This document shows, in pieces, positions 1 through 64,000 of a stretch of DNA of 64,000 nucleotides. The translations under genes and the position numbers were made by a program. Source of the stretch: a virus; IMG/VR virus record IMGVR_UViG_3300032242_000468, positions 32,001 through 96,000 of that record; one strand, given 5' to 3'. Position 1 is the stretch's first letter. Each line of letters opens with the position of its first letter. A model generated the notes under the pieces. It had not been told where the DNA came from and searched no databases. It was given only the letters and a program-made list of their open reading frames with translations.

Positions 1-2
1 CT

Positions 3-377
3 AACAGTTATAGGAGCACCACCGACAAGTACAATGTTTGCAGTAGTAGCGGCCTTCACCGGGCCTTTGAATGCGGTGTTGGCCTGTAGATCAGGAATAT
101 ACGTTGGACCTAAAATATAGTTTCCACCAGTTCCTTGTGATACAATAACATTATTACCATCCGGAATAATTGTCTGCATGTAGGAACTAGTATTACTAAA
201 AGTAAAATTAAATTTACCTAATGTAGTTGCATAAACTGTTTGGCTATTAGCGGTAATAATTGTATAACCAGTCGAAGTTGTAGGGCTGTTACCCAAAGCC
301 GCCTGTGTTTTGTTTAGTGTAATAAATCCAGATTTTGAACTAGGATTTTTTACTGCACCGCTTAATAAATTAGCCAT
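3..377 (-). CDS. Partial (runs off left edge) putative tail fibre/virion structural protein
   Basis: Not in ORF track. ATG at 377, just after the stop of the 4058-aa gene, reads MANLLSGAVKNPSSKSGFITLNKTQAALGNSPTTSTGYTII...FKGPVKAATTANIVLVGGAPITV with no stop to the edge. VKAATTANI is a motif common in phage fibre proteins; the N-terminus resembles that of the 4058-aa neighbour. Confidence 0.75.
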   Translation of the reverse strand, partial: MANLLSGAVKNPSSKSGFITLNKTQAALGNSPTTSTGYTIITANSQTVYATTLGKFNFTFSNTSSYMQTIIPDGNNVIVSQGTGGNYILGPTYIPDLQANTAFKGPVKAATTANIVLVGGAPITV

Positions 378-378
378 C

Positions 379-3300
379 TTATGCTCCTCCGATCACTAAT
401 ACGAACGGAGTCATCTCAGCATACAAGGATTTTTGGAATGTACGACCTGAAAGCACACCAGTTGCTTGACTGATAACCAGCGTTGGTCCAATACGGAAGT
501 CACCGTTTTGGTCAGTTGATGTAAAGAATACCTTACCGTTATTCAATTGTATTGTTTCCTTAGATTGTACTGGGTCAGCCTTACCAACCTGAGGTAGTGC
601 ACCATACTGTGTTCCAGCACCCACATATTCAAACAAATAGCCTGAAGCGGAAATGTAACTCTGTTGATAGAAATTAACTGTTGCGCCATCGACAAATAGT
701 GTCGGATCTGTAACGTTCTGTTCAAGTGTAACAATATGATACTGTCCTTTTCTCGTATAATATCCCTCACCTGTATTTACAGATTTATAATTTCCCCCAT
801 TTACAACATCAAAGATAACAGAGTCTATGATAGATCCCATGTCTCGATAGCATTTGTTCTTATCATAGTTTGCCTGACCAGTATAAGTCCAGTCAATATA
901 ACCTGTAATCTCTGCCTTAATAAAATCTCTATTGACTTCTAAGATGTTGTAGGTATTAAGCACATTTGTGTTTGTACTTTCAGCATATGCTATAGGCATA
1001 GCCGCTGGAGCAACACTAGGACCGTTTACAATAATATTTGTTATTGTATCAATGTTTGCTTGAACTAGCGCAACTTCTGCACTTGTACCAACAGGCATAT
1101 CAGTAACTTGTTTAATCTTAATTTGATAAACATTATCTACTGGCTGACCTGTAATAATATTAGAAACAATTTCTCTTAGATAATTGTAAGCCGCAGTAGT
1201 CTGAGGTATTTCGTCAGGTATGGCTGTTGTATAACCAAAACCATAATAGTAAACACCTGCTTGAACACTTTGACGATTTCCTGTATGAGTTAAATCAAAT
1301 CCTACACAGTCAATTACATAACCTATGTCTCTCATACAGGTTGTATGATCAAAGTTCCAACCAGGATTATCGTTAGTAATTCTTGCTACAACTTCATTCT
1401 TAATAAAGTCTTTATTTGTTTCAAGAATGCTATAAGCATTGAGTGTATCTGCATCAGTTGTTGTAGCACTATTAGGCACAATAATGTCAGTAACACCTGC
1501 TGTTCCATTTTCTAAAATATTTAAGACAACATTCATATTACCAGCCAATGTGGTAGCCGCAGAAGCCATTCCCATGTATGGAGTTGTAATTTGTGTACCT
1601 GTTGAATAACGTGGACCGCTAGTATCAGACAGTATAATCTGTTGTGCCAGCGATCTCACATAACCAATAGCCGCTGTTGTAGTTGTCAACTCGCCTGGAA
1701 TAGTAGCAGAAGTGTCATTGTTTTGATTCCAATATTGTAGGCCAGCAAATGTTGACTGACTTGTGCCGCCAAACAACAAGTCTTGTGCAATAGCATCGAC
1801 TACCAGTCCTGTATCACGTTGGCATTTTGCTTGACTGTAACTGAACCCTGGATATGCACTACTGATGTACCCAGTCATCTCAGACTCTAGATAACTTCTA
1901 TTAAGTTCTAGTAACTGTACAGCATTTATCACATTGGTTGCTGTGCTTGCTGTAGTTCCAATGGCAGTTTTGTCAGGAGCCGCACTTGGTCCGTTGGCAA
2001 TGATATTAGTGATTACATCAAGATTTGACTGTGCTACTGCGGCTTCTACACTTGTTCCAATACTGCCGGTATTAAACACCTGTGGATGTATCAATTGATA
2101 ACCAGAATTTACAGGGATATTTTCAATTACTTTAGGTACAATACTTCTTAGATAAGCGTAGGCCGCTAGTGTCTGAGTAGATTCTCCTGGAATAGCAGTG
2201 GATGTACTATTGTATCCATAGTAGTAAGAACCACTTTGGACTGCCTGTCTGTTTCCGCCATACAATATATCGACACAAACACTATCAACCATATAGCCTA
2301 CATCTCGAGCACATGTATCTCTGTTGTAAGTAAATGTAGAAGTAGTTTGACTAATGTAAGCCACAACTTCTGCTTGAATAAAAGTACGGTTAGAATGAAT
2401 TAAATTAGCCGCTTTGACCACATTGACGTTGGTAGAAGTTGTCACTCCTAATGGAGATTTTACGGTAACAATGTCAGGTCCGTTGTTAATAATTTCTGTT
2501 GCTAGATCAATTTTACTTTGTGCTAGGGTAACTTCAGCCGCAGTTCCTGTAGAAACACTAATAGTTTGAGTATATGTATTTTGATAAGTTACAGGCATTG
2601 CTTGACCTTGTACAATGTACGGTAACATTGTTTTAATATAGTCATAGGCAATAGTTGTTTTAACTTGTTCTCCAGGAATAGCACTTGAAGTATCGGAGAA
2701 TGTGTAGTAATATACACCGGATTGAACTGCCTGTCTGTTTCCGCCATATAACAAGTCAATAGAAACACTATCAACCATAAATCCTACATCTCGGTAGCAT
2801 TTGGCTTGATCATAAACAAAACCTGTGCTAGATGTAATATGATTTACATAGGCAACAGCCTCAGTTTGAATGTACTGTTTATTAGCCTGGATAATACCGT
2901 ACGCATTTTTAGTAGTAACATTGGTACTAGATGTTATTCCGTTAGGAACAATTAAGTCTGTGACACCTGCTGTTCCACTGCTCAAGATATTGGTAATAAT
3001 ATTAAAATCAGCCAACACTGCTGATGCATCAGTAGCGGCACCGTGTGGCACGTTTGTAATTTGACTTACGGTACTCTGATATCTTGTACCAGTAGATATA
3101 CCTTGAATAACCAACTGCATCAAAGAACTTACATAGTTGATTGCCTGTGTAGTTGTAGTAATTTCACTAGCAATAGATCCAGTGTAATCACCTTGATTCC
3201 AATATTGTAATCCAGCAAATGTCATCTGACTTGATGTATTAAACAACATGTCTTGCACAATAGCATCAACAATCAATCCTGTATCACGAGAACATTTATT

Positions 3301-6300
3301 TTGATCAAACACATACGACGGATTAGATGCATAATCAACATAGGCTACTGCTTCTTGTTGTAGATATGCTCTGTTGGCCTGCAAAATATTAAACGCATAG
3401 ATGTTACTTACAGTTGTACTGGCTGTTACACTATTAGGCACAATCATATCAGTTACACTGTTAGTACCTGTTGCTAATATATCAAGAATAACATCAAAAT
3501 CTGCGGCTACTTGGGCCACTGTTGCTGTAATACCTGTTGGTAAAAATAATGACTGTGTTAAAGTGTTGCCTGTACTAGTAGTAACTGGTGTGCTTTGAAC
3601 TACATTCTGTATTACCTCACTCAAATATCTGAATGCGTTTGTGGTAGTAGTAATTTCGTTGGCAATTGTGTTAACATACCCATCTTGATTCCAATATTGT
3701 AATCCGCTGAATACGCTCTGAGTAGTACCTTCATGCAACACATCAAGTGCAATACTGTCAACAATTAATCCTGTGTCACGTGCACATTTAGTTTTGTCAT
3801 ATTTGAACTTAGTGTTAAATCTATTATCAATGTAGGCAATTACCTCAGATTGAATAAACGATCTATTGGCATTTAGTAATTTTGCCGCATTCTGCGTCGA
3901 TGTTGTATCGCTTGGATCTAACGGAATTGGTGTACCATCTTGAGCCACGCTAGGACCAACATCAATAATGTTAGTAATCAGGTCAACATGATTTCTCACA
4001 AAGTCAACATCTGTCTGTTGCCCAACAAGATAAACATAATTTACATAATTTACAATTTCGTTTTGGATAAAGTCTCTGTTAGCCTCAAGAATCTTGGCAG
4101 CGTTCAAAACAGTAGCAGTACTTGTAGCAGTTAATCCAATTGAAGTTGCTGTGTTAGCCACAGTTGGTCCGTTGTTAATAATATTCACAATTAAATCAAC
4201 CATGCTCTGTACTTGGGTGGATTCAAATATTGTTGCTGATGTCAGCGTAGTAACCTGAGTAGCAGTGTTATTTGGCGAAGGAGTAACTGCTTGATTTTGT
4301 ACAATTTGAGGAACAATATCTCTTAGGCGTTCATATGCCGCAATGGTTTGAGCACTTTGATAAGGAATAGCAGTTGATGTTGTATATGAATAATAGTAAA
4401 CACCGCTCTGAATTGCTTGTCTGTTACCACCATATAAGATATCAAAACTTACACTATCAACCATATAGCCTACATCTCTGTAACACTTGTCTGTGTCAAA
4501 TGTAAATCCGCCGGTTGCGATACTGCTAACATAAGAAAGAGTCTGCTGTTGTAAGTAAGTCTTGTTAGCCTGTAGAATATTGTATGCTCTTGTAGCGTCA
4601 GTTGAAACAGCAGTTAATCCGTTTGGAACAATTAAATCTGTAACACCAGAAGTTCCGCTGTTTAATATATTAAGAATATATTGGAAATCATTCTTGACAG
4701 CATATAGTTGAACATATGTTGCAGTAGTTCCTGTAGTAACTTGTGTTGCAGTAGTAACAAAACGTCGAACAGTACCTGTACTTTTAACAACAACTTGTTG
4801 AGCAAGATCACTTAGATACTGTATTGCTTTTGTTGTTGTAGTTAATTCTCCCGGAATAGTTCCAACAGTAGATGTTGATTGATTCCAGTATTGGATACCG
4901 GCAAAGTTACTTTGTGTGTAGCCTTTGACAGGAAATTTTAAGTCAATAGCAAAACTATCAACTAATAATCCTGTGTCTCTAAAACATTTATTAGAGTCGT
5001 ATGTATAACTTAAACTTGTAACTTGAGGTACCAGAGTCTGTTGAGGATTAGTAATAGTCTGACCTAGTATAATTGGTTGTACAAGATCTTTAATATAGTT
5101 ATAGGCCGCAGTAGTCTGTGGAATTTCATTAGGAATTACTGTAGCAGTTGTATAATAGTAATAATATACACCTGATTGAATTGCTTGACGATTACCGCCG
5201 TAAAGTGTATCAAAACTAACACTATCTAACATAAATCCTACATCACGGAAGCATTTATTTTGATCGTAAGTAAACCCTGTATACTTACTATCAATATAGG
5301 CAATTACTTCATTTTGAATGAACTCTCTGTTAGCCAATAATAAACTAAATGCGTTTGCAACATTTGGATTTGAATTAGGTGTTAGTCCAATTGGTTTTGG
5401 AGGACTTGCAACTACAGGTCCTTTGTTAATAATATTTGTAATTGTAGAAACATATCTACTTGCTAATACAACTTCGTTGGCAGATGCTGGTAACAGATAT
5501 GTAACCTGAGTAGCAGTATTACCGGGACTCTTTTGAACAGTATTGCCTAACAATATTGTAGAAACAACCTGTCCTAGATGATTGTAAGCATCATTAACTT
5601 GGGGCAATTCGTATGTTATAACAGAAGATGTGTTTATATAACTGTAATAGTACACACCGCTCTGTACAGCCTGTCTGTTACCGCCGTGTATCAAGTCAAA
5701 ACTTACACTGTCAATCATATAACCTAAGTCACGAGCACATGTATCTCTATTATAAACAAATGTTGAACTAGAAATATAATTGATATAGGCCAAAGTTTCT
5801 TCAATCATAAACTCACGATTAGCCTGTAGAATAGCATAGGCATTGTTAGTGCTTGTGGTATTTGTTAATCGACCATTAGGCACAATAGTGTCAGTCACTC
5901 CAGCAGTACCATTCTGTAAGATGTTGATAATTACGCCAAAATCTGCGCCTACCGCAGATGCATCAAGTGATGTTGCTTTGGTTAAACTGATATTTTGTGT
6001 TGTAGTATTTTGATAACGTGTACCTGTATTATTAACAACAACCTGTTGAGCCAACGAACTTAGATAAATTACTGCTTGAGTAGTTGTGGCTAATTCTCCA
6101 GGAATAGTTCCGTTAGTTGATGTTGATTGATTCCAGTATTGAATACCTGCAAATGTTGACTGACTATTTCCAACACTTGGGTACATCATGTCAAATGCAA
6201 TTGCATCTACAATTAAACCAGTATCTCTAAAACAGTTATCTTGATTATAAGAGAAGTTGGAAGTAGAATTTACATAAGCAACAATTTCACGTTGTAAGAA

Positions 6301-9300
6301 TTCTCTATTCTGTTGTATCTTATTGTATGCTTGAACAATATCATTATTTGTACTTGATGTTATTGCGTTAGGAACAATAGCATCAGTGACTCCAGCAATA
6401 CCATTTTGTAAAATATTAATGATGTACTGGAAATCTCCTTTAACAGCATTTACAGTTGCAGTCGATACCTTGTATGTGCCTGTAATTTGGAATGGCTGTG
6501 CATTATAATAATTATTAACATAGGCAATAGTTTCTGCCGCAATAAAATCTCTGTTAGCATGAACAATAGCCGCCGCGTTTAAAATACTTGCGGTTGTGGT
6601 TATTGTCATTCCTATTGGAGACTTGACAGTAGAACTTGTCTGTCCGTTAGTAATAATATTAGTAATGGTTGTTATAGATTTCTGTAAACTCTTAGCATCA
6701 TTAAGTGTACCAGGTGTTAAATTGGTAACTTGTGCTACATCTTGTTGGTATGTTGATGTTGTAACTCCTGTCACAATCCAAGGTAACAAATTACTGATAT
6801 GGTCGTAAGCACCTAATGTTTGAACGCTTTCATTTGGAATTACTGTATTGGTTGTTGTAAAGTTATAATAGTAAACACCACTTTGAACTGCTTGTTTGTT
6901 TCCACCATATAGTGTGTCAAATGCAATACTATCAACAACAAATCCAATATCTCTTGAACAACTTGTTGTACTGTAAGTAAATCCTGTACCTGAACTAATA
7001 AAGTTTGTATAAGCAACACCTTCTGCTTGAATATACGCTCTGTTTGCTCTAATAATATTGTAAGCGTTTACAGCATCTGTTGCTGTGCTTGCTGTAATAC
7101 CATTTGGTACAATAAGATCAGTAACTCCTGCTGTCCCACTTGTTAGTATGTTTAAGAACACATCAAAGTCTGCTTTGACTGTAGCAGAAGTAGAAGCCGC
7201 AGGTAATGACACATTTTGAGTAGTACCAATTTGGTAACGTGTCCCAGTGCTGTTAATTACTAGTTGTTGAACAAGCCTACTTACATACTTAAATGTATTA
7301 GTAGTTGTAGTTTCTTCTCCAGGAATAATTGAACTTGTACTTGTGCTCTGAGCCCAGTATTGCAATCCAGCAAATACTGATTGACTTGATGTACTAAACA
7401 ATAAATCTTGCACAATAGAGTCTACAATTAAACCAGTATCGCGTTTACATTTCACAGAGTCATAAGCAAAGCCGGCAAAATATCTCGAGCCTGTAGTTAC
7501 ATTGGTTAAAACTTCGCCTACTAGTCCTTGTAAGTGAATAACAGCATTAGTTGTAGTTGTTAATTCGCTGCCAATAGCACCAACATAGCCCTGTTGATTC
7601 CAATATTGAACACCTGCAAATGTTGATTGACTAGATGTATTGAATAATAGATCTTGTGCTAGTGCATCAACAATTAAACCAGTGTCGCGTTTACATTTAA
7701 CATCGTCATAGACAAATTGACTTGGCCAAATATGGTCAACATACGCAACTGTTTCTGCTTGTAGGAAGTTTTTATTTTCTTCTAACAAACGTCTTGCACT
7801 GTTTACACCTTCTGATATATTAACATACTGTGAAGGACGAATAATAGTAGGACCAGTTCCTGCTCCGTTCTGAACAATACCAGCAATGATATTAAACTTA
7901 TCAGCAACACTTGTAGCCGCATCGGCACCGTGTTGGAAGTTGGTATCAATAATTTGAGAAACAGAAGTTTGATAAGTTGTTGTTATCAGTTGGTTAGCAA
8001 TAATTTGTACTGCCAACTCTCCAGCATGTGCAATTGCCTGGCTAGTTGTTGTAATTTCTCCAGTTGGCAAAACTGCCGCTAATGTTGATATTGGCGAACT
8101 TATTGATGTATCTACCACACTAGATAGCACGTTGTAGTAAGCATTACCGCAGAAATATAAGTTTAGATAGTTGTTGTTGGTTATGTCCCCGCCACCATTT
8201 AGAATAGGTCTATCTAAAGTAATACTTCTGTAATTTACATCAGAAACTCTTGTTCCTGTAGAAATATACAATTGTCCAGTAACCGGGCCTTCATTTCCGT
8301 AAATATCTTTAATATGAATTGTATGCCCAATAGCAATATCAGTTATATCAATATCGTTGATGGTATAACTGCCTGTACTCACCGTACTTGTATTAGAACT
8401 AGCCACTAGATATCCGGGATATCCTTCTGAATTAATATACGGAACACGATTACCGTTGTAATCTAAATAGGTAGCAGGAGGAACAATTTCCATAACTTGA
8501 CCAATGTGTGGTCTGTTTAAGTTATCAGGAACAAATACTTCTACCTGCTGAGCATTTGGCCAATAACCAATAGGATAGTATTCACTGTTAGGTATATTAG
8601 TAGGGAATGGTGGATTCCAAACAATACCAGCAAAACTCAATTGCCCAATACCTTTAGCAACCAAACATTGATTTCCAAAGTTGGCGTTAGAGTTAGTAAT
8701 AGAAGCAATACCTCCATTCTCAACCAACACAGAAGTAGAACAGAAGATTGTAAACACCGACACCAACTGTGCATATCCGTTATTGATGATGTGAATACCA
8801 ATACCGCCTTGATTCAATTGTGTGAACGCATCAAAAACAAATGATTGAATAGGTGATCTTAATGAAGGAGCATTGCCGTCAACAAGTGCACCACCACCTG
8901 ATCCGTTAGGATCTAGTCTACGGTCAGCATTAGTACTTGTTGACCAATACTCGGGTATTTGGTCGTCTAAGAAAGGATAAACGCTAGTACTACCAAAATA
9001 TACTGTGGCATTATCGCTGGGCGCAATTGTAGGATTGTTCAGTGTAACCGCATAGCATCCTGTTGATATCTCGGTAACCGCAGTAACTTGACTGGCAGTA
9101 TTAATAGCATCGGGGCTTAAGCCGCTTGGTACAATTAGAGCATAGATATCATCTACTACCGCAGGAGCGGTTGTAGGCCCACCATTAATAATTGTTGTAA
9201 TAATACCAAAATCAGTTGTAAGTCTTCCTGCAGTCACTCCACCATTTGGCTTAGTTGTGTCTATTACCTGACTTACAGAAGTTTGGTAAGTAGCGGTGAG

Positions 9301-12300
9301 CGGAGTATTAGAAACAACTTTTGCGGCAATTGAGGCTAGATAATCAATAGCACCAACTGTTTCAACTTGTTGACCTGTAATCAAACTATTTGTACCTGAC
9401 CAATAACTTAACCCAGCAATAATACTACGTTTATTACCGCCATATCTAGCATCGCCGGATACTGCATCAACAATTAATCCTACATCTCTAAAACATAATG
9501 GTTGGTTATAAACAAAGTAATTGTTACCAATATATGCAATAACTTCTGCCTGTATAAATGCTCTATTGGCTTCTAAAATTGCCGCCGCATTTTTAACGTA
9601 TGAATTTGTACTTGGATTTAGCGGTAGTGGTGATAAAGGTTGAGAAACACTAGGGCCATTGTTAATAATATTTGTAATGGTAGACACAATTAATTGTGCC
9701 TGAGTTCCTTGCGTAGTTTGACCACCAACTAGATTAGTTACTTGTAAAACATTAGTCTGTTGTGGCGATATTGTTTGACCAGTAATAATAGAAGGCAATA
9801 TGCTACTGATATAGTTGTAGGCCGCAGTTACCTGCGGAATTTCATTAGGTACTGCTGTTGAAGTAGTATAACCATAATAGGCTACACCGCTTTGTATTGC
9901 TTGGCGGTTACCTCCATATAGTAAGTCAATAGATACACTATCAATCATGTATCCTAAATCTCTATAGCAAGTTTCTTTGCTATAATCAAACAATGGAGGA
10001 TATTTGCTATTAATGTAGGCAATGACTTCAGATTGGATAAACGATCTATTAGATTCTAATAATTTAGCCGCTTGATAAGAGTATGTATCAGTGCTTGACG
10101 TTAGACTAATAGGAGTTTTATCTGCCGCAACACTTGGACCATTTTGTATAATATTAGTAATAGTGTTAACAATCGAAAGTACATCAGCAGATTCTATATA
10201 TGTTGCTGTGTATGCAGAGAACACTTGCGTGACAGTATTTTGATAAGGAGTAACTGCTACATTTTGAATAATACTTTGCGATAGGCTTGCTAGGTATTGG
10301 TATGCATCAAGTGTTGCTGGCATTTCATTTGCCAATACAGTTGAAGTATTATATCCATAGTAATAAACACCTGATTGCACCGCTTGTTTATTACCACCGT
10401 GTAATAAATCAAAGCAAATACTATCTAATACATAACCTACATCTCGGAAACAAGTTTCTTTATTATAAGTGAAGTGTGTTGAACTACTTACAGCATCAAT
10501 ATAGGCAATTGCTTCTCGTTGAATGTAGTCTTTGTTAATTTGAATTAAATTATAAGCACGAACAGTTCCTGTCGCTATGCTTTTATCAATACCGTTAGGT
10601 ACAATAATATCAGTAACGCCTGTAGTACCGCTGGTTAAAATATTAATAAATGTATTAAAATCAGTTTTAATTATTCCTGATTCTACTGCGGTAGCGGCGG
10701 TATATGTAGCAGTGACTTGACTAGATGTAGTTTGATAACGAGTACCTGTTGTAATATTTCTAACAATTAGTTGTGTTAGACTGCTTACATATCTAAACGC
10801 ATTAGTAGTTGTATTAAATTCTCCAGGAAGAATTGCATTTGTGGTAGTTGACTGGCTCCAATATTGTAGTCCAGCAAATGTACTTTGGCTATTTCCAGCA
10901 GTAGGATATAATAAATCTAATGCAAGAGCATCAACAATTAGCCCAGTATCACGTCCACAATTTTGTTGATTGTAATAAAATCCAGAACGTAGTGTTTCAA
11001 TATATGCTAGAGTTTCATTACGAATAAATTCTTTATTAATTTGTAGAGCATTATAAGCATTAACAACATTGGTTGCTGAATTAGCAACTATGCCATTAGG
11101 TACAATAGTGTCAGTTACTCCTACAGTTCCTCTATTAAGAATGTTAACAATAACATTAAAATCATTACTAACTTTTTTTGCTTCTACACTTGTACCTAAC
11201 AATGTGGCTGTTATCTGCGTGACTGTACTTTGATATCTTGTTCCTGTTGTACCTGTAATAACTTGTGCGGCTAATTTACCTGCAAATTGAATTGCTTTTG
11301 TAGTTGTGTTTATTTCTCCAGGAATAGTAGCAGAAGTATCTCCGCCTTGATTCCAGTATTGTAATCCTGCAAAATTTGATTGACTATATCCGCCAAATAA
11401 TAGGTCTTGAGTAATTGCATCAACAATTAGACCAGTGTCACGTTTGCAAGTATCTTGATTATAATAAAAACCGTTATATGTAGTGTTTACATAGGCAACA
11501 ACTTCATTCTGTAAAAAGTTTCTGTTTGCTCGTAACAGTAATTGCGCATTGCGATATCCTTCGTTAGCCGCATCATTGATGCTCATACCAACTGCAATTG
11601 TACCGGTAGATATATAAACTGTAATTGTACTTTGTCCTGCTACCCATGTGCTTGTACCGGCAGCATCTGGAATTTGAACAGTCTGGTTAGGAATAAACAT
11701 ACTACCGTCATACAACCAAGGTCCGGACTGATTGGTACAGTTTTGAATATATGGTGAGTGGTAAACATCAATTGGATTTCCTAAGTTTGGAGGAAATGCA
11801 GTGGCATAAGCACCGGTAGTATACGTACCTGCACCACCCGGAGCATAACGTTCTACACTACCTCTACGTTGGTTAATCATGGCCATCTGTGCAATATACA
11901 CACCAGAATTAACATGGAACAAATCTAGATCTTTGTTCAGAGGTTCAACGAATGTTGTTCTTAAGTCATTACCAATAACAGAAGTATTTGGTAGTAGCAC
12001 TAAAGGATTTTCTTCAAAGTAATGACCAGCCGCTACACGAATAGTAGTACCTTCTTGATAGTAAGGACTACGAATGGCACCGGCAATAGTACGGCAAGCA
12101 CGGCTAGCATCTTGAGCACGACCGTCATTAGTATCGTCTCCGTCTACTGTTACGTATAAAGTATTTCCAACAAAAGGAGCAGTACCTAACGGATCTTCAC
12201 CTAATACTCTAATCTTTCCATTGATCAGTGTATCGCCTGTAACATTTAATTTTCCAGAAACTTTAACTGTGGTACTAGGCTTAAAATTAATTTCACTTTT

Positions 12301-12555
12301 GCCTAATCCGTCTATAGTGATGTCAGTGCCAGAACCTGCGGGAGTTATTTTTTGATTGTTAAAATTTAATTTACCTAATTCACTGCTAAACTGAGTAACA
12401 CCTTTAATGTCTTGTTTTAATGTATATCCGTCGTCTGTAGATGGTGCTTGACCTAAGTTGGGCATTGCTTGGTCAAGGCCAAGCCACTTCCAACGGTCTG
12501 GAGTCATTTCGGCAAATGACTTTAATTTTTTTCTTTGACTTACTAGACGACTCAT
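379..12555 (-). CDS. Giant virion structural protein (4058 aa): split beta-helix-like scaffold carrying 20 C-x-R-D helical repeats
   Basis: Uninterrupted ORF, Thr/Ser-rich. It has an N-terminal YVTVDGDDTNDG motif typical of pectin-lyase-like fibre domains, 20 repeats of ~163-170 aa with C-x-R-D, and a C-terminus (SYISASGYLFEYVGAG...GKVFFTSTDQNGDFRIG) shared with the 2197-aa paralog. It lies in a late-promoter operon. Confidence 0.8.
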   Translation of the reverse strand: MSRLVSQRKKLKSFAEMTPDRWKWLGLDQAMPNLGQAPSTDDGYTLKQDIKGVTQFSSELGKLNFNNQKITPAGSGTDITIDGLGKSEINFKPSTTVKVSGKLNVTGDTLINGKIRVLGEDPLGTAPFVGNTLYVTVDGDDTNDGRAQDASRACRTIAGAIRSPYYQEGTTIRVAAGHYFEENPLVLLPNTSVIGNDLRTTFVEPLNKDLDLFHVNSGVYIAQMAMINQRRGSVERYAPGGAGTYTTGAYATAFPPNLGNPIDVYHSPYIQNCTNQSGPWLYDGSMFIPNQTVQIPDAAGTSTWVAGQSTITVYISTGTIAVGMSINDAANEGYRNAQLLLRANRNFLQNEVVAYVNTTYNGFYYNQDTCKRDTGLIVDAITQDLLFGGYSQSNFAGLQYWNQGGDTSATIPGEINTTTKAIQFAGKLAAQVITGTTGTRYQSTVTQITATLLGTSVEAKKVSNDFNVIVNILNRGTVGVTDTIVPNGIVANSATNVVNAYNALQINKEFIRNETLAYIETLRSGFYYNQQNCGRDTGLIVDALALDLLYPTAGNSQSTFAGLQYWSQSTTTNAILPGEFNTTTNAFRYVSSLTQLIVRNITTGTRYQTTSSQVTATYTAATAVESGIIKTDFNTFINILTSGTTGVTDIIVPNGIDKSIATGTVRAYNLIQINKDYIQREAIAYIDAVSSSTHFTYNKETCFRDVGYVLDSICFDLLHGGNKQAVQSGVYYYGYNTSTVLANEMPATLDAYQYLASLSQSIIQNVAVTPYQNTVTQVFSAYTATYIESADVLSIVNTITNIIQNGPSVAADKTPISLTSSTDTYSYQAAKLLESNRSFIQSEVIAYINSKYPPLFDYSKETCYRDLGYMIDSVSIDLLYGGNRQAIQSGVAYYGYTTSTAVPNEIPQVTAAYNYISSILPSIITGQTISPQQTNVLQVTNLVGGQTTQGTQAQLIVSTITNIINNGPSVSQPLSPLPLNPSTNSYVKNAAAILEANRAFIQAEVIAYIGNNYFVYNQPLCFRDVGLIVDAVSGDARYGGNKRSIIAGLSYWSGTNSLITGQQVETVGAIDYLASIAAKVVSNTPLTATYQTSVSQVIDTTKPNGGVTAGRLTTDFGIITTIINGGPTTAPAVVDDIYALIVPSGLSPDAINTASQVTAVTEISTGCYAVTLNNPTIAPSDNATVYFGSTSVYPFLDDQIPEYWSTSTNADRRLDPNGSGGGALVDGNAPSLRSPIQSFVFDAFTQLNQGGIGIHIINNGYAQLVSVFTIFCSTSVLVENGGIASITNSNANFGNQCLVAKGIGQLSFAGIVWNPPFPTNIPNSEYYPIGYWPNAQQVEVFVPDNLNRPHIGQVMEIVPPATYLDYNGNRVPYINSEGYPGYLVASSNTSTVSTGSYTINDIDITDIAIGHTIHIKDIYGNEGPVTGQLYISTGTRVSDVNYRSITLDRPILNGGGDITNNNYLNLYFCGNAYYNVLSSVVDTSISSPISTLAAVLPTGEITTTSQAIAHAGELAVQIIANQLITTTYQTSVSQIIDTNFQHGADAATSVADKFNIIAGIVQNGAGTGPTIIRPSQYVNISEGVNSARRLLEENKNFLQAETVAYVDHIWPSQFVYDDVKCKRDTGLIVDALAQDLLFNTSSQSTFAGVQYWNQQGYVGAIGSELTTTTNAVIHLQGLVGEVLTNVTTGSRYFAGFAYDSVKCKRDTGLIVDSIVQDLLFSTSSQSVFAGLQYWAQSTSTSSIIPGEETTTTNTFKYVSRLVQQLVINSTGTRYQIGTTQNVSLPAASTSATVKADFDVFLNILTSGTAGVTDLIVPNGITASTATDAVNAYNIIRANRAYIQAEGVAYTNFISSGTGFTYSTTSCSRDIGFVVDSIAFDTLYGGNKQAVQSGVYYYNFTTTNTVIPNESVQTLGAYDHISNLLPWIVTGVTTSTYQQDVAQVTNLTPGTLNDAKSLQKSITTITNIITNGQTSSTVKSPIGMTITTTASILNAAAIVHANRDFIAAETIAYVNNYYNAQPFQITGTYKVSTATVNAVKGDFQYIINILQNGIAGVTDAIVPNAITSSTNNDIVQAYNKIQQNREFLQREIVAYVNSTSNFSYNQDNCFRDTGLIVDAIAFDMMYPSVGNSQSTFAGIQYWNQSTSTNGTIPGELATTTQAVIYLSSLAQQVVVNNTGTRYQNTTTQNISLTKATSLDASAVGADFGVIINILQNGTAGVTDTIVPNGRLTNTTSTNNAYAILQANREFMIEETLAYINYISSSTFVYNRDTCARDLGYMIDSVSFDLIHGGNRQAVQSGVYYYSYINTSSVITYELPQVNDAYNHLGQVVSTILLGNTVQKSPGNTATQVTYLLPASANEVVLASRYVSTITNIINKGPVVASPPKPIGLTPNSNPNVANAFSLLLANREFIQNEVIAYIDSKYTGFTYDQNKCFRDVGFMLDSVSFDTLYGGNRQAIQSGVYYYYYTTATVIPNEIPQTTAAYNYIKDLVQPIILGQTITNPQQTLVPQVTSLSYTYDSNKCFRDTGLLVDSFAIDLKFPVKGYTQSNFAGIQYWNQSTSTVGTIPGELTTTTKAIQYLSDLAQQVVVKSTGTVRRFVTTATQVTTGTTATYVQLYAVKNDFQYILNILNSGTSGVTDLIVPNGLTAVSTDATRAYNILQANKTYLQQQTLSYVSSIATGGFTFDTDKCYRDVGYMVDSVSFDILYGGNRQAIQSGVYYYSYTTSTAIPYQSAQTIAAYERLRDIVPQIVQNQAVTPSPNNTATQVTTLTSATIFESTQVQSMVDLIVNIINNGPTVANTATSIGLTATSTATVLNAAKILEANRDFIQNEIVNYVNYVYLVGQQTDVDFVRNHVDLITNIIDVGPSVAQDGTPIPLDPSDTTSTQNAAKLLNANRSFIQSEVIAYIDNRFNTKFKYDKTKCARDTGLIVDSIALDVLHEGTTQSVFSGLQYWNQDGYVNTIANEITTTTNAFRYLSEVIQNVVQSTPVTTSTGNTLTQSLFLPTGITATVAQVAADFDVILDILATGTNSVTDMIVPNSVTASTTVSNIYAFNILQANRAYLQQEAVAYVDYASNPSYVFDQNKCSRDTGLIVDAIVQDMLFNTSSQMTFAGLQYWNQGDYTGSIASEITTTTQAINYVSSLMQLVIQGISTGTRYQSTVSQITNVPHGAATDASAVLADFNIITNILSSGTAGVTDLIVPNGITSSTNVTTKNAYGIIQANKQYIQTEAVAYVNHITSSTGFVYDQAKCYRDVGFMVDSVSIDLLYGGNRQAVQSGVYYYTFSDTSSAIPGEQVKTTIAYDYIKTMLPYIVQGQAMPVTYQNTYTQTISVSTGTAAEVTLAQSKIDLATEIINNGPDIVTVKSPLGVTTSTNVNVVKAANLIHSNRTFIQAEVVAYISQTTSTFTYNRDTCARDVGYMVDSVCVDILYGGNRQAVQSGSYYYGYNSTSTAIPGESTQTLAAYAYLRSIVPKVIENIPVNSGYQLIHPQVFNTGSIGTSVEAAVAQSNLDVITNIIANGPSAAPDKTAIGTTASTATNVINAVQLLELNRSYLESEMTGYISSAYPGFSYSQAKCQRDTGLVVDAIAQDLLFGGTSQSTFAGLQYWNQNNDTSATIPGELTTTTAAIGYVRSLAQQIILSDTSGPRYSTGTQITTPYMGMASAATTLAGNMNVVLNILENGTAGVTDIIVPNSATTTDADTLNAYSILETNKDFIKNEVVARITNDNPGWNFDHTTCMRDIGYVIDCVGFDLTHTGNRQSVQAGVYYYGFGYTTAIPDEIPQTTAAYNYLREIVSNIITGQPVDNVYQIKIKQVTDMPVGTSAEVALVQANIDTITNIIVNGPSVAPAAMPIAYAESTNTNVLNTYNILEVNRDFIKAEITGYIDWTYTGQANYDKNKCYRDMGSIIDSVIFDVVNGGNYKSVNTGEGYYTRKGQYHIVTLEQNVTDPTLFVDGATVNFYQQSYISASGYLFEYVGAGTQYGALPQVGKADPVQSKETIQLNNGKVFFTSTDQNGDFRIGPTLVISQATGVLSGRTFQKSLYAEMTPFVLVIGGA

Positions 12556-12570
12556 ATATTTCTCAGGTTA

Positions 12571-12954
12571 TTAAGCGTTGGCTGTTTCTAGAATACTTAG
12601 GATTAGTTTGCAAGTACCAGTTGAATCGGCATATGCTCTAATGCTGTCTTGACTTTCTAAAATCATTTTACCTGTGATTAAAGAAGCAGAATCATTAGGC
12701 GGTATGTCATACCCTGCAACTAATTCTGTTTGTACATTTGGATCCTGTGCATTGTTACCTTGAGCATCTGGTAAGACTCTAAATCTTCTATAATGGCTAA
12801 AAGTTACTGTATGATCAACTGTATCAGTATTTGCAACCTGTGCCATAAGAATAATAGAAGTTACACCGATCGGAGCAACATACACACTAGCCGTTGTATT
12901 TGTATCTAAAATTTTTGTCTTTGTCTTAAACGTGTTTAATGGAATTAATGCCAT
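12571..12954 (-). CDS. Small putative virion structural protein (127 aa), paralog of 21209..21520
   Basis: SD AAGGAG upstream. Shares the pattern (I)PxxDS/ET...K(M/F)IL...DS(I/V)xA with the 103-aa ORF and sits between the two giant repeat proteins. Confidence 0.65.
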   Translation of the reverse strand: MALIPLNTFKTKTKILDTNTTASVYVAPIGVTSIILMAQVANTDTVDHTVTFSHYRRFRVLPDAQGNNAQDPNVQTELVAGYDIPPNDSASLITGKMILESQDSIRAYADSTGTCKLILSILETANA

Positions 12955-12970
12955 TTATATCTCCTTAATT

Positions 12971-15900
12971 TTAACCACCACCTTCGCCAACAACCAAGAT
13001 GAACGGTGTCATTTGAGCAAACAAACTCTTTGTAAATGTTCGTCCGCTTAACACACCAGTCGCTTGACTAATTACCAATCCTGGGCCAATTCGGAAGTCG
13101 CCGTTTTGGTCTGTGGAAGTAAAGAATACCTTACCATTATTTAACTGAACTGTTTCTTTGGTCTGATTTGGATCAACTCTACCAACCTGTGGTAGTGCAC
13201 CGTAATTGGTACCAGCCCCAACATACTCAAATACATATCCAGATGCACTCATATATGAGCGCTGATAGAAATTGACTGTGATACCATCTACAAACAATAA
13301 CGGGTCTCGAACTTGATCTTCTAAACTAACAATATGATATGTACCATCTTTTGTATAGTAGGTAATAGCGGCTTCTACTGCTCGACTATTACCGCCAGTA
13401 CCTAAATCATAAATCAATGCATCTATTATTAGTCCAACATCTCGGCGACATTTTTGTCTGTTATATGTAAATCCACTGTAGGTTTTGTTCACATATGCAA
13501 TGGTTTCTGCTTGAATATAGGCTCTGTTTGCCTGAATTAATTTATAGGCGGCTACTACATTACTATCACTGCTTGCTGTTAACGGAATAGGTACTTTTTT
13601 GGCATCAGTAATTGTTGCTGGACCGTTATTAATAATACCAGTCATTACATCAACAATACTTTGAGCCACGGTTGTTTGAGAATCAGTTCCTGGAACAAGA
13701 TTAGTAACCTGTGATACTGTATTTTGATAACTCGGACTTGTCGGAGTACCTGTGATAATCTGTCCAATAACACCTTTAATAAAATTGTATGCCGCAGTAG
13801 TCTGCGGAATTTCATTTGGAATAGATGTGTTTCCTGTAAATCCAAAATAGTAAGCACCGGCCTGAGTAGATTGTCTATTGCCACCGTGAAGGACATCAAA
13901 AGCCACGCTATCTAAAATGTAGTGTAGGTCTTTACTGCATCTCGTTTGATCGTACATAAATCCAGGATTGTTGTTATTAATCCAATTGAGTGTTGAAGTA
14001 ATAATTGATCCAGTATTGGCTAGCAGTGTATTATATCCATTAATAATTTGAGGGTCAGTACTTGCATTGCCATTAGGAACAATATTATCAGTAAGATTTC
14101 TTACTCCATTGTTAAGAATGTTTAGTACTGTTGTAAATGCAGAACTTACTAGACCAGATGTACCTCCATAACCAGAAGTCACACTAATAGCCGCATCTCT
14201 AGCATGTTGTATTGCCGAGGTTGTTGTAGTGAATTCTCCTGGAATAACAGTATTGGTATTTGTATTCTGTGACCAATATTGTAATCCAGCAAATGTTGAT
14301 TGGCTTGTACCACCGTATAATAAATCTTGAGAAATAGCATCAACTATTAACCCAGTATCTCTATAGCATTTTGCAGAATCATAAGTAAAACTAGGATATG
14401 TTTTGTCTACATATGCCACAGTTTCATTCTGAATGAATATTTTATTTTCAGTTAATAACTGTATTGCATCTGCACTGCCTAATGATTTTGCACCAGTTGC
14501 TGTAGATGCAGGAGCATTTTGCGGACCTTTTAAAATCACTCCTGTAATAATATCTAATTCGTTAGCAATAAATGACACAGATCCTGATCCGCTTGGATAA
14601 GCACCGTCAATTATTTGCAGTACAGTTGATGTATTGTATGTTGTTGTAAGTTGTGTATTGCTAATAACAGATTGGCAAACACTACTCATGTAATTAATAG
14701 CATCAGTTGTTTCGTTTTCTTGTCCTTTAATTTTACTTTGTCCTGTAGGATAAGGACTATTTGCTGAGTAACTTGTTAGAACACTATAGTAAGCATTACC
14801 GCAAGTATAGATATTAAAATAATTTAGATTACCTTCTTCATATCCAGTTGCTGTAATGGGATTACTTAAAGTAATAGTTTGATAGGTAATAGTTGTAATA
14901 TAGGTACCGGTCGCAACATAAGGAGTTCCTGTACCATTTTGATCTGCGGTATATCCGTACTGATCTTTAATATAAACATTTTGTCCAACTGCCATATCAG
15001 TTGTATCAATACCACTGATTTGATAACTTCCTACAAACAAAGTACTTGTATTACTTTCGGCTGTTAAGAATCCGGGATAACCTTGAGCATTACGATAAGG
15101 AACGGTATTTCCGTCGTAGTCAACATATTCATCGGGTGGAATAACTTCCATTACCAAACTGATGTGTGGTCTATTGTCAGCACTTGGAACAAATATACAA
15201 ACATTAGCATCGTTAGGGAAATAACCCTGAGGATAATTTTCATTTGCTATAAAACTATTTGTTAGTTTGTCATACTGATAGTTAGGAGGATTATAAACTG
15301 TGCCTCCGAACTCTCTAGGACCAAAGCCCTCTGCTAACAAACAAATATCACCAAAGTTGGCATTACTGTTAACAATAGAAGCAATACCGCCGCCCTCTAC
15401 GTGTACACCAATGTCAGAGAATACTGTAAACACAGAAACTAACTGTGCATATCCTTTATTAATAATATGTACACCTGGTCCGCCTTGTGTTAATTGTGTA
15501 AAAGCATCGAACACAAACGATTGAATTGGACTGCGAGATGACGGTGCATTGCCATCTACTAAAGCGCCACCACCTGAGCCGTGCGGATCAATTCTTCTGT
15601 CTGCTTCACCATTATTGCCCCAAGTACTTGGAATATTTTTATCTTCTACTGGGTACACAGTTACATTGCCAATATAAAGTGTATCGTTGGTAACGGTAGA
15701 AATTGTCGAAGTACTAATAGTAATCAATAATTGTGTAACCGTTGAATAAGTAGCAGGTGGTGCATATTCAGGACCATCTTGAATAATTGTAGTAATAGCA
15801 TCAAAATTTCTTGATACTAAATCAGCAGCCACATAACCACCACCTAATTGTGAATTGATTGTTTGAGTAACAACAGTGGCAGATGTTGCTGTTTGTAATG

Positions 15901-18900
15901 ATTGAATGATTGGCTCATTGGCAATAATTCTTAGAGCAAGTTCTTTAGCAAATTGAATTGCTCCCGCAGTTTCTTTCAACTGACCATTGATAACACTAAC
16001 TGCACCATCCCAATATTGTGTTCCGGCATAGATACTTTGTTGATTAGAGTGATTACTGATATCTGTAACTACGCTGTCAACTATCAATCCTGTATCTCTA
16101 AAACACAACGGTTCGTTGTAACTAAAGACAAACGGATCTATAAATGTTGTTTCAACAAATGCTAAAACTTCTTTTTGTATAAACGTTCTATTGGCAACTA
16201 GCAGATTATAAGCATTAGTTAAATTTGTGCCTGTATCATAAGTTAAAGGTAATGCAGTCTTGCTTCCTGCGGCACTAGGACCTAATCTAATAATATTATT
16301 AATCAAATTCACACGTTCAACTACAACAGCGGCTTCGGCAGCCGTACCAGGAGTAAGTTGTACATTTTGAGCAACATCTGTTTGATAAGGTGTTGTTATT
16401 GTGATGCCTTGAACAATTTTTTCAGTAATAAATTTTAGATATTTGTAGGCCGCAGTGGTTTGTGGAATTTCGTTAACTAGTACTGTACTAGTACTGTTAT
16501 AGTTGTAGTAGTATGTACCTGCTTGTATAGACTGTCTATTACCGCCTCGTAGGGTATCAATTAGCACAGAATTTATAACATAACCTGTATCTCGTCGGCA
16601 AATAGTTTCATCAAATGTAAATCCCGGAGCGGCATTCTGTCGTACATACTCAATAGTTTCATCAATGATAAAATTCTTATTAGTGACTATCAAATTATAG
16701 GCGGCCACTGTGCCTTGGTCTGTTGTTACTGATCCATTTGGTTGTATAGCATTTGTTACCCAACTTGAACCTGTAGTTAAAATATTGATTACAGTTTGCC
16801 AATTACCTTGTATAGTTGTGGCACCTAGTAGTGATCCTGTAGCGGTTGAATATATTTGACGAGAATTTGTCTGTAACGGAACAATAGGAAGATTTTGAGC
16901 AATATTAAAACAGATGTCTCTAGCATGACTAAATGCCTGTGTTGTGGTTGTCAGTTCTGCAGGAATGATACTGTCTGCAGATGAAGACTGATTCCAATAT
17001 TGTAAACCTGCAAATGTAGAGTTTGAATCGCTCTTATAAATTAAATCCATTGCAATACTATCAACAATCAACCCGGTATCTCTTGAACAACTTGTACTGT
17101 TATAGGTAAAGTTTAATTTTGTAAAAGTTTGATCAATATATGAAACTATTTCGTTCTTAATCCAATTAGCATTGATATTAATCAAATTAAGACTATTAAT
17201 AATATTTGTTAGTGTAGTAGGAGTAATTCCATTGCTAACTAGTGGAGGAGTAACATCTGGACCATTAAGAATAATGTTGTTTAGTATTCCTATGTTTTGT
17301 GCTATCAACTCGGCACTGGCAATAGATCCAGTTGAAGAATTACTTACATACTGTGTAACTGTGGAACAATAAGGATCAGTAATTAAAGTATTTGTTACAA
17401 CATTTTTAATTACCTGTGCTAGGTATTCATAAGCCGCAACTGTTTCTGGAATCTCGCCAGCAATGGTAGAAGTTGTAGAACGACCAGTTCCAGTCCAGTA
17501 CTGAGTTGCGGCATTAATAGTCTGTTGATTGCCTCCAAACGATAAATCGCTAGTCAGCGCACCCAGTATTAATCCTATGTCTCTAAAGCATGTACTTCTG
17601 TCATAGGTGAAACTTGTTGTTGGCTGTCCAACATAATTTTGATTCACAAAAGCAACTGTTTCAGATTGAATAAATCCTCGGTTAGCATTTAACAATGCCG
17701 CCGCATTTGAATATCCTTGTTCATTTAATAAAATATCAGTTAATAAATTACCTAAGCCATCTATTGTTGAAGTAGTTAATTCACCACCACCTAAACTAAT
17801 ATTAAAAGTTTGAGCACTAATATTTCCTGTTGTTATTGCTATAGGAGTATTTGTTACAACATTTTTCAAACACTGAGTCAAATATTGATAAGCATCAACG
17901 GTAGGTGTTAATTCAGCACCTAGTAAATTTGAATTGTTAATAAAATATTGTTGGCCTGCATACACTACATTAGCATTACCGCCTAACAATACATCTTTAC
18001 TAAAAGCATCAATAATATATCCTGTGTCTCTTGAACACAAAGATTGATTGTACACTAATGAAGGATACTTCCAATTGATATAAGAAACAATCTCTGATTG
18101 TAGGAATACTCCGTTTTCAGAAATTAATGTTACTGCATGTTGAACACTGGTATTTGCATTAGTAACTGTTGTAATCACTGCTACAGGAATAGCAGGATCT
18201 ACAGTAAATCCTGTTCCGTTAACTGCCATTCCTACTTCTAACTGCTGGCTAGTTAGAACAGGATTAATGTTGATTAATAATGTTGTGGTATTAGCAACAT
18301 AGGTACTTGTTGCTACAACTAACGGAACTTGAACCGTATTGTTTGGAACAAACATTGTTTTATCGTACAACCATGGTCCGGATAAATTGGTACAGTTTTG
18401 AATGTATGGACTGTGGAATACATCAATAGGATTATCTAATCTTGGAGGAAATGCCGCACAGTATGCACCTGTAGTATATGTTCCAGCACCACCCGGAGCA
18501 TAACGTGTTACCGATCCTCTACGCAGATTTAAAAAAGTCATCTGTGCAATGTACACTCCAGAATTAACATGAAATAAATCTGTATCTTTATTAATGGGTT
18601 CTAAGAATGTCGTACGAAGGTCATCGCCGATAACGCAGGTATATGGTAACAATTCAATAGGATTGTTTTCCATATAGTGACCTGATAGGACTTTAATAAC
18701 TGTACCTTGTTGATAGTAAGGGCTCTTTGTAGCACCACTTACAGTTTTACAAGCACGAGTTGAATCCATTGCTCGGCCATCGTTAGCATCATCCCCGTCC
18801 ATTGTAACATACAATACATTAGTAACAACTGGTGATGTTCCTAATGGATTTGTTCCGTAAACTGCAATATCGCCGTTGACTGTTAGTGTTTTGTTTATTG

Positions 18901-19564
18901 TTCTTTGAAGTTTCGGAATGTCCGGAAACATCTGAAAATTAGTTGCAGTACCAATTGTATCAATACTGTTACCATAGATAGTATCTAGATAGGCTGATTT
19001 CCAGACATTGGCTGTAGAGCCTAAAGAATATTGAGAAACAATATTAGTATTTGTTACAAGTATTGTAGTAGATGTACCAGTGCCTGAACTTGTTGTAGTA
19101 ACAGATGTTTGAGTACTTACATATGGAAGAAAATTTGATTTAACTTCTGAATTAAAAGTAATTGTATTAGTAAGTGTGTTAAACCCTAGAGTAACATTGC
19201 CGTTAACTGATAAATCTTGACTAACAAATAACGAACCAGTTATAGTAGTATCGGCAATGATTGCTACTGTGGCACTATTGGCTGGTTGAACAGTTATAGG
19301 ACCTTTTGTTGTGGTTAAAAAACTTTGATTAGTTGATGTATTTGAATATAGATAAAACAGACCAATTGTGGCTGTATTAACTTTAAGAGCATAACCGTAA
19401 ATATCGCCCGAAACATCTAAGGCTGCGGCTGGTTGAAGATTAAGAATACCAATACGTCGTTTACCAACATCCCATTGCATGAGATTGGTATCCATTGTAA
19501 TGTTAACACCGTCACGAGTCAGGTTACTGGCAAGTAACGGACCGGTAATGCGACCAATGGCCAT
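12971..19564 (-). CDS. Large virion structural protein (2197 aa), paralog of the 4058-aa protein with 8 C-x-(R/K)-D repeats
   Basis: MAIGRITGPLLASNL start with SD AAGGAG. Near-identical conserved blocks with the 4058-aa ORF (RYAPGGAGTYTTGAY, HSPYIQNCTN, GGGALVDGNAPS, FFTSTDQNGDFRIG). Confidence 0.8.
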   Translation of the reverse strand: MAIGRITGPLLASNLTRDGVNITMDTNLMQWDVGKRRIGILNLQPAAALDVSGDIYGYALKVNTATIGLFYLYSNTSTNQSFLTTTKGPITVQPANSATVAIIADTTITGSLFVSQDLSVNGNVTLGFNTLTNTITFNSEVKSNFLPYVSTQTSVTTTSSGTGTSTTILVTNTNIVSQYSLGSTANVWKSAYLDTIYGNSIDTIGTATNFQMFPDIPKLQRTINKTLTVNGDIAVYGTNPLGTSPVVTNVLYVTMDGDDANDGRAMDSTRACKTVSGATKSPYYQQGTVIKVLSGHYMENNPIELLPYTCVIGDDLRTTFLEPINKDTDLFHVNSGVYIAQMTFLNLRRGSVTRYAPGGAGTYTTGAYCAAFPPRLDNPIDVFHSPYIQNCTNLSGPWLYDKTMFVPNNTVQVPLVVATSTYVANTTTLLININPVLTSQQLEVGMAVNGTGFTVDPAIPVAVITTVTNANTSVQHAVTLISENGVFLQSEIVSYINWKYPSLVYNQSLCSRDTGYIIDAFSKDVLLGGNANVVYAGQQYFINNSNLLGAELTPTVDAYQYLTQCLKNVVTNTPIAITTGNISAQTFNISLGGGELTTSTIDGLGNLLTDILLNEQGYSNAAALLNANRGFIQSETVAFVNQNYVGQPTTSFTYDRSTCFRDIGLILGALTSDLSFGGNQQTINAATQYWTGTGRSTTSTIAGEIPETVAAYEYLAQVIKNVVTNTLITDPYCSTVTQYVSNSSTGSIASAELIAQNIGILNNIILNGPDVTPPLVSNGITPTTLTNIINSLNLININANWIKNEIVSYIDQTFTKLNFTYNSTSCSRDTGLIVDSIAMDLIYKSDSNSTFAGLQYWNQSSSADSIIPAELTTTTQAFSHARDICFNIAQNLPIVPLQTNSRQIYSTATGSLLGATTIQGNWQTVINILTTGSSWVTNAIQPNGSVTTDQGTVAAYNLIVTNKNFIIDETIEYVRQNAAPGFTFDETICRRDTGYVINSVLIDTLRGGNRQSIQAGTYYYNYNSTSTVLVNEIPQTTAAYKYLKFITEKIVQGITITTPYQTDVAQNVQLTPGTAAEAAVVVERVNLINNIIRLGPSAAGSKTALPLTYDTGTNLTNAYNLLVANRTFIQKEVLAFVETTFIDPFVFSYNEPLCFRDTGLIVDSVVTDISNHSNQQSIYAGTQYWDGAVSVINGQLKETAGAIQFAKELALRIIANEPIIQSLQTATSATVVTQTINSQLGGGYVAADLVSRNFDAITTIIQDGPEYAPPATYSTVTQLLITISTSTISTVTNDTLYIGNVTVYPVEDKNIPSTWGNNGEADRRIDPHGSGGGALVDGNAPSSRSPIQSFVFDAFTQLTQGGPGVHIINKGYAQLVSVFTVFSDIGVHVEGGGIASIVNSNANFGDICLLAEGFGPREFGGTVYNPPNYQYDKLTNSFIANENYPQGYFPNDANVCIFVPSADNRPHISLVMEVIPPDEYVDYDGNTVPYRNAQGYPGFLTAESNTSTLFVGSYQISGIDTTDMAVGQNVYIKDQYGYTADQNGTGTPYVATGTYITTITYQTITLSNPITATGYEEGNLNYFNIYTCGNAYYSVLTSYSANSPYPTGQSKIKGQENETTDAINYMSSVCQSVISNTQLTTTYNTSTVLQIIDGAYPSGSGSVSFIANELDIITGVILKGPQNAPASTATGAKSLGSADAIQLLTENKIFIQNETVAYVDKTYPSFTYDSAKCYRDTGLIVDAISQDLLYGGTSQSTFAGLQYWSQNTNTNTVIPGEFTTTTSAIQHARDAAISVTSGYGGTSGLVSSAFTTVLNILNNGVRNLTDNIVPNGNASTDPQIINGYNTLLANTGSIITSTLNWINNNNPGFMYDQTRCSKDLHYILDSVAFDVLHGGNRQSTQAGAYYFGFTGNTSIPNEIPQTTAAYNFIKGVIGQIITGTPTSPSYQNTVSQVTNLVPGTDSQTTVAQSIVDVMTGIINNGPATITDAKKVPIPLTASSDSNVVAAYKLIQANRAYIQAETIAYVNKTYSGFTYNRQKCRRDVGLIIDALIYDLGTGGNSRAVEAAITYYTKDGTYHIVSLEDQVRDPLLFVDGITVNFYQRSYMSASGYVFEYVGAGTNYGALPQVGRVDPNQTKETVQLNNGKVFFTSTDQNGDFRIGPGLVISQATGVLSGRTFTKSLFAQMTPFILVVGEGGG

Positions 19565-19575
19565 CTTCGCTCCTT

Positions 19576-19650
19576 ATACACCGAGTTTCACGGATAACCA
19601 CCTTACATTGCGGGTTTACCACAGTATGATCTGCTAGAAACTCTAGCATC
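19576..19650 (-). ncRNA. Candidate structured 5' leader (cis-regulatory RNA) of the 2197-aa gene
   Basis: Lies between the TAAATA box and the SD. It contains hairpin UGCUAGA/UCUAGCA, then a multibranch element AUAC-[UGUGG/CCGCA]-[CCG/CGG]-GUAU abutting AAGGAG. Confidence 0.45.
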
Positions 19651-19654
19651 GATA

Positions 19655-19664
19655 TATTTATTTA
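19655..19664 (-). promoter_or_regulatory. T4-type late promoter (tandem TAAATA)
   Basis: TAAATAAATA on the minus strand in the intergenic gap upstream of the giant-protein operon. A gp55-like sigma factor is encoded in the window. Confidence 0.65.
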
Positions 19665-19691
19665 GATTGGAAAATAACCCTAGTTTAGGAT

Positions 19692-20411
19692 TTAATCGTT
19701 GTCAACACCGCGAAGTATATTTCTAAAATTCATAAATTTAGAATCAGCACCAACGGTTTTAGCAACATGCCACCATAACAAAGTTTCAGGATGGAATCTA
19801 GCGCCTGCTTCAGTGTATTCATCCATATGATCTACAAGTGTTGTTATCTTAGACATAGTGTTGCTATCAGAAGCAAACCATTGGTCGTTACGCATTTCTT
19901 GTCCGGAAAAGTTGTCAACATCCCACCAAGACTTGAACATCCAATTTGATGCAAAGGCTATAGTGTTTGTTAAATTAACACAACTAGGTAAATCAATATC
20001 GCCCCTAATATCAATATCGCCCCTAGATCTAATAACTAGGTCGTATTTAAAATTATGCGTTTGTTCGTATTGTTGTCTAAGTTGATCTACATTTTTTATC
20101 CCGCCAGCCTGTTTGAACATTTGTTCTGGTCTATTGCCTTGACTCCAACAATCACTTTGCGAATATCGACTGGACCAATTAAAATGCGGTGTAAACTCTA
20201 ACCCTGCAATAGCATAAGATCCTGTCATACAATTTGGCAGTTCTCTTTCTAAAAAAGATTTAAAATTATCTAAATCTTGCTCGCCTTCCCAATGACTAAA
20301 AAATAGATCACACTGAGAATAGCCTGAGTATTTTGATAGTTGTGATTTAAAAAAATCCGTGTTTCCAGTTATTCGGTTGGCTTGACCGCTAAAGCAAACT
20401 GCTATTCTCAT
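19692..20411 (-). CDS. Putative glycosyltransferase-like protein (239 aa)
   Basis: N-terminal RIAVCFSGQ, YDLVIRSRGD (DxxxxxRxD), NDQWFA and HPETLL motifs resemble a phage GT-A-like family. The function is inferred. Confidence 0.5.
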   Translation of the reverse strand: MRIAVCFSGQANRITGNTDFFKSQLSKYSGYSQCDLFFSHWEGEQDLDNFKSFLERELPNCMTGSYAIAGLEFTPHFNWSSRYSQSDCWSQGNRPEQMFKQAGGIKNVDQLRQQYEQTHNFKYDLVIRSRGDIDIRGDIDLPSCVNLTNTIAFASNWMFKSWWDVDNFSGQEMRNDQWFASDSNTMSKITTLVDHMDEYTEAGARFHPETLLWWHVAKTVGADSKFMNFRNILRGVDND

Positions 20412-20415
20412 TTAA

Positions 20416-21207
20416 TTAACTGGCTGGGAAGTATCCGTCAAATCCGAGTAAGGCTACAACAGGTTTAGTTGGAACAGCACCTGTGAATAATATGTAACTA
20501 CCTGTAGTATACGAAACAGTAAATGTACTTGCTGAAGTTAAAGTTCTAGTTACAGCATTACTAAACACAAAGTAATAGTTAGTAGCCGTAGGATTTTGTG
20601 TGTGCTCTGTAATAGTTTGTATAATTGTAGTACCGGCAGGTATTCCTACACCTGTAACTAACATTGTACCAACAGTAGCAGTAATAATATTTGTAGTTGG
20701 TGGGTTAACGCCTCCTACAACTTGAACGGTGTTGGTCCCTGTGTATGCAGGTGCCGCCAGTGTTTCAGTAATTGTTGCCGGAGTTAACTGAATACCATAA
20801 TTTGTAACTGGAATTTGATAAACATTATCAACATATACCATGATATTTTGAGCACCTACTGCATAAGATGCCGCATAATCCGAATTTAAAGGACCAAAAA
20901 TTGTACTGGCATAATCACCGTTTCCTAGATTTTGAACTGTGATTGTGGCAGGTCGAACTGTACGAATTCTTTCCCACTGATTTCTTTCATAAACTTCTAA
21001 GTCTCTAAGATCGCTGTTATAACGAACAGTTCCAGTTACCAATGGCTCTGTTGGAAAATTTGTACCGCCAGGACGATTAGCAGTACTACCTGAGGGCAAT
21101 TCCATACCAATAACAGACTTTGTTAAAATCATCCCATTGGAATCCACAGCAAAATTATTGCTCATTGGATCTTTTGGATTTAAAGAATTACGTTTATAAA
21201 ATTTCAT
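20416..21207 (-). CDS. Putative virion structural/fibre-associated protein (263 aa)
   Basis: ELPSGSTANRP...GTVRYNSD...LEVY motif typical of phage fibre proteins; IMVYVDNVYQIP beta-sandwich-like motif. Confidence 0.65.
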   Translation of the reverse strand: MKFYKRNSLNPKDPMSNNFAVDSNGMILTKSVIGMELPSGSTANRPGGTNFPTEPLVTGTVRYNSDLRDLEVYERNQWERIRTVRPATITVQNLGNGDYASTIFGPLNSDYAASYAVGAQNIMVYVDNVYQIPVTNYGIQLTPATITETLAAPAYTGTNTVQVVGGVNPPTTNIITATVGTMLVTGVGIPAGTTIIQTITEHTQNPTATNYYFVFSNAVTRTLTSASTFTVSYTTGSYILFTGAVPTKPVVALLGFDGYFPAS

Positions 21208-21208
21208 A

Positions 21209-21520
21209 TTATAATGATATATAACTTAATGTTGCAGTAATAACTGAATTTTGAGATGCCTGTGCTTGAACACTATCACCATTTGCAAGAATAAATTTTT
21301 CTGTATCGATACTAAATGTTTCACCTCTAGGAATTGAAATTGCTTTACAAATCTTGTTATTATCTCCTCTAGCATACCCGGAAGGCACCATCCAGATATC
21401 CACAGTAGCATCTGTGGTTGCACTGGTGTTACAGAATATAATTGCTGTAATAGCATTATCACCTATTGATTGATAAACAGGTCCTGGTAAAGTTGTTAAT
21501 TGTGTATTAGTAATTGCCAT
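21209..21520 (-). CDS. Small putative virion structural protein (103 aa)
   Basis: Tightly packed in the structural operon; similar to 12571..12954. Confidence 0.65.
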   Translation of the reverse strand: MAITNTQLTTLPGPVYQSIGDNAITAIIFCNTSATTDATVDIWMVPSGYARGDNNKICKAISIPRGETFSIDTEKFILANGDSVQAQASQNSVITATLSYISL

Positions 21521-21529
21521 TGGCGTTCC

Positions 21530-22555
21530 TTAAAATATTATTGCTAGTAAAACTGCTTTTTTAGCCGAAACTAATTCGCCGGTAGATGTGCTAGTTCCGT
21601 CAAAATGATTGTACATCAATCCAGTTGAGCCTGCACCACTTTTTGTACTACTATACAATTTTGTTTTTCCAACTTCAAAACCTGGAGGGCTTGCTGGCGG
21701 AGTTAATGATATTCCACTATTTATAGCAATAAACCCTGTTCCATTGGTAGATAATGTTAAGTCTGTGTTTGTTGCAATAGATGAAATTGCCGACGGTGTA
21801 AAATTTAAATTAATGATAGGCATTCCAACCGAAGTCGGATATACTCTAAATACATCTATATCATCAAGGTAAGTAGTTATATAACTAGTAGCAGTAACAT
21901 TACGTTGATCTGTGCGATCGTTAATCATAATAGAACTATTGCCTGCTCGGATAAATCTTGCCTCAGTAGCAGTGCCTACCCCTCGGATAGCATTAAACTT
22001 ATAATCAACGTACCCTTTGTTAGGAATATCGTTGTCGTTAGTAGAGTTTTCCATTCTAGCGGTATAGCCAAGATCGGTTACAGCCAAATTTTCAATTCCG
22101 TCTGTTAAGATATAATTTTTATCTTGTCCTGATTGTGCACCATTAATTTTTAAGAATCCAACTTCTGCACCGGCAAATTGATTTTTAACTTTAAAAGTCC
22201 ACAATCCCTGTCCCGTAGCCGCCGCAGTATATGGTCTATTATCATCCCATAAGAAAGTAGTAGCATACTGTGTACTATTAGTTGGGTCTCTAGAAATTTG
22301 TATACCCGATGTTCCCATTGTAACGTGTCCAACACTAGTTTCACCGCTATTTAAAATAATGAGATTATCTGATATTTGTAAATTATTTTGAGTAACATTA
22401 GTAATTGTACTGATCTGTACTGTTTCACCTTTCACTGTAAGGTTACCGGTGATAATAACTTCACCTGATAGATAACCTGTGTCAAGCGTAATCGTGCCAG
22501 AACTAGCAGTTTTAACATAATAATCACCAGAAAGAACTAACTTGTCAGCACTCAT
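21530..22555 (-). CDS. Putative virion structural/fibre protein (341 aa)
   Basis: GNLTVKG...ISDNLIILNSGE and DIPNKGYVD fibre-like motifs; own TAAATA box and SD upstream. Confidence 0.65.
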   Translation of the reverse strand: MSADKLVLSGDYYVKTASSGTITLDTGYLSGEVIITGNLTVKGETVQISTITNVTQNNLQISDNLIILNSGETSVGHVTMGTSGIQISRDPTNSTQYATTFLWDDNRPYTAAATGQGLWTFKVKNQFAGAEVGFLKINGAQSGQDKNYILTDGIENLAVTDLGYTARMENSTNDNDIPNKGYVDYKFNAIRGVGTATEARFIRAGNSSIMINDRTDQRNVTATSYITTYLDDIDVFRVYPTSVGMPIINLNFTPSAISSIATNTDLTLSTNGTGFIAINSGISLTPPASPPGFEVGKTKLYSSTKSGAGSTGLMYNHFDGTSTSTGELVSAKKAVLLAIIF

Positions 22556-22574
22556 GAAACGATTCCTTTAAGCA

Positions 22575-22580
22575 TATTTA
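22575..22580 (-). promoter_or_regulatory. Late promoter TAAATA
   Basis: TAAATA 19 nt upstream of the ATG at 22555, followed by the SD AAAGGA. Confidence 0.6.
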
Positions 22581-22584
22581 GCGT

Positions 22585-23163
22585 TTAATACACCATTAGT
22601 TGAACTGAGTCTATAAGCACAGTTTCTTTGTGTGGGTAATATAAGTGACTCTGCAAACGTAATGTAATTCCAAATGTAGAATCTTGTACCATCGCCGCCG
22701 TTAATTGATTATCCCATAAGTCTGTAGGACTACCGTAAGTCATAGAATTATGAACTGGCACATGATTTAAATCATCTAACAAATAGTTAATTTTATTTTC
22801 TCCCATCAAGTTTCCTTGATGGGTAAGTTGTACAGTTTCGTCCATGATTCTACCTTTTCTACGAATAGAAGTCTGTACCTGTATTCCATTTATAGGATCT
22901 GTTAATCCGGTAATATTAAAACCAGTAAATGTAATATACCAAGTCTTTTGTCTAAGAGGTGCATGTCCATCGTTAGCAATATATAGCAACGGACTTATAC
23001 TTTGAATAGTACCAGTCCTGTTAGATAAATTTGTATTAGGAGTAGTTATGACACGCCCTTGGCCATCAACAGAATTGTTAACACCTGCTTGCCATTGAAT
23101 GTGTTGATCAAACTCTGCATGTTGAGAAGTGATCGAAGGAGAATACCATTGTTGTGTTGTCAT
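22585..23163 (-). CDS. Hypothetical protein, possibly jelly-roll/lectin-like (true start probably ATG 23163)
   Basis: The track start (23178) overlaps the promoter box. ATG at 23163 lies 5 nt after TAAATA. Predicted beta-rich, with a YGSPTDLW motif. Confidence 0.6.
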   Translation of the reverse strand: MTTQQWYSPSITSQHAEFDQHIQWQAGVNNSVDGQGRVITTPNTNLSNRTGTIQSISPLLYIANDGHAPLRQKTWYITFTGFNITGLTDPINGIQVQTSIRRKGRIMDETVQLTHQGNLMGENKINYLLDDLNHVPVHNSMTYGSPTDLWDNQLTAAMVQDSTFGITLRLQSHLYYPHKETVLIDSVQLMVY

Positions 23164-23168
23164 ATAGG

Positions 23169-23174
23169 TATTTA
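23169..23174 (-). promoter_or_regulatory. Late promoter TAAATA (leaderless-type, TAAATA-N5-ATG)
   Basis: Directly after the terminator; 5 nt to the ATG and no SD. Confidence 0.6.
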
Positions 23175-23180
23175 CCAAAG

Positions 23181-23204
23181 AAAAACGCCCCGAAGGGCGT
23201 TTTT
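23181..23204 (-). terminator. Rho-independent terminator
   Basis: AAAAACGCCC-TTCG-GGGCGTTTTT on the minus strand: perfect stem, UUCG loop and U-tract, just after the stop of the 324-aa gene. Confidence 0.9.
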
Positions 23205-23220
23205 ATCTGCTTACATTTTA

Positions 23221-24195
23221 TTAGTTGTTAGCAATTTGAACAAATTGAGCACCATTTGTACTTACATATGGAGCACTAAAACTCCATGGAGCAGGTCTAA
23301 ATGATGAATAAACAGCAGTACTTGTATTTGTTCTGTTAACTAATAGTGCTTTATGAGCAGTTAGTTTCATAACATAATATGTTGCACCGGCTGTGTCTGT
23401 AGCAAGAACGTGCATGTTACCATGTGTAAGGGTATGTGCCGCACCTGTACCTGAACTTAAATGACAAACACCTACACCTTGTGAATTCACAATCAAGTAA
23501 CGACGCGATGATTCTTGTTTAATAATGTCACCACCTGTTACAGCACTTGATCCTGTTGTTAGGTAAGATGTAAATTTAATCGCGTTCTGACGATTTGTTG
23601 TTAAATTAACTGTACCTACAGGTGCGCTTGGGGCTCCACCGGTAACAATAGGAGTTTCTGTTCCAACGTAACCAGTACCTGGTGTAGTTACAGGAACTAT
23701 ACCATTCTTAACATGGAAGAATAAATCTACAAGGAATGTAGATGTTGTTCCAGGACCGCTTACTTTAGTAGCATTAATACCTTGTGTATATCCGTTTGTT
23801 CCACCTGTTGGGAAAACAGTAATACCAGATCCTGCATTAGTAAATGTGAAGATTGCGTTTGAACCTGCAATGTTCCAAACTGTAAACTGTGCGCCACCTG
23901 TGGTAGGATATGTGAATATATCACCTACTGCTAGGTTACCGCCTCCACGAGATTTACCAGCACCAGTTGACATTGTAATTGCTTCGTATGTAACTGTGCC
24001 AGCAACTGCTTGTTGACCTTCAGCAATTGTTGGAGCAGGGGCTGTGATTGTTACCGGAGCAAGCATACTACCAGCATTGCTTAAAAAATTTAGACTGGCA
24101 AGACCTTCTCCACCAACACCCGATAATTGATCATATAAATCAGTGTATGGGTAATTTGTATTACCGAAATATTTCTTTTTAATTGGACGTCCCAT
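23221..24195 (-). CDS. Putative head-associated structural protein (324 aa)
   Basis: Directly downstream of the capsid gene, with its own late promoter, strong SD (AAGGAG) and terminator. Gly/Thr-rich. Confidence 0.65.
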   Translation of the reverse strand: MGRPIKKKYFGNTNYPYTDLYDQLSGVGGEGLASLNFLSNAGSMLAPVTITAPAPTIAEGQQAVAGTVTYEAITMSTGAGKSRGGGNLAVGDIFTYPTTGGAQFTVWNIAGSNAIFTFTNAGSGITVFPTGGTNGYTQGINATKVSGPGTTSTFLVDLFFHVKNGIVPVTTPGTGYVGTETPIVTGGAPSAPVGTVNLTTNRQNAIKFTSYLTTGSSAVTGGDIIKQESSRRYLIVNSQGVGVCHLSSGTGAAHTLTHGNMHVLATDTAGATYYVMKLTAHKALLVNRTNTSTAVYSSFRPAPWSFSAPYVSTNGAQFVQIANN

Positions 24196-24215
24196 TTTGT
24201 TTCTCCTTAATGTTG

Positions 24216-24257
24216 TGAGCGTTCTAGGCTCTACGCGGATGGTACCGCATAAACTCA
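24216..24257 (-). ncRNA. Candidate structured 5' leader of the 324-aa gene
   Basis: UGAG/CUCA outer stem, 9-bp inner stem UUUAUGCGG/CCGCGUAGA with G-U pairs and a one-sided GCCUAGAAC bulge, placed between TAAATA and the SD. Confidence 0.45.
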
Positions 24258-24279
24258 GTTAAAATGATAACCGGCTTGT

Positions 24280-24285
24280 TATTTA
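24280..24285 (-). promoter_or_regulatory. Late promoter TAAATA
   Basis: Immediately after the capsid-gene terminator. Confidence 0.6.
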
Positions 24286-24287
24286 AC

Positions 24288-24310
24288 AAAAAACCCGCCG
24301 AAGCGGGTTT
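24288..24310 (-). terminator. Rho-independent terminator after the major capsid gene
   Basis: AAACCCGC-TTCG-GCGGGTTTTTT on the minus strand. Confidence 0.9.
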
Positions 24311-24338
24311 CTTGATTTGCTTTAGACCAAATCCAATA

Positions 24339-25520
24339 TTATTGGAAACTTACTGTTGCACTTGTGATAGCAACTTTGGCTAGGTAGTCAGCGGCGTTAC
24401 CTAGTGAAGATGCTGTGTTTGATAACTCAACATATCCGTAACGTGTTAAGAAGCCAACTACTGGCTCAAATGTATTTGGATCTAGAACAACACCAGAACT
24501 CATCAATGGAATATAAGGGCAGTAGAAAGCGGCGGCATCAGCCTCGCTTGAACCTTTATAACCAACTAGAATTTGGTTGTTGTCATCTGTATCGCTCTTA
24601 TAAGCGTCAACATAAATTCTCATGCTACTGTTCAATGTACCAACAAACTTAGTGTTTGTAGGTGCTTCGAATGTACCTTCTGTTGTTCTTGCAAACGCAG
24701 AAGTTGTAGCAGATTGAAGAATTGTCAATGCTTGGTTAGAAACAACTGCCCAGTTAGCAGAACCACGACGTGTTCTTTGAGCAATTAAGTTACTAGCACG
24801 GTTGATCATAACCGCTAAAGCGGCATGCTCGTCACCAACGAATGTTGCTGTACCAGAAACTTGTGATTGGTCATAAGTTTCTTCAACAGAAGCCAAAGAA
24901 CGTAGAGAAGTTAAAATCTCTTGATCGATTTCAACTGTGATCTCTTGTGCTAGGGCGGCCATGATTTCAGCCTCAATGTCAATACCTTGCTGTGCTTGAG
25001 CATCTTGAGCAGCCTCGAATGTCCAACGTGCGCTTAGTTTGCGTGATTTGGCTTCGACTGGTGCTTTCAAGATTTGAATGCTCATACGCTTACCTGGTTG
25101 TCCCTCAAGAACTGAAGTGGCACTAGCACGTGGTGTAGTGTCATTGTTGTTACCAGAATAAGCAGCCGCAATCTTGAATGGGCTTAATGCTTCTTCACCT
25201 GCTACGATACCGTCACCGTTTGATGTATCAGCGTAACGAACACGTAGTGTGTGAATTTGTCCAACAGGGCCAGTCATTGGTTGAACACCAATGATTTCGT
25301 TAGCAATAACTGTTGGCATAACACGACGAATAACTGGAAGAATAACGCGGTTTAATGTAGCGATATTACCAGAACTTGTAGCGCCACTTGTTGCGGCTTC
25401 TGCCAAGTACTTACGTGTGTTCTCTAAGCAGACTTGCATAGATGAACGACGAGTACCTTGTAGGCCTTCAAGCAGAGCGTCTTTGGTCTCTGACCATCTT
25501 TCATTTAATAATTTTGACAT
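24339..25520 (-). CDS. gp23: Major capsid protein (T4 gp23-like)
   Basis: GVQPMTGPVGQI, KSRKLSARWTFEAAQD, EIDQEI, YCPYIPL, FEPVVGFLTRYG motifs. Confidence 0.97.
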   Translation of the reverse strand: MSKLLNERWSETKDALLEGLQGTRRSSMQVCLENTRKYLAEAATSGATSSGNIATLNRVILPVIRRVMPTVIANEIIGVQPMTGPVGQIHTLRVRYADTSNGDGIVAGEEALSPFKIAAAYSGNNNDTTPRASATSVLEGQPGKRMSIQILKAPVEAKSRKLSARWTFEAAQDAQAQQGIDIEAEIMAALAQEITVEIDQEILTSLRSLASVEETYDQSQVSGTATFVGDEHAALAVMINRASNLIAQRTRRGSANWAVVSNQALTILQSATTSAFARTTEGTFEAPTNTKFVGTLNSSMRIYVDAYKSDTDDNNQILVGYKGSSEADAAAFYCPYIPLMSSGVVLDPNTFEPVVGFLTRYGYVELSNTASSLGNAADYLAKVAITSATVSFQ

Positions 25521-25546
25521 TTTATGTCTTCTCCTTGAATATTAAA

Positions 25547-26644
25547 TTATTTCAGTCCCGCTAATTTGCGGATATCTAAAATGTTATCTTCGCCTACCTG
25601 AGGCTGATTTTTCTCTTCGCGATTACCTGTGATCTCATGACCTTCTGTTAGTACAGCCTTTTTAGCGGCTGGCTTAACTATATTACCTTCTAGCACTGCT
25701 GGTAGGTACTTGTCAAATGATTCAGTAAGTTTCTGTGTCTTGGTAGACTCAAGCAACTCTTTCATAATCGTTTTCTGTTCAGCACTCAAAGGTGCTAGTA
25801 ACTCACTCATCACCGTTTTACGTTCCATTAGATCTTTAGCAATGCGAACTTCGCGTTCCTTAGATTCAATGACACGTTGCTTTTCTGTGACAACTGTTTG
25901 TGCTTCGGCTAACTCTGCATCTTTCTTTTGAATAATCTTAAGCAATTTACTTGTTTCAGATTTTTCATTTAGATAACTTGTAGAATACTCCTGGGCAAAT
26001 GCTTCAAATACTCGACGACCGAATGCGTTACGACGAGCAGAATCGATATCTTCTTTCAACTGATATAACTCAGAATTAAGTTTTTTCGTTACTGTCTCTT
26101 GTACTAATGCGGCGCTTCTCATAATGAAACGTTGTTTTACCTCATCGAATTTCTTCTTGGCTTCACGTACTAACTTAACTTTCGCTTCTGCTAGTTCACG
26201 CTTGTCTTGACTAAACTCGTTGATTTCTCTTGCTAGAGCAGTTACAATGAACTGTTCTAACTTAGCAAAATTCTCTGCAACCTTTTGACGGTCGTTTTGG
26301 AATTCTCCTAATTCTTTACCTAACTGATTAATAACAAAAGTTTCCATCATTTTAGAATCTCTTGCCATCTTGTTTTGATAAGCAACTTTGGCTTCCACCA
26401 ATCCTTTCTTATCGTCTACAAGCTCAGCCATCTCTGCGGCCAATCTATCGCCAACCATTTTGTCGAGTGCTTCAACAATAGAACGCTTGTCGTGTTCATA
26501 TTTTTGGGCAAACTCTTCGCGTAGTTCAGCAGTGACTTGGTCGCGGTTTTCTTGAATCTTAGCACTGAAAGCAGAGTCTAGTTCAGAACCTACGTCCTCA
26601 CCTATAACACCACTCTCTACTAACCTCTTGAATGCGTCCATCAT
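25547..26644 (-). CDS. gp22: Prohead scaffolding/core protein (T4 gp22-like)
   Basis: Coiled-coil, E/K-rich; located between protease and capsid genes. Confidence 0.8.
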   Translation of the reverse strand: MMDAFKRLVESGVIGEDVGSELDSAFSAKIQENRDQVTAELREEFAQKYEHDKRSIVEALDKMVGDRLAAEMAELVDDKKGLVEAKVAYQNKMARDSKMMETFVINQLGKELGEFQNDRQKVAENFAKLEQFIVTALAREINEFSQDKRELAEAKVKLVREAKKKFDEVKQRFIMRSAALVQETVTKKLNSELYQLKEDIDSARRNAFGRRVFEAFAQEYSTSYLNEKSETSKLLKIIQKKDAELAEAQTVVTEKQRVIESKEREVRIAKDLMERKTVMSELLAPLSAEQKTIMKELLESTKTQKLTESFDKYLPAVLEGNIVKPAAKKAVLTEGHEITGNREEKNQPQVGEDNILDIRKLAGLK

Positions 26645-26656
26645 CGCTTTATCTCC

Positions 26657-27292
26657 TTAGGTTTTTAAGCCATTTATGATACTCAGCATGGCCTCACGGA
26701 CATACTTTTCTGCCTTGGGATCTTTTTGTACCTCCTGCGCAGTCCTAAATGCTCTATGACCATTACGACTATTCATCAAATGTTCATAAATTGGTGTAGG
26801 ATATGCTCCCGGCGCACTTGGTTGAGCAACTATATCAACTGTGATAATCTCGAACTCAGATACTTGACCGTTGCTTTCGTTAACGTTTCCGCTACCTCTA
26901 GAACTTACACCAAGTTTTACACCGCTTTCAAGCATAGTCTTTACTAAATTACCCATTGGGGTAGGAAGGATTTTCATCTTTCCATAACCATTAGGACCGT
27001 CCATCCACATATCAGTGATCATGTGTGACACACGGTCCAAATTTACTTTTAAGTCTTCAGGATGATCTACCTCACCTAGTACAGAGTAACCATTTTGTAT
27101 TTGATCGTTAAGCGTTTTAACTGCAATAGTAATTTCATTCACAGGGTAAACACGCTGGTTAGCGTTGCGAATACCGCCTTGAATTGCAATGCCTTTTAAG
27201 TACAGACTCTTGCCTTCCTGACCTTCAACAGACTCTACCACGCATCTTGCTTGATCAAAACTTAAATGTTCTCTTAGGTAAGATATTTTCAT
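26657..27292 (-). CDS. gp21: Prohead protease (T4 gp21-like)
   Basis: NANQRVYP, GEVDHP, VSHMIT, TPMG, LGVSSRGSG and DIVAQPSAPGAY motifs. Confidence 0.95.
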   Translation of the reverse strand: MKISYLREHLSFDQARCVVESVEGQEGKSLYLKGIAIQGGIRNANQRVYPVNEITIAVKTLNDQIQNGYSVLGEVDHPEDLKVNLDRVSHMITDMWMDGPNGYGKMKILPTPMGNLVKTMLESGVKLGVSSRGSGNVNESNGQVSEFEIITVDIVAQPSAPGAYPTPIYEHLMNSRNGHRAFRTAQEVQKDPKAEKYVREAMLSIINGLKT

Positions 27293-27294
27293 TA

Positions 27295-28368
27295 TTAAGC
27301 GTTCCTGTTAGGTGCGCCTGTCAACGGGCTCTTAGTATTAACGGAACCAGTTTGACCTGATTTACCACCTGTACCAGCACCCCATCCTTGTCCTTCTCCG
27401 CCTGTGCCCTTCTTCTCAGCGCCGTGTCCGCCACTAACTTTGCTTAGTGCCGCGCCCGACTTCATGCTAGAAGTTGCTTTGTTAGAGATATTCTTTTCAA
27501 CACCTTTAGTGTACTCGCCTTTAGTAGCGCCAACTAAACCACGTGAACCTTTGTCCATATTAGGACTTGTTCCACTCATTTCGCCAACACCTTTAGTGTT
27601 TGCTAGAATGTTGTGTGCTGTTGCGCCAGTTGTTGGCTTACCTTTACCAGAACTAACTGGGCTTGGTGTGTTGCTTACGTCTGTTTGACCAGCCTTGTCA
27701 CCTTTTCCTGATCCAACTGGACCTGGTGTTTTCATGCTGTTCTTTTCCCAGTCGTTACCAACTGTGTCACGATATTCACGAACACGTTGACGGCTTTCAA
27801 ACATGCCTTCGTCTTCATCATCTTCTTCGCTGTCGTCTTCTTCTTCATCACCAAACTCTTCACCGTCGTCTTCACCTTCTTCGTCGCCGAAATCAGGATC
27901 ATCAACACCGTCGTGATGCTCTGGCTCGTGTTCTTCGTCAGCCATTAGGGCTTCAAATTCTGCTTTTAATTGCTCTAGGGCATCTTCTAGATCGTCGATG
28001 CGTTCTTCAGTAGAACCTTCGTCACCGCCTAGATCACCGGCCATGTCGTCACCGCCCATATCATCCATATCATCCATTCCGTCGTCGCCCATGTCAGCAC
28101 CAGGTGCTCCCATGTCGCCGGCCATAGCATCTGTTGGGTCGCCGCCGATTTCAAGAGTAGTTTCTTCGTCTAACTCTTCTTCGTCGTCTTCCTCATCGTC
28201 TTCTTGGGCTTCGTCCATTTCTTCTTCGTCTTCTTCCGCTTCTTCAGCGATTAGATTTTCGTATATATCTCTAGATTTTTCTACAACGATTTCATGAAAC
28301 AATTCATTTGCCTTGTCCATTTCCTCGTTTACTAGATAATCTAGAAGTTGTTCAAACTTATTAGTCAT
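27295..28368 (-). CDS. Highly acidic prohead core/internal protein (357 aa)
   Basis: D/E-rich N-terminal half and G/K-rich C-terminal half; position between portal and protease like T4 gp67/gp68; strong SD AGGAG. Confidence 0.65.
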   Translation of the reverse strand: MTNKFEQLLDYLVNEEMDKANELFHEIVVEKSRDIYENLIAEEAEEDEEEMDEAQEDDEEDDEEELDEETTLEIGGDPTDAMAGDMGAPGADMGDDGMDDMDDMGGDDMAGDLGGDEGSTEERIDDLEDALEQLKAEFEALMADEEHEPEHHDGVDDPDFGDEEGEDDGEEFGDEEEDDSEEDDEDEGMFESRQRVREYRDTVGNDWEKNSMKTPGPVGSGKGDKAGQTDVSNTPSPVSSGKGKPTTGATAHNILANTKGVGEMSGTSPNMDKGSRGLVGATKGEYTKGVEKNISNKATSSMKSGAALSKVSGGHGAEKKGTGGEGQGWGAGTGGKSGQTGSVNTKSPLTGAPNRNA

Positions 28369-28406
28369 TGCGTTGGTCTCCTATTATATTGGCAAGGCTG
28401 TCGACA

Positions 28407-28412
28407 TATTTA
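28407..28412 (-). promoter_or_regulatory. Late promoter TAAATA for the core-protease-scaffold-capsid operon
   Basis: TAAATA flanked by a GGCTG/CAGCC inverted repeat; a second box lies at 28489-28494. Confidence 0.6.
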
Positions 28413-28445
28413 CAGCCGCATAGGAATACTTATATGAAATAGCCG

Positions 28446-28462
28446 AAAAAACCAGGTTTTTT
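28446..28462. repeat. Perfect palindrome AAAAAACC-A-GGTTTTTT
   Basis: Seen directly in the intergenic region between the two TAAATA boxes; could be an operator or a weak terminator. Confidence 0.5.
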
Positions 28463-28524
28463 GGTATTCAATGTGAAAAACGCAAAAATATTTACGATTT
28501 TAATGAGAGAAGTTAAGTTTGTAC

Positions 28525-28767
28525 TTAAACAGCACCTTCCTCAGCGGGAGGAGCCGCATACATTACTTTTACAAATTCAAGGTCTTCTTTTTGCTCTTTA
28601 AAGCGAGCTTCGCCGCCTTTTCTCAAGTCATTGAGCATACGTAGGGTAAGCCTTGTTTTACGTAGATCTTTGCTTTTTAGAACCGAAGTATCGTGAAAAG
28701 GATCGTACCTGTCGTTGTCTTCAAGTCCGTGATCTTGATTAAAATAAATGAATTCGTTTAGTAGCAT
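28525..28767 (-). CDS. Small head-module protein (80 aa)
   Basis: Follows the portal gene; TAAATA-N5-ATG start; MLLNEF N-terminus and RKTRLTL motif. Confidence 0.7.
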   Translation of the reverse strand: MLLNEFIYFNQDHGLEDNDRYDPFHDTSVLKSKDLRKTRLTLRMLNDLRKGGEARFKEQKEDLEFVKVMYAAPPAEEGAV

Positions 28768-28772
28768 ACTGC

Positions 28773-28778
28773 TATTTA
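28773..28778 (-). promoter_or_regulatory. Late promoter TAAATA (leaderless-type)
   Basis: Directly after the portal stop codon; 5 nt to ATG 28767. Confidence 0.6.
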
Positions 28779-30497
28779 TTATTGAGCGGGCGGTTGAGCA
28801 CCAGGTACTGCCGCTCCCTGTCCTGCTCCGCTTAGATCTGGCTCAGGACCGCCTTCCATACCTTCTGGTGCTTCCCCTGATTGACTCAAATCATCTAGGT
28901 CACTCTGCATGCCATCGGCAGTTACCCCAGCACCTCGAAGTTCGCTGCCTGCTGGTAGAGAATCCTTGCTCATGCCGTTCTCTTCTCTCCACATCTTTTC
29001 GTTTTCTGCTACTTCTTCTGCTGTCAAACCTAAGAAACGTTTGAGTGCAAAGCGTTTGCTGATGTGAGGTACAGCCGCAATAGAACCAAATGTATTAATA
29101 CGCACACCATCCATTTCTGCTTGTCGATAGGCCGCAAAGTTCTGTGGTGGATTAAACTTAAGGTCAAACACATTGGGATCAAAGTTTATCCCTTTATTAC
29201 GCATAAACAGTTTAAATTCTGTATCAAACTGCTCGTTGATTAGACTCTGTAGGCGCTCACAGTACTTGTTGAACCGTAGTTCTTGGATGTAGGCTGTTCC
29301 AACTCTACCATCATTGAAATTAGATCCGCCGTCGTCAGGCCCGGTAGGAAGGTAACTGCTAGGTATGCGTAAAGCCCTAAATAACTTATTAGTAAAATAT
29401 CTAAGATCATCAATTTCTCCTAAATTAGTACCACCAGGTAGGATTTCAACTTTACTACCTCTTCCCTCGGAAGTCTGTGGGAAAAAGTAGTCGTCGTTCA
29501 TACTTAACGGATTATAACTGCTGTCTGTAACAGTTTGTCCTCCGCCAGTGACACTAGGGATACGGCGTTGATTTACTTCGTTTTTAACACGCTCAACGAA
29601 GCTCATAGCCAAATGGCTTGGCATGTTACCAACGTCAATATAGAATACTCTGCGCTCGGGAGCACGTTGTACACGATAGATAATGATAGCATCTTCTAAT
29701 AGTTCTTTTTGTTTGTATACTTTAAAAATTGGTTCTAATAAACTGTTGCCAAAAGGGAAATTATTGTCTAAACCTTCACTCATTGACAGGTGAATTACGT
29801 GTCTAGCATCGATAGCATACTGGTTTTGATTCAATCCAAAGCGACTACCTTGATTAGGTTGTCCACCTTGACCACCTACCATACCCTTCTGTTGAGCACC
29901 AGCGGTAACATAGTTGCTGTTTCCTGGTGTTCCTGATGGATTATTAGGTGCAATTTGAGTAACTGCCAGGGTCATTAGATTGATATTTAGATCACGGATA
30001 ACATACTGTTCAGGCTCTTTACCTGTGCTTTCGTTAACAATAATCTTGTCAACCTTGTTAGGATCAATGTACATCCAAGCCTGTGTTTCTGGATCACGAA
30101 CAAAGAAACTATCGCCATATTTGAAGGCATTTCTAACAATTTTAAAAATTCTGCTGTTGAACTTGTTTAACTTTGTCCACTGCTGTAGATACTTTTTAAT
30201 AATTTTTGTTTCACTAGATGTGGCTTGTTCTTTAAAAAAGATTTCAAACGGTGTTCCGTTCTCGTCGTTCTCTTGTGAGCAGAATTCTGCCAAAATATCA
30301 AGGGCCGCATTGACTTCTGAGTCACCGTCCATGGTATCGTATTGACCGTAACGCTCTAGACGATTTGGATGTCCGGAGTAGACATCAGGTAGGTAAGAAC
30401 TATAATTGGTCTTAGAACCGTGTGGTCGAAGAGCACCGCTTATAAGGCTCATTTGCCCTGACATGTTTACAGGAGTAAAATACTTTTTCCAAGACAT
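28779..30497 (-). CDS. gp20: Portal protein (T4 gp20-like)
   Basis: LLEDAIIIYRVQRAPERRVFYIDVGNMP, DYFFPQ...GRGSKVEILPGGTNLGEIDDLRYF and ELRFNKY motifs. Confidence 0.97.
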   Translation of the reverse strand: MSWKKYFTPVNMSGQMSLISGALRPHGSKTNYSSYLPDVYSGHPNRLERYGQYDTMDGDSEVNAALDILAEFCSQENDENGTPFEIFFKEQATSSETKIIKKYLQQWTKLNKFNSRIFKIVRNAFKYGDSFFVRDPETQAWMYIDPNKVDKIIVNESTGKEPEQYVIRDLNINLMTLAVTQIAPNNPSGTPGNSNYVTAGAQQKGMVGGQGGQPNQGSRFGLNQNQYAIDARHVIHLSMSEGLDNNFPFGNSLLEPIFKVYKQKELLEDAIIIYRVQRAPERRVFYIDVGNMPSHLAMSFVERVKNEVNQRRIPSVTGGGQTVTDSSYNPLSMNDDYFFPQTSEGRGSKVEILPGGTNLGEIDDLRYFTNKLFRALRIPSSYLPTGPDDGGSNFNDGRVGTAYIQELRFNKYCERLQSLINEQFDTEFKLFMRNKGINFDPNVFDLKFNPPQNFAAYRQAEMDGVRINTFGSIAAVPHISKRFALKRFLGLTAEEVAENEKMWREENGMSKDSLPAGSELRGAGVTADGMQSDLDDLSQSGEAPEGMEGGPEPDLSGAGQGAAVPGAQPPAQ

Positions 30498-30504
30498 AAT
30501 TTAA

Positions 30505-33500
30505 TTAAACGTATAAGTTTCCAGATAGTGATCCAAGTTTAGTAGTTTGAGTCTTGTTCTCATCGAGAGTGGCTTTCATATACTTGACTAGATCAGCAGT
30601 TTGTTTATTTAACGTCTGCATCTCCTTTAACATATTTTCATTTGCGGCCGGAACCGCAGTTTGAGCATCTGATTTTTCTTTTTTATCACCTAGTCCAAAC
30701 AGATTTTTAAAATCATCCCCCATAGTTTTGTCAAACATATCTTTCAATGCTTTAGGATCTTTAATCGCTTCGTCTGCTTTTTTGCCAAGATCACCTACAC
30801 TGGGTAATTTATTCATAAATCCGGGTAGTAATGTATCTGTTAGAGATTTAAACATGTCTGGTTGCATTTGTGTTCTACCAGACTGCTCCATTGAGATTTT
30901 ATCTCGTAATGCAGTAGGGTCTTGCATTTTGTCATCCATCATTAAAGATTTTGGAATAGGAGGTAAATCTTTAAATTTTTTGTTCATTTCATCTAATACT
31001 GCCTGAGAAGCCAATTGAGGATCTTTAGTTCCCGGCTGTGGTTGCATCTTAGGCATAAAATCACTTTGGAATACTTTGCTAAACGATACAAGTGTTTCTT
31101 TGGATAGTGTAATATCCTGCTTTTGATTTTGTGATCCTATCATATCATCAGTTAGCCCTTTGAAGTTGCCGCTGAGATTCTTTGTCATGTCCTGCATGTG
31201 AGATTTCATATCCGGACCTTTATCTTTACCCAAATTCTTCATAGCAGAATTAGATAGTATATCTCCTGCCTGTTTAGAAAAGAATATCTCAGGACCGTTT
31301 TCACCTACTAGATACGGGGTATTAGCATCAGTAGGACCTCCTCCTGCTTTCTTTCCGATTTCTTTTCCTTTGTTCTCTTTCTCTTCCATTTCTTTACGAA
31401 CAGCAGATTCAGTTGGTGCCGACATTTTATCGCCTATTGTTTTTCCTAACAGCCCGCCTAACACAACTCCACCAGCACCGCCAAGCCAAACCCCAATTTC
31501 TGAACCTATACTAGCACCTAATATTGTACCTACCGGACCTGCTAATGAACCAATTATGCCGCCTGCCCAGGCACCAGCAACACCACCTCCGACTGCTCCA
31601 CCGACTGCTCCAGCACCTGCTCCGACTGCCATTCCTGCCGCATTTCCTGCTACAGTACCTTGATTAGACTTATCTTTTACTTCTTGCTCTTTTACTTTTG
31701 CCATTTTGGCATCTACTTCGCCGCTATTTTTTAGTGTGTCTTGTTCTTTTTGTAATTTTGCTTTCTTTTCTTCATTAAGTTTACCTTCAGCATCTAAAAG
31801 ATTTAGAGCCGAATTTTTAACATCAATAGAGGCTTGTTCTTTTTTTCTTATTTCTTCGTATTGCTCTTTGGTAATTTTTCCTGCTTTTAATTGTTCATTG
31901 GCATTATCTATTGCTTCTTTAGATGCTTTAACTTGTTGAGCAGTTTTTTCTTGTTCGGCTTTATTACCGTCTAATGATAAAGCAAGATTTCTTTTTTCTG
32001 CATCAACTGACAGGCGTGTCTGTTCTGCCTTTGCATCATATGCTTCTTTTTGTGCATCTAGTTGTGCTCTTTCTTTTGCGGCATCCTTATCATCGTACAT
32101 GATTTTAGGAAGAATTGCTTTTTTAATTTCAATTAACATCAACTTTAGGTAATAGGTAATGTCATTAATGATCTTCTTTTGACCATCTTCTGAAAATAAA
32201 TCTTTTGCAAAGTTTGTAATAAATGTTGCAAATTTGGTTATTGCTTCCTTAATTGCAGGCATGTTAGATTTAACAAATCCCATAAACTCGTTTGCTAAAT
32301 CGTTTACTATAGGAGTTAACATTGCTATTGCTGGTTGCAGAGCTCCGTATATTGAAGCACCCATATCTTTAAATGCTTTCTCTGATTCAGCCGCATTAGC
32401 GGCGGCGGATCGTTCTCTTGCTTCTTGTTCTTTACCAATTCTTTCTCTAAGAGCCATTTCTTTTTCAGCAGATGTAGCACCTTGCTTGTCAAGTTCATTA
32501 GCATGTTTAGCCATAGTTGTAGCGGCTTCCGATAGAGCTCCCCCTCCTTGCGCAAGTGCATACGTCATCTGCGGACCCATCTCTTTACCTGCTTTACCTA
32601 CAGTTTGACTAACATTTGTTAGACCTTTGTTAACATCTTTCATGCCTTTACTATTATCGTGGACATCGTTAACAACACCGCCTAGTGCTTTATCAAATCC
32701 GTTAACTGTTGCTGTCAAAGCCTGTGCTTGTTCTGATATAGGAGGCATTCCTAAGAACTTGGCTTTAAATGCATCAGCACCAGCCTTACCGTATTTGGCC
32801 TGCATCTCAGCAAGTGCAGCCGCGGCTTTTTTCTTTTCTTCTTCTGTCTTGCCGGCAAGTGCCATTTGGTAAGCGGCATCCTGCGATGCTTCTTTCTGTT
32901 GCTTTTCTAATTCTTCTCTGCTCTGCCCAGTCATCTCTGCTAGTGCATCTAATTGTTTTAGATATTCGCCAGCACCTTGAGACAGTGCTTTTGTGTCTTT
33001 CATTTCTTGTGCACTACGTCCACCAGTGGCTTCTATATAATTTGCTAGACCGTCGTTGACTTCTTGAGTAGTAAATCCAAGTGCACGAAGATCTGCACCC
33101 ATCTGACTGTTTCGTAAATCTTTTGATAGTTTGACAAAATTTTGAGCACCTTCTTCAACATCACCGCCCATTCTGTGTAGCGCATTAGAATTCTTTGTAA
33201 CAAACCCAGCAAACTCATCTAAGGTCATACCTAAGTCAAGAGCGGTTTGACGTATTGTGTTTAACTGTCCGCCAAAGTTAACTCCGGCTTTGGTCATAGT
33301 TCTATAGGTATCTAGTTCTGCTTGTTGCATTTTGGCTATCTTTTCAAACAGTCCTGCAACTAATCCTAGGCCTAATGGTAAATCTTTTAGTGCCCCGTAG
33401 AAATCACTTATCTTTCCTTGACCGTCCATCATGGAACCGGCTAAATCAGTTAAGTTACTAGCAGTTTTAACTGCTCCTCCGATCAAATCTCCAAGCACTC

Positions 33501-33801
33501 CACCAAGGAACATTGCGCCCTTGGCCAATCTGCTCATGGACTCAGTAGCATGTTCTGTGGCTACAGTTTCTTCTTTTGTAGCCTGTGTTTGATCTTTTGT
33601 AGCCTTTGTCTCTTGTTGCAGGGCTTGTGTTTGTGCGTTATTGCCACCGCCACCTCCCCCACCTCCTAGACTACCTTTTAAACTTGATATTACAGCAGTC
33701 TGCTTATTAAGAGCGGCCAGCATGGCCCTTAACGTGGCTTCTGTTGCCGCATTATTCAGTTCTACCGGTTCACTACCTATTGTACCCGTTACGTCAGCCA
33801 T
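30505..33801 (-). CDS. Tape-measure-like tail protein (1098 aa)
   Basis: Long helical A/K/E-rich protein with a glycine-zipper hydrophobic segment and an AGGG...YLVGENGPEIF motif common in tape-measure proteins; adjacent to the chaperone pair. Confidence 0.75.
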   Translation of the reverse strand: MADVTGTIGSEPVELNNAATEATLRAMLAALNKQTAVISSLKGSLGGGGGGGGNNAQTQALQQETKATKDQTQATKEETVATEHATESMSRLAKGAMFLGGVLGDLIGGAVKTASNLTDLAGSMMDGQGKISDFYGALKDLPLGLGLVAGLFEKIAKMQQAELDTYRTMTKAGVNFGGQLNTIRQTALDLGMTLDEFAGFVTKNSNALHRMGGDVEEGAQNFVKLSKDLRNSQMGADLRALGFTTQEVNDGLANYIEATGGRSAQEMKDTKALSQGAGEYLKQLDALAEMTGQSREELEKQQKEASQDAAYQMALAGKTEEEKKKAAAALAEMQAKYGKAGADAFKAKFLGMPPISEQAQALTATVNGFDKALGGVVNDVHDNSKGMKDVNKGLTNVSQTVGKAGKEMGPQMTYALAQGGGALSEAATTMAKHANELDKQGATSAEKEMALRERIGKEQEARERSAAANAAESEKAFKDMGASIYGALQPAIAMLTPIVNDLANEFMGFVKSNMPAIKEAITKFATFITNFAKDLFSEDGQKKIINDITYYLKLMLIEIKKAILPKIMYDDKDAAKERAQLDAQKEAYDAKAEQTRLSVDAEKRNLALSLDGNKAEQEKTAQQVKASKEAIDNANEQLKAGKITKEQYEEIRKKEQASIDVKNSALNLLDAEGKLNEEKKAKLQKEQDTLKNSGEVDAKMAKVKEQEVKDKSNQGTVAGNAAGMAVGAGAGAVGGAVGGGVAGAWAGGIIGSLAGPVGTILGASIGSEIGVWLGGAGGVVLGGLLGKTIGDKMSAPTESAVRKEMEEKENKGKEIGKKAGGGPTDANTPYLVGENGPEIFFSKQAGDILSNSAMKNLGKDKGPDMKSHMQDMTKNLSGNFKGLTDDMIGSQNQKQDITLSKETLVSFSKVFQSDFMPKMQPQPGTKDPQLASQAVLDEMNKKFKDLPPIPKSLMMDDKMQDPTALRDKISMEQSGRTQMQPDMFKSLTDTLLPGFMNKLPSVGDLGKKADEAIKDPKALKDMFDKTMGDDFKNLFGLGDKKEKSDAQTAVPAANENMLKEMQTLNKQTADLVKYMKATLDENKTQTTKLGSLSGNLYV

Positions 33802-33829
33802 TGATTAGATCCACCATTTTATACGTACA

Positions 33830-33861
33830 TAAATATTATCATACTTAGACAAGTTTATTTA
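33830..33861. promoter_or_regulatory. Pair of crossing late promoters (TAAATA + at 33830-33835; TAAATA - at 33856-33861)
   Basis: Both boxes lie in the 73-bp gap between the divergent genes, each oriented toward the gene on the far side. Confidence 0.6.
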
Positions 33862-33874
33862 TCGGAGAAATTTT

Positions 33875-34744
33875 ATGGTTCCTCAACCAAAAGTAAATCA
33901 AAATCCTCTAGCAGGATTCATGCGTCAGCCCAAAATTTATATCAAACTTCCCAGCGGAGGTGAGTTTTGGCCAGCAGGCAGTCTAGACAAGACTGAAAAC
34001 GGAGAGTATCCTGTTTACTCTATGACTGCAAAGGATGAACTGATGCTTAAGGTTCCTGATGCTCTAATGAACGGACAGGCAGTTATTAGTGTTATCGAGC
34101 ACTGCATTCCTAACATCAAGAATGCTTGGCAAACACCAAATTTAGATCTAGATGTTATCTTAATTGCAATCCGCATTGCTACTTACGGTGATACTATGAC
34201 TATTCCGGTAAGGCTACAGAAAGGCGAAGAATTTGATTATAATCTAAACCTTAATACCTTAATGGATACTCTTATGAATCAGGTTACTTGGCAAACTGCA
34301 ATTCCTGTAAGTCCCGACCTTACCGTTCATGTACGTCCAATCAACTATAAACAAATGACTGATAGTGCTCTTAAAACTTTTGAAACACAGAAAATATTTG
34401 ATGCAGTGAACAATCAAGATCTACCAGTTGACGAAAAAGCCAAAGTGTTTAACGAAAGTTTTGAAAAATTAAATCAAATTACAATAGGAATTGTAAACAA
34501 TTCTGTGTTTGCCATTGAGTCATCAGCAGGAACTACAGATAATCCTGTGCATCTAAAAGAGTTTATGGAAAATTCAGATAAAGAAATTTTTGATACAGTT
34601 AAAAAGTATATCGAAACTCTAAGAGAAAATAACACTATTAAACCTTTAAAGGTACAGACTACTGAACAGATGCGTGAATCAGGTGTTGTTGAAGATGAAG
34701 TTGAAATTCCGTTAATCTTTGACGCTAGTTATTTTTTCGCATAA
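33875..34744 (+). CDS. T4 gp26-like baseplate hub assembly/tail assembly chaperone (289 aa)
   Basis: IKLPSGG...MTAKDELMLK...DLDVILIAIRIATYGD resembles the gp26-like family. It ends YFFA over a slippery T TTT TTC; SD GGAG. Confidence 0.7.
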   Translation: MVPQPKVNQNPLAGFMRQPKIYIKLPSGGEFWPAGSLDKTENGEYPVYSMTAKDELMLKVPDALMNGQAVISVIEHCIPNIKNAWQTPNLDLDVILIAIRIATYGDTMTIPVRLQKGEEFDYNLNLNTLMDTLMNQVTWQTAIPVSPDLTVHVRPINYKQMTDSALKTFETQKIFDAVNNQDLPVDEKAKVFNESFEKLNQITIGIVNNSVFAIESSAGTTDNPVHLKEFMENSDKEIFDTVKKYIETLRENNTIKPLKVQTTEQMRESGVVEDEVEIPLIFDASYFFA

Positions 34745-34749
34745 GGCTT

Positions 34750-34968
34750 TTGTCAATGACTATGGAAGACATAGTCGAACTCGTTCAGCGCATGGAAGTT
34801 GAGACAAAAGCCATCAAACAAGAACTCTATAAATTCTGTTGGTACATGCGAGGTAGTCTATCATTTACCGAAGCCTATGATCTAGAAATAGGCGATAGAG
34901 AAATACTGGGAAAAATAATAGAAGACAACTTAGACACAACTAAGAAATCTGGACTTCCGTTCTTTTAA
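34750..34968 (+). CDS. Small tail chaperone extension/gp51-like protein (72 aa), possibly reached by -1 frameshift
   Basis: In the -1 frame relative to the upstream gene; that frame is open from 34729. Confidence 0.65.
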   Translation: MSMTMEDIVELVQRMEVETKAIKQELYKFCWYMRGSLSFTEAYDLEIGDREILGKIIEDNLDTTKKSGLPFF

Positions 34969-36167
34969 ATCATTCCTCTTAGGAATCTACTGTAGTATTG
35001 GATTCCCTCTTTTGCATATTCTTGGTTAGAATCAAACTTACTTGCGGCTCGTGCTTTTTGACTTGCCGCAAGATTGGATCTTAGTTTAGCCGTTTGATCT
35101 TGGCTAGATGTAGTAGGATTAGTAGTATTTGGAACAACATTAACTGCTTTAGAATTTAATGGCTTAGACACATTTTTCATCGTGTTAGGATCAAAGCGTG
35201 TAGTAACACCGTAATTAGCCTTACCGTTACCAATTTGATTATTATAACTTCCGCCTGCTCGTTGAAGTGGAATCATTTTTCCTGTTTCATCATCATACGT
35301 TCCACCTGCATCTTGATGTGCTTTCATTTCTGCGTCAGTATAATTAGGATTTCTTTTAGATTTTTGTTGTGTAGGGGCCGGTAAAGATAGAGGATTAGTA
35401 GTTGACTTTGTCTTAGGTTCAACATCTGTAACATCTGCGTTAGGTTTAGCAGATGTAGATTGTTTATTATTTGGGTTGTTAGGGTCGGCTTTGTGAACTA
35501 GGCCTGTTGATGTTTGATTTATTTGTCCGTTTGTGCTTGACGGAGTGCTTACATTATCAGCAGGAGTCTCTGGAGCCGATGCTTGCTGAGTTTGATTTGG
35601 TTGAGCCTGAGATGCTTGCTGAGTTTGATTTGGTTGAGCCTGAGATGCTTGCTGAGTTTGATTTGGTTGAGCCTGAGATGCTTGCTGAGTTTGATTTGGT
35701 TGAGCCTGAGATGCTTGCTGACCAGAAGTAGCGTTTCCTGTGCTTTGGTTAGGTTGCGTTGTCTGTTGAGAAGGTGCTGATTGAGAAGTCTGTTTTTGTT
35801 GGCGCTCAATTTCGTCTGCTCTTGCCATTAAATCTCTAGCCTGTTTTCTCAAGGTAGCAGGATCTTCTGCACTCTGTCCTGCTACAGCCTGTGCTTGACC
35901 TGCCGCTGATTGTTGTCCTGAGGGTTGATATTGAGTACCGCCTTGTTGTGGTGTCTCATCAGGACCTCCAGCAATAGTATCAGATGCTCTGTTATATCCT
36001 TTTTTAATAGATCGAGCAATACCTGCTGGTACACCTGCTACTGCACCTATTCCTTGTCCTACTGCTCCAATACCTTTACCTATAGCGGCACCTACCTGTC
36101 GAGTTTTATCCCATATAGGTCCTTCTTCTAGATCAAAATCTTCAGATATAACTTCATGTAGCCTCAT
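34965..36167 (-). CDS. Low-complexity Q/S/T-rich protein (400 aa), probable internal head protein
   Basis: MRLHEVISE N-terminus resembles T4-type capsid-targeting/protease-cleaved leaders; perfect TATAAATA promoter upstream; contains an 11-aa tandem repeat. Confidence 0.6.
   Translation of the reverse strand: MRLHEVISEDFDLEEGPIWDKTRQVGAAIGKGIGAVGQGIGAVAGVPAGIARSIKKGYNRASDTIAGGPDETPQQGGTQYQPSGQQSAAGQAQAVAGQSAEDPATLRKQARDLMARADEIERQQKQTSQSAPSQQTTQPNQSTGNATSGQQASQAQPNQTQQASQAQPNQTQQASQAQPNQTQQASQAQPNQTQQASAPETPADNVSTPSSTNGQINQTSTGLVHKADPNNPNNKQSTSAKPNADVTDVEPKTKSTTNPLSLPAPTQQKSKRNPNYTDAEMKAHQDAGGTYDDETGKMIPLQRAGGSYNNQIGNGKANYGVTTRFDPNTMKNVSKPLNSKAVNVVPNTTNPTTSSQDQTAKLRSNLAASQKARAASKFDSNQEYAKEGIQYYSRFLRGMI
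35578..35721. repeat. 33-bp perfect tandem repeat, 4.4 copies (encodes QQASQAQPNQT)
   Basis: Unit GATGCTTGCTGAGTTTGATTTGGTTGAGCCTGA at 35578, 35611, 35644 and 35677, plus a 12-nt partial copy. Confidence 0.95.
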
Positions 36168-36187
36168 ACAAATTCCTTAAGATGATT

Positions 36188-36195
36188 TATTTATA
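36188..36195 (-). promoter_or_regulatory. Late promoter, full T4 consensus TATAAATA
   Basis: Exact consensus 20 nt upstream of ATG 36167, followed by the SD AAGGA. Confidence 0.8.
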
Positions 36196-36197
36196 TT

Positions 36198-36220
36198 CAA
36201 AAAGTGAACTACGTTCACTT
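36198..36220 (-). terminator. Hairpin plus U-tract closing the non-coding element
   Basis: AAGTGAAC-GTA-GTTCACTT-TTTG on the minus strand. Confidence 0.6.
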
Positions 36221-36625
36221 GCTCTTTCGTTTCACTCAGAGCATTTTTCTCATCGAAGATGTTTAGCATTATCCAGATTGTTCAGCCACACTTTGCCCAG
36301 AAAGGGCAAAATGAAAACATTATCCGAGTTGAACAATGCCACTTAGTAGTAGAGCGTTACAGAGGCGGTCATCCTGTACCTCGAGCTCAGTCTTTATATG
36401 ACGGCGGTTTACATAAATCTACTAACATTTACGCAAACGTAGGGGTTTTCTCCCTTCTTTTTACCTTTTTTCTTATCTTCTAACAATCAAACAGCAAGGA
36501 TTTTGCCATCTTGGTCCTGTGAAGGATACTGATTGAGAACTCTTTACGGCGAGAGATTTCCGTCCCTGCGACCCGAGGTCCAGGTTTAGGGCGCACGATG
36601 TTCGCTTGCGCTTGCCTTTTACCGT
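36200..36625 (-). ncRNA. Large (~430 nt) structured non-coding RNA candidate, family unknown
   Basis: The only long gap in the window. It has about ten stems, G-U wobbles favouring the minus strand, a 7-bp loop pseudoknot, duplicated motifs and a terminal terminator-like hairpin. Confidence 0.65.
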
Positions 36626-37051
36626 TTAAGATTTTAAAATATGTGAGCCATGGACACGGACTTGTATATGCCCGTTATAATATTCATCTGTTTCTAATAC
36701 TTTGCGGTCGAATTGTTCACGGGCCTCAATGTACGATGTTTCTGCTTTACTTTTACAATAATGTAGTATTTGTCTTGTGAAATTTTCTTTGCCTAACTTC
36801 TCAACATCTGCTGTTAAGTTAGGGCTTGAGCCATAATATTCTTGCCAATCTGAGTCAATTTTGCTACGAATCTTCTTCTTTTTCTTTGTGCCGTTCTTTA
36901 ATTTTACAGTTTTATAAGTTGTTTTACTAAATTTTGCTAACTTTTTACCTACGTACTTACGTCCTGTTAAGTTATTTGTAATAAGATAAACAAAGCCTAC
37001 ACAGTCTTCAGGGAGCATCTCCACTATCTGGTTCTGGTAAGTCCATGTCAT
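36626..37051 (-). CDS. Compact GIY-YIG family endonuclease (141 aa)
   Basis: GFVY-x9-KYVG, YYGSS, F-x-R-x-IL, conserved Glu (SYIEARE) and YYN; Lys-rich insertion; no C-terminal DNA-binding repeats. Confidence 0.8.
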   Translation of the reverse strand: MTWTYQNQIVEMLPEDCVGFVYLITNNLTGRKYVGKKLAKFSKTTYKTVKLKNGTKKKKKIRSKIDSDWQEYYGSSPNLTADVEKLGKENFTRQILHYCKSKAETSYIEAREQFDRKVLETDEYYNGHIQVRVHGSHILKS

Positions 37052-37379
37052 CCTCTTTTTGTACCTTTTTAAACACCTGTACGTACTTTAATCTTTCAAG
37101 TTCGTTCACTTTCTTTGACCAACGACGCTTGTCCACTTCTGTGATCAACGTTCTTATTTCACCAACATCTTTGTACAATACGGTGCACTGCTTCTTAAGA
37201 GCGCTGACACTGAGTTGTAATTCGTAAGCAGTTTCTTTATTTGGATATTCCATGTAGGCTACTTCGGCATTATGAATACGAAGTACCATAGCAAGGTAAT
37301 CTGAATAGTGATCACTATGCTTGTTTAGCCTATCCTCTATATGAGGGGTGCTATTCTTGAAATAATTAGCCCTCGACAT
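37008..37379 (-). CDS. Hypothetical helical protein (~123 aa; probable start ATG 37379)
   Basis: Fills the gap between gp46 and the nuclease with short overlaps. The track start (37436) overlaps gp46 by 71 nt. Confidence 0.55.
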   Translation of the reverse strand: MSRANYFKNSTPHIEDRLNKHSDHYSDYLAMVLRIHNAEVAYMEYPNKETAYELQLSVSALKKQCTVLYKDVGEIRTLITEVDKRRWSKKVNELERLKYVQVFKKVQKEDDMDLPEPDSGDAP

Positions 37380-39153
37380 AGTCTGTATCTGTTGCGTAAC
37401 TGGTAAATCCGTTTTCTTTGATAACTTTGAGCACATTATTTACGCGGCCAATCAATTCATCCTTGTGAGATATTAGATAAATGTTCTTGTTTCGTTCGCG
37501 TGCCATCTTTTTAAGCACAGCAATGCCTGCTTCCACGCCTGCGGCATCCATTCCTGAGTCAATAAGTTCATCAATAAACAGTAAATTGATATGTTGATAT
37601 AAGTTTTCCCAAACATCACGGAATGCCCAAGACAAACTTAAGATCAATCTGTTGCGTTCTCCACGTGATAAGTTATCAAAGTCTAAGTCTTGACCCAGTT
37701 GAGTGATCTCAACTGATAGGTCGTTTAAGAATTTAACCTGATGTGGTAAGCCCATCTTGCCAATATAATAGTCTAATCTCTTGTTTAGATAGTTCAAATT
37801 CTGATCAATGATCTTCTTACGAATGAAACTGTCCTTGTTAGTCAATAGTTTAAGCAAGAATTCCTGATGATCTTTGATATTTGTTAGTTCGTTCACAGTA
37901 TCCCAAGTAATTTCTTGTAGGGCCGTGTTCTTTAAATCATCGATCTGTTCTTCGTAAGGGTTATTTTCAGCAATTTTATCATCTAAGTTACTCTTTAAAT
38001 TGTTTAAATTGCTTTGATGTGCGGTTGCTTCTGCTTCTGTATCATAAAATGTAATAGGTTTCTTAGGTTGTTCACCAATTCCGTCTATTTCATCTAAGAT
38101 CTTTTGTAGGTCTTCGCCTACTTTTGTAAAGTAGTTAGCGGCATCCAAGGCATTCTTCTCTGCGACTTCGGACATTTCTTCATGTTTGTGATCGTGAAGT
38201 GCTTGTTCACAAGCAGGACAGGTCTTGTCTTTAAGTTTTTCTAATTCTTTGGTATACTTGTCTAATGCTTTCTCTGCTTGAATAACAGCAGATTCTAAAG
38301 TTGCCTTCTGTTTGTTTAGCCCGCGGATTTTATTATCATTGTCATTCCACAGTTTAATATCTACGTGTGCTTGTAATTCTGTTTGAATATCTACACTTTC
38401 TAATTGTGAGATGGCTTTATTAAATTTATCTATGTCGTCTTGCTTTTTATTTGCCCATGCTTTGCTCTTTAAGACTAAACTATCAATGCTTTTCTGTACA
38501 TTTTCGTTTGCGGCTTTGGTAGCATCTATCTTGGCAGTTTCTTGTTGGATATTATCCTTAACTGACTTGATCTGTGCTTTGAGTAGTTCGCTCTTTTCAC
38601 TTAGGAGTGTAATACCAAGTAATTGCTCAATAACTTCTCGTTGATCTCCTGCCTTCATGCTTAAGAAGGGCTCTGTGTAAGTGTTTAGGGCCACAAGATG
38701 TTTAAACATTGTATGGCTCATTGCCAACAACTGTTCGATCGACTTTTGTGTTTCTCTGCTGTCGCCCTGAGCATCATCTTCTGCTTCTTCTGAAGTTTGT
38801 TCTTGATCGTTAACAAAGAACTTCAAAACATTGGGCTTGCGACCACGTTCGATCTTGTATTTTACACCGTTTTGCTCAAATTCAACAGTGACCAACATGC
38901 CTTTGCTGTTAGTTTTGTTAATTAAGTTCTCTTTACGGATGTTTGTTAGTGCTTGACCGTATAGGGCATAACTTAAAGCATTGATAATTGTTGTTTTACC
39001 CGTACCATTCCGTGATCCAGAGTCATCCCCTCCTAAGTCTAAGTTTTCACCTAAGACTAAAGTAAGTGCTTCTTTATCAAAATCAACTGCTTGTGTTTGA
39101 TTACCTACAGAGAGAAAGTTTTTAACTGTGATATTCTTGATGTGAAATGTCAT
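37366..39153 (-). CDS. gp46: Recombination endonuclease ATPase subunit (T4 gp46/SbcC/Rad50-like)
   Basis: KNFLSVGN, Walker A NGTGKTT, zinc hook CPAC, signature LSRGE, Walker B LLFIDE and ISH motifs. Confidence 0.95.
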   Translation of the reverse strand: MTFHIKNITVKNFLSVGNQTQAVDFDKEALTLVLGENLDLGGDDSGSRNGTGKTTIINALSYALYGQALTNIRKENLINKTNSKGMLVTVEFEQNGVKYKIERGRKPNVLKFFVNDQEQTSEEAEDDAQGDSRETQKSIEQLLAMSHTMFKHLVALNTYTEPFLSMKAGDQREVIEQLLGITLLSEKSELLKAQIKSVKDNIQQETAKIDATKAANENVQKSIDSLVLKSKAWANKKQDDIDKFNKAISQLESVDIQTELQAHVDIKLWNDNDNKIRGLNKQKATLESAVIQAEKALDKYTKELEKLKDKTCPACEQALHDHKHEEMSEVAEKNALDAANYFTKVGEDLQKILDEIDGIGEQPKKPITFYDTEAEATAHQSNLNNLKSNLDDKIAENNPYEEQIDDLKNTALQEITWDTVNELTNIKDHQEFLLKLLTNKDSFIRKKIIDQNLNYLNKRLDYYIGKMGLPHQVKFLNDLSVEITQLGQDLDFDNLSRGERNRLILSLSWAFRDVWENLYQHINLLFIDELIDSGMDAAGVEAGIAVLKKMARERNKNIYLISHKDELIGRVNNVLKVIKENGFTSYATDTDYVEG

Positions 39154-40163
39154 AGATTATGGTAAATGTCCAATAATAATTTTTTATCAAATGCTTCTGA
39201 GTCAATATTAACCAATTGTTCTGTTACAATTTGGTCCACTGATTCAAACTTAGAGTCAACTGCGTCTTCAACAACGCCCTCTAAGTTCTCACGTTCCTGA
39301 ATTAACTGTAGTTCACGAATGTCTTTAGCGGCCATAAAGGTTTCTTTTAGGAAATTGGCTTCTTCAAAACTAACATTACAGTCTAGGTTTACTTTGAGAT
39401 ACATTTTGTCCTGTAGGATTGTATCTTGTTCGTCGATCAGTTTACTAAGTTTAAGAGTACGGAACTTAGGAGCATCAGGCCAAGCCATGTACTGTGGCTC
39501 TCCGCCCCATTCCATATACATCATACCTCGGTCGTCATCCCAAGTATCAGCAAAGTTATGCGGAAACGCATTGCCGATATAGTGAATGGTTCCGGACTTT
39601 TGTCTTTTGTGGAAGTGCCCGCTGAAAATATATTCAGGGCCGCTAAAGTCTTCCGCTTTCAACTCGCCGTGGTCGGGCATCTGCACCATAGCGTTCATAT
39701 AAAACTTGGGCAATTCAAAATGTCCGAACACATACCGGCTCTTGACTGTTTTCATTGCTCGCCACTCATCTCCTACAAGCCAAGGTACAAGTGTAACATC
39801 TTCTATGGTTGTAACATTGTCTACAACTGTTACACCCGGAATGTGGCGTCCAAACATCGAACTGTGAACATCACGTTTGTCTTTGTAAAAGAGATCGTGA
39901 TTGCCTGGAAACCAGAAGAACTTCTCAAATGCGGCACCTAATTTTTCTAAACATCGCAGAGAAGTATCTAATGTAATTAGATTGATTGAGTTTCGATTGT
40001 GATGCCAATCGCCTAAAAATATACAAGTTTCACAGCCTTTGGCCTGTGCCTCAGCAATAAACCAGTCTACAAAATCTTCGCAGTCCTGGTTATGAGTTGC
40101 CGAGTTTGACTTTAAGCCAAAATGTATGTCAGTGAAACACGCTACCTTTTTGAATAATCCCAT
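39150..40163 (-). CDS. gp47: Recombination endonuclease nuclease subunit (T4 gp47/SbcD/Mre11-like)
   Basis: TDIHFG, LGDWHH, GNHD, GHFE and SGHFH metallophosphoesterase motifs; overlaps the gp46 start (ATGA). Confidence 0.95.
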   Translation of the reverse strand: MGLFKKVACFTDIHFGLKSNSATHNQDCEDFVDWFIAEAQAKGCETCIFLGDWHHNRNSINLITLDTSLRCLEKLGAAFEKFFWFPGNHDLFYKDKRDVHSSMFGRHIPGVTVVDNVTTIEDVTLVPWLVGDEWRAMKTVKSRYVFGHFELPKFYMNAMVQMPDHGELKAEDFSGPEYIFSGHFHKRQKSGTIHYIGNAFPHNFADTWDDDRGMMYMEWGGEPQYMAWPDAPKFRTLKLSKLIDEQDTILQDKMYLKVNLDCNVSFEEANFLKETFMAAKDIRELQLIQERENLEGVVEDAVDSKFESVDQIVTEQLVNIDSEAFDKKLLLDIYHNL

Positions 40164-40183
40164 CAGTTAGATTCCTTTTGTAA

Positions 40184-40212
40184 AGTTTAACAGACAGAAT
40201 GGCAAAGGTCAA
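40184..40212 (-). promoter_or_regulatory. Sigma70-type promoter for gp47-gp46-nuclease
   Basis: TTGACC-17 bp-TAAACT with an extended -10 TGn, followed by the SD AAGGA. Confidence 0.7.
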
Positions 40213-41114
40213 GCCTCTTCTTCTTCAATATCTGTTTCTTTGCTCTTAGGCATACGGAACTTTTTGTACAGTTCGGCCTGTCGAGCCGTTTCGATAGCAA
40301 ACTGTTCTTTGTTCTGTCTGGTGTTACTTGGAGTAAGACCGTGTTCTTGTAGCATATCGTCTCGAATATTTTGATTTTTCTTTTCGATATTAAGAATACG
40401 AGTGAATGAATTGGTCACTGCGGCAGTATAGTAAGCAAAAGGATTTTCTGATTTGCTTTCATCAAACTGTAGACCAATTTGGCTTAATTGTAGGATAGCC
40501 TGTCCTTTCATTTCTTCAACGTAGGTGTATCCACGCCAGTTGGATCGTTGGGCATAACGTTCTGACAACTTAATAAACATCTTACCAAGGTTTTCAGTAA
40601 TACGTCCGTGATCTTTACTAAAGTGTCCTTTGTCTACTGACCCCTTCCAATGGCTCTTGCCTACACAGATTAATTCATCATTGTCATCAAATTTCCAATG
40701 CTGGAACGGTGGAAAGTTTACTTTATCGTGACTATCTGCTGTAGTTTTGGTTGTTTTCTTACGTCCCGGTGCAAGTGGAATATGCTCAAATGTCATAATA
40801 CGTATGACTAAATCTACTTTTGCTACGGTTTTGTAATCTGGAGTGCACTCTGCTAGTTTAATTTTTTTATCGCCTGCAAGTCTTGCTCGGGCAAATGCTT
40901 CTAGTCCTAGTCTTTTTGCTTTATTACGTTTTGCTTCTGCTATTGTTCTTATATTAATTTTGTCTAAATTAGAAAGGATAATATCGTGTTGACTGTATTC
41001 TGGTTTGGTAAAACTTGAAAATGTAATTTTTGATCTGTGTATCTCTGCTAGTAAATCCCTGTTGTTTAAGTATTTGACTTTGCGTCCAGTTGGGGATGTT
41101 GTTATTGTTGTCAT
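40209..41114 (-). CDS. gp55: Late-transcription sigma factor (T4 gp55-like) with large insertion; probable start ATG 41114
   Basis: KYLNNRDLLAEI, NWRGYTYVEEM and FDESKSENPFAYYT...F.RILNIEKK match the gp55 pattern. SD AAGGAG lies upstream of 41114. Confidence 0.85.
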   Translation of the reverse strand: MTTITTSPTGRKVKYLNNRDLLAEIHRSKITFSSFTKPEYSQHDIILSNLDKINIRTIAEAKRNKAKRLGLEAFARARLAGDKKIKLAECTPDYKTVAKVDLVIRIMTFEHIPLAPGRKKTTKTTADSHDKVNFPPFQHWKFDDNDELICVGKSHWKGSVDKGHFSKDHGRITENLGKMFIKLSERYAQRSNWRGYTYVEEMKGQAILQLSQIGLQFDESKSENPFAYYTAAVTNSFTRILNIEKKNQNIRDDMLQEHGLTPSNTRQNKEQFAIETARQAELYKKFRMPKSKETDIEEEEA

Positions 41115-41139
41115 TGGTATATGGACTCCTTTAGTAGTC

Positions 41140-41169
41140 ATTGTAGCATTTTTGCCACAGTGAGGTCAA
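41140..41169 (-). promoter_or_regulatory. Sigma70-type promoter for gp55
   Basis: TTGACC-18 bp-TACAAT with an extended -10 TGn; same -35 hexamer as the gp47 promoter. Confidence 0.65.
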
Positions 41170-41185
41170 CCATTATATGATGGGT

Positions 41186-41203
41186 TATTTACCTGGTTAA
41201 ATA
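41186..41203. promoter_or_regulatory. Back-to-back late promoters (TAAATA - 41186-41191; TAAATA + 41198-41203)
   Basis: TATTTA-CCTGGT-TAAATA near-palindrome at the strand switch. Confidence 0.6.
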
Positions 41204-41224
41204 AAGGTATAGGAAATAAAAACA

Positions 41225-42562
41225 ATGGCTGACGTAGCTCAATTAAAAGATCAACTTGCGGCAAATGAAGCACAACGTAATGCTCTAGCGGCAAAACTAG
41301 GGCCAATGACTGATGACGCCAAAGCGGCATATCGGACTAAGGAGTTCTTTAATCCAGCCGGAAAGCAATATTCCGAGTTTTGGACTGGTCACTTGAATGG
41401 TGTAGAATATACTGACCCTCAAAAATTATATGAAGCGGCAGTAGCAGACTTCGAAGCAAAAGATGCCTTATATACAAAGACAGCAAGAGAATTCAATGGA
41501 CTATTTCCAGAAAAAGACGCATTAGAAAAACAAATAGCAGATGCTGGATCCACTCCAGATGCTCCAACAGATAAAGAAGCCACAAGTAATGTTGATAATG
41601 CCGCTACTGCTAAACAAGAACAGCAACCTACTGAAAAAACAAATGACGCCCCTTCGCTAGAAGAGCAAACCAACAAAGAATTAGCCGCTGCCTATGGTTA
41701 TACTGATACAAATGTAACCAATTCAGATCCTAAAGAATTTAAAGGTGAAAGTGGGAATGCCCCACCCGACACACCAGATCCTGATCATTCAGCCTCTGCC
41801 GCGCTACCTACTAGTGCAGAAGATGGGTATCAGATACCTCCAGACACCGGAGGTGGCAATACAAACAGTCAAGGTGGTGGAGGATATGAGTCAACTGGTG
41901 CTTCTACCAGGGCTTCGCCCTCAACTGTCAACTCTTCAAAATCTTCACCTGCACAGTCTAAATGGAGTGGTCCTGCAGATCTGCGTGTGTATATCAAAGT
42001 ACCTGCAAGATTTGTTGAAAATGTCTACGCACCTGAAGTCAAACAAGCAGGGGGAATATTATTCCCTTACACTCCTTCAATCAGTTATGACTCGCAAGCC
42101 AGTTATGGCAGTGTAAATCCCCTACACTCAAACTACACTCAGCATTTCTTTAAAAATAGTTCCATAAGCAATATCACTATCTCAGGTAAATTTACTGTAC
42201 AAAATGAAGCAGAAGCGGCAGTATGGCTTACTACAGTTGAAATTTCAAGGCTATTGGTTAAAATGCCATTTGGAAAAGATCAAAACGCAGGCAGTGCTCC
42301 GCCTGTGTGTCGTTTACACGCCTACGGAGATTGGATATTTAATAATGTTCCTGTTGCTGTCACTAGTTTTAAATTTGATTTACCCGACGGTGTTGATTAT
42401 ATTGCTAGAGGATATGACGGAACAGGGTACCACACCATGGTGCCAACAGTATCTACATTTTCTTATACCTTGATACCAATGTATAGTAGACAAGAAATTA
42501 GAGATTTTAGTATTGACGAGTGGTTAACCTCACCGTCACATATTGGTAAAGGATATCTATAA
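41225..42562 (+). CDS. Baseplate/tail-tube initiator-like protein (gp48/gp54-like C-terminal domain) with long N-terminal extension
   Basis: C-terminal GGILFPYTPSI...HSNY...ITISGKFTVQN...PPVCRLHAYG...VPV tube-fold pattern; directly precedes gp53. Confidence 0.65.
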   Translation: MADVAQLKDQLAANEAQRNALAAKLGPMTDDAKAAYRTKEFFNPAGKQYSEFWTGHLNGVEYTDPQKLYEAAVADFEAKDALYTKTAREFNGLFPEKDALEKQIADAGSTPDAPTDKEATSNVDNAATAKQEQQPTEKTNDAPSLEEQTNKELAAAYGYTDTNVTNSDPKEFKGESGNAPPDTPDPDHSASAALPTSAEDGYQIPPDTGGGNTNSQGGGGYESTGASTRASPSTVNSSKSSPAQSKWSGPADLRVYIKVPARFVENVYAPEVKQAGGILFPYTPSISYDSQASYGSVNPLHSNYTQHFFKNSSISNITISGKFTVQNEAEAAVWLTTVEISRLLVKMPFGKDQNAGSAPPVCRLHAYGDWIFNNVPVAVTSFKFDLPDGVDYIARGYDGTGYHTMVPTVSTFSYTLIPMYSRQEIRDFSIDEWLTSPSHIGKGYL

Positions 42563-42864
42563 TGGCAACACTGTATTCAAAATCTAGTCCTTATTATGCT
42601 ACCAGTACAGTAAATGGACATCTAGACATTCTTAATCTTAGAGACATACCTGCCGCGGCAGATGATGTCCTATACACAGTTCCGCAAGTCTATTCTCTAA
42701 GACCTGATCTAATGGCTTACGATTTATACGGCGATGAAAAATTATGGTGGGTATTTGCCGTAAGAAACAAAGACGTTATTCAAGATTCTATATACGATAT
42801 GCTGGCCGGACAACGAATCTATCTGCCTACTACAAACACTTTAAAAAGTCTAGGTATTTTATAA
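42562..42864 (+). CDS. gp53: Baseplate wedge protein (T4 gp53-like, LysM-type)
   Basis: RPDLMAYDLYGDEKLWWVFA motif. Confidence 0.85.
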   Translation: MATLYSKSSPYYATSTVNGHLDILNLRDIPAAADDVLYTVPQVYSLRPDLMAYDLYGDEKLWWVFAVRNKDVIQDSIYDMLAGQRIYLPTTNTLKSLGIL

Positions 42865-42865
42865 T

Positions 42866-45800
42866 ATGGCATCAAGATTAAATTCTTTTACCGATCCTAG
42901 GTCTGCTCTTTTTAATTCTGATAAATCGGCAGTAGATAACGGTGGTCCTGTTGTTGTTAATAAAAATCCTGCTACACCGGTAGCACCTGTTAATGCTCCT
43001 GTTGAGATAAACATCCTAGATTCTTATCGATCAGTAACTTATAATTTTATACTATCGGCAGTGTCTCCTGACATGCTGAAAGATCCTAATCAAGAATGGC
43101 GAAAAAGTCCGTTAAAATATGTTATTGCTTCTTCAAAAGGTAAAGCCGCAAATGCTATTTCTTCTGATACTGCTAAAGGAGATAACATAAAATTAGTACA
43201 GGCTTTTAATCAAAAAAGTCCTGGTGCTTTTGATCTTTTTATTGACAATGTTGAAATAGACACTATTATGGCTCCTTCAGAACAAACAGGTCCTGCTCTA
43301 GGTACTAAAGTTGCATTTGAAGTATATGAGCCCTTTAGTGTAAACGGTTTTATAGAAGCACTTCATGCTTCTGCTATCGCGGCAGGATGGGATGGGTATC
43401 TAAACGGATCTTTTGTTTTAAAAATAGAATTTGTAGGGTTTCCTGACAAAGAAACTAAACCTACGGATCAAGGAACACTGATAACTGAAAAATATGTACC
43501 TGTAAAAATTGTAGGAGTTGATATTGATGTAACAGAACAAGGAACAAGATATAAAGTTAAAGGAATTCCTGTTAACGAACTTGCTCATGCAAATTACAAT
43601 AAACTAACTGTCTCTAAACAAATGACTGGAGCAACTGTAGGAGAAGTGCTTACAAATTTGGCAAAAGGTTTAAGCGCGGATTTAGCAGATAGGGCTAAAA
43701 AAGAAAAGAAAGATGAAAAACTAGTAGATTCCTACGAAATCTTATTTCCAAAACAACCAGACAACGGGCAGTCGATAGATCTTAAAAGCGTTAATGAGAT
43801 TTCTAAAAAACCAATTAACAAAACTTTAACTACCAATAATGTTTATCAATTTAAAGATCTAAAAGAAAAAGAAAATAATCCTAAAGGTACTGATCCTCAA
43901 AACAAGTATGATGCTCAAAATAGCATTGTTCAATTTCCGGTAGATGCTGATATACTTGACATTATAACAGCAGTAATCCGAGATAGTGAATATGTTAAAG
44001 ATTTATTAAAAAAAGTCAAAGACGAAGCGGTAGACGATGACGGCATGATAGATTATTTTCAAATAGTAGTTAATGCTATTCCTACAGGATACGATGATAC
44101 CAATAGTGTTCACTGCTATAAGTACCAATATCTAGTAGTTCCTTATAAAGTTCATACCAGTAAATTACCAGATCAGCAGTTCAATAAATTTAGTCCTAAA
44201 CAGTTTAATAAAATTCTAAAAAGATCCTATGATTATTTTTATGGTGGGCACAATGTTGATGTGTTAAATTTTAAACTTCATTTTAATAACTTATACTTCC
44301 AGGCGGCTAATGCTAACCAAGGTAACAAGCCTGTATCAGAAACATCAAATGCAGTGGCTACAAATGGTGATGAGGACAAAGTAAAAAAAGACAAACAGCA
44401 GGCAAAAGACAAAGATAAATCCAGCGTTGGAGTTTCTGGATCTAAGCCAATTGTCAGCGCTGGTAAAGATGCCAGTCTAGTTTCTGGTGCACACCAAGAT
44501 GACCCCTATTGGCAATTGTCTTACAATGCTCATCAAAGCATATTAGAAAGTGTAAATCTCATCAATGCAGACATAGACATAATGGGAGATCCCTATTATC
44601 TATGTACTAGCGGCATGGGAAATTATTTGCCCAAAATAAAAGATCTTGCTACAACATCGGACGGTGAAGCAAATTTTACTGCGACTCCTGTAGTCATAAG
44701 ATTTAATTTTAGAAATCCCACTGACATAGGTCCAGACGGCTATCTTGTTTTTGGCGGAGAATTAACTCCTTTCAGCGGCCTATACCAGATAGTGAAATGT
44801 GTAAGCAAGTTCAATGACGGTATGTTCAAACAGAATTTAAAAGGTTTTCGGTACCAAGGACAACTGCCGGGGGATTCACCAGAACCTACCAAAGTTGCGC
44901 CAGGTCTTGTCACTGAGCCCAACCCACTGAATACATTGGTCAAAGATTCTGCTCCAGCCGATGCTAAACAGTCGGGTGTAAGAATTCCACAATTAAATGT
45001 ACAATCACTACTGGCTAAAAATCTTCCTACAAATGGTTTACCTGGTAGTCTAAACGACCTTATGGGCGGCGGGCTTTCTATACCAGGAATGAGCGATTTC
45101 CTATCAGGTGCAAGTAGTATTGGTTCGGACCTTTTATCGGCAGGAAAAGGTTTATTAGGCAATGCCGCAAGTGTATTCGGTGGTGGCGGATTAGGATCAA
45201 TTGCAGGTATTGCAGGGCAAGCATCGTCACTGCTTAGTAATCCATTAGGTGCAGTTAGCAATTTAGCCAATGGTGCAATATCTGGAGTAGGAAGTTTAAT
45301 ATCAAATCCCAGTAGTTTACTATCACAGGTGCCTGGTGTTAGCCAAGGACTGAACGCTATTAACCAGGCTAGTAACGGTCTAGGCTTATCAGTTGGTAAT
45401 GCGTTAAGCGGCTCTAATCCGTTAATTTCAGGAATTAGAGCGGATGCTTCTGTAGTCAGCGGCGTTGCAGATCAACTGAAAAATGCAGGAGCATCTATTG
45501 CAGATGCCAGTTCTAATATGATTGCTAATGTTACTAGTATTGCCGGCAACATACCGGGAGTAGATCAGGCCAGTGCTATCATTGCAGACGCTAAAGCAGG
45601 CGGTATATCTCCTAGTTTTGCTCTTAAGGCAGCAGGATCATTTGGTATAAATTTACCTAATGTGAGTGGGTTAACTCCAGGTGCACTTACAGATAAACTG
45701 GGAATAGACCCCAGTCAGTTGTCCGGATTAGGCGGGAAATTAGGCCTAGATGCAGGACAATTATCTAGTCAAATTTCAGATATAACCAAGTCATTACCGG

Positions 45801-46255
45801 AAAACGTAAACTTAGGCGATGCTAAAAAGTTAGGTCTAAGTTTAGGAAATCTAAACAAAGTTACTCTTCAGAATATACCTGCTATTCCGTCTTTAACTAT
45901 CAAGGCTCCTGATGTAGAAAAATCAATAGCCGACCAATTAATTGACAGTCCGGGAGATCCTAAAATTCTAGCCCAGTTTGGTATGACACCTGCTATGGGG
46001 GCTCTTACTTCTAATATAGGTGGATCGCTACCTAATCTTGATAGTTTGAAATCTGGTCTAACAGGTGCTATTCCGTCGGCAAGTAGTTTAGTTGCTGATG
46101 CTCAAGCAGGGTTTGGGTCTAGTATAACTTCTCAATTAGGAAGTTTAACAGGGGGTAGTCCATTAGATAAATTAAACATACCTAGTGTTGATAGTTTAAC
46201 TGCACAGGCTTCAAATTTAACTTCTTCGATATCATCAAACTTAGGAATAGGATAA
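42866..46255 (+). CDS. Baseplate hub protein (gp27-like) with ~430-aa Gly/Ser/Leu-rich C-terminal extension
   Basis: Position between gp53 and gp5; IDIMGDPYYL and FSGLYQIVKCVSKFNDGMFKQNL hub-type motifs. Confidence 0.65.
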   Translation: MASRLNSFTDPRSALFNSDKSAVDNGGPVVVNKNPATPVAPVNAPVEINILDSYRSVTYNFILSAVSPDMLKDPNQEWRKSPLKYVIASSKGKAANAISSDTAKGDNIKLVQAFNQKSPGAFDLFIDNVEIDTIMAPSEQTGPALGTKVAFEVYEPFSVNGFIEALHASAIAAGWDGYLNGSFVLKIEFVGFPDKETKPTDQGTLITEKYVPVKIVGVDIDVTEQGTRYKVKGIPVNELAHANYNKLTVSKQMTGATVGEVLTNLAKGLSADLADRAKKEKKDEKLVDSYEILFPKQPDNGQSIDLKSVNEISKKPINKTLTTNNVYQFKDLKEKENNPKGTDPQNKYDAQNSIVQFPVDADILDIITAVIRDSEYVKDLLKKVKDEAVDDDGMIDYFQIVVNAIPTGYDDTNSVHCYKYQYLVVPYKVHTSKLPDQQFNKFSPKQFNKILKRSYDYFYGGHNVDVLNFKLHFNNLYFQAANANQGNKPVSETSNAVATNGDEDKVKKDKQQAKDKDKSSVGVSGSKPIVSAGKDASLVSGAHQDDPYWQLSYNAHQSILESVNLINADIDIMGDPYYLCTSGMGNYLPKIKDLATTSDGEANFTATPVVIRFNFRNPTDIGPDGYLVFGGELTPFSGLYQIVKCVSKFNDGMFKQNLKGFRYQGQLPGDSPEPTKVAPGLVTEPNPLNTLVKDSAPADAKQSGVRIPQLNVQSLLAKNLPTNGLPGSLNDLMGGGLSIPGMSDFLSGASSIGSDLLSAGKGLLGNAASVFGGGGLGSIAGIAGQASSLLSNPLGAVSNLANGAISGVGSLISNPSSLLSQVPGVSQGLNAINQASNGLGLSVGNALSGSNPLISGIRADASVVSGVADQLKNAGASIADASSNMIANVTSIAGNIPGVDQASAIIADAKAGGISPSFALKAAGSFGINLPNVSGLTPGALTDKLGIDPSQLSGLGGKLGLDAGQLSSQISDITKSLPENVNLGDAKKLGLSLGNLNKVTLQNIPAIPSLTIKAPDVEKSIADQLIDSPGDPKILAQFGMTPAMGALTSNIGGSLPNLDSLKSGLTGAIPSASSLVADAQAGFGSSITSQLGSLTGGSPLDKLNIPSVDSLTAQASNLTSSISSNLGIG

Positions 46256-46256
46256 T

Positions 46257-48626
46257 ATGCCAGATTTAGAACGTGCTGCCAAGGGCATATATGGTAAAGG
46301 TAACAAGAATTTACCTAGCGCCGGTCCTTGGCTTGGAGTTGTTGTAAACCATCTAGACCCTACATACATGGGTGCACTAGAAGTTAGTCTTTTAAGTTCT
46401 ACTCAACAGAATACAGAGTTTGAAGATCAGACCTTTGTTGTGCAATATTGTTCCCCTTTTATGGGATCAACCTCAGTTTCTTTTGAAGGTAATAATTCTT
46501 CTGATTATAATAGTGTACAAAAAAGTTATGGATTTTGGGCTGTACCGCCAGATCTAGGTGCTACAGTTATGTGTATTTTCTTAAACGGAAATCGCAACGC
46601 AGGATATTGGATAGGGTGTGTTCAAGACAGATATCAAAATCATATGATTCCGGGAATTGCCGCAAGCCAGAACGTGGCAATGACACCTGAAGATGAAAAG
46701 AAATACGGTACAAGATATCTGCCTGTGGCAGAATTTTTAAAAAGTACTAGGAAAGATGATACTGCAAATAGTCAGGATATCAATACACCAAACAAATACA
46801 ACAAGCCAGTTTTTAAACCATTTGCTGATAGATTGTTAGCACAGGGATTGTTATTAGATACTGTACGTGGACCTACTTCCAGTAGTGCTAGACGCGAATT
46901 ACCGTCTGCTGTATTTGGAATTTCTACACCTGGTCCTATTGACGAAAAAAGTGAAAAGAAAGAGATACCTTTTACCAGTGTAGCCAATGCGGGCGATTCT
47001 TCTACTTCAGTAAAAATTCCTGTTCATAGGTTAGGAGGAAGTTCATTCGTCATGGATGACGGTGATAAAGATGGGCAAAATGAACTTGTAAGAATTCGCA
47101 CTAGAACAGGCCATCAAATACTTTTACACAATACTCACGATTTAATTTACATTGCAAACAGCAGGGGAACATCCTGGATTGAAATGACCAGTGATGGCAA
47201 AATAGATATCTATGCGGCTGACAGTGTCAGTATTCATACCGAGACCGATTTTAATTTTAGAGCAGATAGAGATATAAATTTTGAAGCAGGCCGAGATATG
47301 AATGTGTCTGTTAAGGGTTCTTATCAGATGGATATTACTAATGATTACACCTTAATTGTTCAAGGGAATGGTAGACTTGCTTTTGAAGGTGATTATGATT
47401 TGACAGTATCTGGAGATTCAAAAAGTACAATTTCGGGAGATGTGCATATTGGTGGTTCTGGATCAATATACCAGACTACATTGGGGGAAACACATATTCG
47501 ATCTTCTTCTAATATATATTATGAAACTGGAGGAAATTATAATCTCATTGCTGGGAAAGATTTTTTCTCAAAGAGCGGTGCAAGTACAAATATTGTAGTT
47601 GGCGCAGATTATAAATTACAGGCTGAAGGTTCTACTAACATTACATCTAGTCATCACATCGAAACTGCTGATACTATTGACATGAACGGTCCCACTGCCG
47701 CAACTCCTGATGCTCCGGCACCGACAGATGCGGCCTATACTGCTTCGGTTCCTTCTGGACTACCTAAATTTTATCTACCTAATAGAAATAAAGATGGCGG
47801 ATGGGGAGATGGACAATTTTATAAGGGAAATGACATAGAATCTATCATGAAACGTGTGCCCACACACGAACCATGGGATCAACATGAAAATAATAATCGC
47901 TCTGAATTTAGTCCCAGTAAAACTGATATCGGAGCGGCGGCACCAACACAAAGAGATAAACAAGGAACAGCCGCTGGATCTAGTCCGGCCGCAACAGATA
48001 ATCCTCCGGATAATTTAAACAGGAAAGAAATGGCAGCCGATTGGGTACAAGATGCTGGATTCTTAAAAGCAGTTAAAGATACTGCTAAGTCTTTAAACTG
48101 CTCCTTTATTGATCTATTATGCTGTATGGCATTTGAAACAGGTCGTACATTTAATCCTGCATTACGCAATAGTATTGGAGCAACAGGATTGATTCAGTTT
48201 ATTAAACCAACAGCAATTGCTCTGGGAACAACAACTGATGCATTAGCCGCAATGACTCGAACTGAACAAATGGATTATGTAAAAACTTATTTCAAGAAAG
48301 GTCCTGTTGCCAAAGTTTCTAATCCTCAGTTAGAAGATTTATATATGCAAATCTTATGGCCTGCGGCAGTTGGAAAACCTTTAGATTATGTTTTATTCAA
48401 AGAGCCTACTAAAGCCTACGAACAAAACAAAGGTTTAGATAGAGAGAAGAAAGGTTATGTAACTAAATCAGATGCCGCAAGTAAAGTAAGAGATCAGTTA
48501 GGTTATATAAGAACACAACTACTAAAAGTACCTAGTGATGCCCAACCTGTTACAGATGGTTCAGGAAATCCTGTAACAGATAGTTCGGGTAATCGTGTAA
48601 CATATGGCGGAAATTCTAATCAGTAA
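46257..48626 (+). CDS. gp5: Baseplate central spike (T4 gp5-like) with C-terminal lytic transglycosylase domain
   Basis: OB-fold (DPTYMGALEV...SYGFWAVPPD), RIRTRTGHQILL, beta-helix repeats, then MAFETGRTFNP...GATGLIQF (SLT/lysozyme-like). Confidence 0.85.
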   Translation: MPDLERAAKGIYGKGNKNLPSAGPWLGVVVNHLDPTYMGALEVSLLSSTQQNTEFEDQTFVVQYCSPFMGSTSVSFEGNNSSDYNSVQKSYGFWAVPPDLGATVMCIFLNGNRNAGYWIGCVQDRYQNHMIPGIAASQNVAMTPEDEKKYGTRYLPVAEFLKSTRKDDTANSQDINTPNKYNKPVFKPFADRLLAQGLLLDTVRGPTSSSARRELPSAVFGISTPGPIDEKSEKKEIPFTSVANAGDSSTSVKIPVHRLGGSSFVMDDGDKDGQNELVRIRTRTGHQILLHNTHDLIYIANSRGTSWIEMTSDGKIDIYAADSVSIHTETDFNFRADRDINFEAGRDMNVSVKGSYQMDITNDYTLIVQGNGRLAFEGDYDLTVSGDSKSTISGDVHIGGSGSIYQTTLGETHIRSSSNIYYETGGNYNLIAGKDFFSKSGASTNIVVGADYKLQAEGSTNITSSHHIETADTIDMNGPTAATPDAPAPTDAAYTASVPSGLPKFYLPNRNKDGGWGDGQFYKGNDIESIMKRVPTHEPWDQHENNNRSEFSPSKTDIGAAAPTQRDKQGTAAGSSPAATDNPPDNLNRKEMAADWVQDAGFLKAVKDTAKSLNCSFIDLLCCMAFETGRTFNPALRNSIGATGLIQFIKPTAIALGTTTDALAAMTRTEQMDYVKTYFKKGPVAKVSNPQLEDLYMQILWPAAVGKPLDYVLFKEPTKAYEQNKGLDREKKGYVTKSDAASKVRDQLGYIRTQLLKVPSDAQPVTDGSGNPVTDSSGNRVTYGGNSNQ

Positions 48627-48629
48627 ATA
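48624..48629 (+). promoter_or_regulatory. Late promoter TAAATA (leaderless-type) overlapping the gp5 stop
   Basis: TAAATA-ACACT-ATG with no SD. Confidence 0.6.
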
Positions 48630-48634
48630 ACACT

Positions 48635-49069
48635 ATGGTACAAAAAAATATTATCCTTCAACCGGCAAACATTAAGTCTCAAACTACTGTAAAATCTAGT
48701 CAATTTTACAAAGGTTTTAGTACTGTTGTCGAAACTGACACTATTCCTAGACAATATGATTTTGATGTAGTAAAACAAGATTTATTAAATCGGCTAAACA
48801 CTCGCAAAGGTGAAAGAGTAATGAATCCTAAGTTTGGAACAATCATATGGGATCTTATCTACGAACCCTTAACTCTTGACGTTAAACAAAAAATTGCCGA
48901 TGATTTAAATTCTATATTAACTAGTGATCCGAGAGTAATTCCTACTCAGATAAACATTGTTGAACAAGATTACGGATTTTTTATTGAATTAACTGTAACC
49001 TATGCAAATACTGATCAGTCCGAGCAGATAAAACTTTCATTTGATCGTAATGCAGGGCTACTAGGTTAA
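48635..49069 (+). CDS. gp25: Baseplate wedge subunit (T4 gp25-like)
   Basis: VKQDLLNRLNTRKGERVMNPKFGT...DPRV motif. Confidence 0.92.
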   Translation: MVQKNIILQPANIKSQTTVKSSQFYKGFSTVVETDTIPRQYDFDVVKQDLLNRLNTRKGERVMNPKFGTIIWDLIYEPLTLDVKQKIADDLNSILTSDPRVIPTQINIVEQDYGFFIELTVTYANTDQSEQIKLSFDRNAGLLG

Positions 49070-49091
49070 AACACCAGGTTTATAACCGTAA

Positions 49092-49097
49092 TAAATA
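49092..49097 (+). promoter_or_regulatory. Late promoter TAAATA upstream of gp6
   Basis: In the 51-bp gap; enclosed by an ACCGT/ACGGT inverted repeat. Confidence 0.55.
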
Positions 49098-49120
49098 CCT
49101 TATACACGGTACTTGCTTAT

Positions 49121-52100
49121 ATGATTCCATCAACAAATTCAAAACTTTTAGTTGCTGAGGATTGGACAAAGATATACCAATCTTTTAACAATTCTGATTT
49201 TAAGTCTTATGATTTCGAAACTCTAAGACGCACAATGATTCAGTATCTTCGCGAAAATTATCCCGAAGATTTCAATGACTATATTGATTCTAGTGAATAT
49301 GTTGCTCTGATAGATTTAATTGCTTACTTAGGACAGAATCTAAGTTTTCGAGTTGACCTAAATGCTCGAGAAAACTTTTTAGAAACTGCACAAAGACGTG
49401 ATAGTATTCTTCGTCTAGCACAGTTAATTAATTATAATCCATCTCGATCAGTTCCGGCTAGTGGACTATTAAAAATTACCAGCATCAGCACCACTGATAA
49501 TGTATTTGATTCTGCAGGTATCAATCTTGCTAATACTTCTATTTCTTGGAATGATTCTACAAATGTTAATTGGTACAGTCAGTTTTTATCAGTTTTAAAT
49601 TCTGCAATGCCCGCCAACAGTACATTTGGGAAACCTTACGATAAATCACTAATTGCAGGAATTCCTACCGAGCGTTATCAAATTTCAAGTGCATTAAACG
49701 ATGTTCCTATTTTTGGATTTTCAAAATCCATAAATGGTATTCCTACAAGTTTTGAAGTTGTAGGTGCAACCTTTGCAAATAAGAACTACATTTACGAATC
49801 TACTCCTATTCCTAATGCCAATTTTGATTTTTTGTTTAGAAACGATACACGTGGAAATTCAAGTCCTAACACTGGCTTTTTTGCTTTCTTCAAACAAGGC
49901 TCTTTATCTTCTAATCAGTTTGCCGTTGATGTTCCTGTACAAAATGAAATAGTTGGAGTTAATGTTACAAACATAAACGAATCAGATGTGTGGCTATGGC
50001 AATTGGATTCTAATGGAAACTACAATACACTATGGACAAAAGTTGATGCAATAACCGGTAATAATGTTATCTATAATAATGTATCTAACAGCGAAAGAAA
50101 TATCTATGCGGTTAGTACTAGAATACAGGATCAAATTGATTTAAATTTTGCTGATGGTGCATTTGGTAACTTACCAAAAGGAAATTTTGTTTTATACTAC
50201 AGACAGAGCAACGGATTATCTTATGCAATTTCTCCTGATCAAATTAACGGTATTCAGATAAAATTACCGTACTATAATAAATCAGGACAAAAAAATATCC
50301 TGTCTCTAACTCTTTCTTTACAATACACAGTTGATAATGCGGCCGGTTCAGAAACAGATGCTAATATTAAATTAAAAGCACCCCAGGCATACTATACACA
50401 AAATCGTATGGTTACTGCTGAAGACTATAATATCAGTCCATTAACAGCAGGCACAGACATTTTAAAAGTTAAAAGTGTAAACAGAATATCTAGTGGCATT
50501 TCTAAATACTACGAGTTAAATGATATTAGTGGAAAATATAGTTCTGTAAATATTTTTGCTAATGATGGTACAATATATAAAAATAATATTATTCAACAGT
50601 TTAATTTTACATTTAATGGACGAAACGACATTTATGCTATTCTTGTCAACAAAATTGCACCTATTCTTCAGTCTAATGATCTTAAGCATTTTTACTATGA
50701 TCAATATCGTAGATCATCTAATTATAGCAGTTTAATAGGCGGATCAAAAATTATTCCAACAAATGTTTCTTGGAAAATGTTAACTTCGACAACCAATCAA
50801 ACTACAGGATATTTTCAAAATACACTAACTTCTACTCCGTTGCCTACAGGTTATTTTAGTTCAATTGAATTGAAATATGCTATAACTGGTGCTTTAATTA
50901 AATTTACTCCACCGGCTGGGAAGTTTTTTTTACCTAATGGAAAACTTACTTCTTTATATGATAATACCACAAGGGATTATTTTTGGTCATCTCTTGTTCT
51001 TACAATAGGCGACGGCTATAATAGTGGTATTGGCACGTTAACAGACGGAACTGGTCCTATAACATTGACTAATTATGTTGCTAGCGGTGCTGTTGTATCT
51101 GAAATTATCCCTCCAATAGTTACATCTCTTACCCCTGCACTACAGTCAGAAATTCTAAATCTGTGCGTAGGCTATAGGAATTTTGGTCTGAGATTTTCTA
51201 GAGATGATAATTCTTGGTATGTTATTAATGATACTGATCTTAATGTGAATAGTCCTTTTAGTCTAATCTATCAAGGAGACACAACAAATACCAATAGGGA
51301 TGCCAGTTGGATATTTTCTTTTATGTGGACCGGTATTGACTATGAAGTGAAATATAGATATGTAGAATATTTGTTTGAAAGCGTACAAGAAACCTCGTTT
51401 AATTACGATAATACAGCAAAAAAATATGATTTTGTATCTAACACAATTATTAAAGATATAATAACTGTATTAAAAATTAACGATAAAGGAATATCTCCAT
51501 ATAGTTTAGGAGTAGATTACTTATGGCAGTTAGATAATAATATCATTGAAGCCGATGGTTATATTGAACCTAAGAAGGTTAAAATATCTTTTTACGATTC
51601 TCAAGATGACGGCAAGATAGATGACCCTGATAGTTTTGACCTTATTGTTCAGCCTGATAGCATAAATGCTCAAACAAACTACAATTATCAGTTTGTTTAT
51701 TTTCAATCAAGTTCCGATGGTTTACGATATTCAATAGTAGATCCTTCTATGTTTATTGCATATCCCAACGAAACATCGATTCCTTCTTTACTATTACGTG
51801 AAGGACAACTATATTATCTTTACGATTCTGCAGTAAATGTTGTTGTTCGGTATTCTAAATTTACACCAACTCCATTTACTCTGCAACCTCAATACTTTGC
51901 TAAAATAGGACGTAGAGATCTTAAATTCCATTATCAACATAATAGTGCAGACGACAGGAGATTAGACCCTAGTAAAACTAATCTAATTGATATCTATATG
52001 TTGACAGGATCTTATGATACTGTATATAGATCTTGGTTGGCATCAGGTACTGGTTCGGAACCAATGCCGCCCACTAGTTCTTCATTAGAAGAAAATTATA

Positions 52101-52561
52101 GTTTGGTTCTTGAACCTATTAAATCTATTAGCGATCAATTGATTTATCAGTCAGTAAAGTATAAACCCTTATTTGGCCCACAAGCACCTTTAAATCTACA
52201 GGCAGTATTTAGAGTGGTAAAAAATAATTCGTTAAGTATTTCAGATAACGATATAAAAATAAAAGTTATAAGAGGCATAACTGATTTCTTTAAATTAGAT
52301 AATTGGGATTTTGGCCAGACTTTTTATTTTAGTGAATTATCTACATATATCATGAATTTGTTAACCCCTTATATTACTAATTTTATTATTGTGCCAAAAT
52401 CAGATATACCATTCGGCAGTCTTTACGAAATTGCCTGTCAGACAAATGAGATATTTGTTAGTTGTGCAACTGTTAATGATATTGAAATAATAGAAGCCAT
52501 AACAGCATCACAAATCAAGACAACAGCAACAATAGTAACCAGTTCTGTAGGAGTGTATTAA
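49121..52561 (+). CDS. gp6: Baseplate wedge protein (T4 gp6-like, enlarged, 1146 aa)
   Basis: YDFETLR, LIDLIAY, ENFLETAQRRDSILRLA, FADGAFGNLP and TQNRMVTAEDY motifs. Confidence 0.88.
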   Translation: MIPSTNSKLLVAEDWTKIYQSFNNSDFKSYDFETLRRTMIQYLRENYPEDFNDYIDSSEYVALIDLIAYLGQNLSFRVDLNARENFLETAQRRDSILRLAQLINYNPSRSVPASGLLKITSISTTDNVFDSAGINLANTSISWNDSTNVNWYSQFLSVLNSAMPANSTFGKPYDKSLIAGIPTERYQISSALNDVPIFGFSKSINGIPTSFEVVGATFANKNYIYESTPIPNANFDFLFRNDTRGNSSPNTGFFAFFKQGSLSSNQFAVDVPVQNEIVGVNVTNINESDVWLWQLDSNGNYNTLWTKVDAITGNNVIYNNVSNSERNIYAVSTRIQDQIDLNFADGAFGNLPKGNFVLYYRQSNGLSYAISPDQINGIQIKLPYYNKSGQKNILSLTLSLQYTVDNAAGSETDANIKLKAPQAYYTQNRMVTAEDYNISPLTAGTDILKVKSVNRISSGISKYYELNDISGKYSSVNIFANDGTIYKNNIIQQFNFTFNGRNDIYAILVNKIAPILQSNDLKHFYYDQYRRSSNYSSLIGGSKIIPTNVSWKMLTSTTNQTTGYFQNTLTSTPLPTGYFSSIELKYAITGALIKFTPPAGKFFLPNGKLTSLYDNTTRDYFWSSLVLTIGDGYNSGIGTLTDGTGPITLTNYVASGAVVSEIIPPIVTSLTPALQSEILNLCVGYRNFGLRFSRDDNSWYVINDTDLNVNSPFSLIYQGDTTNTNRDASWIFSFMWTGIDYEVKYRYVEYLFESVQETSFNYDNTAKKYDFVSNTIIKDIITVLKINDKGISPYSLGVDYLWQLDNNIIEADGYIEPKKVKISFYDSQDDGKIDDPDSFDLIVQPDSINAQTNYNYQFVYFQSSSDGLRYSIVDPSMFIAYPNETSIPSLLLREGQLYYLYDSAVNVVVRYSKFTPTPFTLQPQYFAKIGRRDLKFHYQHNSADDRRLDPSKTNLIDIYMLTGSYDTVYRSWLASGTGSEPMPPTSSSLEENYSLVLEPIKSISDQLIYQSVKYKPLFGPQAPLNLQAVFRVVKNNSLSISDNDIKIKVIRGITDFFKLDNWDFGQTFYFSELSTYIMNLLTPYITNFIIVPKSDIPFGSLYEIACQTNEIFVSCATVNDIEIIEAITASQIKTTATIVTSSVGVY

Positions 52562-55500
52562 TGCCCGCTAATGTTTCAAAGGTATCATATTTAGGAAGTA
52601 CTTCAACAAATAGAAGAACTATTGATTTATTACCTACTATTTTTAAAACAGATAGAAATGCCAAATTCCTAGCAGGCACAATTGATCAATACTTAGAACC
52701 GGCTAAAGTTGAAAGAGTTAATGGATGGGTAGGGACTAAAAATACTCCTACATATAATCCATCTACTGACAATTATATTCCTACCAATTCACCTTTAAGA
52801 TCTGCATATCAGGTTGAGCCTGCTCTCATTGTAAATGATGCTAATTTAAAGCCCCAAGAAACATTGGCTTATGACGACTTAATTAATCAATTAAAATTTA
52901 ACGGTGCTAATGTTTCAAATTTAGGTAAACTTTTTAATCCTGAATTTTATTCTTATAATCCAAATATAAATTGGGACAAATTAGTTAACTTTGAAAAATA
53001 TTATTGGATGCCTTACGGCCCTGATGTTGTAACGGTCACTGGTCAATTAAAAAATACTATTAGCAGTTATACGGTTAGTGATGCTAACGGTAATTTTTTG
53101 TTTACTCCTGATGGTTTAACTGAAGCACCCCAGTTAACACTTTATAGAGGTGTTACTTATATTTTTAACATTAGAAGTACAAAAAAATTCTGGATTAAAA
53201 CACAACGTGTTGCAGGTACTGATTCGCCTTTCCGTGTTATAACAACTAACGGAATTTCACATGGTCAAATTATTTTCACTGTAGACGAAAACACACCTAA
53301 AAAATTATTTTATGTTGCCGAAGACAATGTGTTAAATGGCGGCGAGATCGTTATTGAGTCTATAGAAGATAATAGCAATTTAAATGTTGTAAATGATATT
53401 ATTGGTAAATCAACCTTTACATCAGGAAACGGAGTTATATTTTCTAATGGTATGCGTGTTTCTTTTGCCGGAAATATTACCCCTGCAGAATATCAAACTG
53501 GTGAGTATTTTGTTGAAGGTGTGGGATCTGAAATTAAATTAATAAATGCGGCATCTCTAGAAGTTCCCGAACAATTTATCAGCAATTTAGATGATAATTT
53601 TGACGGTGCTCCGTTTGACGATTATCCTTTTGATACTTTTATTAATGCTCCATTAACTCCGGAATATGTTACTATTGATCGATCAAGCATTGATAGAAAT
53701 CCCTGGACTAGATACAATAGATGGTTTCACGAAGATGTAATTATTTCTTCTGCAACATATAATAACAGAACTCCGGTATTGCCAGTAGAGTTGAGAGCAA
53801 AGAGACCTATTGTAGAATTTCTTCCTAATTTACAATTATTTAATTTTGGTTCTTTAGCAGTTGAAAATGTGCAACATCTTGATAGTACTACAACTGATGT
53901 CTTTAATTCTATAGAAGGATCGGAAGGTTTTTATGTAGATGGAGTGGAACTGGCCAACGGTGATAGAATCATTTTTACAGCAAACACTGACAACTATGTT
54001 AATCGACGAGTTTGGATTGTTAATTTTGTACAGGTAGATGGTAAATTAAAAATTGCATTAGTTGAAGATACAGAACTTTCTATAGGTACTAATGTTGTTA
54101 TTACTCAAGGAGCTAAACACAAGGGGTCTAGTTGGTGGTTTGATGGAATACAATGGGTATATGCTCAACAAAAGATTGTGTTAAATCAAGCACCTAGATT
54201 TGATGTATTTGATAGCGAAGGTTACGGATTAAGTGACACAGCAAAATATCAAAGTAATTTTACAGGAACAAAAATATTTGGGTACGGAATTGGTACCGGC
54301 GTTAGTGATAGTATTTTAGGTTTTCCTTTAAAGTATCAAAGTGTTGCTGATCAAGCATTTTATCTATTTGAAAATTATTTTACTCAAGATCAAATCACAG
54401 TTGTTAATGGGAATCAAACTTCTTATATTTCGTTATCTACAAATTATTTGAAGAAAAATAGTGCAACAGGATATAGTTATATAAACATATGGGAAGAATC
54501 TCAATCATATACAACTCCTATATTACAATCAGTAGTTCCTACTTCTCCTGCAACTGTTTTAGAAATAACATGTGTTGATTTTCCGGCTTATCAAAGCCTA
54601 ACACTAGAAGTATATCGTAATAATATTAAACTTTTTGAAAATATTGATTATACTAGATATGTAGATACCTCTAGATTGTTTGTACTGTTTACAAAATCTA
54701 TTCAAACTACTGATCATATTTTATTCAAAGTTTATGGAAATGCTGTTCCTAATAGCAACGGGTTTTATGAAATATCTCCTGGATGGCTAAACAATCCAAT
54801 GAATGGTGATATTCAAGAATTTACACTATCTGAACTAACTGACCATTTTAAATCAATGGCAGATCGTAATCCTAAATTTACAGGAAATTATCTAGGATCT
54901 AATAACAGTAGAGATCTAATTAATTTTGCCTCTTATGGTACTCGTCTTATAAAAAATAAAAATCCATTAGCATTTGCAGGATATTTTATTACTGACCAAA
55001 CACACAATGTTATATCTGCTGTCACTACTGTAGAACGTCACTATAATCAATTCAAATTAGGATTTATATCACAAGCAACTGCTTTAAAAGGAATCTATAA
55101 ACCCTCTAAGGCTGTTGATATAATTCTTCATAATATGAATTTGGCTAAGAATCCGTCGTCCCAATATTATCATTCAGATATGTTGGCTTACGGGCCTGAT
55201 GTAATTTCGAATACTATTACAGTTACAGATTCTCGTAACACTATGTACGGATTGAATTCTACATATGTTTCCGGAGTTAATAATCCTAGATCAGTTATTG
55301 TTTACCATGTTCCGGCATCAACTGGACTAGAATATCAATTATTTTACGGGCATGATTATATATTTGATCAGTACGACCCAACAGTTGTAATTACAAAACC
55401 GTTGGTCAAGGGAGATAAAATAATTATTTGCGACTATCCTAGTACTGATGGTAGTTTTATTCCTCCTACACCTACTAAATTAGGTCTATATCCTAAATTT

Positions 55501-58500
55501 ACTCCTGCAATTTATTATGATGATTCGTATTCAGGAGATCCTAAACTAGTAATTAGAGGTCACGACGGCAGTATCTCTTTAGCATTTAATGATTATCGAG
55601 ATCAGATAATATTAGAGTTAGAAACTAGAATTTACAATAATATTAAAGTTAATTATAATCCAGAACTTATAAACATTCACTCTGTAACTCCTGGGCGTTT
55701 TAGAACAACTAAAATAGTAAAGACTACAGTTAATAATATTTTAAGAAGTCAATTCTTAAAATGGAATAATTTTTATGGATTTGATTATGAGTTAAATGAC
55801 ACTTATTCTGATGATCCTAAAACATGGAATTTTATAACAGCAAATGACCCTGCAACTAAAATACCGCTGTATGGAAACCATAGAGGAATTTATTCTTATT
55901 ATTTTGATACAACTACTCCCCATCTAACTCCGTGGGAAATGTTAGGATTTAGTGAAATGCCTGCATGGTGGATTGATACCTACGGCCCTGCTCCATATAC
56001 CAGCGGAAATTTAATTCTATGGGATGACCTTGAAAAGGGTTACGTCAGAGATCCTATGAATTCTCGTATAAATCCTTTATACGTAAGAACAGGGTTATCT
56101 AAAATTATTCCAGTAGATGAATACGGCAATTTGTTAGATCCTGCTGCCTCTAACATAGCACAAAATGTAAATCCTAATTCAATTAATTTAAATTGGAAAT
56201 TTGGTGATCAAGGACCTGTTGAAACAGCATGGCGTAGAAGTAGTCACTATCCATTTAGTATTCAAATATTAATGGCTTTAAGTAATCCTGCCAATTATGC
56301 TAGTTTGATGTTTGATACCAGTAGAATAAGTATAAATCCTGCATCACAGTATGTTTATAGTGAAACTAATAATTTTTTAAAATTATCTGATCTAGTAATC
56401 TATGGTGATACTATTAATGGTTCTATTGTAAGAGCAACAGGTTATTCTGCTATGCTTGTAGAAACAGGAAAAATTAAAAGTCTAACTTATATTGCTGACT
56501 TAAAAACTTATCTATCTAATATGACAATGCAATTGTTGACCAAGGTAGGTGGATTTGTCAGCAAAGATAAATTAGAAATAATAATTGATTCTATTAATCC
56601 GGCCAGTGTTAATCCTGGAGTTGCATTAAGTAACGAAGACTATCAAATTTTCTTAAATCAAAGTAGTGTTGTAGATAGTATAGGTGTATCTGGAATTATA
56701 ATACAAAAAACAGATACGGGATATATTTTACGAGGGTACGATAATACTGAACCTTATTTTACATCTTTTACTCCTATACCCGGGGGAGCAATTACTATTG
56801 GCGGGGCAAGTGAACCTTTTGTCAAATGGGCGGCAAGTAGTCCTACTGATTCGGGTCTTACACCCGGAGAACTATCAACAGCAGTAACGGCTAACACAGG
56901 ATACATATTTTATAAAGCAGGACAAGTAGTATATTATAACGGTCGTTATTATAGAGCAAAAGTTGGTCATACCAGCGGTTCTACATTTAATATAAATTAT
57001 TTCCAACCATTACCGGCTCTGCCGCACATAGGCGGTATTTCTGTAAATACTCCTGTTAAATTTGATACAACTCCTGTTGTGACACCTTATGGTGTTACAT
57101 TTTCAACTTACCAAGAAGTTTACGACTTGATTGTAGGTTACGGTTCTTGGTTAGAAAGTCAAGGTGTAATTTTTGACGAATACAATTCTGATCTAAATGA
57201 TATCATGAATTGGAACTACACCGGAAAAGAATTTTTATATTGGGCCAGTCAAGGTTGGTCTTCTAATAGTATAATAACGTTAAGTCCTTTTGCTAATAGT
57301 TTACAGTATCAAAATTCTACAGCAATGGTTGACGATCTAGGAAATACAGCCTATGAATATAGTGTCTTAAAAGCAGATGGGAAACCATTACCGATCCATA
57401 ACCTAAATGCAATAAGACAGGACGGTACAATAAGTGTATCAACTAGAAATACAAATGATGGAATTTATTTTATTAGATTTAATAGTGTTCAAAAAGAACA
57501 TAATCTTATTTTTAATAATACCAGTTTGTTTAACGACATAATTTACAATGTAGAAACTGGATATAGTCAACGTAGATTAAAATTAAATGGTCTTAGAACT
57601 TCTCAATGGGACGGTAGTTTATATAGTCCTGGATTTATCTATGACGAAGCAATGGTTGACAATTGGACTGAATATACAGATTACCATCCCGGCGATGTAG
57701 TTTTGTATTCTGGTAATTATTATTCTGCAATTAAAAAACTAACTGGAGTTAGTTCATTTAATTTTAATGATTGGCAATTATTAGACAAAAAACCTACGGC
57801 CCAATTGTTACCTAATTTTGATTATAAAATTAATCAATTCCAGGATTTCTATAGTCTTGATATTGATAACTTTGATTCCAATCAACAGGCATTAGCCCAG
57901 CACTTAATTGGTTATACACCTAGACCATATCTTGATAATATCTTTGCCAATCCAGTTAGCCAATATAAATTTTATCAAGGATTTATTAGAGAAAAAGGCA
58001 CACGTAATTCAATTACTAAACTAGCAAAGGCTAGTAAACAAACACTTGATAGTTATATAGATTATTATGAAGAGTGGGCATTCAGAGTAGGAGAATTTGG
58101 ATCATTTGATACTGATTATAGTATAGAATTAAATTTGGATGAAACAAAATTTGAACAAAATCCTCAAATAATTGAATTTATTCCAACTGCATTTGCCAGT
58201 TCTGCATTCCAAACTCGTATCTATCAAACCCCGTCAGACCTAATAATTAAACCTAACAATTATAATAGCCGACCTTTTGATACTACATCAACAGTATATT
58301 CTGATGTATTCAAATTACCGTATGCAGGATATGTTAGATTAAATGATGTAACTGCAACAGCCTTTAATAAAGCAACATTAACCAATATATCTAATAGTAG
58401 AGGATTATCTGATGGAGATACTATATGGATAGGATTTACAGAAAATCTTGGCTGGGATGTTTATAGGCATACAAAATTACCAGCAGTTGTTGTTGATGCA

Positions 58501-61500
58501 TCTATTGTTGTGCAAGGATCATCTCTCTTAATTACAACAGATTCCACACACAATTTAAAAGTAAATGATTATATTAATATAACACAATTTGATAATACTA
58601 TCAATGGAATTTATCAAGTTCAAAAAATTGTATCTAATACACAATTTATTGTTAAGTCAATACTTACAACTTTGCCCACTGCATTTTTTCCAGGTATAGG
58701 AATCCTATTTAAATTTGTATCAGTTAGATTTGAGTTTATAGATGATATTGCTAATCACCCATTAATAAACTCTCTCGGGTACGGTGAAAAACTATGGATT
58801 GATAATGACGGCTCAGGTAGGTGGCTTGTTTTAGAAAAACAACAACCATATAATATTTCTTCATATCAGCCTACATCAATAGAAATTGGGTCTAGCATTA
58901 ATTCTAGATTTTCAGAGCGTATTATCATAGATTCTACTGGTGAAAAAATTATTGTCAGTGCTCCAAATTATCAAAATACTTTTACAGGAATTGATGGGCT
59001 AGTCTATGCGTTACGTAAGAATGGCACAGGTACTAATTCTATTGTAAATGTATCTGAAATTAAATTAAATATTGACAAAATTGGGACTTACTATAGCACA
59101 ACCAGTTCGTCTGGATTTGGTAAAGCAGTGGCGTTTGATGCCGATAACGATATTATAATAGCAAGTGCACCATATGCTAGCGGAGTAAAATACACTACAA
59201 GTACCTCAACATTCTATAGTGTAACAATCAATGCCGCAACAGGAACTTATGTTAACCAAGGTTTAGTTAAATGGGAAACTATAAATTATGATTACGAAAG
59301 AGTAACAAATAATTTTGTTATTACTAGCCCTGAGCCTCAAAGTAATGCTTATTTCGGTTATGATCTATATTTAGGAAATATATCTCCTAGTGAAAAATTA
59401 CTGGCGGTCACTAGCCCTGGTCAAAATTCTAATGCAGGTGCAGTTTATTGGTCGAGATATTCTGTTACCACTACAAATACAGTAGTATATATTAATACAA
59501 TTACTAACACACAACATAAATTAGATCCAATAGAACAACAACCTGTGTCTGGCGATCAATTTGGGTATGCTATATCTGGAGATCTAAAAGGAAATAACTT
59601 AGCAGTAAGTGCTCCTGGGTTAACTGACGGGTCTGGCGGAGTTTATATTTTTACCTATGAACCTATTAATTCTAGATTTACAAATACACAACTCATAAGA
59701 GCAATCGATTTAGGAGTTACCTATACCGGTGTAGGTTTTGGTAATTCAATATTGATTGATAACACAGGCAGATTTTTGTTTATAAGCGCATCTGGTTCTT
59801 TAGATACAGATTACAAGGTTGGAAAAGTGTTTGTATTTTCACGTGTTTACAATGAGTTTGTTTACAGCCAAACACTAGTATGTCCTTTTGATAATTCCGG
59901 ATTTTTCTTTGGATCAAATTTATCAATTTCGCCTAATGGTAAATCTTTATATATTTCTAGTAGTCAAGCATCGACTCAACCAGATATTACATTTGAAAAA
60001 TATAGTAATACCTATAAATCTTCTTATATAAATGATCCTAATAGTACGCCTACAGTAACTCCTACAACGTTTGACGGGAAAACAACAAAATTTAAATCTA
60101 AGAGTATTATTGGGAATGGCTCAGTTTATGAATTTGAAAGATTAGACAACAAATTTTACTTTGCTCACGAAGTTAAAAATCCTAAACCTACATCCTATCA
60201 AAATTTTGGATCTAGTATAGCGGCTTCTAATTTTTGCGCCCTTATTGGATCTCCAGGGCAAGTAAATCAAACTGAATCTGTTGGTTATTTTAATATCTAC
60301 GACCATTCAAACCTTACATGGAATATACTAAGGCAAGAAGATAATCTTATAAATCTTACTAAAGTTAAAACTGCAAAAACAATCGATACTACTCAACAGA
60401 CTATAGTAGACTATCTTGAAATTTATGATCCGTTAAAAGGTCGTATTCCGGCACTGGCTGATCAAGAAATCAAATACAAAACAGCATTTGATCCTGCGGT
60501 TTATTCTATTGGTGTCCCTGGTGTAACTGTAGATACCAATACAAATTGGTTAGACGAACATGTTGGAGAGTTATGGTGGGATCTTAACTCAGTAAAATAT
60601 GTTTGGTATGAACAAGGCGAATTAGATTTTAGAAATAATTCTTGGGGTAATTTATTCCCTGGTTGCACGATCGATGTTTATGAATGGGTGTCTAGTACAA
60701 ATATGCCTAATCAGTGGAGTGCAATTGCAGATACTAATGCAGGGCTTGGCCAGAATATAAGCGGACAACCTAAGTTTCCTTCTAATTCTGTTCTTAGTAT
60801 TAAACAAGTTTATAATGCCACTACAAATGCTCTAACCAATATATATTATTTCTGGGTTAAGAATAAAATTACTATACCACAGGTACCTGGTAGAAGCATG
60901 AGTGCATATAATGTCTCTCAACTAATTGCAAATCCTAAATCGCAAGGAATGAAATATGTATCTTTGATTGCCAATAATGCGTTATCATTAACAAATATGA
61001 AACCTAGTGTTGTAGGAACTACTATCAATCTAAACATTGATATGGACTCTACTAATAATGTAGGTAATAAACATACAGAATGGTTGTTAGTACAAGAAGG
61101 CAATTCCAGTAGTCAATTTAATAATTCCTTAATCCAAAAATTCAAAGATAGTCTATTAGGAAGAGATAGTTTAGGTAATCCTGTACCTGATCCTGCACTA
61201 TCTGATAGATTAAAATATGGCGTAAGTATTCGTCCTAGACAAAGTATTTTTAAAGATAGATTCGCCGCTCTACGAACACTCACTGAGTATAGTAATGCAA
61301 CTTTAAGTACTATTAATTTTGTTGGTATTGACAATATAAATTATTTTACCTCAAGTGAAGCCTATGCCCAACCTGCCGAAGGTGTTTACGATGTAGTAGT
61401 TGATTCTGTAGTAGCACGAGATCAAACTATTATAACAAGAAAATTGGCACAGGCTGTTTTATCAGTCTCACTAACTTATGGAAGAATTACCGGAGTAACT

Positions 61501-64000
61501 ATTACAACCGCAGGATACGGATATGGTAAACTTTATCCTATAGAGTATGATATAAACGACAATCCAACATTATGGATAGGCCCTACAGTAGAAATTATAG
61601 GTGATGGTGTAGATGCTAAAATCATTACTTTTGTAAACACTGTGGGACAAATTGTTCGTACTAAAATAAAGAATCCTGGAAAAAATTATACATCTGCTCC
61701 TGCGGTTATTGTAAGACCTTTTACAGTTTTAGTTCAGTCTGACGAAACTGTTAATAATCGTTGGAGTTACTATACATGGGATTATACAAATAAAGTTTAT
61801 TCAAGAATCAAAACCCAAAGTTGGAATACCCCAGAATACTGGTCGTATATTGATTGGAAAGATCCAACATACAATAAAAATCAAGATATTAGAAGTACAG
61901 TTGATAGTATATATGAACTAGCATACATAGAAAATGTTAAAGCCGGAACTTACGTTAAAGTTAATAATGCAGGCGATGGTCGTTACATTATTTTAAGGAA
62001 AACAAATGGAACTACAGGAACATTTGATAATCAGTTTGATCTAATTTATCAACAAAATGGAACTATTCAAATTAGTGACATGATTTGGGATAATCAATTT
62101 GGGTTTGATTATCAAATTGGGTTTGATCAATTGAAGTATGATCAAAAGCCTGATATAGAAACTGAAAATATTATTAACGGTTTATTAAGTCTTGCTACTC
62201 AGGAACATTCTAAGTACACTAATTTACTAATGTTTAAATTGGTCAAATACGCTTTGACAGAACAGAAATTTGTAGATTGGGCATTCAAAACATCATTTAT
62301 TACTGTGGTTAATAATGCAGGTGCTCTTGACCAACGTCCTACATATAGACTCAATAATGAGACATATTATGAACAATATATCAATGAAACCAAGCCTTAT
62401 CATACAAAAATTCGTAATTTTCAGGCAAATTATACTGCTACAGATTTTACACAGTCATTGACTACTGATTTTGACACACCGGCTGTTTATAATACCTTAA
62501 CACAGAAATTTGTTCCTGTGCAATTAGGTAATTCATTGATGTTAAAATCACCATGGCGCGAATGGTATAAAAATTATACCTATCATGTTGATAGTGTAGA
62601 AATTTATAGCGGCGGATCGGGCTATCAATACGCACCTCAAGTAGTGTTTAGCCCGGCGCCCGGCGATAGCGGATCGGGCGCCGCCGGTGAGGCTTACATC
62701 AGCCAAGGTAAAGTTACTAAAGTTATTATTACAAATCCCGGTTCTGGATATGCGGCTACTCCAATAATGACTTTACTAGGAGGCGGACCAACAACATTAA
62801 CTCCAGCAAGATTTGGTATCAGAATGAGTAATGGCCTTGTTCGCTCACAGACAATTACATTAAAATTTGATCGAGTGTCTGGGTATAATGAAATTAATTC
62901 TGCACAAACAGAAGATACATTCCGTGCTAACGGTTATTCGGATACTTATAAACTAACCTGGACTCCTACCCCAGAAAAATCATTGACTAATATTACTGTT
63001 AATGGTATTAAACTTTTGTCTGATGCTTATAGTTTTAATATTGGCACAGAAACATTTAACGGTTATACAAAGAGTTATGGTGAAGTCAAACTAGTAAATG
63101 TTCCTCCATACACGGCAACAGTTGTGGTTAACTATGTTAAAGACATTGGATTATACCATGCAGTAGATCGTATTCGTGACTACTATAAACCAGAATCGGG
63201 AATGCCTGGTAATACAGCCACAATGTTAATGGCAGGATTAGAATATCCTGGTGTTACTGTAGATACACTTCCTCTTGTATCATCGACAGGCTATGATTCT
63301 ACTCCTTATGGATCTAACAATTGGGACGACTACGAAACTGAAACTGGATTGTATCAAACAATTGGTAGTGCAAATACATCGGTATATACACTAAACTACG
63401 TTCCGCAGATTGGTAATACATTAACTGTTTATGTCAATAATATTAGAATATATGGGACTAGCACGTACACTACATCAAGTAATTTAGAACTTGTCAATGG
63501 TATAATTCAGCCAGATGGTTATACAAATACAATTAATATTCATCAATTAACTCCAGATGGTTCGATTGGTCCTATTGAGATTGACCGAGAAGCAATAGTT
63601 ACATCTGAAGAGTTAGGAGGCCCGTATGAAAGAATTTCCTTTAATATACCGGCAAACACTGCTACCAATCAAATTACCACAAGCGGATGGTTATGTTACA
63701 TTGATGGAATTACAACTCCATTTAATGTCACTTCTATCAGTACTGGTAGTCCGAGGATTGTTATATTAAACTCGGGAACAGAATTTATATTAAATTTTCC
63801 TGTTAAATTTTATTTGCCAGGAACTCCGCAAATAGTTGATTTTAGGCTTGCAACTAGCGACGGTTCGATACCAATTGTAGATCCTGACTTAGATACTTAT
63901 ATTTCTGGAGGACAAGAATTTACAACTAAAGTAACTTCTGGAGTTGCAGATAATCCATCTCCATTATTAGACGATATAATCATAGATGGTGATAATCTGG
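52561..64000 (+). CDS. Partial giant baseplate wedge/fibre-anchor protein (gp7-like position), >3800 aa, runs off right edge
   Basis: Absent from the ORF track, consistent with having no stop in the window. Starts at the TAATG overlap with gp6: MPANVSKVSYLGSTSTNRRTIDLLPTIFKTDRNAKFL...WDKLVNFEKYYW. Contains CBM-like modules, FG-GAP-like propeller repeats and GGSGY motifs. Confidence 0.85.
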   Translation, partial: MPANVSKVSYLGSTSTNRRTIDLLPTIFKTDRNAKFLAGTIDQYLEPAKVERVNGWVGTKNTPTYNPSTDNYIPTNSPLRSAYQVEPALIVNDANLKPQETLAYDDLINQLKFNGANVSNLGKLFNPEFYSYNPNINWDKLVNFEKYYWMPYGPDVVTVTGQLKNTISSYTVSDANGNFLFTPDGLTEAPQLTLYRGVTYIFNIRSTKKFWIKTQRVAGTDSPFRVITTNGISHGQIIFTVDENTPKKLFYVAEDNVLNGGEIVIESIEDNSNLNVVNDIIGKSTFTSGNGVIFSNGMRVSFAGNITPAEYQTGEYFVEGVGSEIKLINAASLEVPEQFISNLDDNFDGAPFDDYPFDTFINAPLTPEYVTIDRSSIDRNPWTRYNRWFHEDVIISSATYNNRTPVLPVELRAKRPIVEFLPNLQLFNFGSLAVENVQHLDSTTTDVFNSIEGSEGFYVDGVELANGDRIIFTANTDNYVNRRVWIVNFVQVDGKLKIALVEDTELSIGTNVVITQGAKHKGSSWWFDGIQWVYAQQKIVLNQAPRFDVFDSEGYGLSDTAKYQSNFTGTKIFGYGIGTGVSDSILGFPLKYQSVADQAFYLFENYFTQDQITVVNGNQTSYISLSTNYLKKNSATGYSYINIWEESQSYTTPILQSVVPTSPATVLEITCVDFPAYQSLTLEVYRNNIKLFENIDYTRYVDTSRLFVLFTKSIQTTDHILFKVYGNAVPNSNGFYEISPGWLNNPMNGDIQEFTLSELTDHFKSMADRNPKFTGNYLGSNNSRDLINFASYGTRLIKNKNPLAFAGYFITDQTHNVISAVTTVERHYNQFKLGFISQATALKGIYKPSKAVDIILHNMNLAKNPSSQYYHSDMLAYGPDVISNTITVTDSRNTMYGLNSTYVSGVNNPRSVIVYHVPASTGLEYQLFYGHDYIFDQYDPTVVITKPLVKGDKIIICDYPSTDGSFIPPTPTKLGLYPKFTPAIYYDDSYSGDPKLVIRGHDGSISLAFNDYRDQIILELETRIYNNIKVNYNPELINIHSVTPGRFRTTKIVKTTVNNILRSQFLKWNNFYGFDYELNDTYSDDPKTWNFITANDPATKIPLYGNHRGIYSYYFDTTTPHLTPWEMLGFSEMPAWWIDTYGPAPYTSGNLILWDDLEKGYVRDPMNSRINPLYVRTGLSKIIPVDEYGNLLDPAASNIAQNVNPNSINLNWKFGDQGPVETAWRRSSHYPFSIQILMALSNPANYASLMFDTSRISINPASQYVYSETNNFLKLSDLVIYGDTINGSIVRATGYSAMLVETGKIKSLTYIADLKTYLSNMTMQLLTKVGGFVSKDKLEIIIDSINPASVNPGVALSNEDYQIFLNQSSVVDSIGVSGIIIQKTDTGYILRGYDNTEPYFTSFTPIPGGAITIGGASEPFVKWAASSPTDSGLTPGELSTAVTANTGYIFYKAGQVVYYNGRYYRAKVGHTSGSTFNINYFQPLPALPHIGGISVNTPVKFDTTPVVTPYGVTFSTYQEVYDLIVGYGSWLESQGVIFDEYNSDLNDIMNWNYTGKEFLYWASQGWSSNSIITLSPFANSLQYQNSTAMVDDLGNTAYEYSVLKADGKPLPIHNLNAIRQDGTISVSTRNTNDGIYFIRFNSVQKEHNLIFNNTSLFNDIIYNVETGYSQRRLKLNGLRTSQWDGSLYSPGFIYDEAMVDNWTEYTDYHPGDVVLYSGNYYSAIKKLTGVSSFNFNDWQLLDKKPTAQLLPNFDYKINQFQDFYSLDIDNFDSNQQALAQHLIGYTPRPYLDNIFANPVSQYKFYQGFIREKGTRNSITKLAKASKQTLDSYIDYYEEWAFRVGEFGSFDTDYSIELNLDETKFEQNPQIIEFIPTAFASSAFQTRIYQTPSDLIIKPNNYNSRPFDTTSTVYSDVFKLPYAGYVRLNDVTATAFNKATLTNISNSRGLSDGDTIWIGFTENLGWDVYRHTKLPAVVVDASIVVQGSSLLITTDSTHNLKVNDYINITQFDNTINGIYQVQKIVSNTQFIVKSILTTLPTAFFPGIGILFKFVSVRFEFIDDIANHPLINSLGYGEKLWIDNDGSGRWLVLEKQQPYNISSYQPTSIEIGSSINSRFSERIIIDSTGEKIIVSAPNYQNTFTGIDGLVYALRKNGTGTNSIVNVSEIKLNIDKIGTYYSTTSSSGFGKAVAFDADNDIIIASAPYASGVKYTTSTSTFYSVTINAATGTYVNQGLVKWETINYDYERVTNNFVITSPEPQSNAYFGYDLYLGNISPSEKLLAVTSPGQNSNAGAVYWSRYSVTTTNTVVYINTITNTQHKLDPIEQQPVSGDQFGYAISGDLKGNNLAVSAPGLTDGSGGVYIFTYEPINSRFTNTQLIRAIDLGVTYTGVGFGNSILIDNTGRFLFISASGSLDTDYKVGKVFVFSRVYNEFVYSQTLVCPFDNSGFFFGSNLSISPNGKSLYISSSQASTQPDITFEKYSNTYKSSYINDPNSTPTVTPTTFDGKTTKFKSKSIIGNGSVYEFERLDNKFYFAHEVKNPKPTSYQNFGSSIAASNFCALIGSPGQVNQTESVGYFNIYDHSNLTWNILRQEDNLINLTKVKTAKTIDTTQQTIVDYLEIYDPLKGRIPALADQEIKYKTAFDPAVYSIGVPGVTVDTNTNWLDEHVGELWWDLNSVKYVWYEQGELDFRNNSWGNLFPGCTIDVYEWVSSTNMPNQWSAIADTNAGLGQNISGQPKFPSNSVLSIKQVYNATTNALTNIYYFWVKNKITIPQVPGRSMSAYNVSQLIANPKSQGMKYVSLIANNALSLTNMKPSVVGTTINLNIDMDSTNNVGNKHTEWLLVQEGNSSSQFNNSLIQKFKDSLLGRDSLGNPVPDPALSDRLKYGVSIRPRQSIFKDRFAALRTLTEYSNATLSTINFVGIDNINYFTSSEAYAQPAEGVYDVVVDSVVARDQTIITRKLAQAVLSVSLTYGRITGVTITTAGYGYGKLYPIEYDINDNPTLWIGPTVEIIGDGVDAKIITFVNTVGQIVRTKIKNPGKNYTSAPAVIVRPFTVLVQSDETVNNRWSYYTWDYTNKVYSRIKTQSWNTPEYWSYIDWKDPTYNKNQDIRSTVDSIYELAYIENVKAGTYVKVNNAGDGRYIILRKTNGTTGTFDNQFDLIYQQNGTIQISDMIWDNQFGFDYQIGFDQLKYDQKPDIETENIINGLLSLATQEHSKYTNLLMFKLVKYALTEQKFVDWAFKTSFITVVNNAGALDQRPTYRLNNETYYEQYINETKPYHTKIRNFQANYTATDFTQSLTTDFDTPAVYNTLTQKFVPVQLGNSLMLKSPWREWYKNYTYHVDSVEIYSGGSGYQYAPQVVFSPAPGDSGSGAAGEAYISQGKVTKVIITNPGSGYAATPIMTLLGGGPTTLTPARFGIRMSNGLVRSQTITLKFDRVSGYNEINSAQTEDTFRANGYSDTYKLTWTPTPEKSLTNITVNGIKLLSDAYSFNIGTETFNGYTKSYGEVKLVNVPPYTATVVVNYVKDIGLYHAVDRIRDYYKPESGMPGNTATMLMAGLEYPGVTVDTLPLVSSTGYDSTPYGSNNWDDYETETGLYQTIGSANTSVYTLNYVPQIGNTLTVYVNNIRIYGTSTYTTSSNLELVNGIIQPDGYTNTINIHQLTPDGSIGPIEIDREAIVTSEELGGPYERISFNIPANTATNQITTSGWLCYIDGITTPFNVTSISTGSPRIVILNSGTEFILNFPVKFYLPGTPQIVDFRLATSDGSIPIVDPDLDTYISGGQEFTTKVTSGVADNPSPLLDDIIIDGDNL

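Follow-up and report, generated by a model that had tools for sequence, protein, structure and literature searches.

Introduction

Compact nuclease genes beside large structured RNAs are known from IscB and TnpB with their omega-RNA (HEARO, RF02033). In phages P1 and P7, the c4 antisense RNA is a conserved scaffold in which short, variable, single-stranded seeds set specificity; it carries two different seeds, and these match sites in the same phage. segB of phage T4 is located in the tRNA cluster (PMC2330249), and SegB amplifies the adjacent tRNA and anti-defence genes, seg genes being significantly co-localised with tRNA genes (PMC13096335). GOLLD and ROOL are large, ornate RNAs used by phages and often found beside stable-RNA genes (PMC5737381). 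Finally, the row for Polynucleobacter-1 in the catalogue table of Weinberg et al. 2010 bears a 'y' (PMC2864571), and the text of PMC10690425 mentions neither GIY-YIG nor Polynucleobacter.

Here, we analysed a stretch of 64,000 nt (the window) from an uncultured freshwater T4-like phage, in which, according to an initial annotation, a compact GIY-YIG gene is followed directly by a large non-coding RNA with pseudoknots. This RNA proved to be real and tightly syntenic with the gene.

Results

A structured RNA abuts the stop codon of a GIY-YIG gene

The structured RNA lies on the minus strand at ~36198-36625, is ~420 nt long (Table 1), and was correctly placed and oriented by the initial annotation. 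From the nuclease stop (36626) to the next start (36167) there is a gap of 458 nt, which has only short, non-conserved ORFs; ARAGORN detected no tRNA or tmRNA in the window. The first helix of the RNA abuts the nuclease stop codon. At the 3' end, pair counts showed helix 12 to be paired in 99% and helix 13 in 95%. The late-promoter-like box that follows was called with the T4-type late-promoter consensus; its ATAAATA block is conserved in 42 aligned loci, and the window encodes a gp55-like late sigma factor at 40209-41141. The next gene is variable among relatives and, in 24 of 97 loci, convergent and abutting the RNA. Because a terminator-like hairpin and the late-promoter box stand before the next gene, and because that gene is convergent in these 24 loci, we conclude that the RNA is most likely not a 5' leader.

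Table 1. Features of the RNA locus, listed 5' to 3' along the minus strand
Feature	Position	Strand	Basis or remark
Stand-alone 141-aa GIY-YIG nuclease gene, SegE-type	36626..37051	minus	Pfam PF19835, PHROG phrog_447
5' leader ACGG	36622..36625	minus	directly after stop codon
Domain 1, Polynucleobacter-1 (RF01718)	36481..36616	minus	cmscan
Domain 2, double-pseudoknot module	36334..36480	minus	pair counts, mutual information, RNAalifold
Hairpin, domain 2	36452-36455/36441-36444	minus	
12-bp stem, domain 2	36427-36438/36407-36418	minus	
PK1	36419-36425/36343-36349	minus	
PK2 (GUCAU/AUGAC)	36398-36402/36368-36372	minus	
Helix, domain 2	36385-36388/36352-36355	minus	
Helix, domain 2	36379-36382/36362-36365	minus	
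Box 1 GGAUAAU	36319..36325	minus	preceded by invariant A-CUC, 36326-36329
Inter-box hairpin, UUUGCCC/GGGCAAA core	36289..36313	minus	pair counts, RNAalifold
Box 2 GGAUAAU	36268..36274	minus	preceded by invariant A-UCU, 36275-36278; 51 nt after box 1
3' hairpin block overall	36198-36261	minus	
3' hairpin	36258-36261/36251-36254	minus	pair counts
3' hairpin enclosing a 2-bp mini-hairpin	36238-36242/36221-36225	minus	pair counts
Mini-hairpin	36234-36235/36229-36230	minus	GAA triloop; most relatives have a four-base loop
Terminator-like hairpin, then UUUU	36213-36219/36203-36209	minus	sequence reading and pair counts
T4-type late-promoter-like box TATAAATA	36188-36195	minus	before next gene, outside RNA; downstream limit of RNA
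400-aa downstream gene, no family	34965..36167	minus	variable, often absent in relatives

The 5' third of the RNA is Polynucleobacter-1

Using cmscan, we found that the first third of the RNA is the already catalogued orphan motif Polynucleobacter-1, with a score of 107.6 bits (gathering score, 37) and a match over model positions 1-141 of 141. The motif was present in 36 of 50 related records. The nested CCUG-GACC hairpin, the CUCU/AGAG hairpin and the three-way junction drawn by the initial annotation are exactly the Rfam consensus structure of this motif, and its remark that the RNA could not be matched to a named family is therefore wrong for this third. No Rfam family covers the remaining ~285 nt. 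As an additional, candidate pseudoknot, the leader ACGG could pair with CCGU (36546-36549), which lies in the CUCU/AGAG hairpin loop: the pairs 36625:36546, 36623:36548 and 36622:36549 were among the top mutual-information pairs and were standard pairs in 71-95% of 137 sequences.

Besides RF01718, nothing reached E 0.1 in the Rfam scan of 36100-37100, and HEARO or any other guide-RNA family gave no match at E <= 10 in this region. Self-splicing introns and known ribozymes gave no Rfam match in the window, where, among the GOLLD, ROOL, HEARO, group I/II and RNase P models, presence in our Rfam copy is confirmed for HEARO (RF02033) only. The sole other row was cow-rumen-2 (RF02947, E 0.12), which aligned weakly at full length to 36334-36438 and has the hairpin loop UUAG, CCGCC and ACAGGAUGACC in common with the RNA. 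Membership in cow-rumen-2 was rejected (22.8 bits against a cut-off of 66; the enclosing helices differ), and at E <= 1 the model gave no row in seven divergent loci or in three type-D loci (described below).

Covariation supports a double-pseudoknot domain

We aligned 40 diverse homologues with MAFFT and tested covariation against 500 shuffles and against controls in which the partners were slid. In the helices, 83.3% of cells were paired compared to 68.0% after shuffling, with none of the 500 shuffles reaching as high a value; pairing dropped to 40-47% when partners were slid by 1-3 columns. By contrast, the single-sequence fold barely beat chance (z -2.67, with 1 of 100 shuffles equally good), and, therefore, the structural support rests on comparison.

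Covariation backs two pseudoknots and five hairpins in the ~285 nt beyond domain 1. Among the helices read from the single sequence in the initial annotation, the AGGG/CCCU hairpin, the 12-bp stem and the terminal hairpins with their U-tract were supported. The pseudoknot between the loop of the 12-bp stem and the segment downstream (PK1) was likewise borne out, being paired in 92% and showing double changes at 7 of 7 pairs, and RNAalifold agreed independently. Further downstream, the outer GAGC/GCUC and inner GAGG/CCUC helices covary, but the crossing UACA/UGUA helix proposed for them was not confirmed; the crossing helix that covaries is PK2, which was paired in 88%. Similarly, the inner GCCC/GGGC hairpin held, while the outer AUUGUUCA/UGAACAAU helix around it occurs in a subset of relatives only. 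Domain 2 also contains an invariant GGUAC.GG...ACCGCC loop. In total, the comparison of homologues shows how the RNA folds, the number of pseudoknots being two or three.

The 3' core carries two identical boxes

Between domain 2 and the 3' hairpins, two copies of a 7-nt box flank the inter-box hairpin (helix 8), which was paired in 85% with double changes at 5 pairs. Box 1 was identical to box 2 within the same RNA in 133 of 137 non-redundant homologues, among which 12 box variants were found, and a 13th variant, ACATGAA (ACAUGAA in the RNA), was present in all five type-D loci shown. Mutual-information analysis gave a box-to-box identity of 0.98-0.99 at four column pairs. The boxes are unpaired in the RNAalifold consensus fold, and no column within the RNA pairs with them. 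The base before the boxes was A/A in 131 of 133 and the base after them G/A in 111 of 133. The boxes lie in two equivalent modules of the form AAGUG(UG)RC, 5-8 nt and A-YYY-box; in both cases the module comes after the 3' strand of a helix. The flanks CUC and UCU differ at all three positions, and all differences between the modules are transitions.

The box was the same in 30 of 30 pairs of RNAs with at least 95% identity and in 15 of 19 pairs with 85-90% identity; the 7-nt boxes change at about the same pace as the rest of the RNA. In type-B loci, domains 2 and 3 are kept behind another 5' domain and RF01718 is absent; in type-D loci, domain 3 alone is kept, behind a different 5' part of ~330 nt without an Rfam hit. 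This comparison of loci shows that the 3' domain is the universal core of the RNA and that it is joined to no fewer than four different 5' domains.

Two further candidates were rejected. The idea that the boxes serve as stop codons or as sites of a ribosome hop (NNA-UAA/UGA with a gap of 51 nt) is at odds with the variants ACGAAAU and AGUUGAA, which break the pattern, and with the frame upstream of the boxes, which is open for a median of 6 codons only. A second 'twin box' in G060 lies within coding sequence and had no hit to the RNA model.

Complementary sites for the boxes do not exceed controls

Near the locus, we found 9 sites for a phage's own box as compared to 59 for 11 other boxes in 1,085,862 nt. 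Neither the 119-kb record of the phage itself nor either of two complete phage genomes of 345 kb contained complementary sites above control. These two genomes are ~71% identical over 129 kb. Variable single-stranded segments of the kind sought as guides by the initial annotation are present, but no complementary target stood out above control in the flanks, the own record and the two genomes. A 13/13 wobble match at 35465-35477 on the plus strand of the window was within control counts (4 hits vs 10 in the control). T-arm, anticodon-loop and anti-Shine-Dalgarno sequences were ruled out as partners by inspecting box and flank variants. The pace of box change agrees with neutral drift in which the partner is inherited together with the RNA, but the two complete phage genomes contain no above-control site.

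The nuclease gene is a very constant neighbour of the RNA

The nuclease matched PF19835 (SegE_GIY-YIG) with E 7.9e-33 over residues 3-129 of 141 and gave weaker matches to three homing-endonuclease PHROGs. In an alignment of five nuclease sequences, the GIY, YIG, Arg, Glu and Asn positions were invariant. As had been noted before, the protein has no targeting domain; the GIY-YIG domain was found alone, with no second Pfam family. The basic insertion that had been pointed out is real and is a conserved feature of the family, ~6 residues longer than in RNA-less homologues. A PDB sequence search with the nuclease gave nothing below E 0.25. With respect to seg-type genes, the protein has the SegE-type GIY-YIG catalytic domain and lacks a separate DNA-binding domain, and the gene was mostly fixed.

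A scan with the nuclease matched at least 600 stretches of viral contigs. When loci were chosen by the RNA, a GIY-YIG gene was beside it in 91 of 100 (84 adjacent and 7 spaced); when they were chosen by the nuclease, the RNA was beside it in 57 of 57. Extra ORFs were inserted at 7 of the 100 RNA loci, and in 3 of the 100 a PD-(D/E)XK nuclease (PF24608, PDDEXK_15) occupied the GIY-YIG slot. The adjacency of nuclease and RNA exceeds that of a typical mobile endonuclease. This tight adjacency, together with the stop codon abutting the first helix of the RNA, makes a functional tie between the two possible. Five real RNA loci, in records 9-26% complete, had no nuclease gene nearby, and these records contained no nuclease homologue. 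Moreover, fifteen pairs of nucleases that are 93-98% identical carry different boxes and, thus, the nuclease protein does not read the boxes. The nuclease family occurs in 501 cultured-phage records; at the two such loci examined, Melnitz-3 (53.6% identity) and the cyanophage S-SSM4, no such RNA was near the nuclease gene, and in S-SSM4 the nuclease homologue lies 194 nt upstream of a tRNA-Arg gene. At each of the 80 RNA loci listed a single match was found, with no amplification or homing seen. Altogether, these observations make the nuclease appear a fixed neighbour of the RNA and not an enzyme guided by it.

Occurrence and expression

The locus had no match among cultured phages by blastn. 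Among 120 pattern hits in bacterial genomes, 6 were real, four of them in short contigs of metagenome bins and the others in L323 and L327 (4474 and 6025 bases); no host was indicated. Contigs from four lake metatranscriptome runs hold pieces of relatives, mostly less than 90% alike; such contigs report the presence of relatives only, without strand or ends, and their uncovered parts are uninformative. They weakly support expression of the RNA. In the region, 13 promoter-like sites were found compared to 14.0 expected from shuffles. As no sigma-70-like site lies directly upstream of the RNA, its co-transcription with gp47-gp46 is plausible. In two of the five loci lacking a nuclease gene (L103 and L177), a sigma-70 promoter, TTGACA or TTGACT followed after 16-17 nt by TATAAT, stands directly before the RNA. 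Cumulative GC and AT skew tracked gene orientation only.

Discussion

We propose that this locus is a stable, modular, trans-acting non-coding RNA gene whose boxes are read by an outside partner and whose seg-type nuclease is a domesticated neighbour, an overall reading to which we give an even chance. The RNA would be made at the 3' end of a gp47-gp46-nuclease transcription unit or, where the nuclease gene is absent, from its own early promoter, would end at the intrinsic terminator and would then act in trans on its own. Both boxes would be read by one outside partner, most likely through base pairing: since all flank differences (CUC/UCU, G/A) are transitions, one partner of the form 5'-N7'-GGG-U could pair by wobble with both boxes and their flanks. 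This partner is probably not encoded by the phage. The GIY-YIG gene may be a domesticated seg-type neighbour of a stable-RNA gene, like segB by tRNA genes, and might favour inheritance or amplification of the locus. Several points count against parts of this proposal: the nuclease has no DNA-binding domain, although a seg-type homing enzyme should have one, the sequences searched contained no base-pairing partner, the nuclease adjoins the RNA more constantly than a typical mobile endonuclease would, and support for expression is weak.

The initial annotation had suggested that the RNA either guides or scaffolds the nuclease or is itself a new ribozyme. Neither suggestion gained support, as no target was found in the sequences searched, the RNA occurs without the nuclease and no other Rfam family was matched. 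If the RNA scaffolds or guides the GIY-YIG enzyme, the twin boxes could be two copies of one guide, held on a pseudo-symmetric scaffold that binds a dimer of the nuclease; the very tight synteny, the catalytic-domain-only enzyme, the variable, single-stranded boxes between invariant bases, and the longer basic loop of the RNA-associated nuclease clade would all suit such a complex. The empty target search, the persistence of the RNA beside a PD-(D/E)XK nuclease or where no nuclease gene is close by, and the two cultured-phage loci without the RNA argue otherwise, and the near-identical nucleases with different boxes, though expected if the boxes were guides, exclude the protein as box reader. 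To our knowledge, there is no RNA-guided GIY-YIG enzyme, and we consider this complex very unlikely. Very unlikely, too, is a programmable 3' module, in which two identical guides of 7-11 nt on a pseudo-symmetric knotted scaffold recruit two GIY-YIG copies or another effector to a nucleic acid of the form N7'-GGG-U in a host or rival phage; if true, it would be the first RNA-guided GIY-YIG system. A protein might read the boxes instead. Two binding sites for a dimeric or cooperative phage or host protein, with the RNA as decoy or assembly platform, would account for the two equivalent modules after the 3' strands of helices and for the lack of a nucleic-acid partner in the searched sequences, but the thirteen variants among close relatives would demand repeated changes in protein specificity, and the all-transition differences suit wobble pairing better; this we rate as unlikely.

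The RNA could also act in cis, as the leader of the downstream gene or as a 3' UTR that stabilises or regulates the mRNA of the nuclease operon. Its start right at the nuclease stop codon is compatible with this, as is the 'y' of the catalogue row, in what appears to be the cis-regulatory column. Against this stand the terminator-like hairpin and the late-promoter box that lie ahead of the next gene, the variability or convergent orientation of that gene, the separate promoter before the RNA in the two relatives lacking the nuclease, and a size and knotting beyond the needs of a stabiliser, which leave a cis-acting element quite unlikely. Finally, the conserved relation between the boxes is one of identity and not of complementarity, and gene orientation switches at the locus, as might be expected of an element acting at the level of DNA or polymerase, such as an origin, a primer RNA or a template-switch signal, in which the identity of short repeats matters as in retroviral R repeats. 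However, neither the ORFs listed within ~2 kb upstream at 12 loci nor the seven window proteins used as probes included a polymerase or a reverse transcriptase, the cumulative skew follows gene orientation alone, covarying helices with G-U pairs reveal selection on an RNA fold, and the flanking CUC and UCU would presumably mismatch on direct realignment. We regard such an element as highly improbable.

The results have several implications. An orphan Rfam motif proves to be one interchangeable front end of a much larger and very common phage RNA. In the core of this RNA, two segments co-vary through identity instead of complementarity, a rare signal that points to a single outside reader. Identifying this reader would establish a new RNA mechanism acting between phage and host or between phages. 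The tempting reading as an RNA-guided GIY-YIG nuclease lacks support; the locus is tied instead to the recently described seg-type nucleases that flank stable-RNA genes.

Comparison with known systems

Polynucleobacter-1 is from the same freshwater habitat, and 36481-36616 of the window is a full-length, high-scoring member of it; the catalogued motif, however, corresponds to the 5' third only of the ~420-nt RNA, it is the uncatalogued 3' part that forms the conserved core, and the location here is unlike that of a 5' leader. As with IscB and TnpB, a compact nuclease gene lies beside a large structured RNA; by contrast, the nuclease fold is different, HEARO gave no hit, no target was found, the RNA occurs without the nuclease, and the variable segment is internal and duplicated rather than at the end of the element. 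Unlike the two seeds of c4 RNA, which differ from each other and match sites in the same phage, the two boxes here are identical and no matching site was found in two complete genomes. Compared to GOLLD and ROOL, the RNA is smaller and has twin boxes, and the scan gave no row for either, the presence of their models in our Rfam copy being unconfirmed. The nearest precedent is segB beside tRNA genes: in T4 and T6 as well as here, a seg-type GIY-YIG gene adjoins stable-RNA genes in a T4-like phage, SegB being larger than the 141-aa nuclease, and the neighbours of segB are tRNAs whereas here the neighbour is one large knotted RNA.

Genomic context and identity of the RNA

The window is a portion of a 119-kb IMG/VR virus record with an estimated completeness of 34%. 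A non-coding RNA of ~420 nt (minus strand, ~36198-36625) lies between the stop codon of a GIY-YIG nuclease gene and the next gene, and is divided here into domain 1, domain 2 (a double-pseudoknot module) and domain 3 (two 7-nt twin boxes and the 3' hairpins).

Features of the RNA and of the window around it
Feature	Position	Strand	Assignment or remark
gp55-like late sigma factor	40209-41141	minus	phrog_12791
gp47	39150-40163	minus	Metallophos
gp46	37366-39153	minus	Rad50-like
142-aa ORF	between gp46 and GIY-YIG gene in minus-strand order	minus	no family
141-aa GIY-YIG protein	36626-37051	minus	PF19835, E 7.9e-33, residues 3-129
Gap of 458 nt	directly 3' of GIY-YIG gene	minus
Domain 1	36481-36616	minus	RF01718 Polynucleobacter-1, 107.6 bits vs cut-off 37, full model covered
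Domain 2	36334-36480	minus
Crossing helix GUCAU/AUGAC	36398-36402 with 36368-36372	minus
Box 1 (GGAUAAU, after CUC)	36319-36325	minus
Box 2 (GGAUAAU, after UCU)	36268-36274	minus
Hairpin and U-tract (UUUU)	36203-36219	minus	between RNA body and next gene
400-aa gene	next after 458-nt gap	minus	no Pfam or PHROG family
Q/N-rich repeat in 400-aa gene	35549-35730	minus	11-residue unit (QQASQAQPNQT), 4 tandem copies
freshwater-2 RNA	24193-24269	minus	RF02980, 58 bits vs cut-off 49.9
Open frame of at least 3813 aa	52561-63999	plus	exits window end; immediately preceded by 1146-aa ORF

A search of the whole window at Rfam gathering thresholds gave two matches, RF01718 and RF02980. The initial annotation could match the RNA to no named family; this no longer holds for the first third, which is RF01718, but stands for the other 285 nt, for which the sole further Rfam match at E <= 10 was cow-rumen-2 (22.8 bits vs cut-off 66). 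The nested hairpin, CUCU/AGAG hairpin and three-way junction described there correspond to the structure line of the RF01718 match. We take the marks for Polynucleobacter-1 in a 2010 catalogue to be RNA yes, cis-regulatory yes and riboswitch unknown. The motif is named in a single paper of the literature searched; that catalogue lists it under 'Burkholderiales, fresh water/estuary' (PMC2864571). We conclude that the RNA is real and that its first third is an already known motif; as far as Rfam 15 and paper searches show, the rest is undescribed.

Conservation and secondary structure

A nuclease-based scan of viral contigs matched at least 600 stretches, 587 of them confirmed, and the best 80 (74-88% identity) were kept. 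A second scan used a pattern built from the invariant domain 2 loop and was therefore independent of the nuclease; it gave at least 120 stretches, 119 of which re-matched the pattern by script. Full flanks were available for 153 loci, 137 of them non-redundant at 97%. The conserved block extends from the nuclease stop to ~36200, and conservation ends at the next gene.

Mutual information over the 137 sequences recovered most of the helices proposed from sequence alone, together with the crossing helix GUCAU/AUGAC; it also pointed to a possible third pseudoknot, in which the CUCU/AGAG hairpin loop would pair with the four bases that follow the stop codon. In a MAFFT alignment not fitted to any structure (40 sequences hand-picked from 102 selected at <80% pairwise identity), the named structure had 83.3% of cells paired vs 68.0% in shuffles (0 of 500 as good) and 40-47% in a slid control, with 415 doubly changed cells vs 147 expected. 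Best supported were the loop pseudoknot (92% paired, double changes in 7 of 7 pairs) and the GAGG/CCUC helix (99%), both named in the initial annotation, as well as GUCAU/AUGAC (88%), the mini-hairpin (99%) and the terminator hairpin (95%). The crossing UACA/UGUA and the outer helix AUUGUUCA/UGAACAAU, also proposed there, were not conserved. The first hairpin, the 36251-36261 hairpin and the outer helix 36238-36242/36221-36225 scored lower (60-64%), an effect due in part to misalignment of divergent clades by MAFFT. In the RNAalifold prediction for the same alignment, compensatory changes occur at 21 of 32 pairs and the boxes are unpaired.

RF01718 was found in 36 of 50 related records, and the remaining records retain the core. 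One clade, which includes a complete 346-kb genome, combines domains 2 and 3 with a 5' domain of another kind; in another, domain 3 alone follows an unrelated part of ~330 nt that has no Rfam match. In five viral contig loci (L002, L018, L019, L037 and L066), the ~330 nt that separate domain 3 from the nuclease region form a conserved alternative 5' RNA domain; it starts AACACCUAAGGUUAGCGGGCCAG, has no Rfam match at E <= 1 and, in three of these loci, is preceded by a small Cys-rich ORF. Since the core is retained behind differing 5' domains, domain 3 (boxes, inter-box hairpin and 3' hairpins) is the universal part.

Expression and relation to neighbouring genes

The hairpin with its U-tract and a conserved TATAAATA box, both in front of the next gene, argue against a 5' leader of that gene. 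The gene 3' of the RNA varies among relatives; at 24 of 97 loci the RNA borders directly on a convergent gene. Cumulative GC/AT skew followed gene orientation alone and spoke neither for nor against a replication origin at this locus. Contigs of relatives occur in four lake metatranscriptome runs, in which the nuclease is covered along with portions of the RNA, ends and strand not being given. The stretch itself is present, whole or in part, in 16 DNA runs labelled lake-water, freshwater, aquatic or plain metagenome; 6 of the 16 contain half or more of its words, and all six lake water/freshwater-labelled runs fall among the ten with the largest shares. Among bacterial genomes, 6 of 120 pattern matches were real; four of these are short metagenome-bin contigs, one labelled Polynucleobacter.

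Among 100 loci found through the RNA with at least 800 nt upstream, a GIY-YIG gene lay directly upstream in 84 and beyond one extra unrelated ORF in 7; a PDDEXK_15 nuclease (PF24608, E 2.5e-29) replaced it in 3, and a nuclease was absent in 6, one of them spurious. Conversely, 48 of 57 loci found through the nuclease with at least 1500 nt downstream had the domain-2 pattern, and the other nine all matched the domain 2-3 profile. In two loci that lack the nuclease, a sigma-70 promoter close to consensus sits immediately 5' of the RNA; no nuclease homologue was found elsewhere in five nuclease-less records, which are 9-26% complete. L134, a viral contig with the RNA but no nuclease gene, additionally encodes a tmRNA of the permuted, alphaproteobacterial (two-piece) type, scoring 92.5 bits, as well as a tRNA (positions 3911-4304, 5169-5240).

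In L126, L095 and L172, an inserted ORF separates the nuclease gene from the RNA (356, 275 and 329 aa; no Pfam family for the first); three unrelated insertions in different contigs indicate that this junction acts as an insertion hotspot. AGGCACA(C/T)TTA-like words are repeated directly 5' of the RNA in some loci (within the 100 nt upstream in L094, L146 and L134), and L093 has a 14-nt unit in six tandem copies. Such repeats may serve as promoters or regulatory elements specific to the phage.

Twin boxes in domain 3

The strongest non-Watson-Crick mutual information signal among the 137 sequences was column identity at 51-nt spacing (0.98-0.99 at 36325/36274, 36324/36273, 36321/36270 and 36319/36268). 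The 7 bases after CUC equal those after UCU in 133 of 137 sequences, in 12 variants. The mismatches are L043, in which the boxes differ at one base, L084, and L158 and L189, non-homologues counted among the 137. In a further clade, all five loci shown have ACAUGAA in both boxes. Of these 133 sequences with equal boxes, 131 have A immediately before the triplet in both copies, and 111 have G after the first box and A after the second; thus, every fixed difference between the copies, triplets included, is a transition. From this we infer that a single partner, 5'-N7'-GGG-U, could pair with both boxes by wobble.

A translational reading of the boxes was rejected. Within the RNA, no pairing column was found for them. 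Similarly, 1.09 Mb of flanks held no excess of partners (9 sites for the own box vs 59 for eleven other boxes), and matches in the phage's own record and two complete genomes (346,856 and 345,154 bases) equalled controls. The pace of change in the boxes does not exceed that of the entire RNA: where RNA identity was >=95%, 30 of 30 pairs had the same box, against 11 of 12 pairs at 90-95% identity, 15 of 19 at 85-90% identity and 17 of 42 at lower identity. Fifteen nuclease pairs that are 93-98% identical have different boxes. The explanation we favour is that the boxes would base-pair with a nucleic acid from outside the phage, probably one of the host.

The nuclease family and its precedent

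The nuclease family is present in 501 cultured-phage records (339 from Synechococcus phages), in which, as in phrog_447, it is often annotated 'NAD synthetase' (e.g. NC_020875.1 150222-150656); for this small GIY-YIG family, the label looks like a propagated misannotation. The basic insertion noted initially is indeed present in the nuclease but is not unique to it, being kept in cultured-phage homologues too. The closest cultured homologue, in Methylophilales phage Melnitz-3 (53.6% identity), is followed by a 148-nt gap without a related RNA. In S-SSM4, a gene of the family lies 194 nt upstream of tRNA-Arg. The nuclease gene is most plausibly a domesticated gene of the seg type that neighbours a gene for a stable RNA. 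The segB gene of T4 is a precedent for this arrangement: it sits in the T4 tRNA cluster (PMC2330249), and SegB amplifies adjoining RNA and anti-defence genes (PMC13096335).
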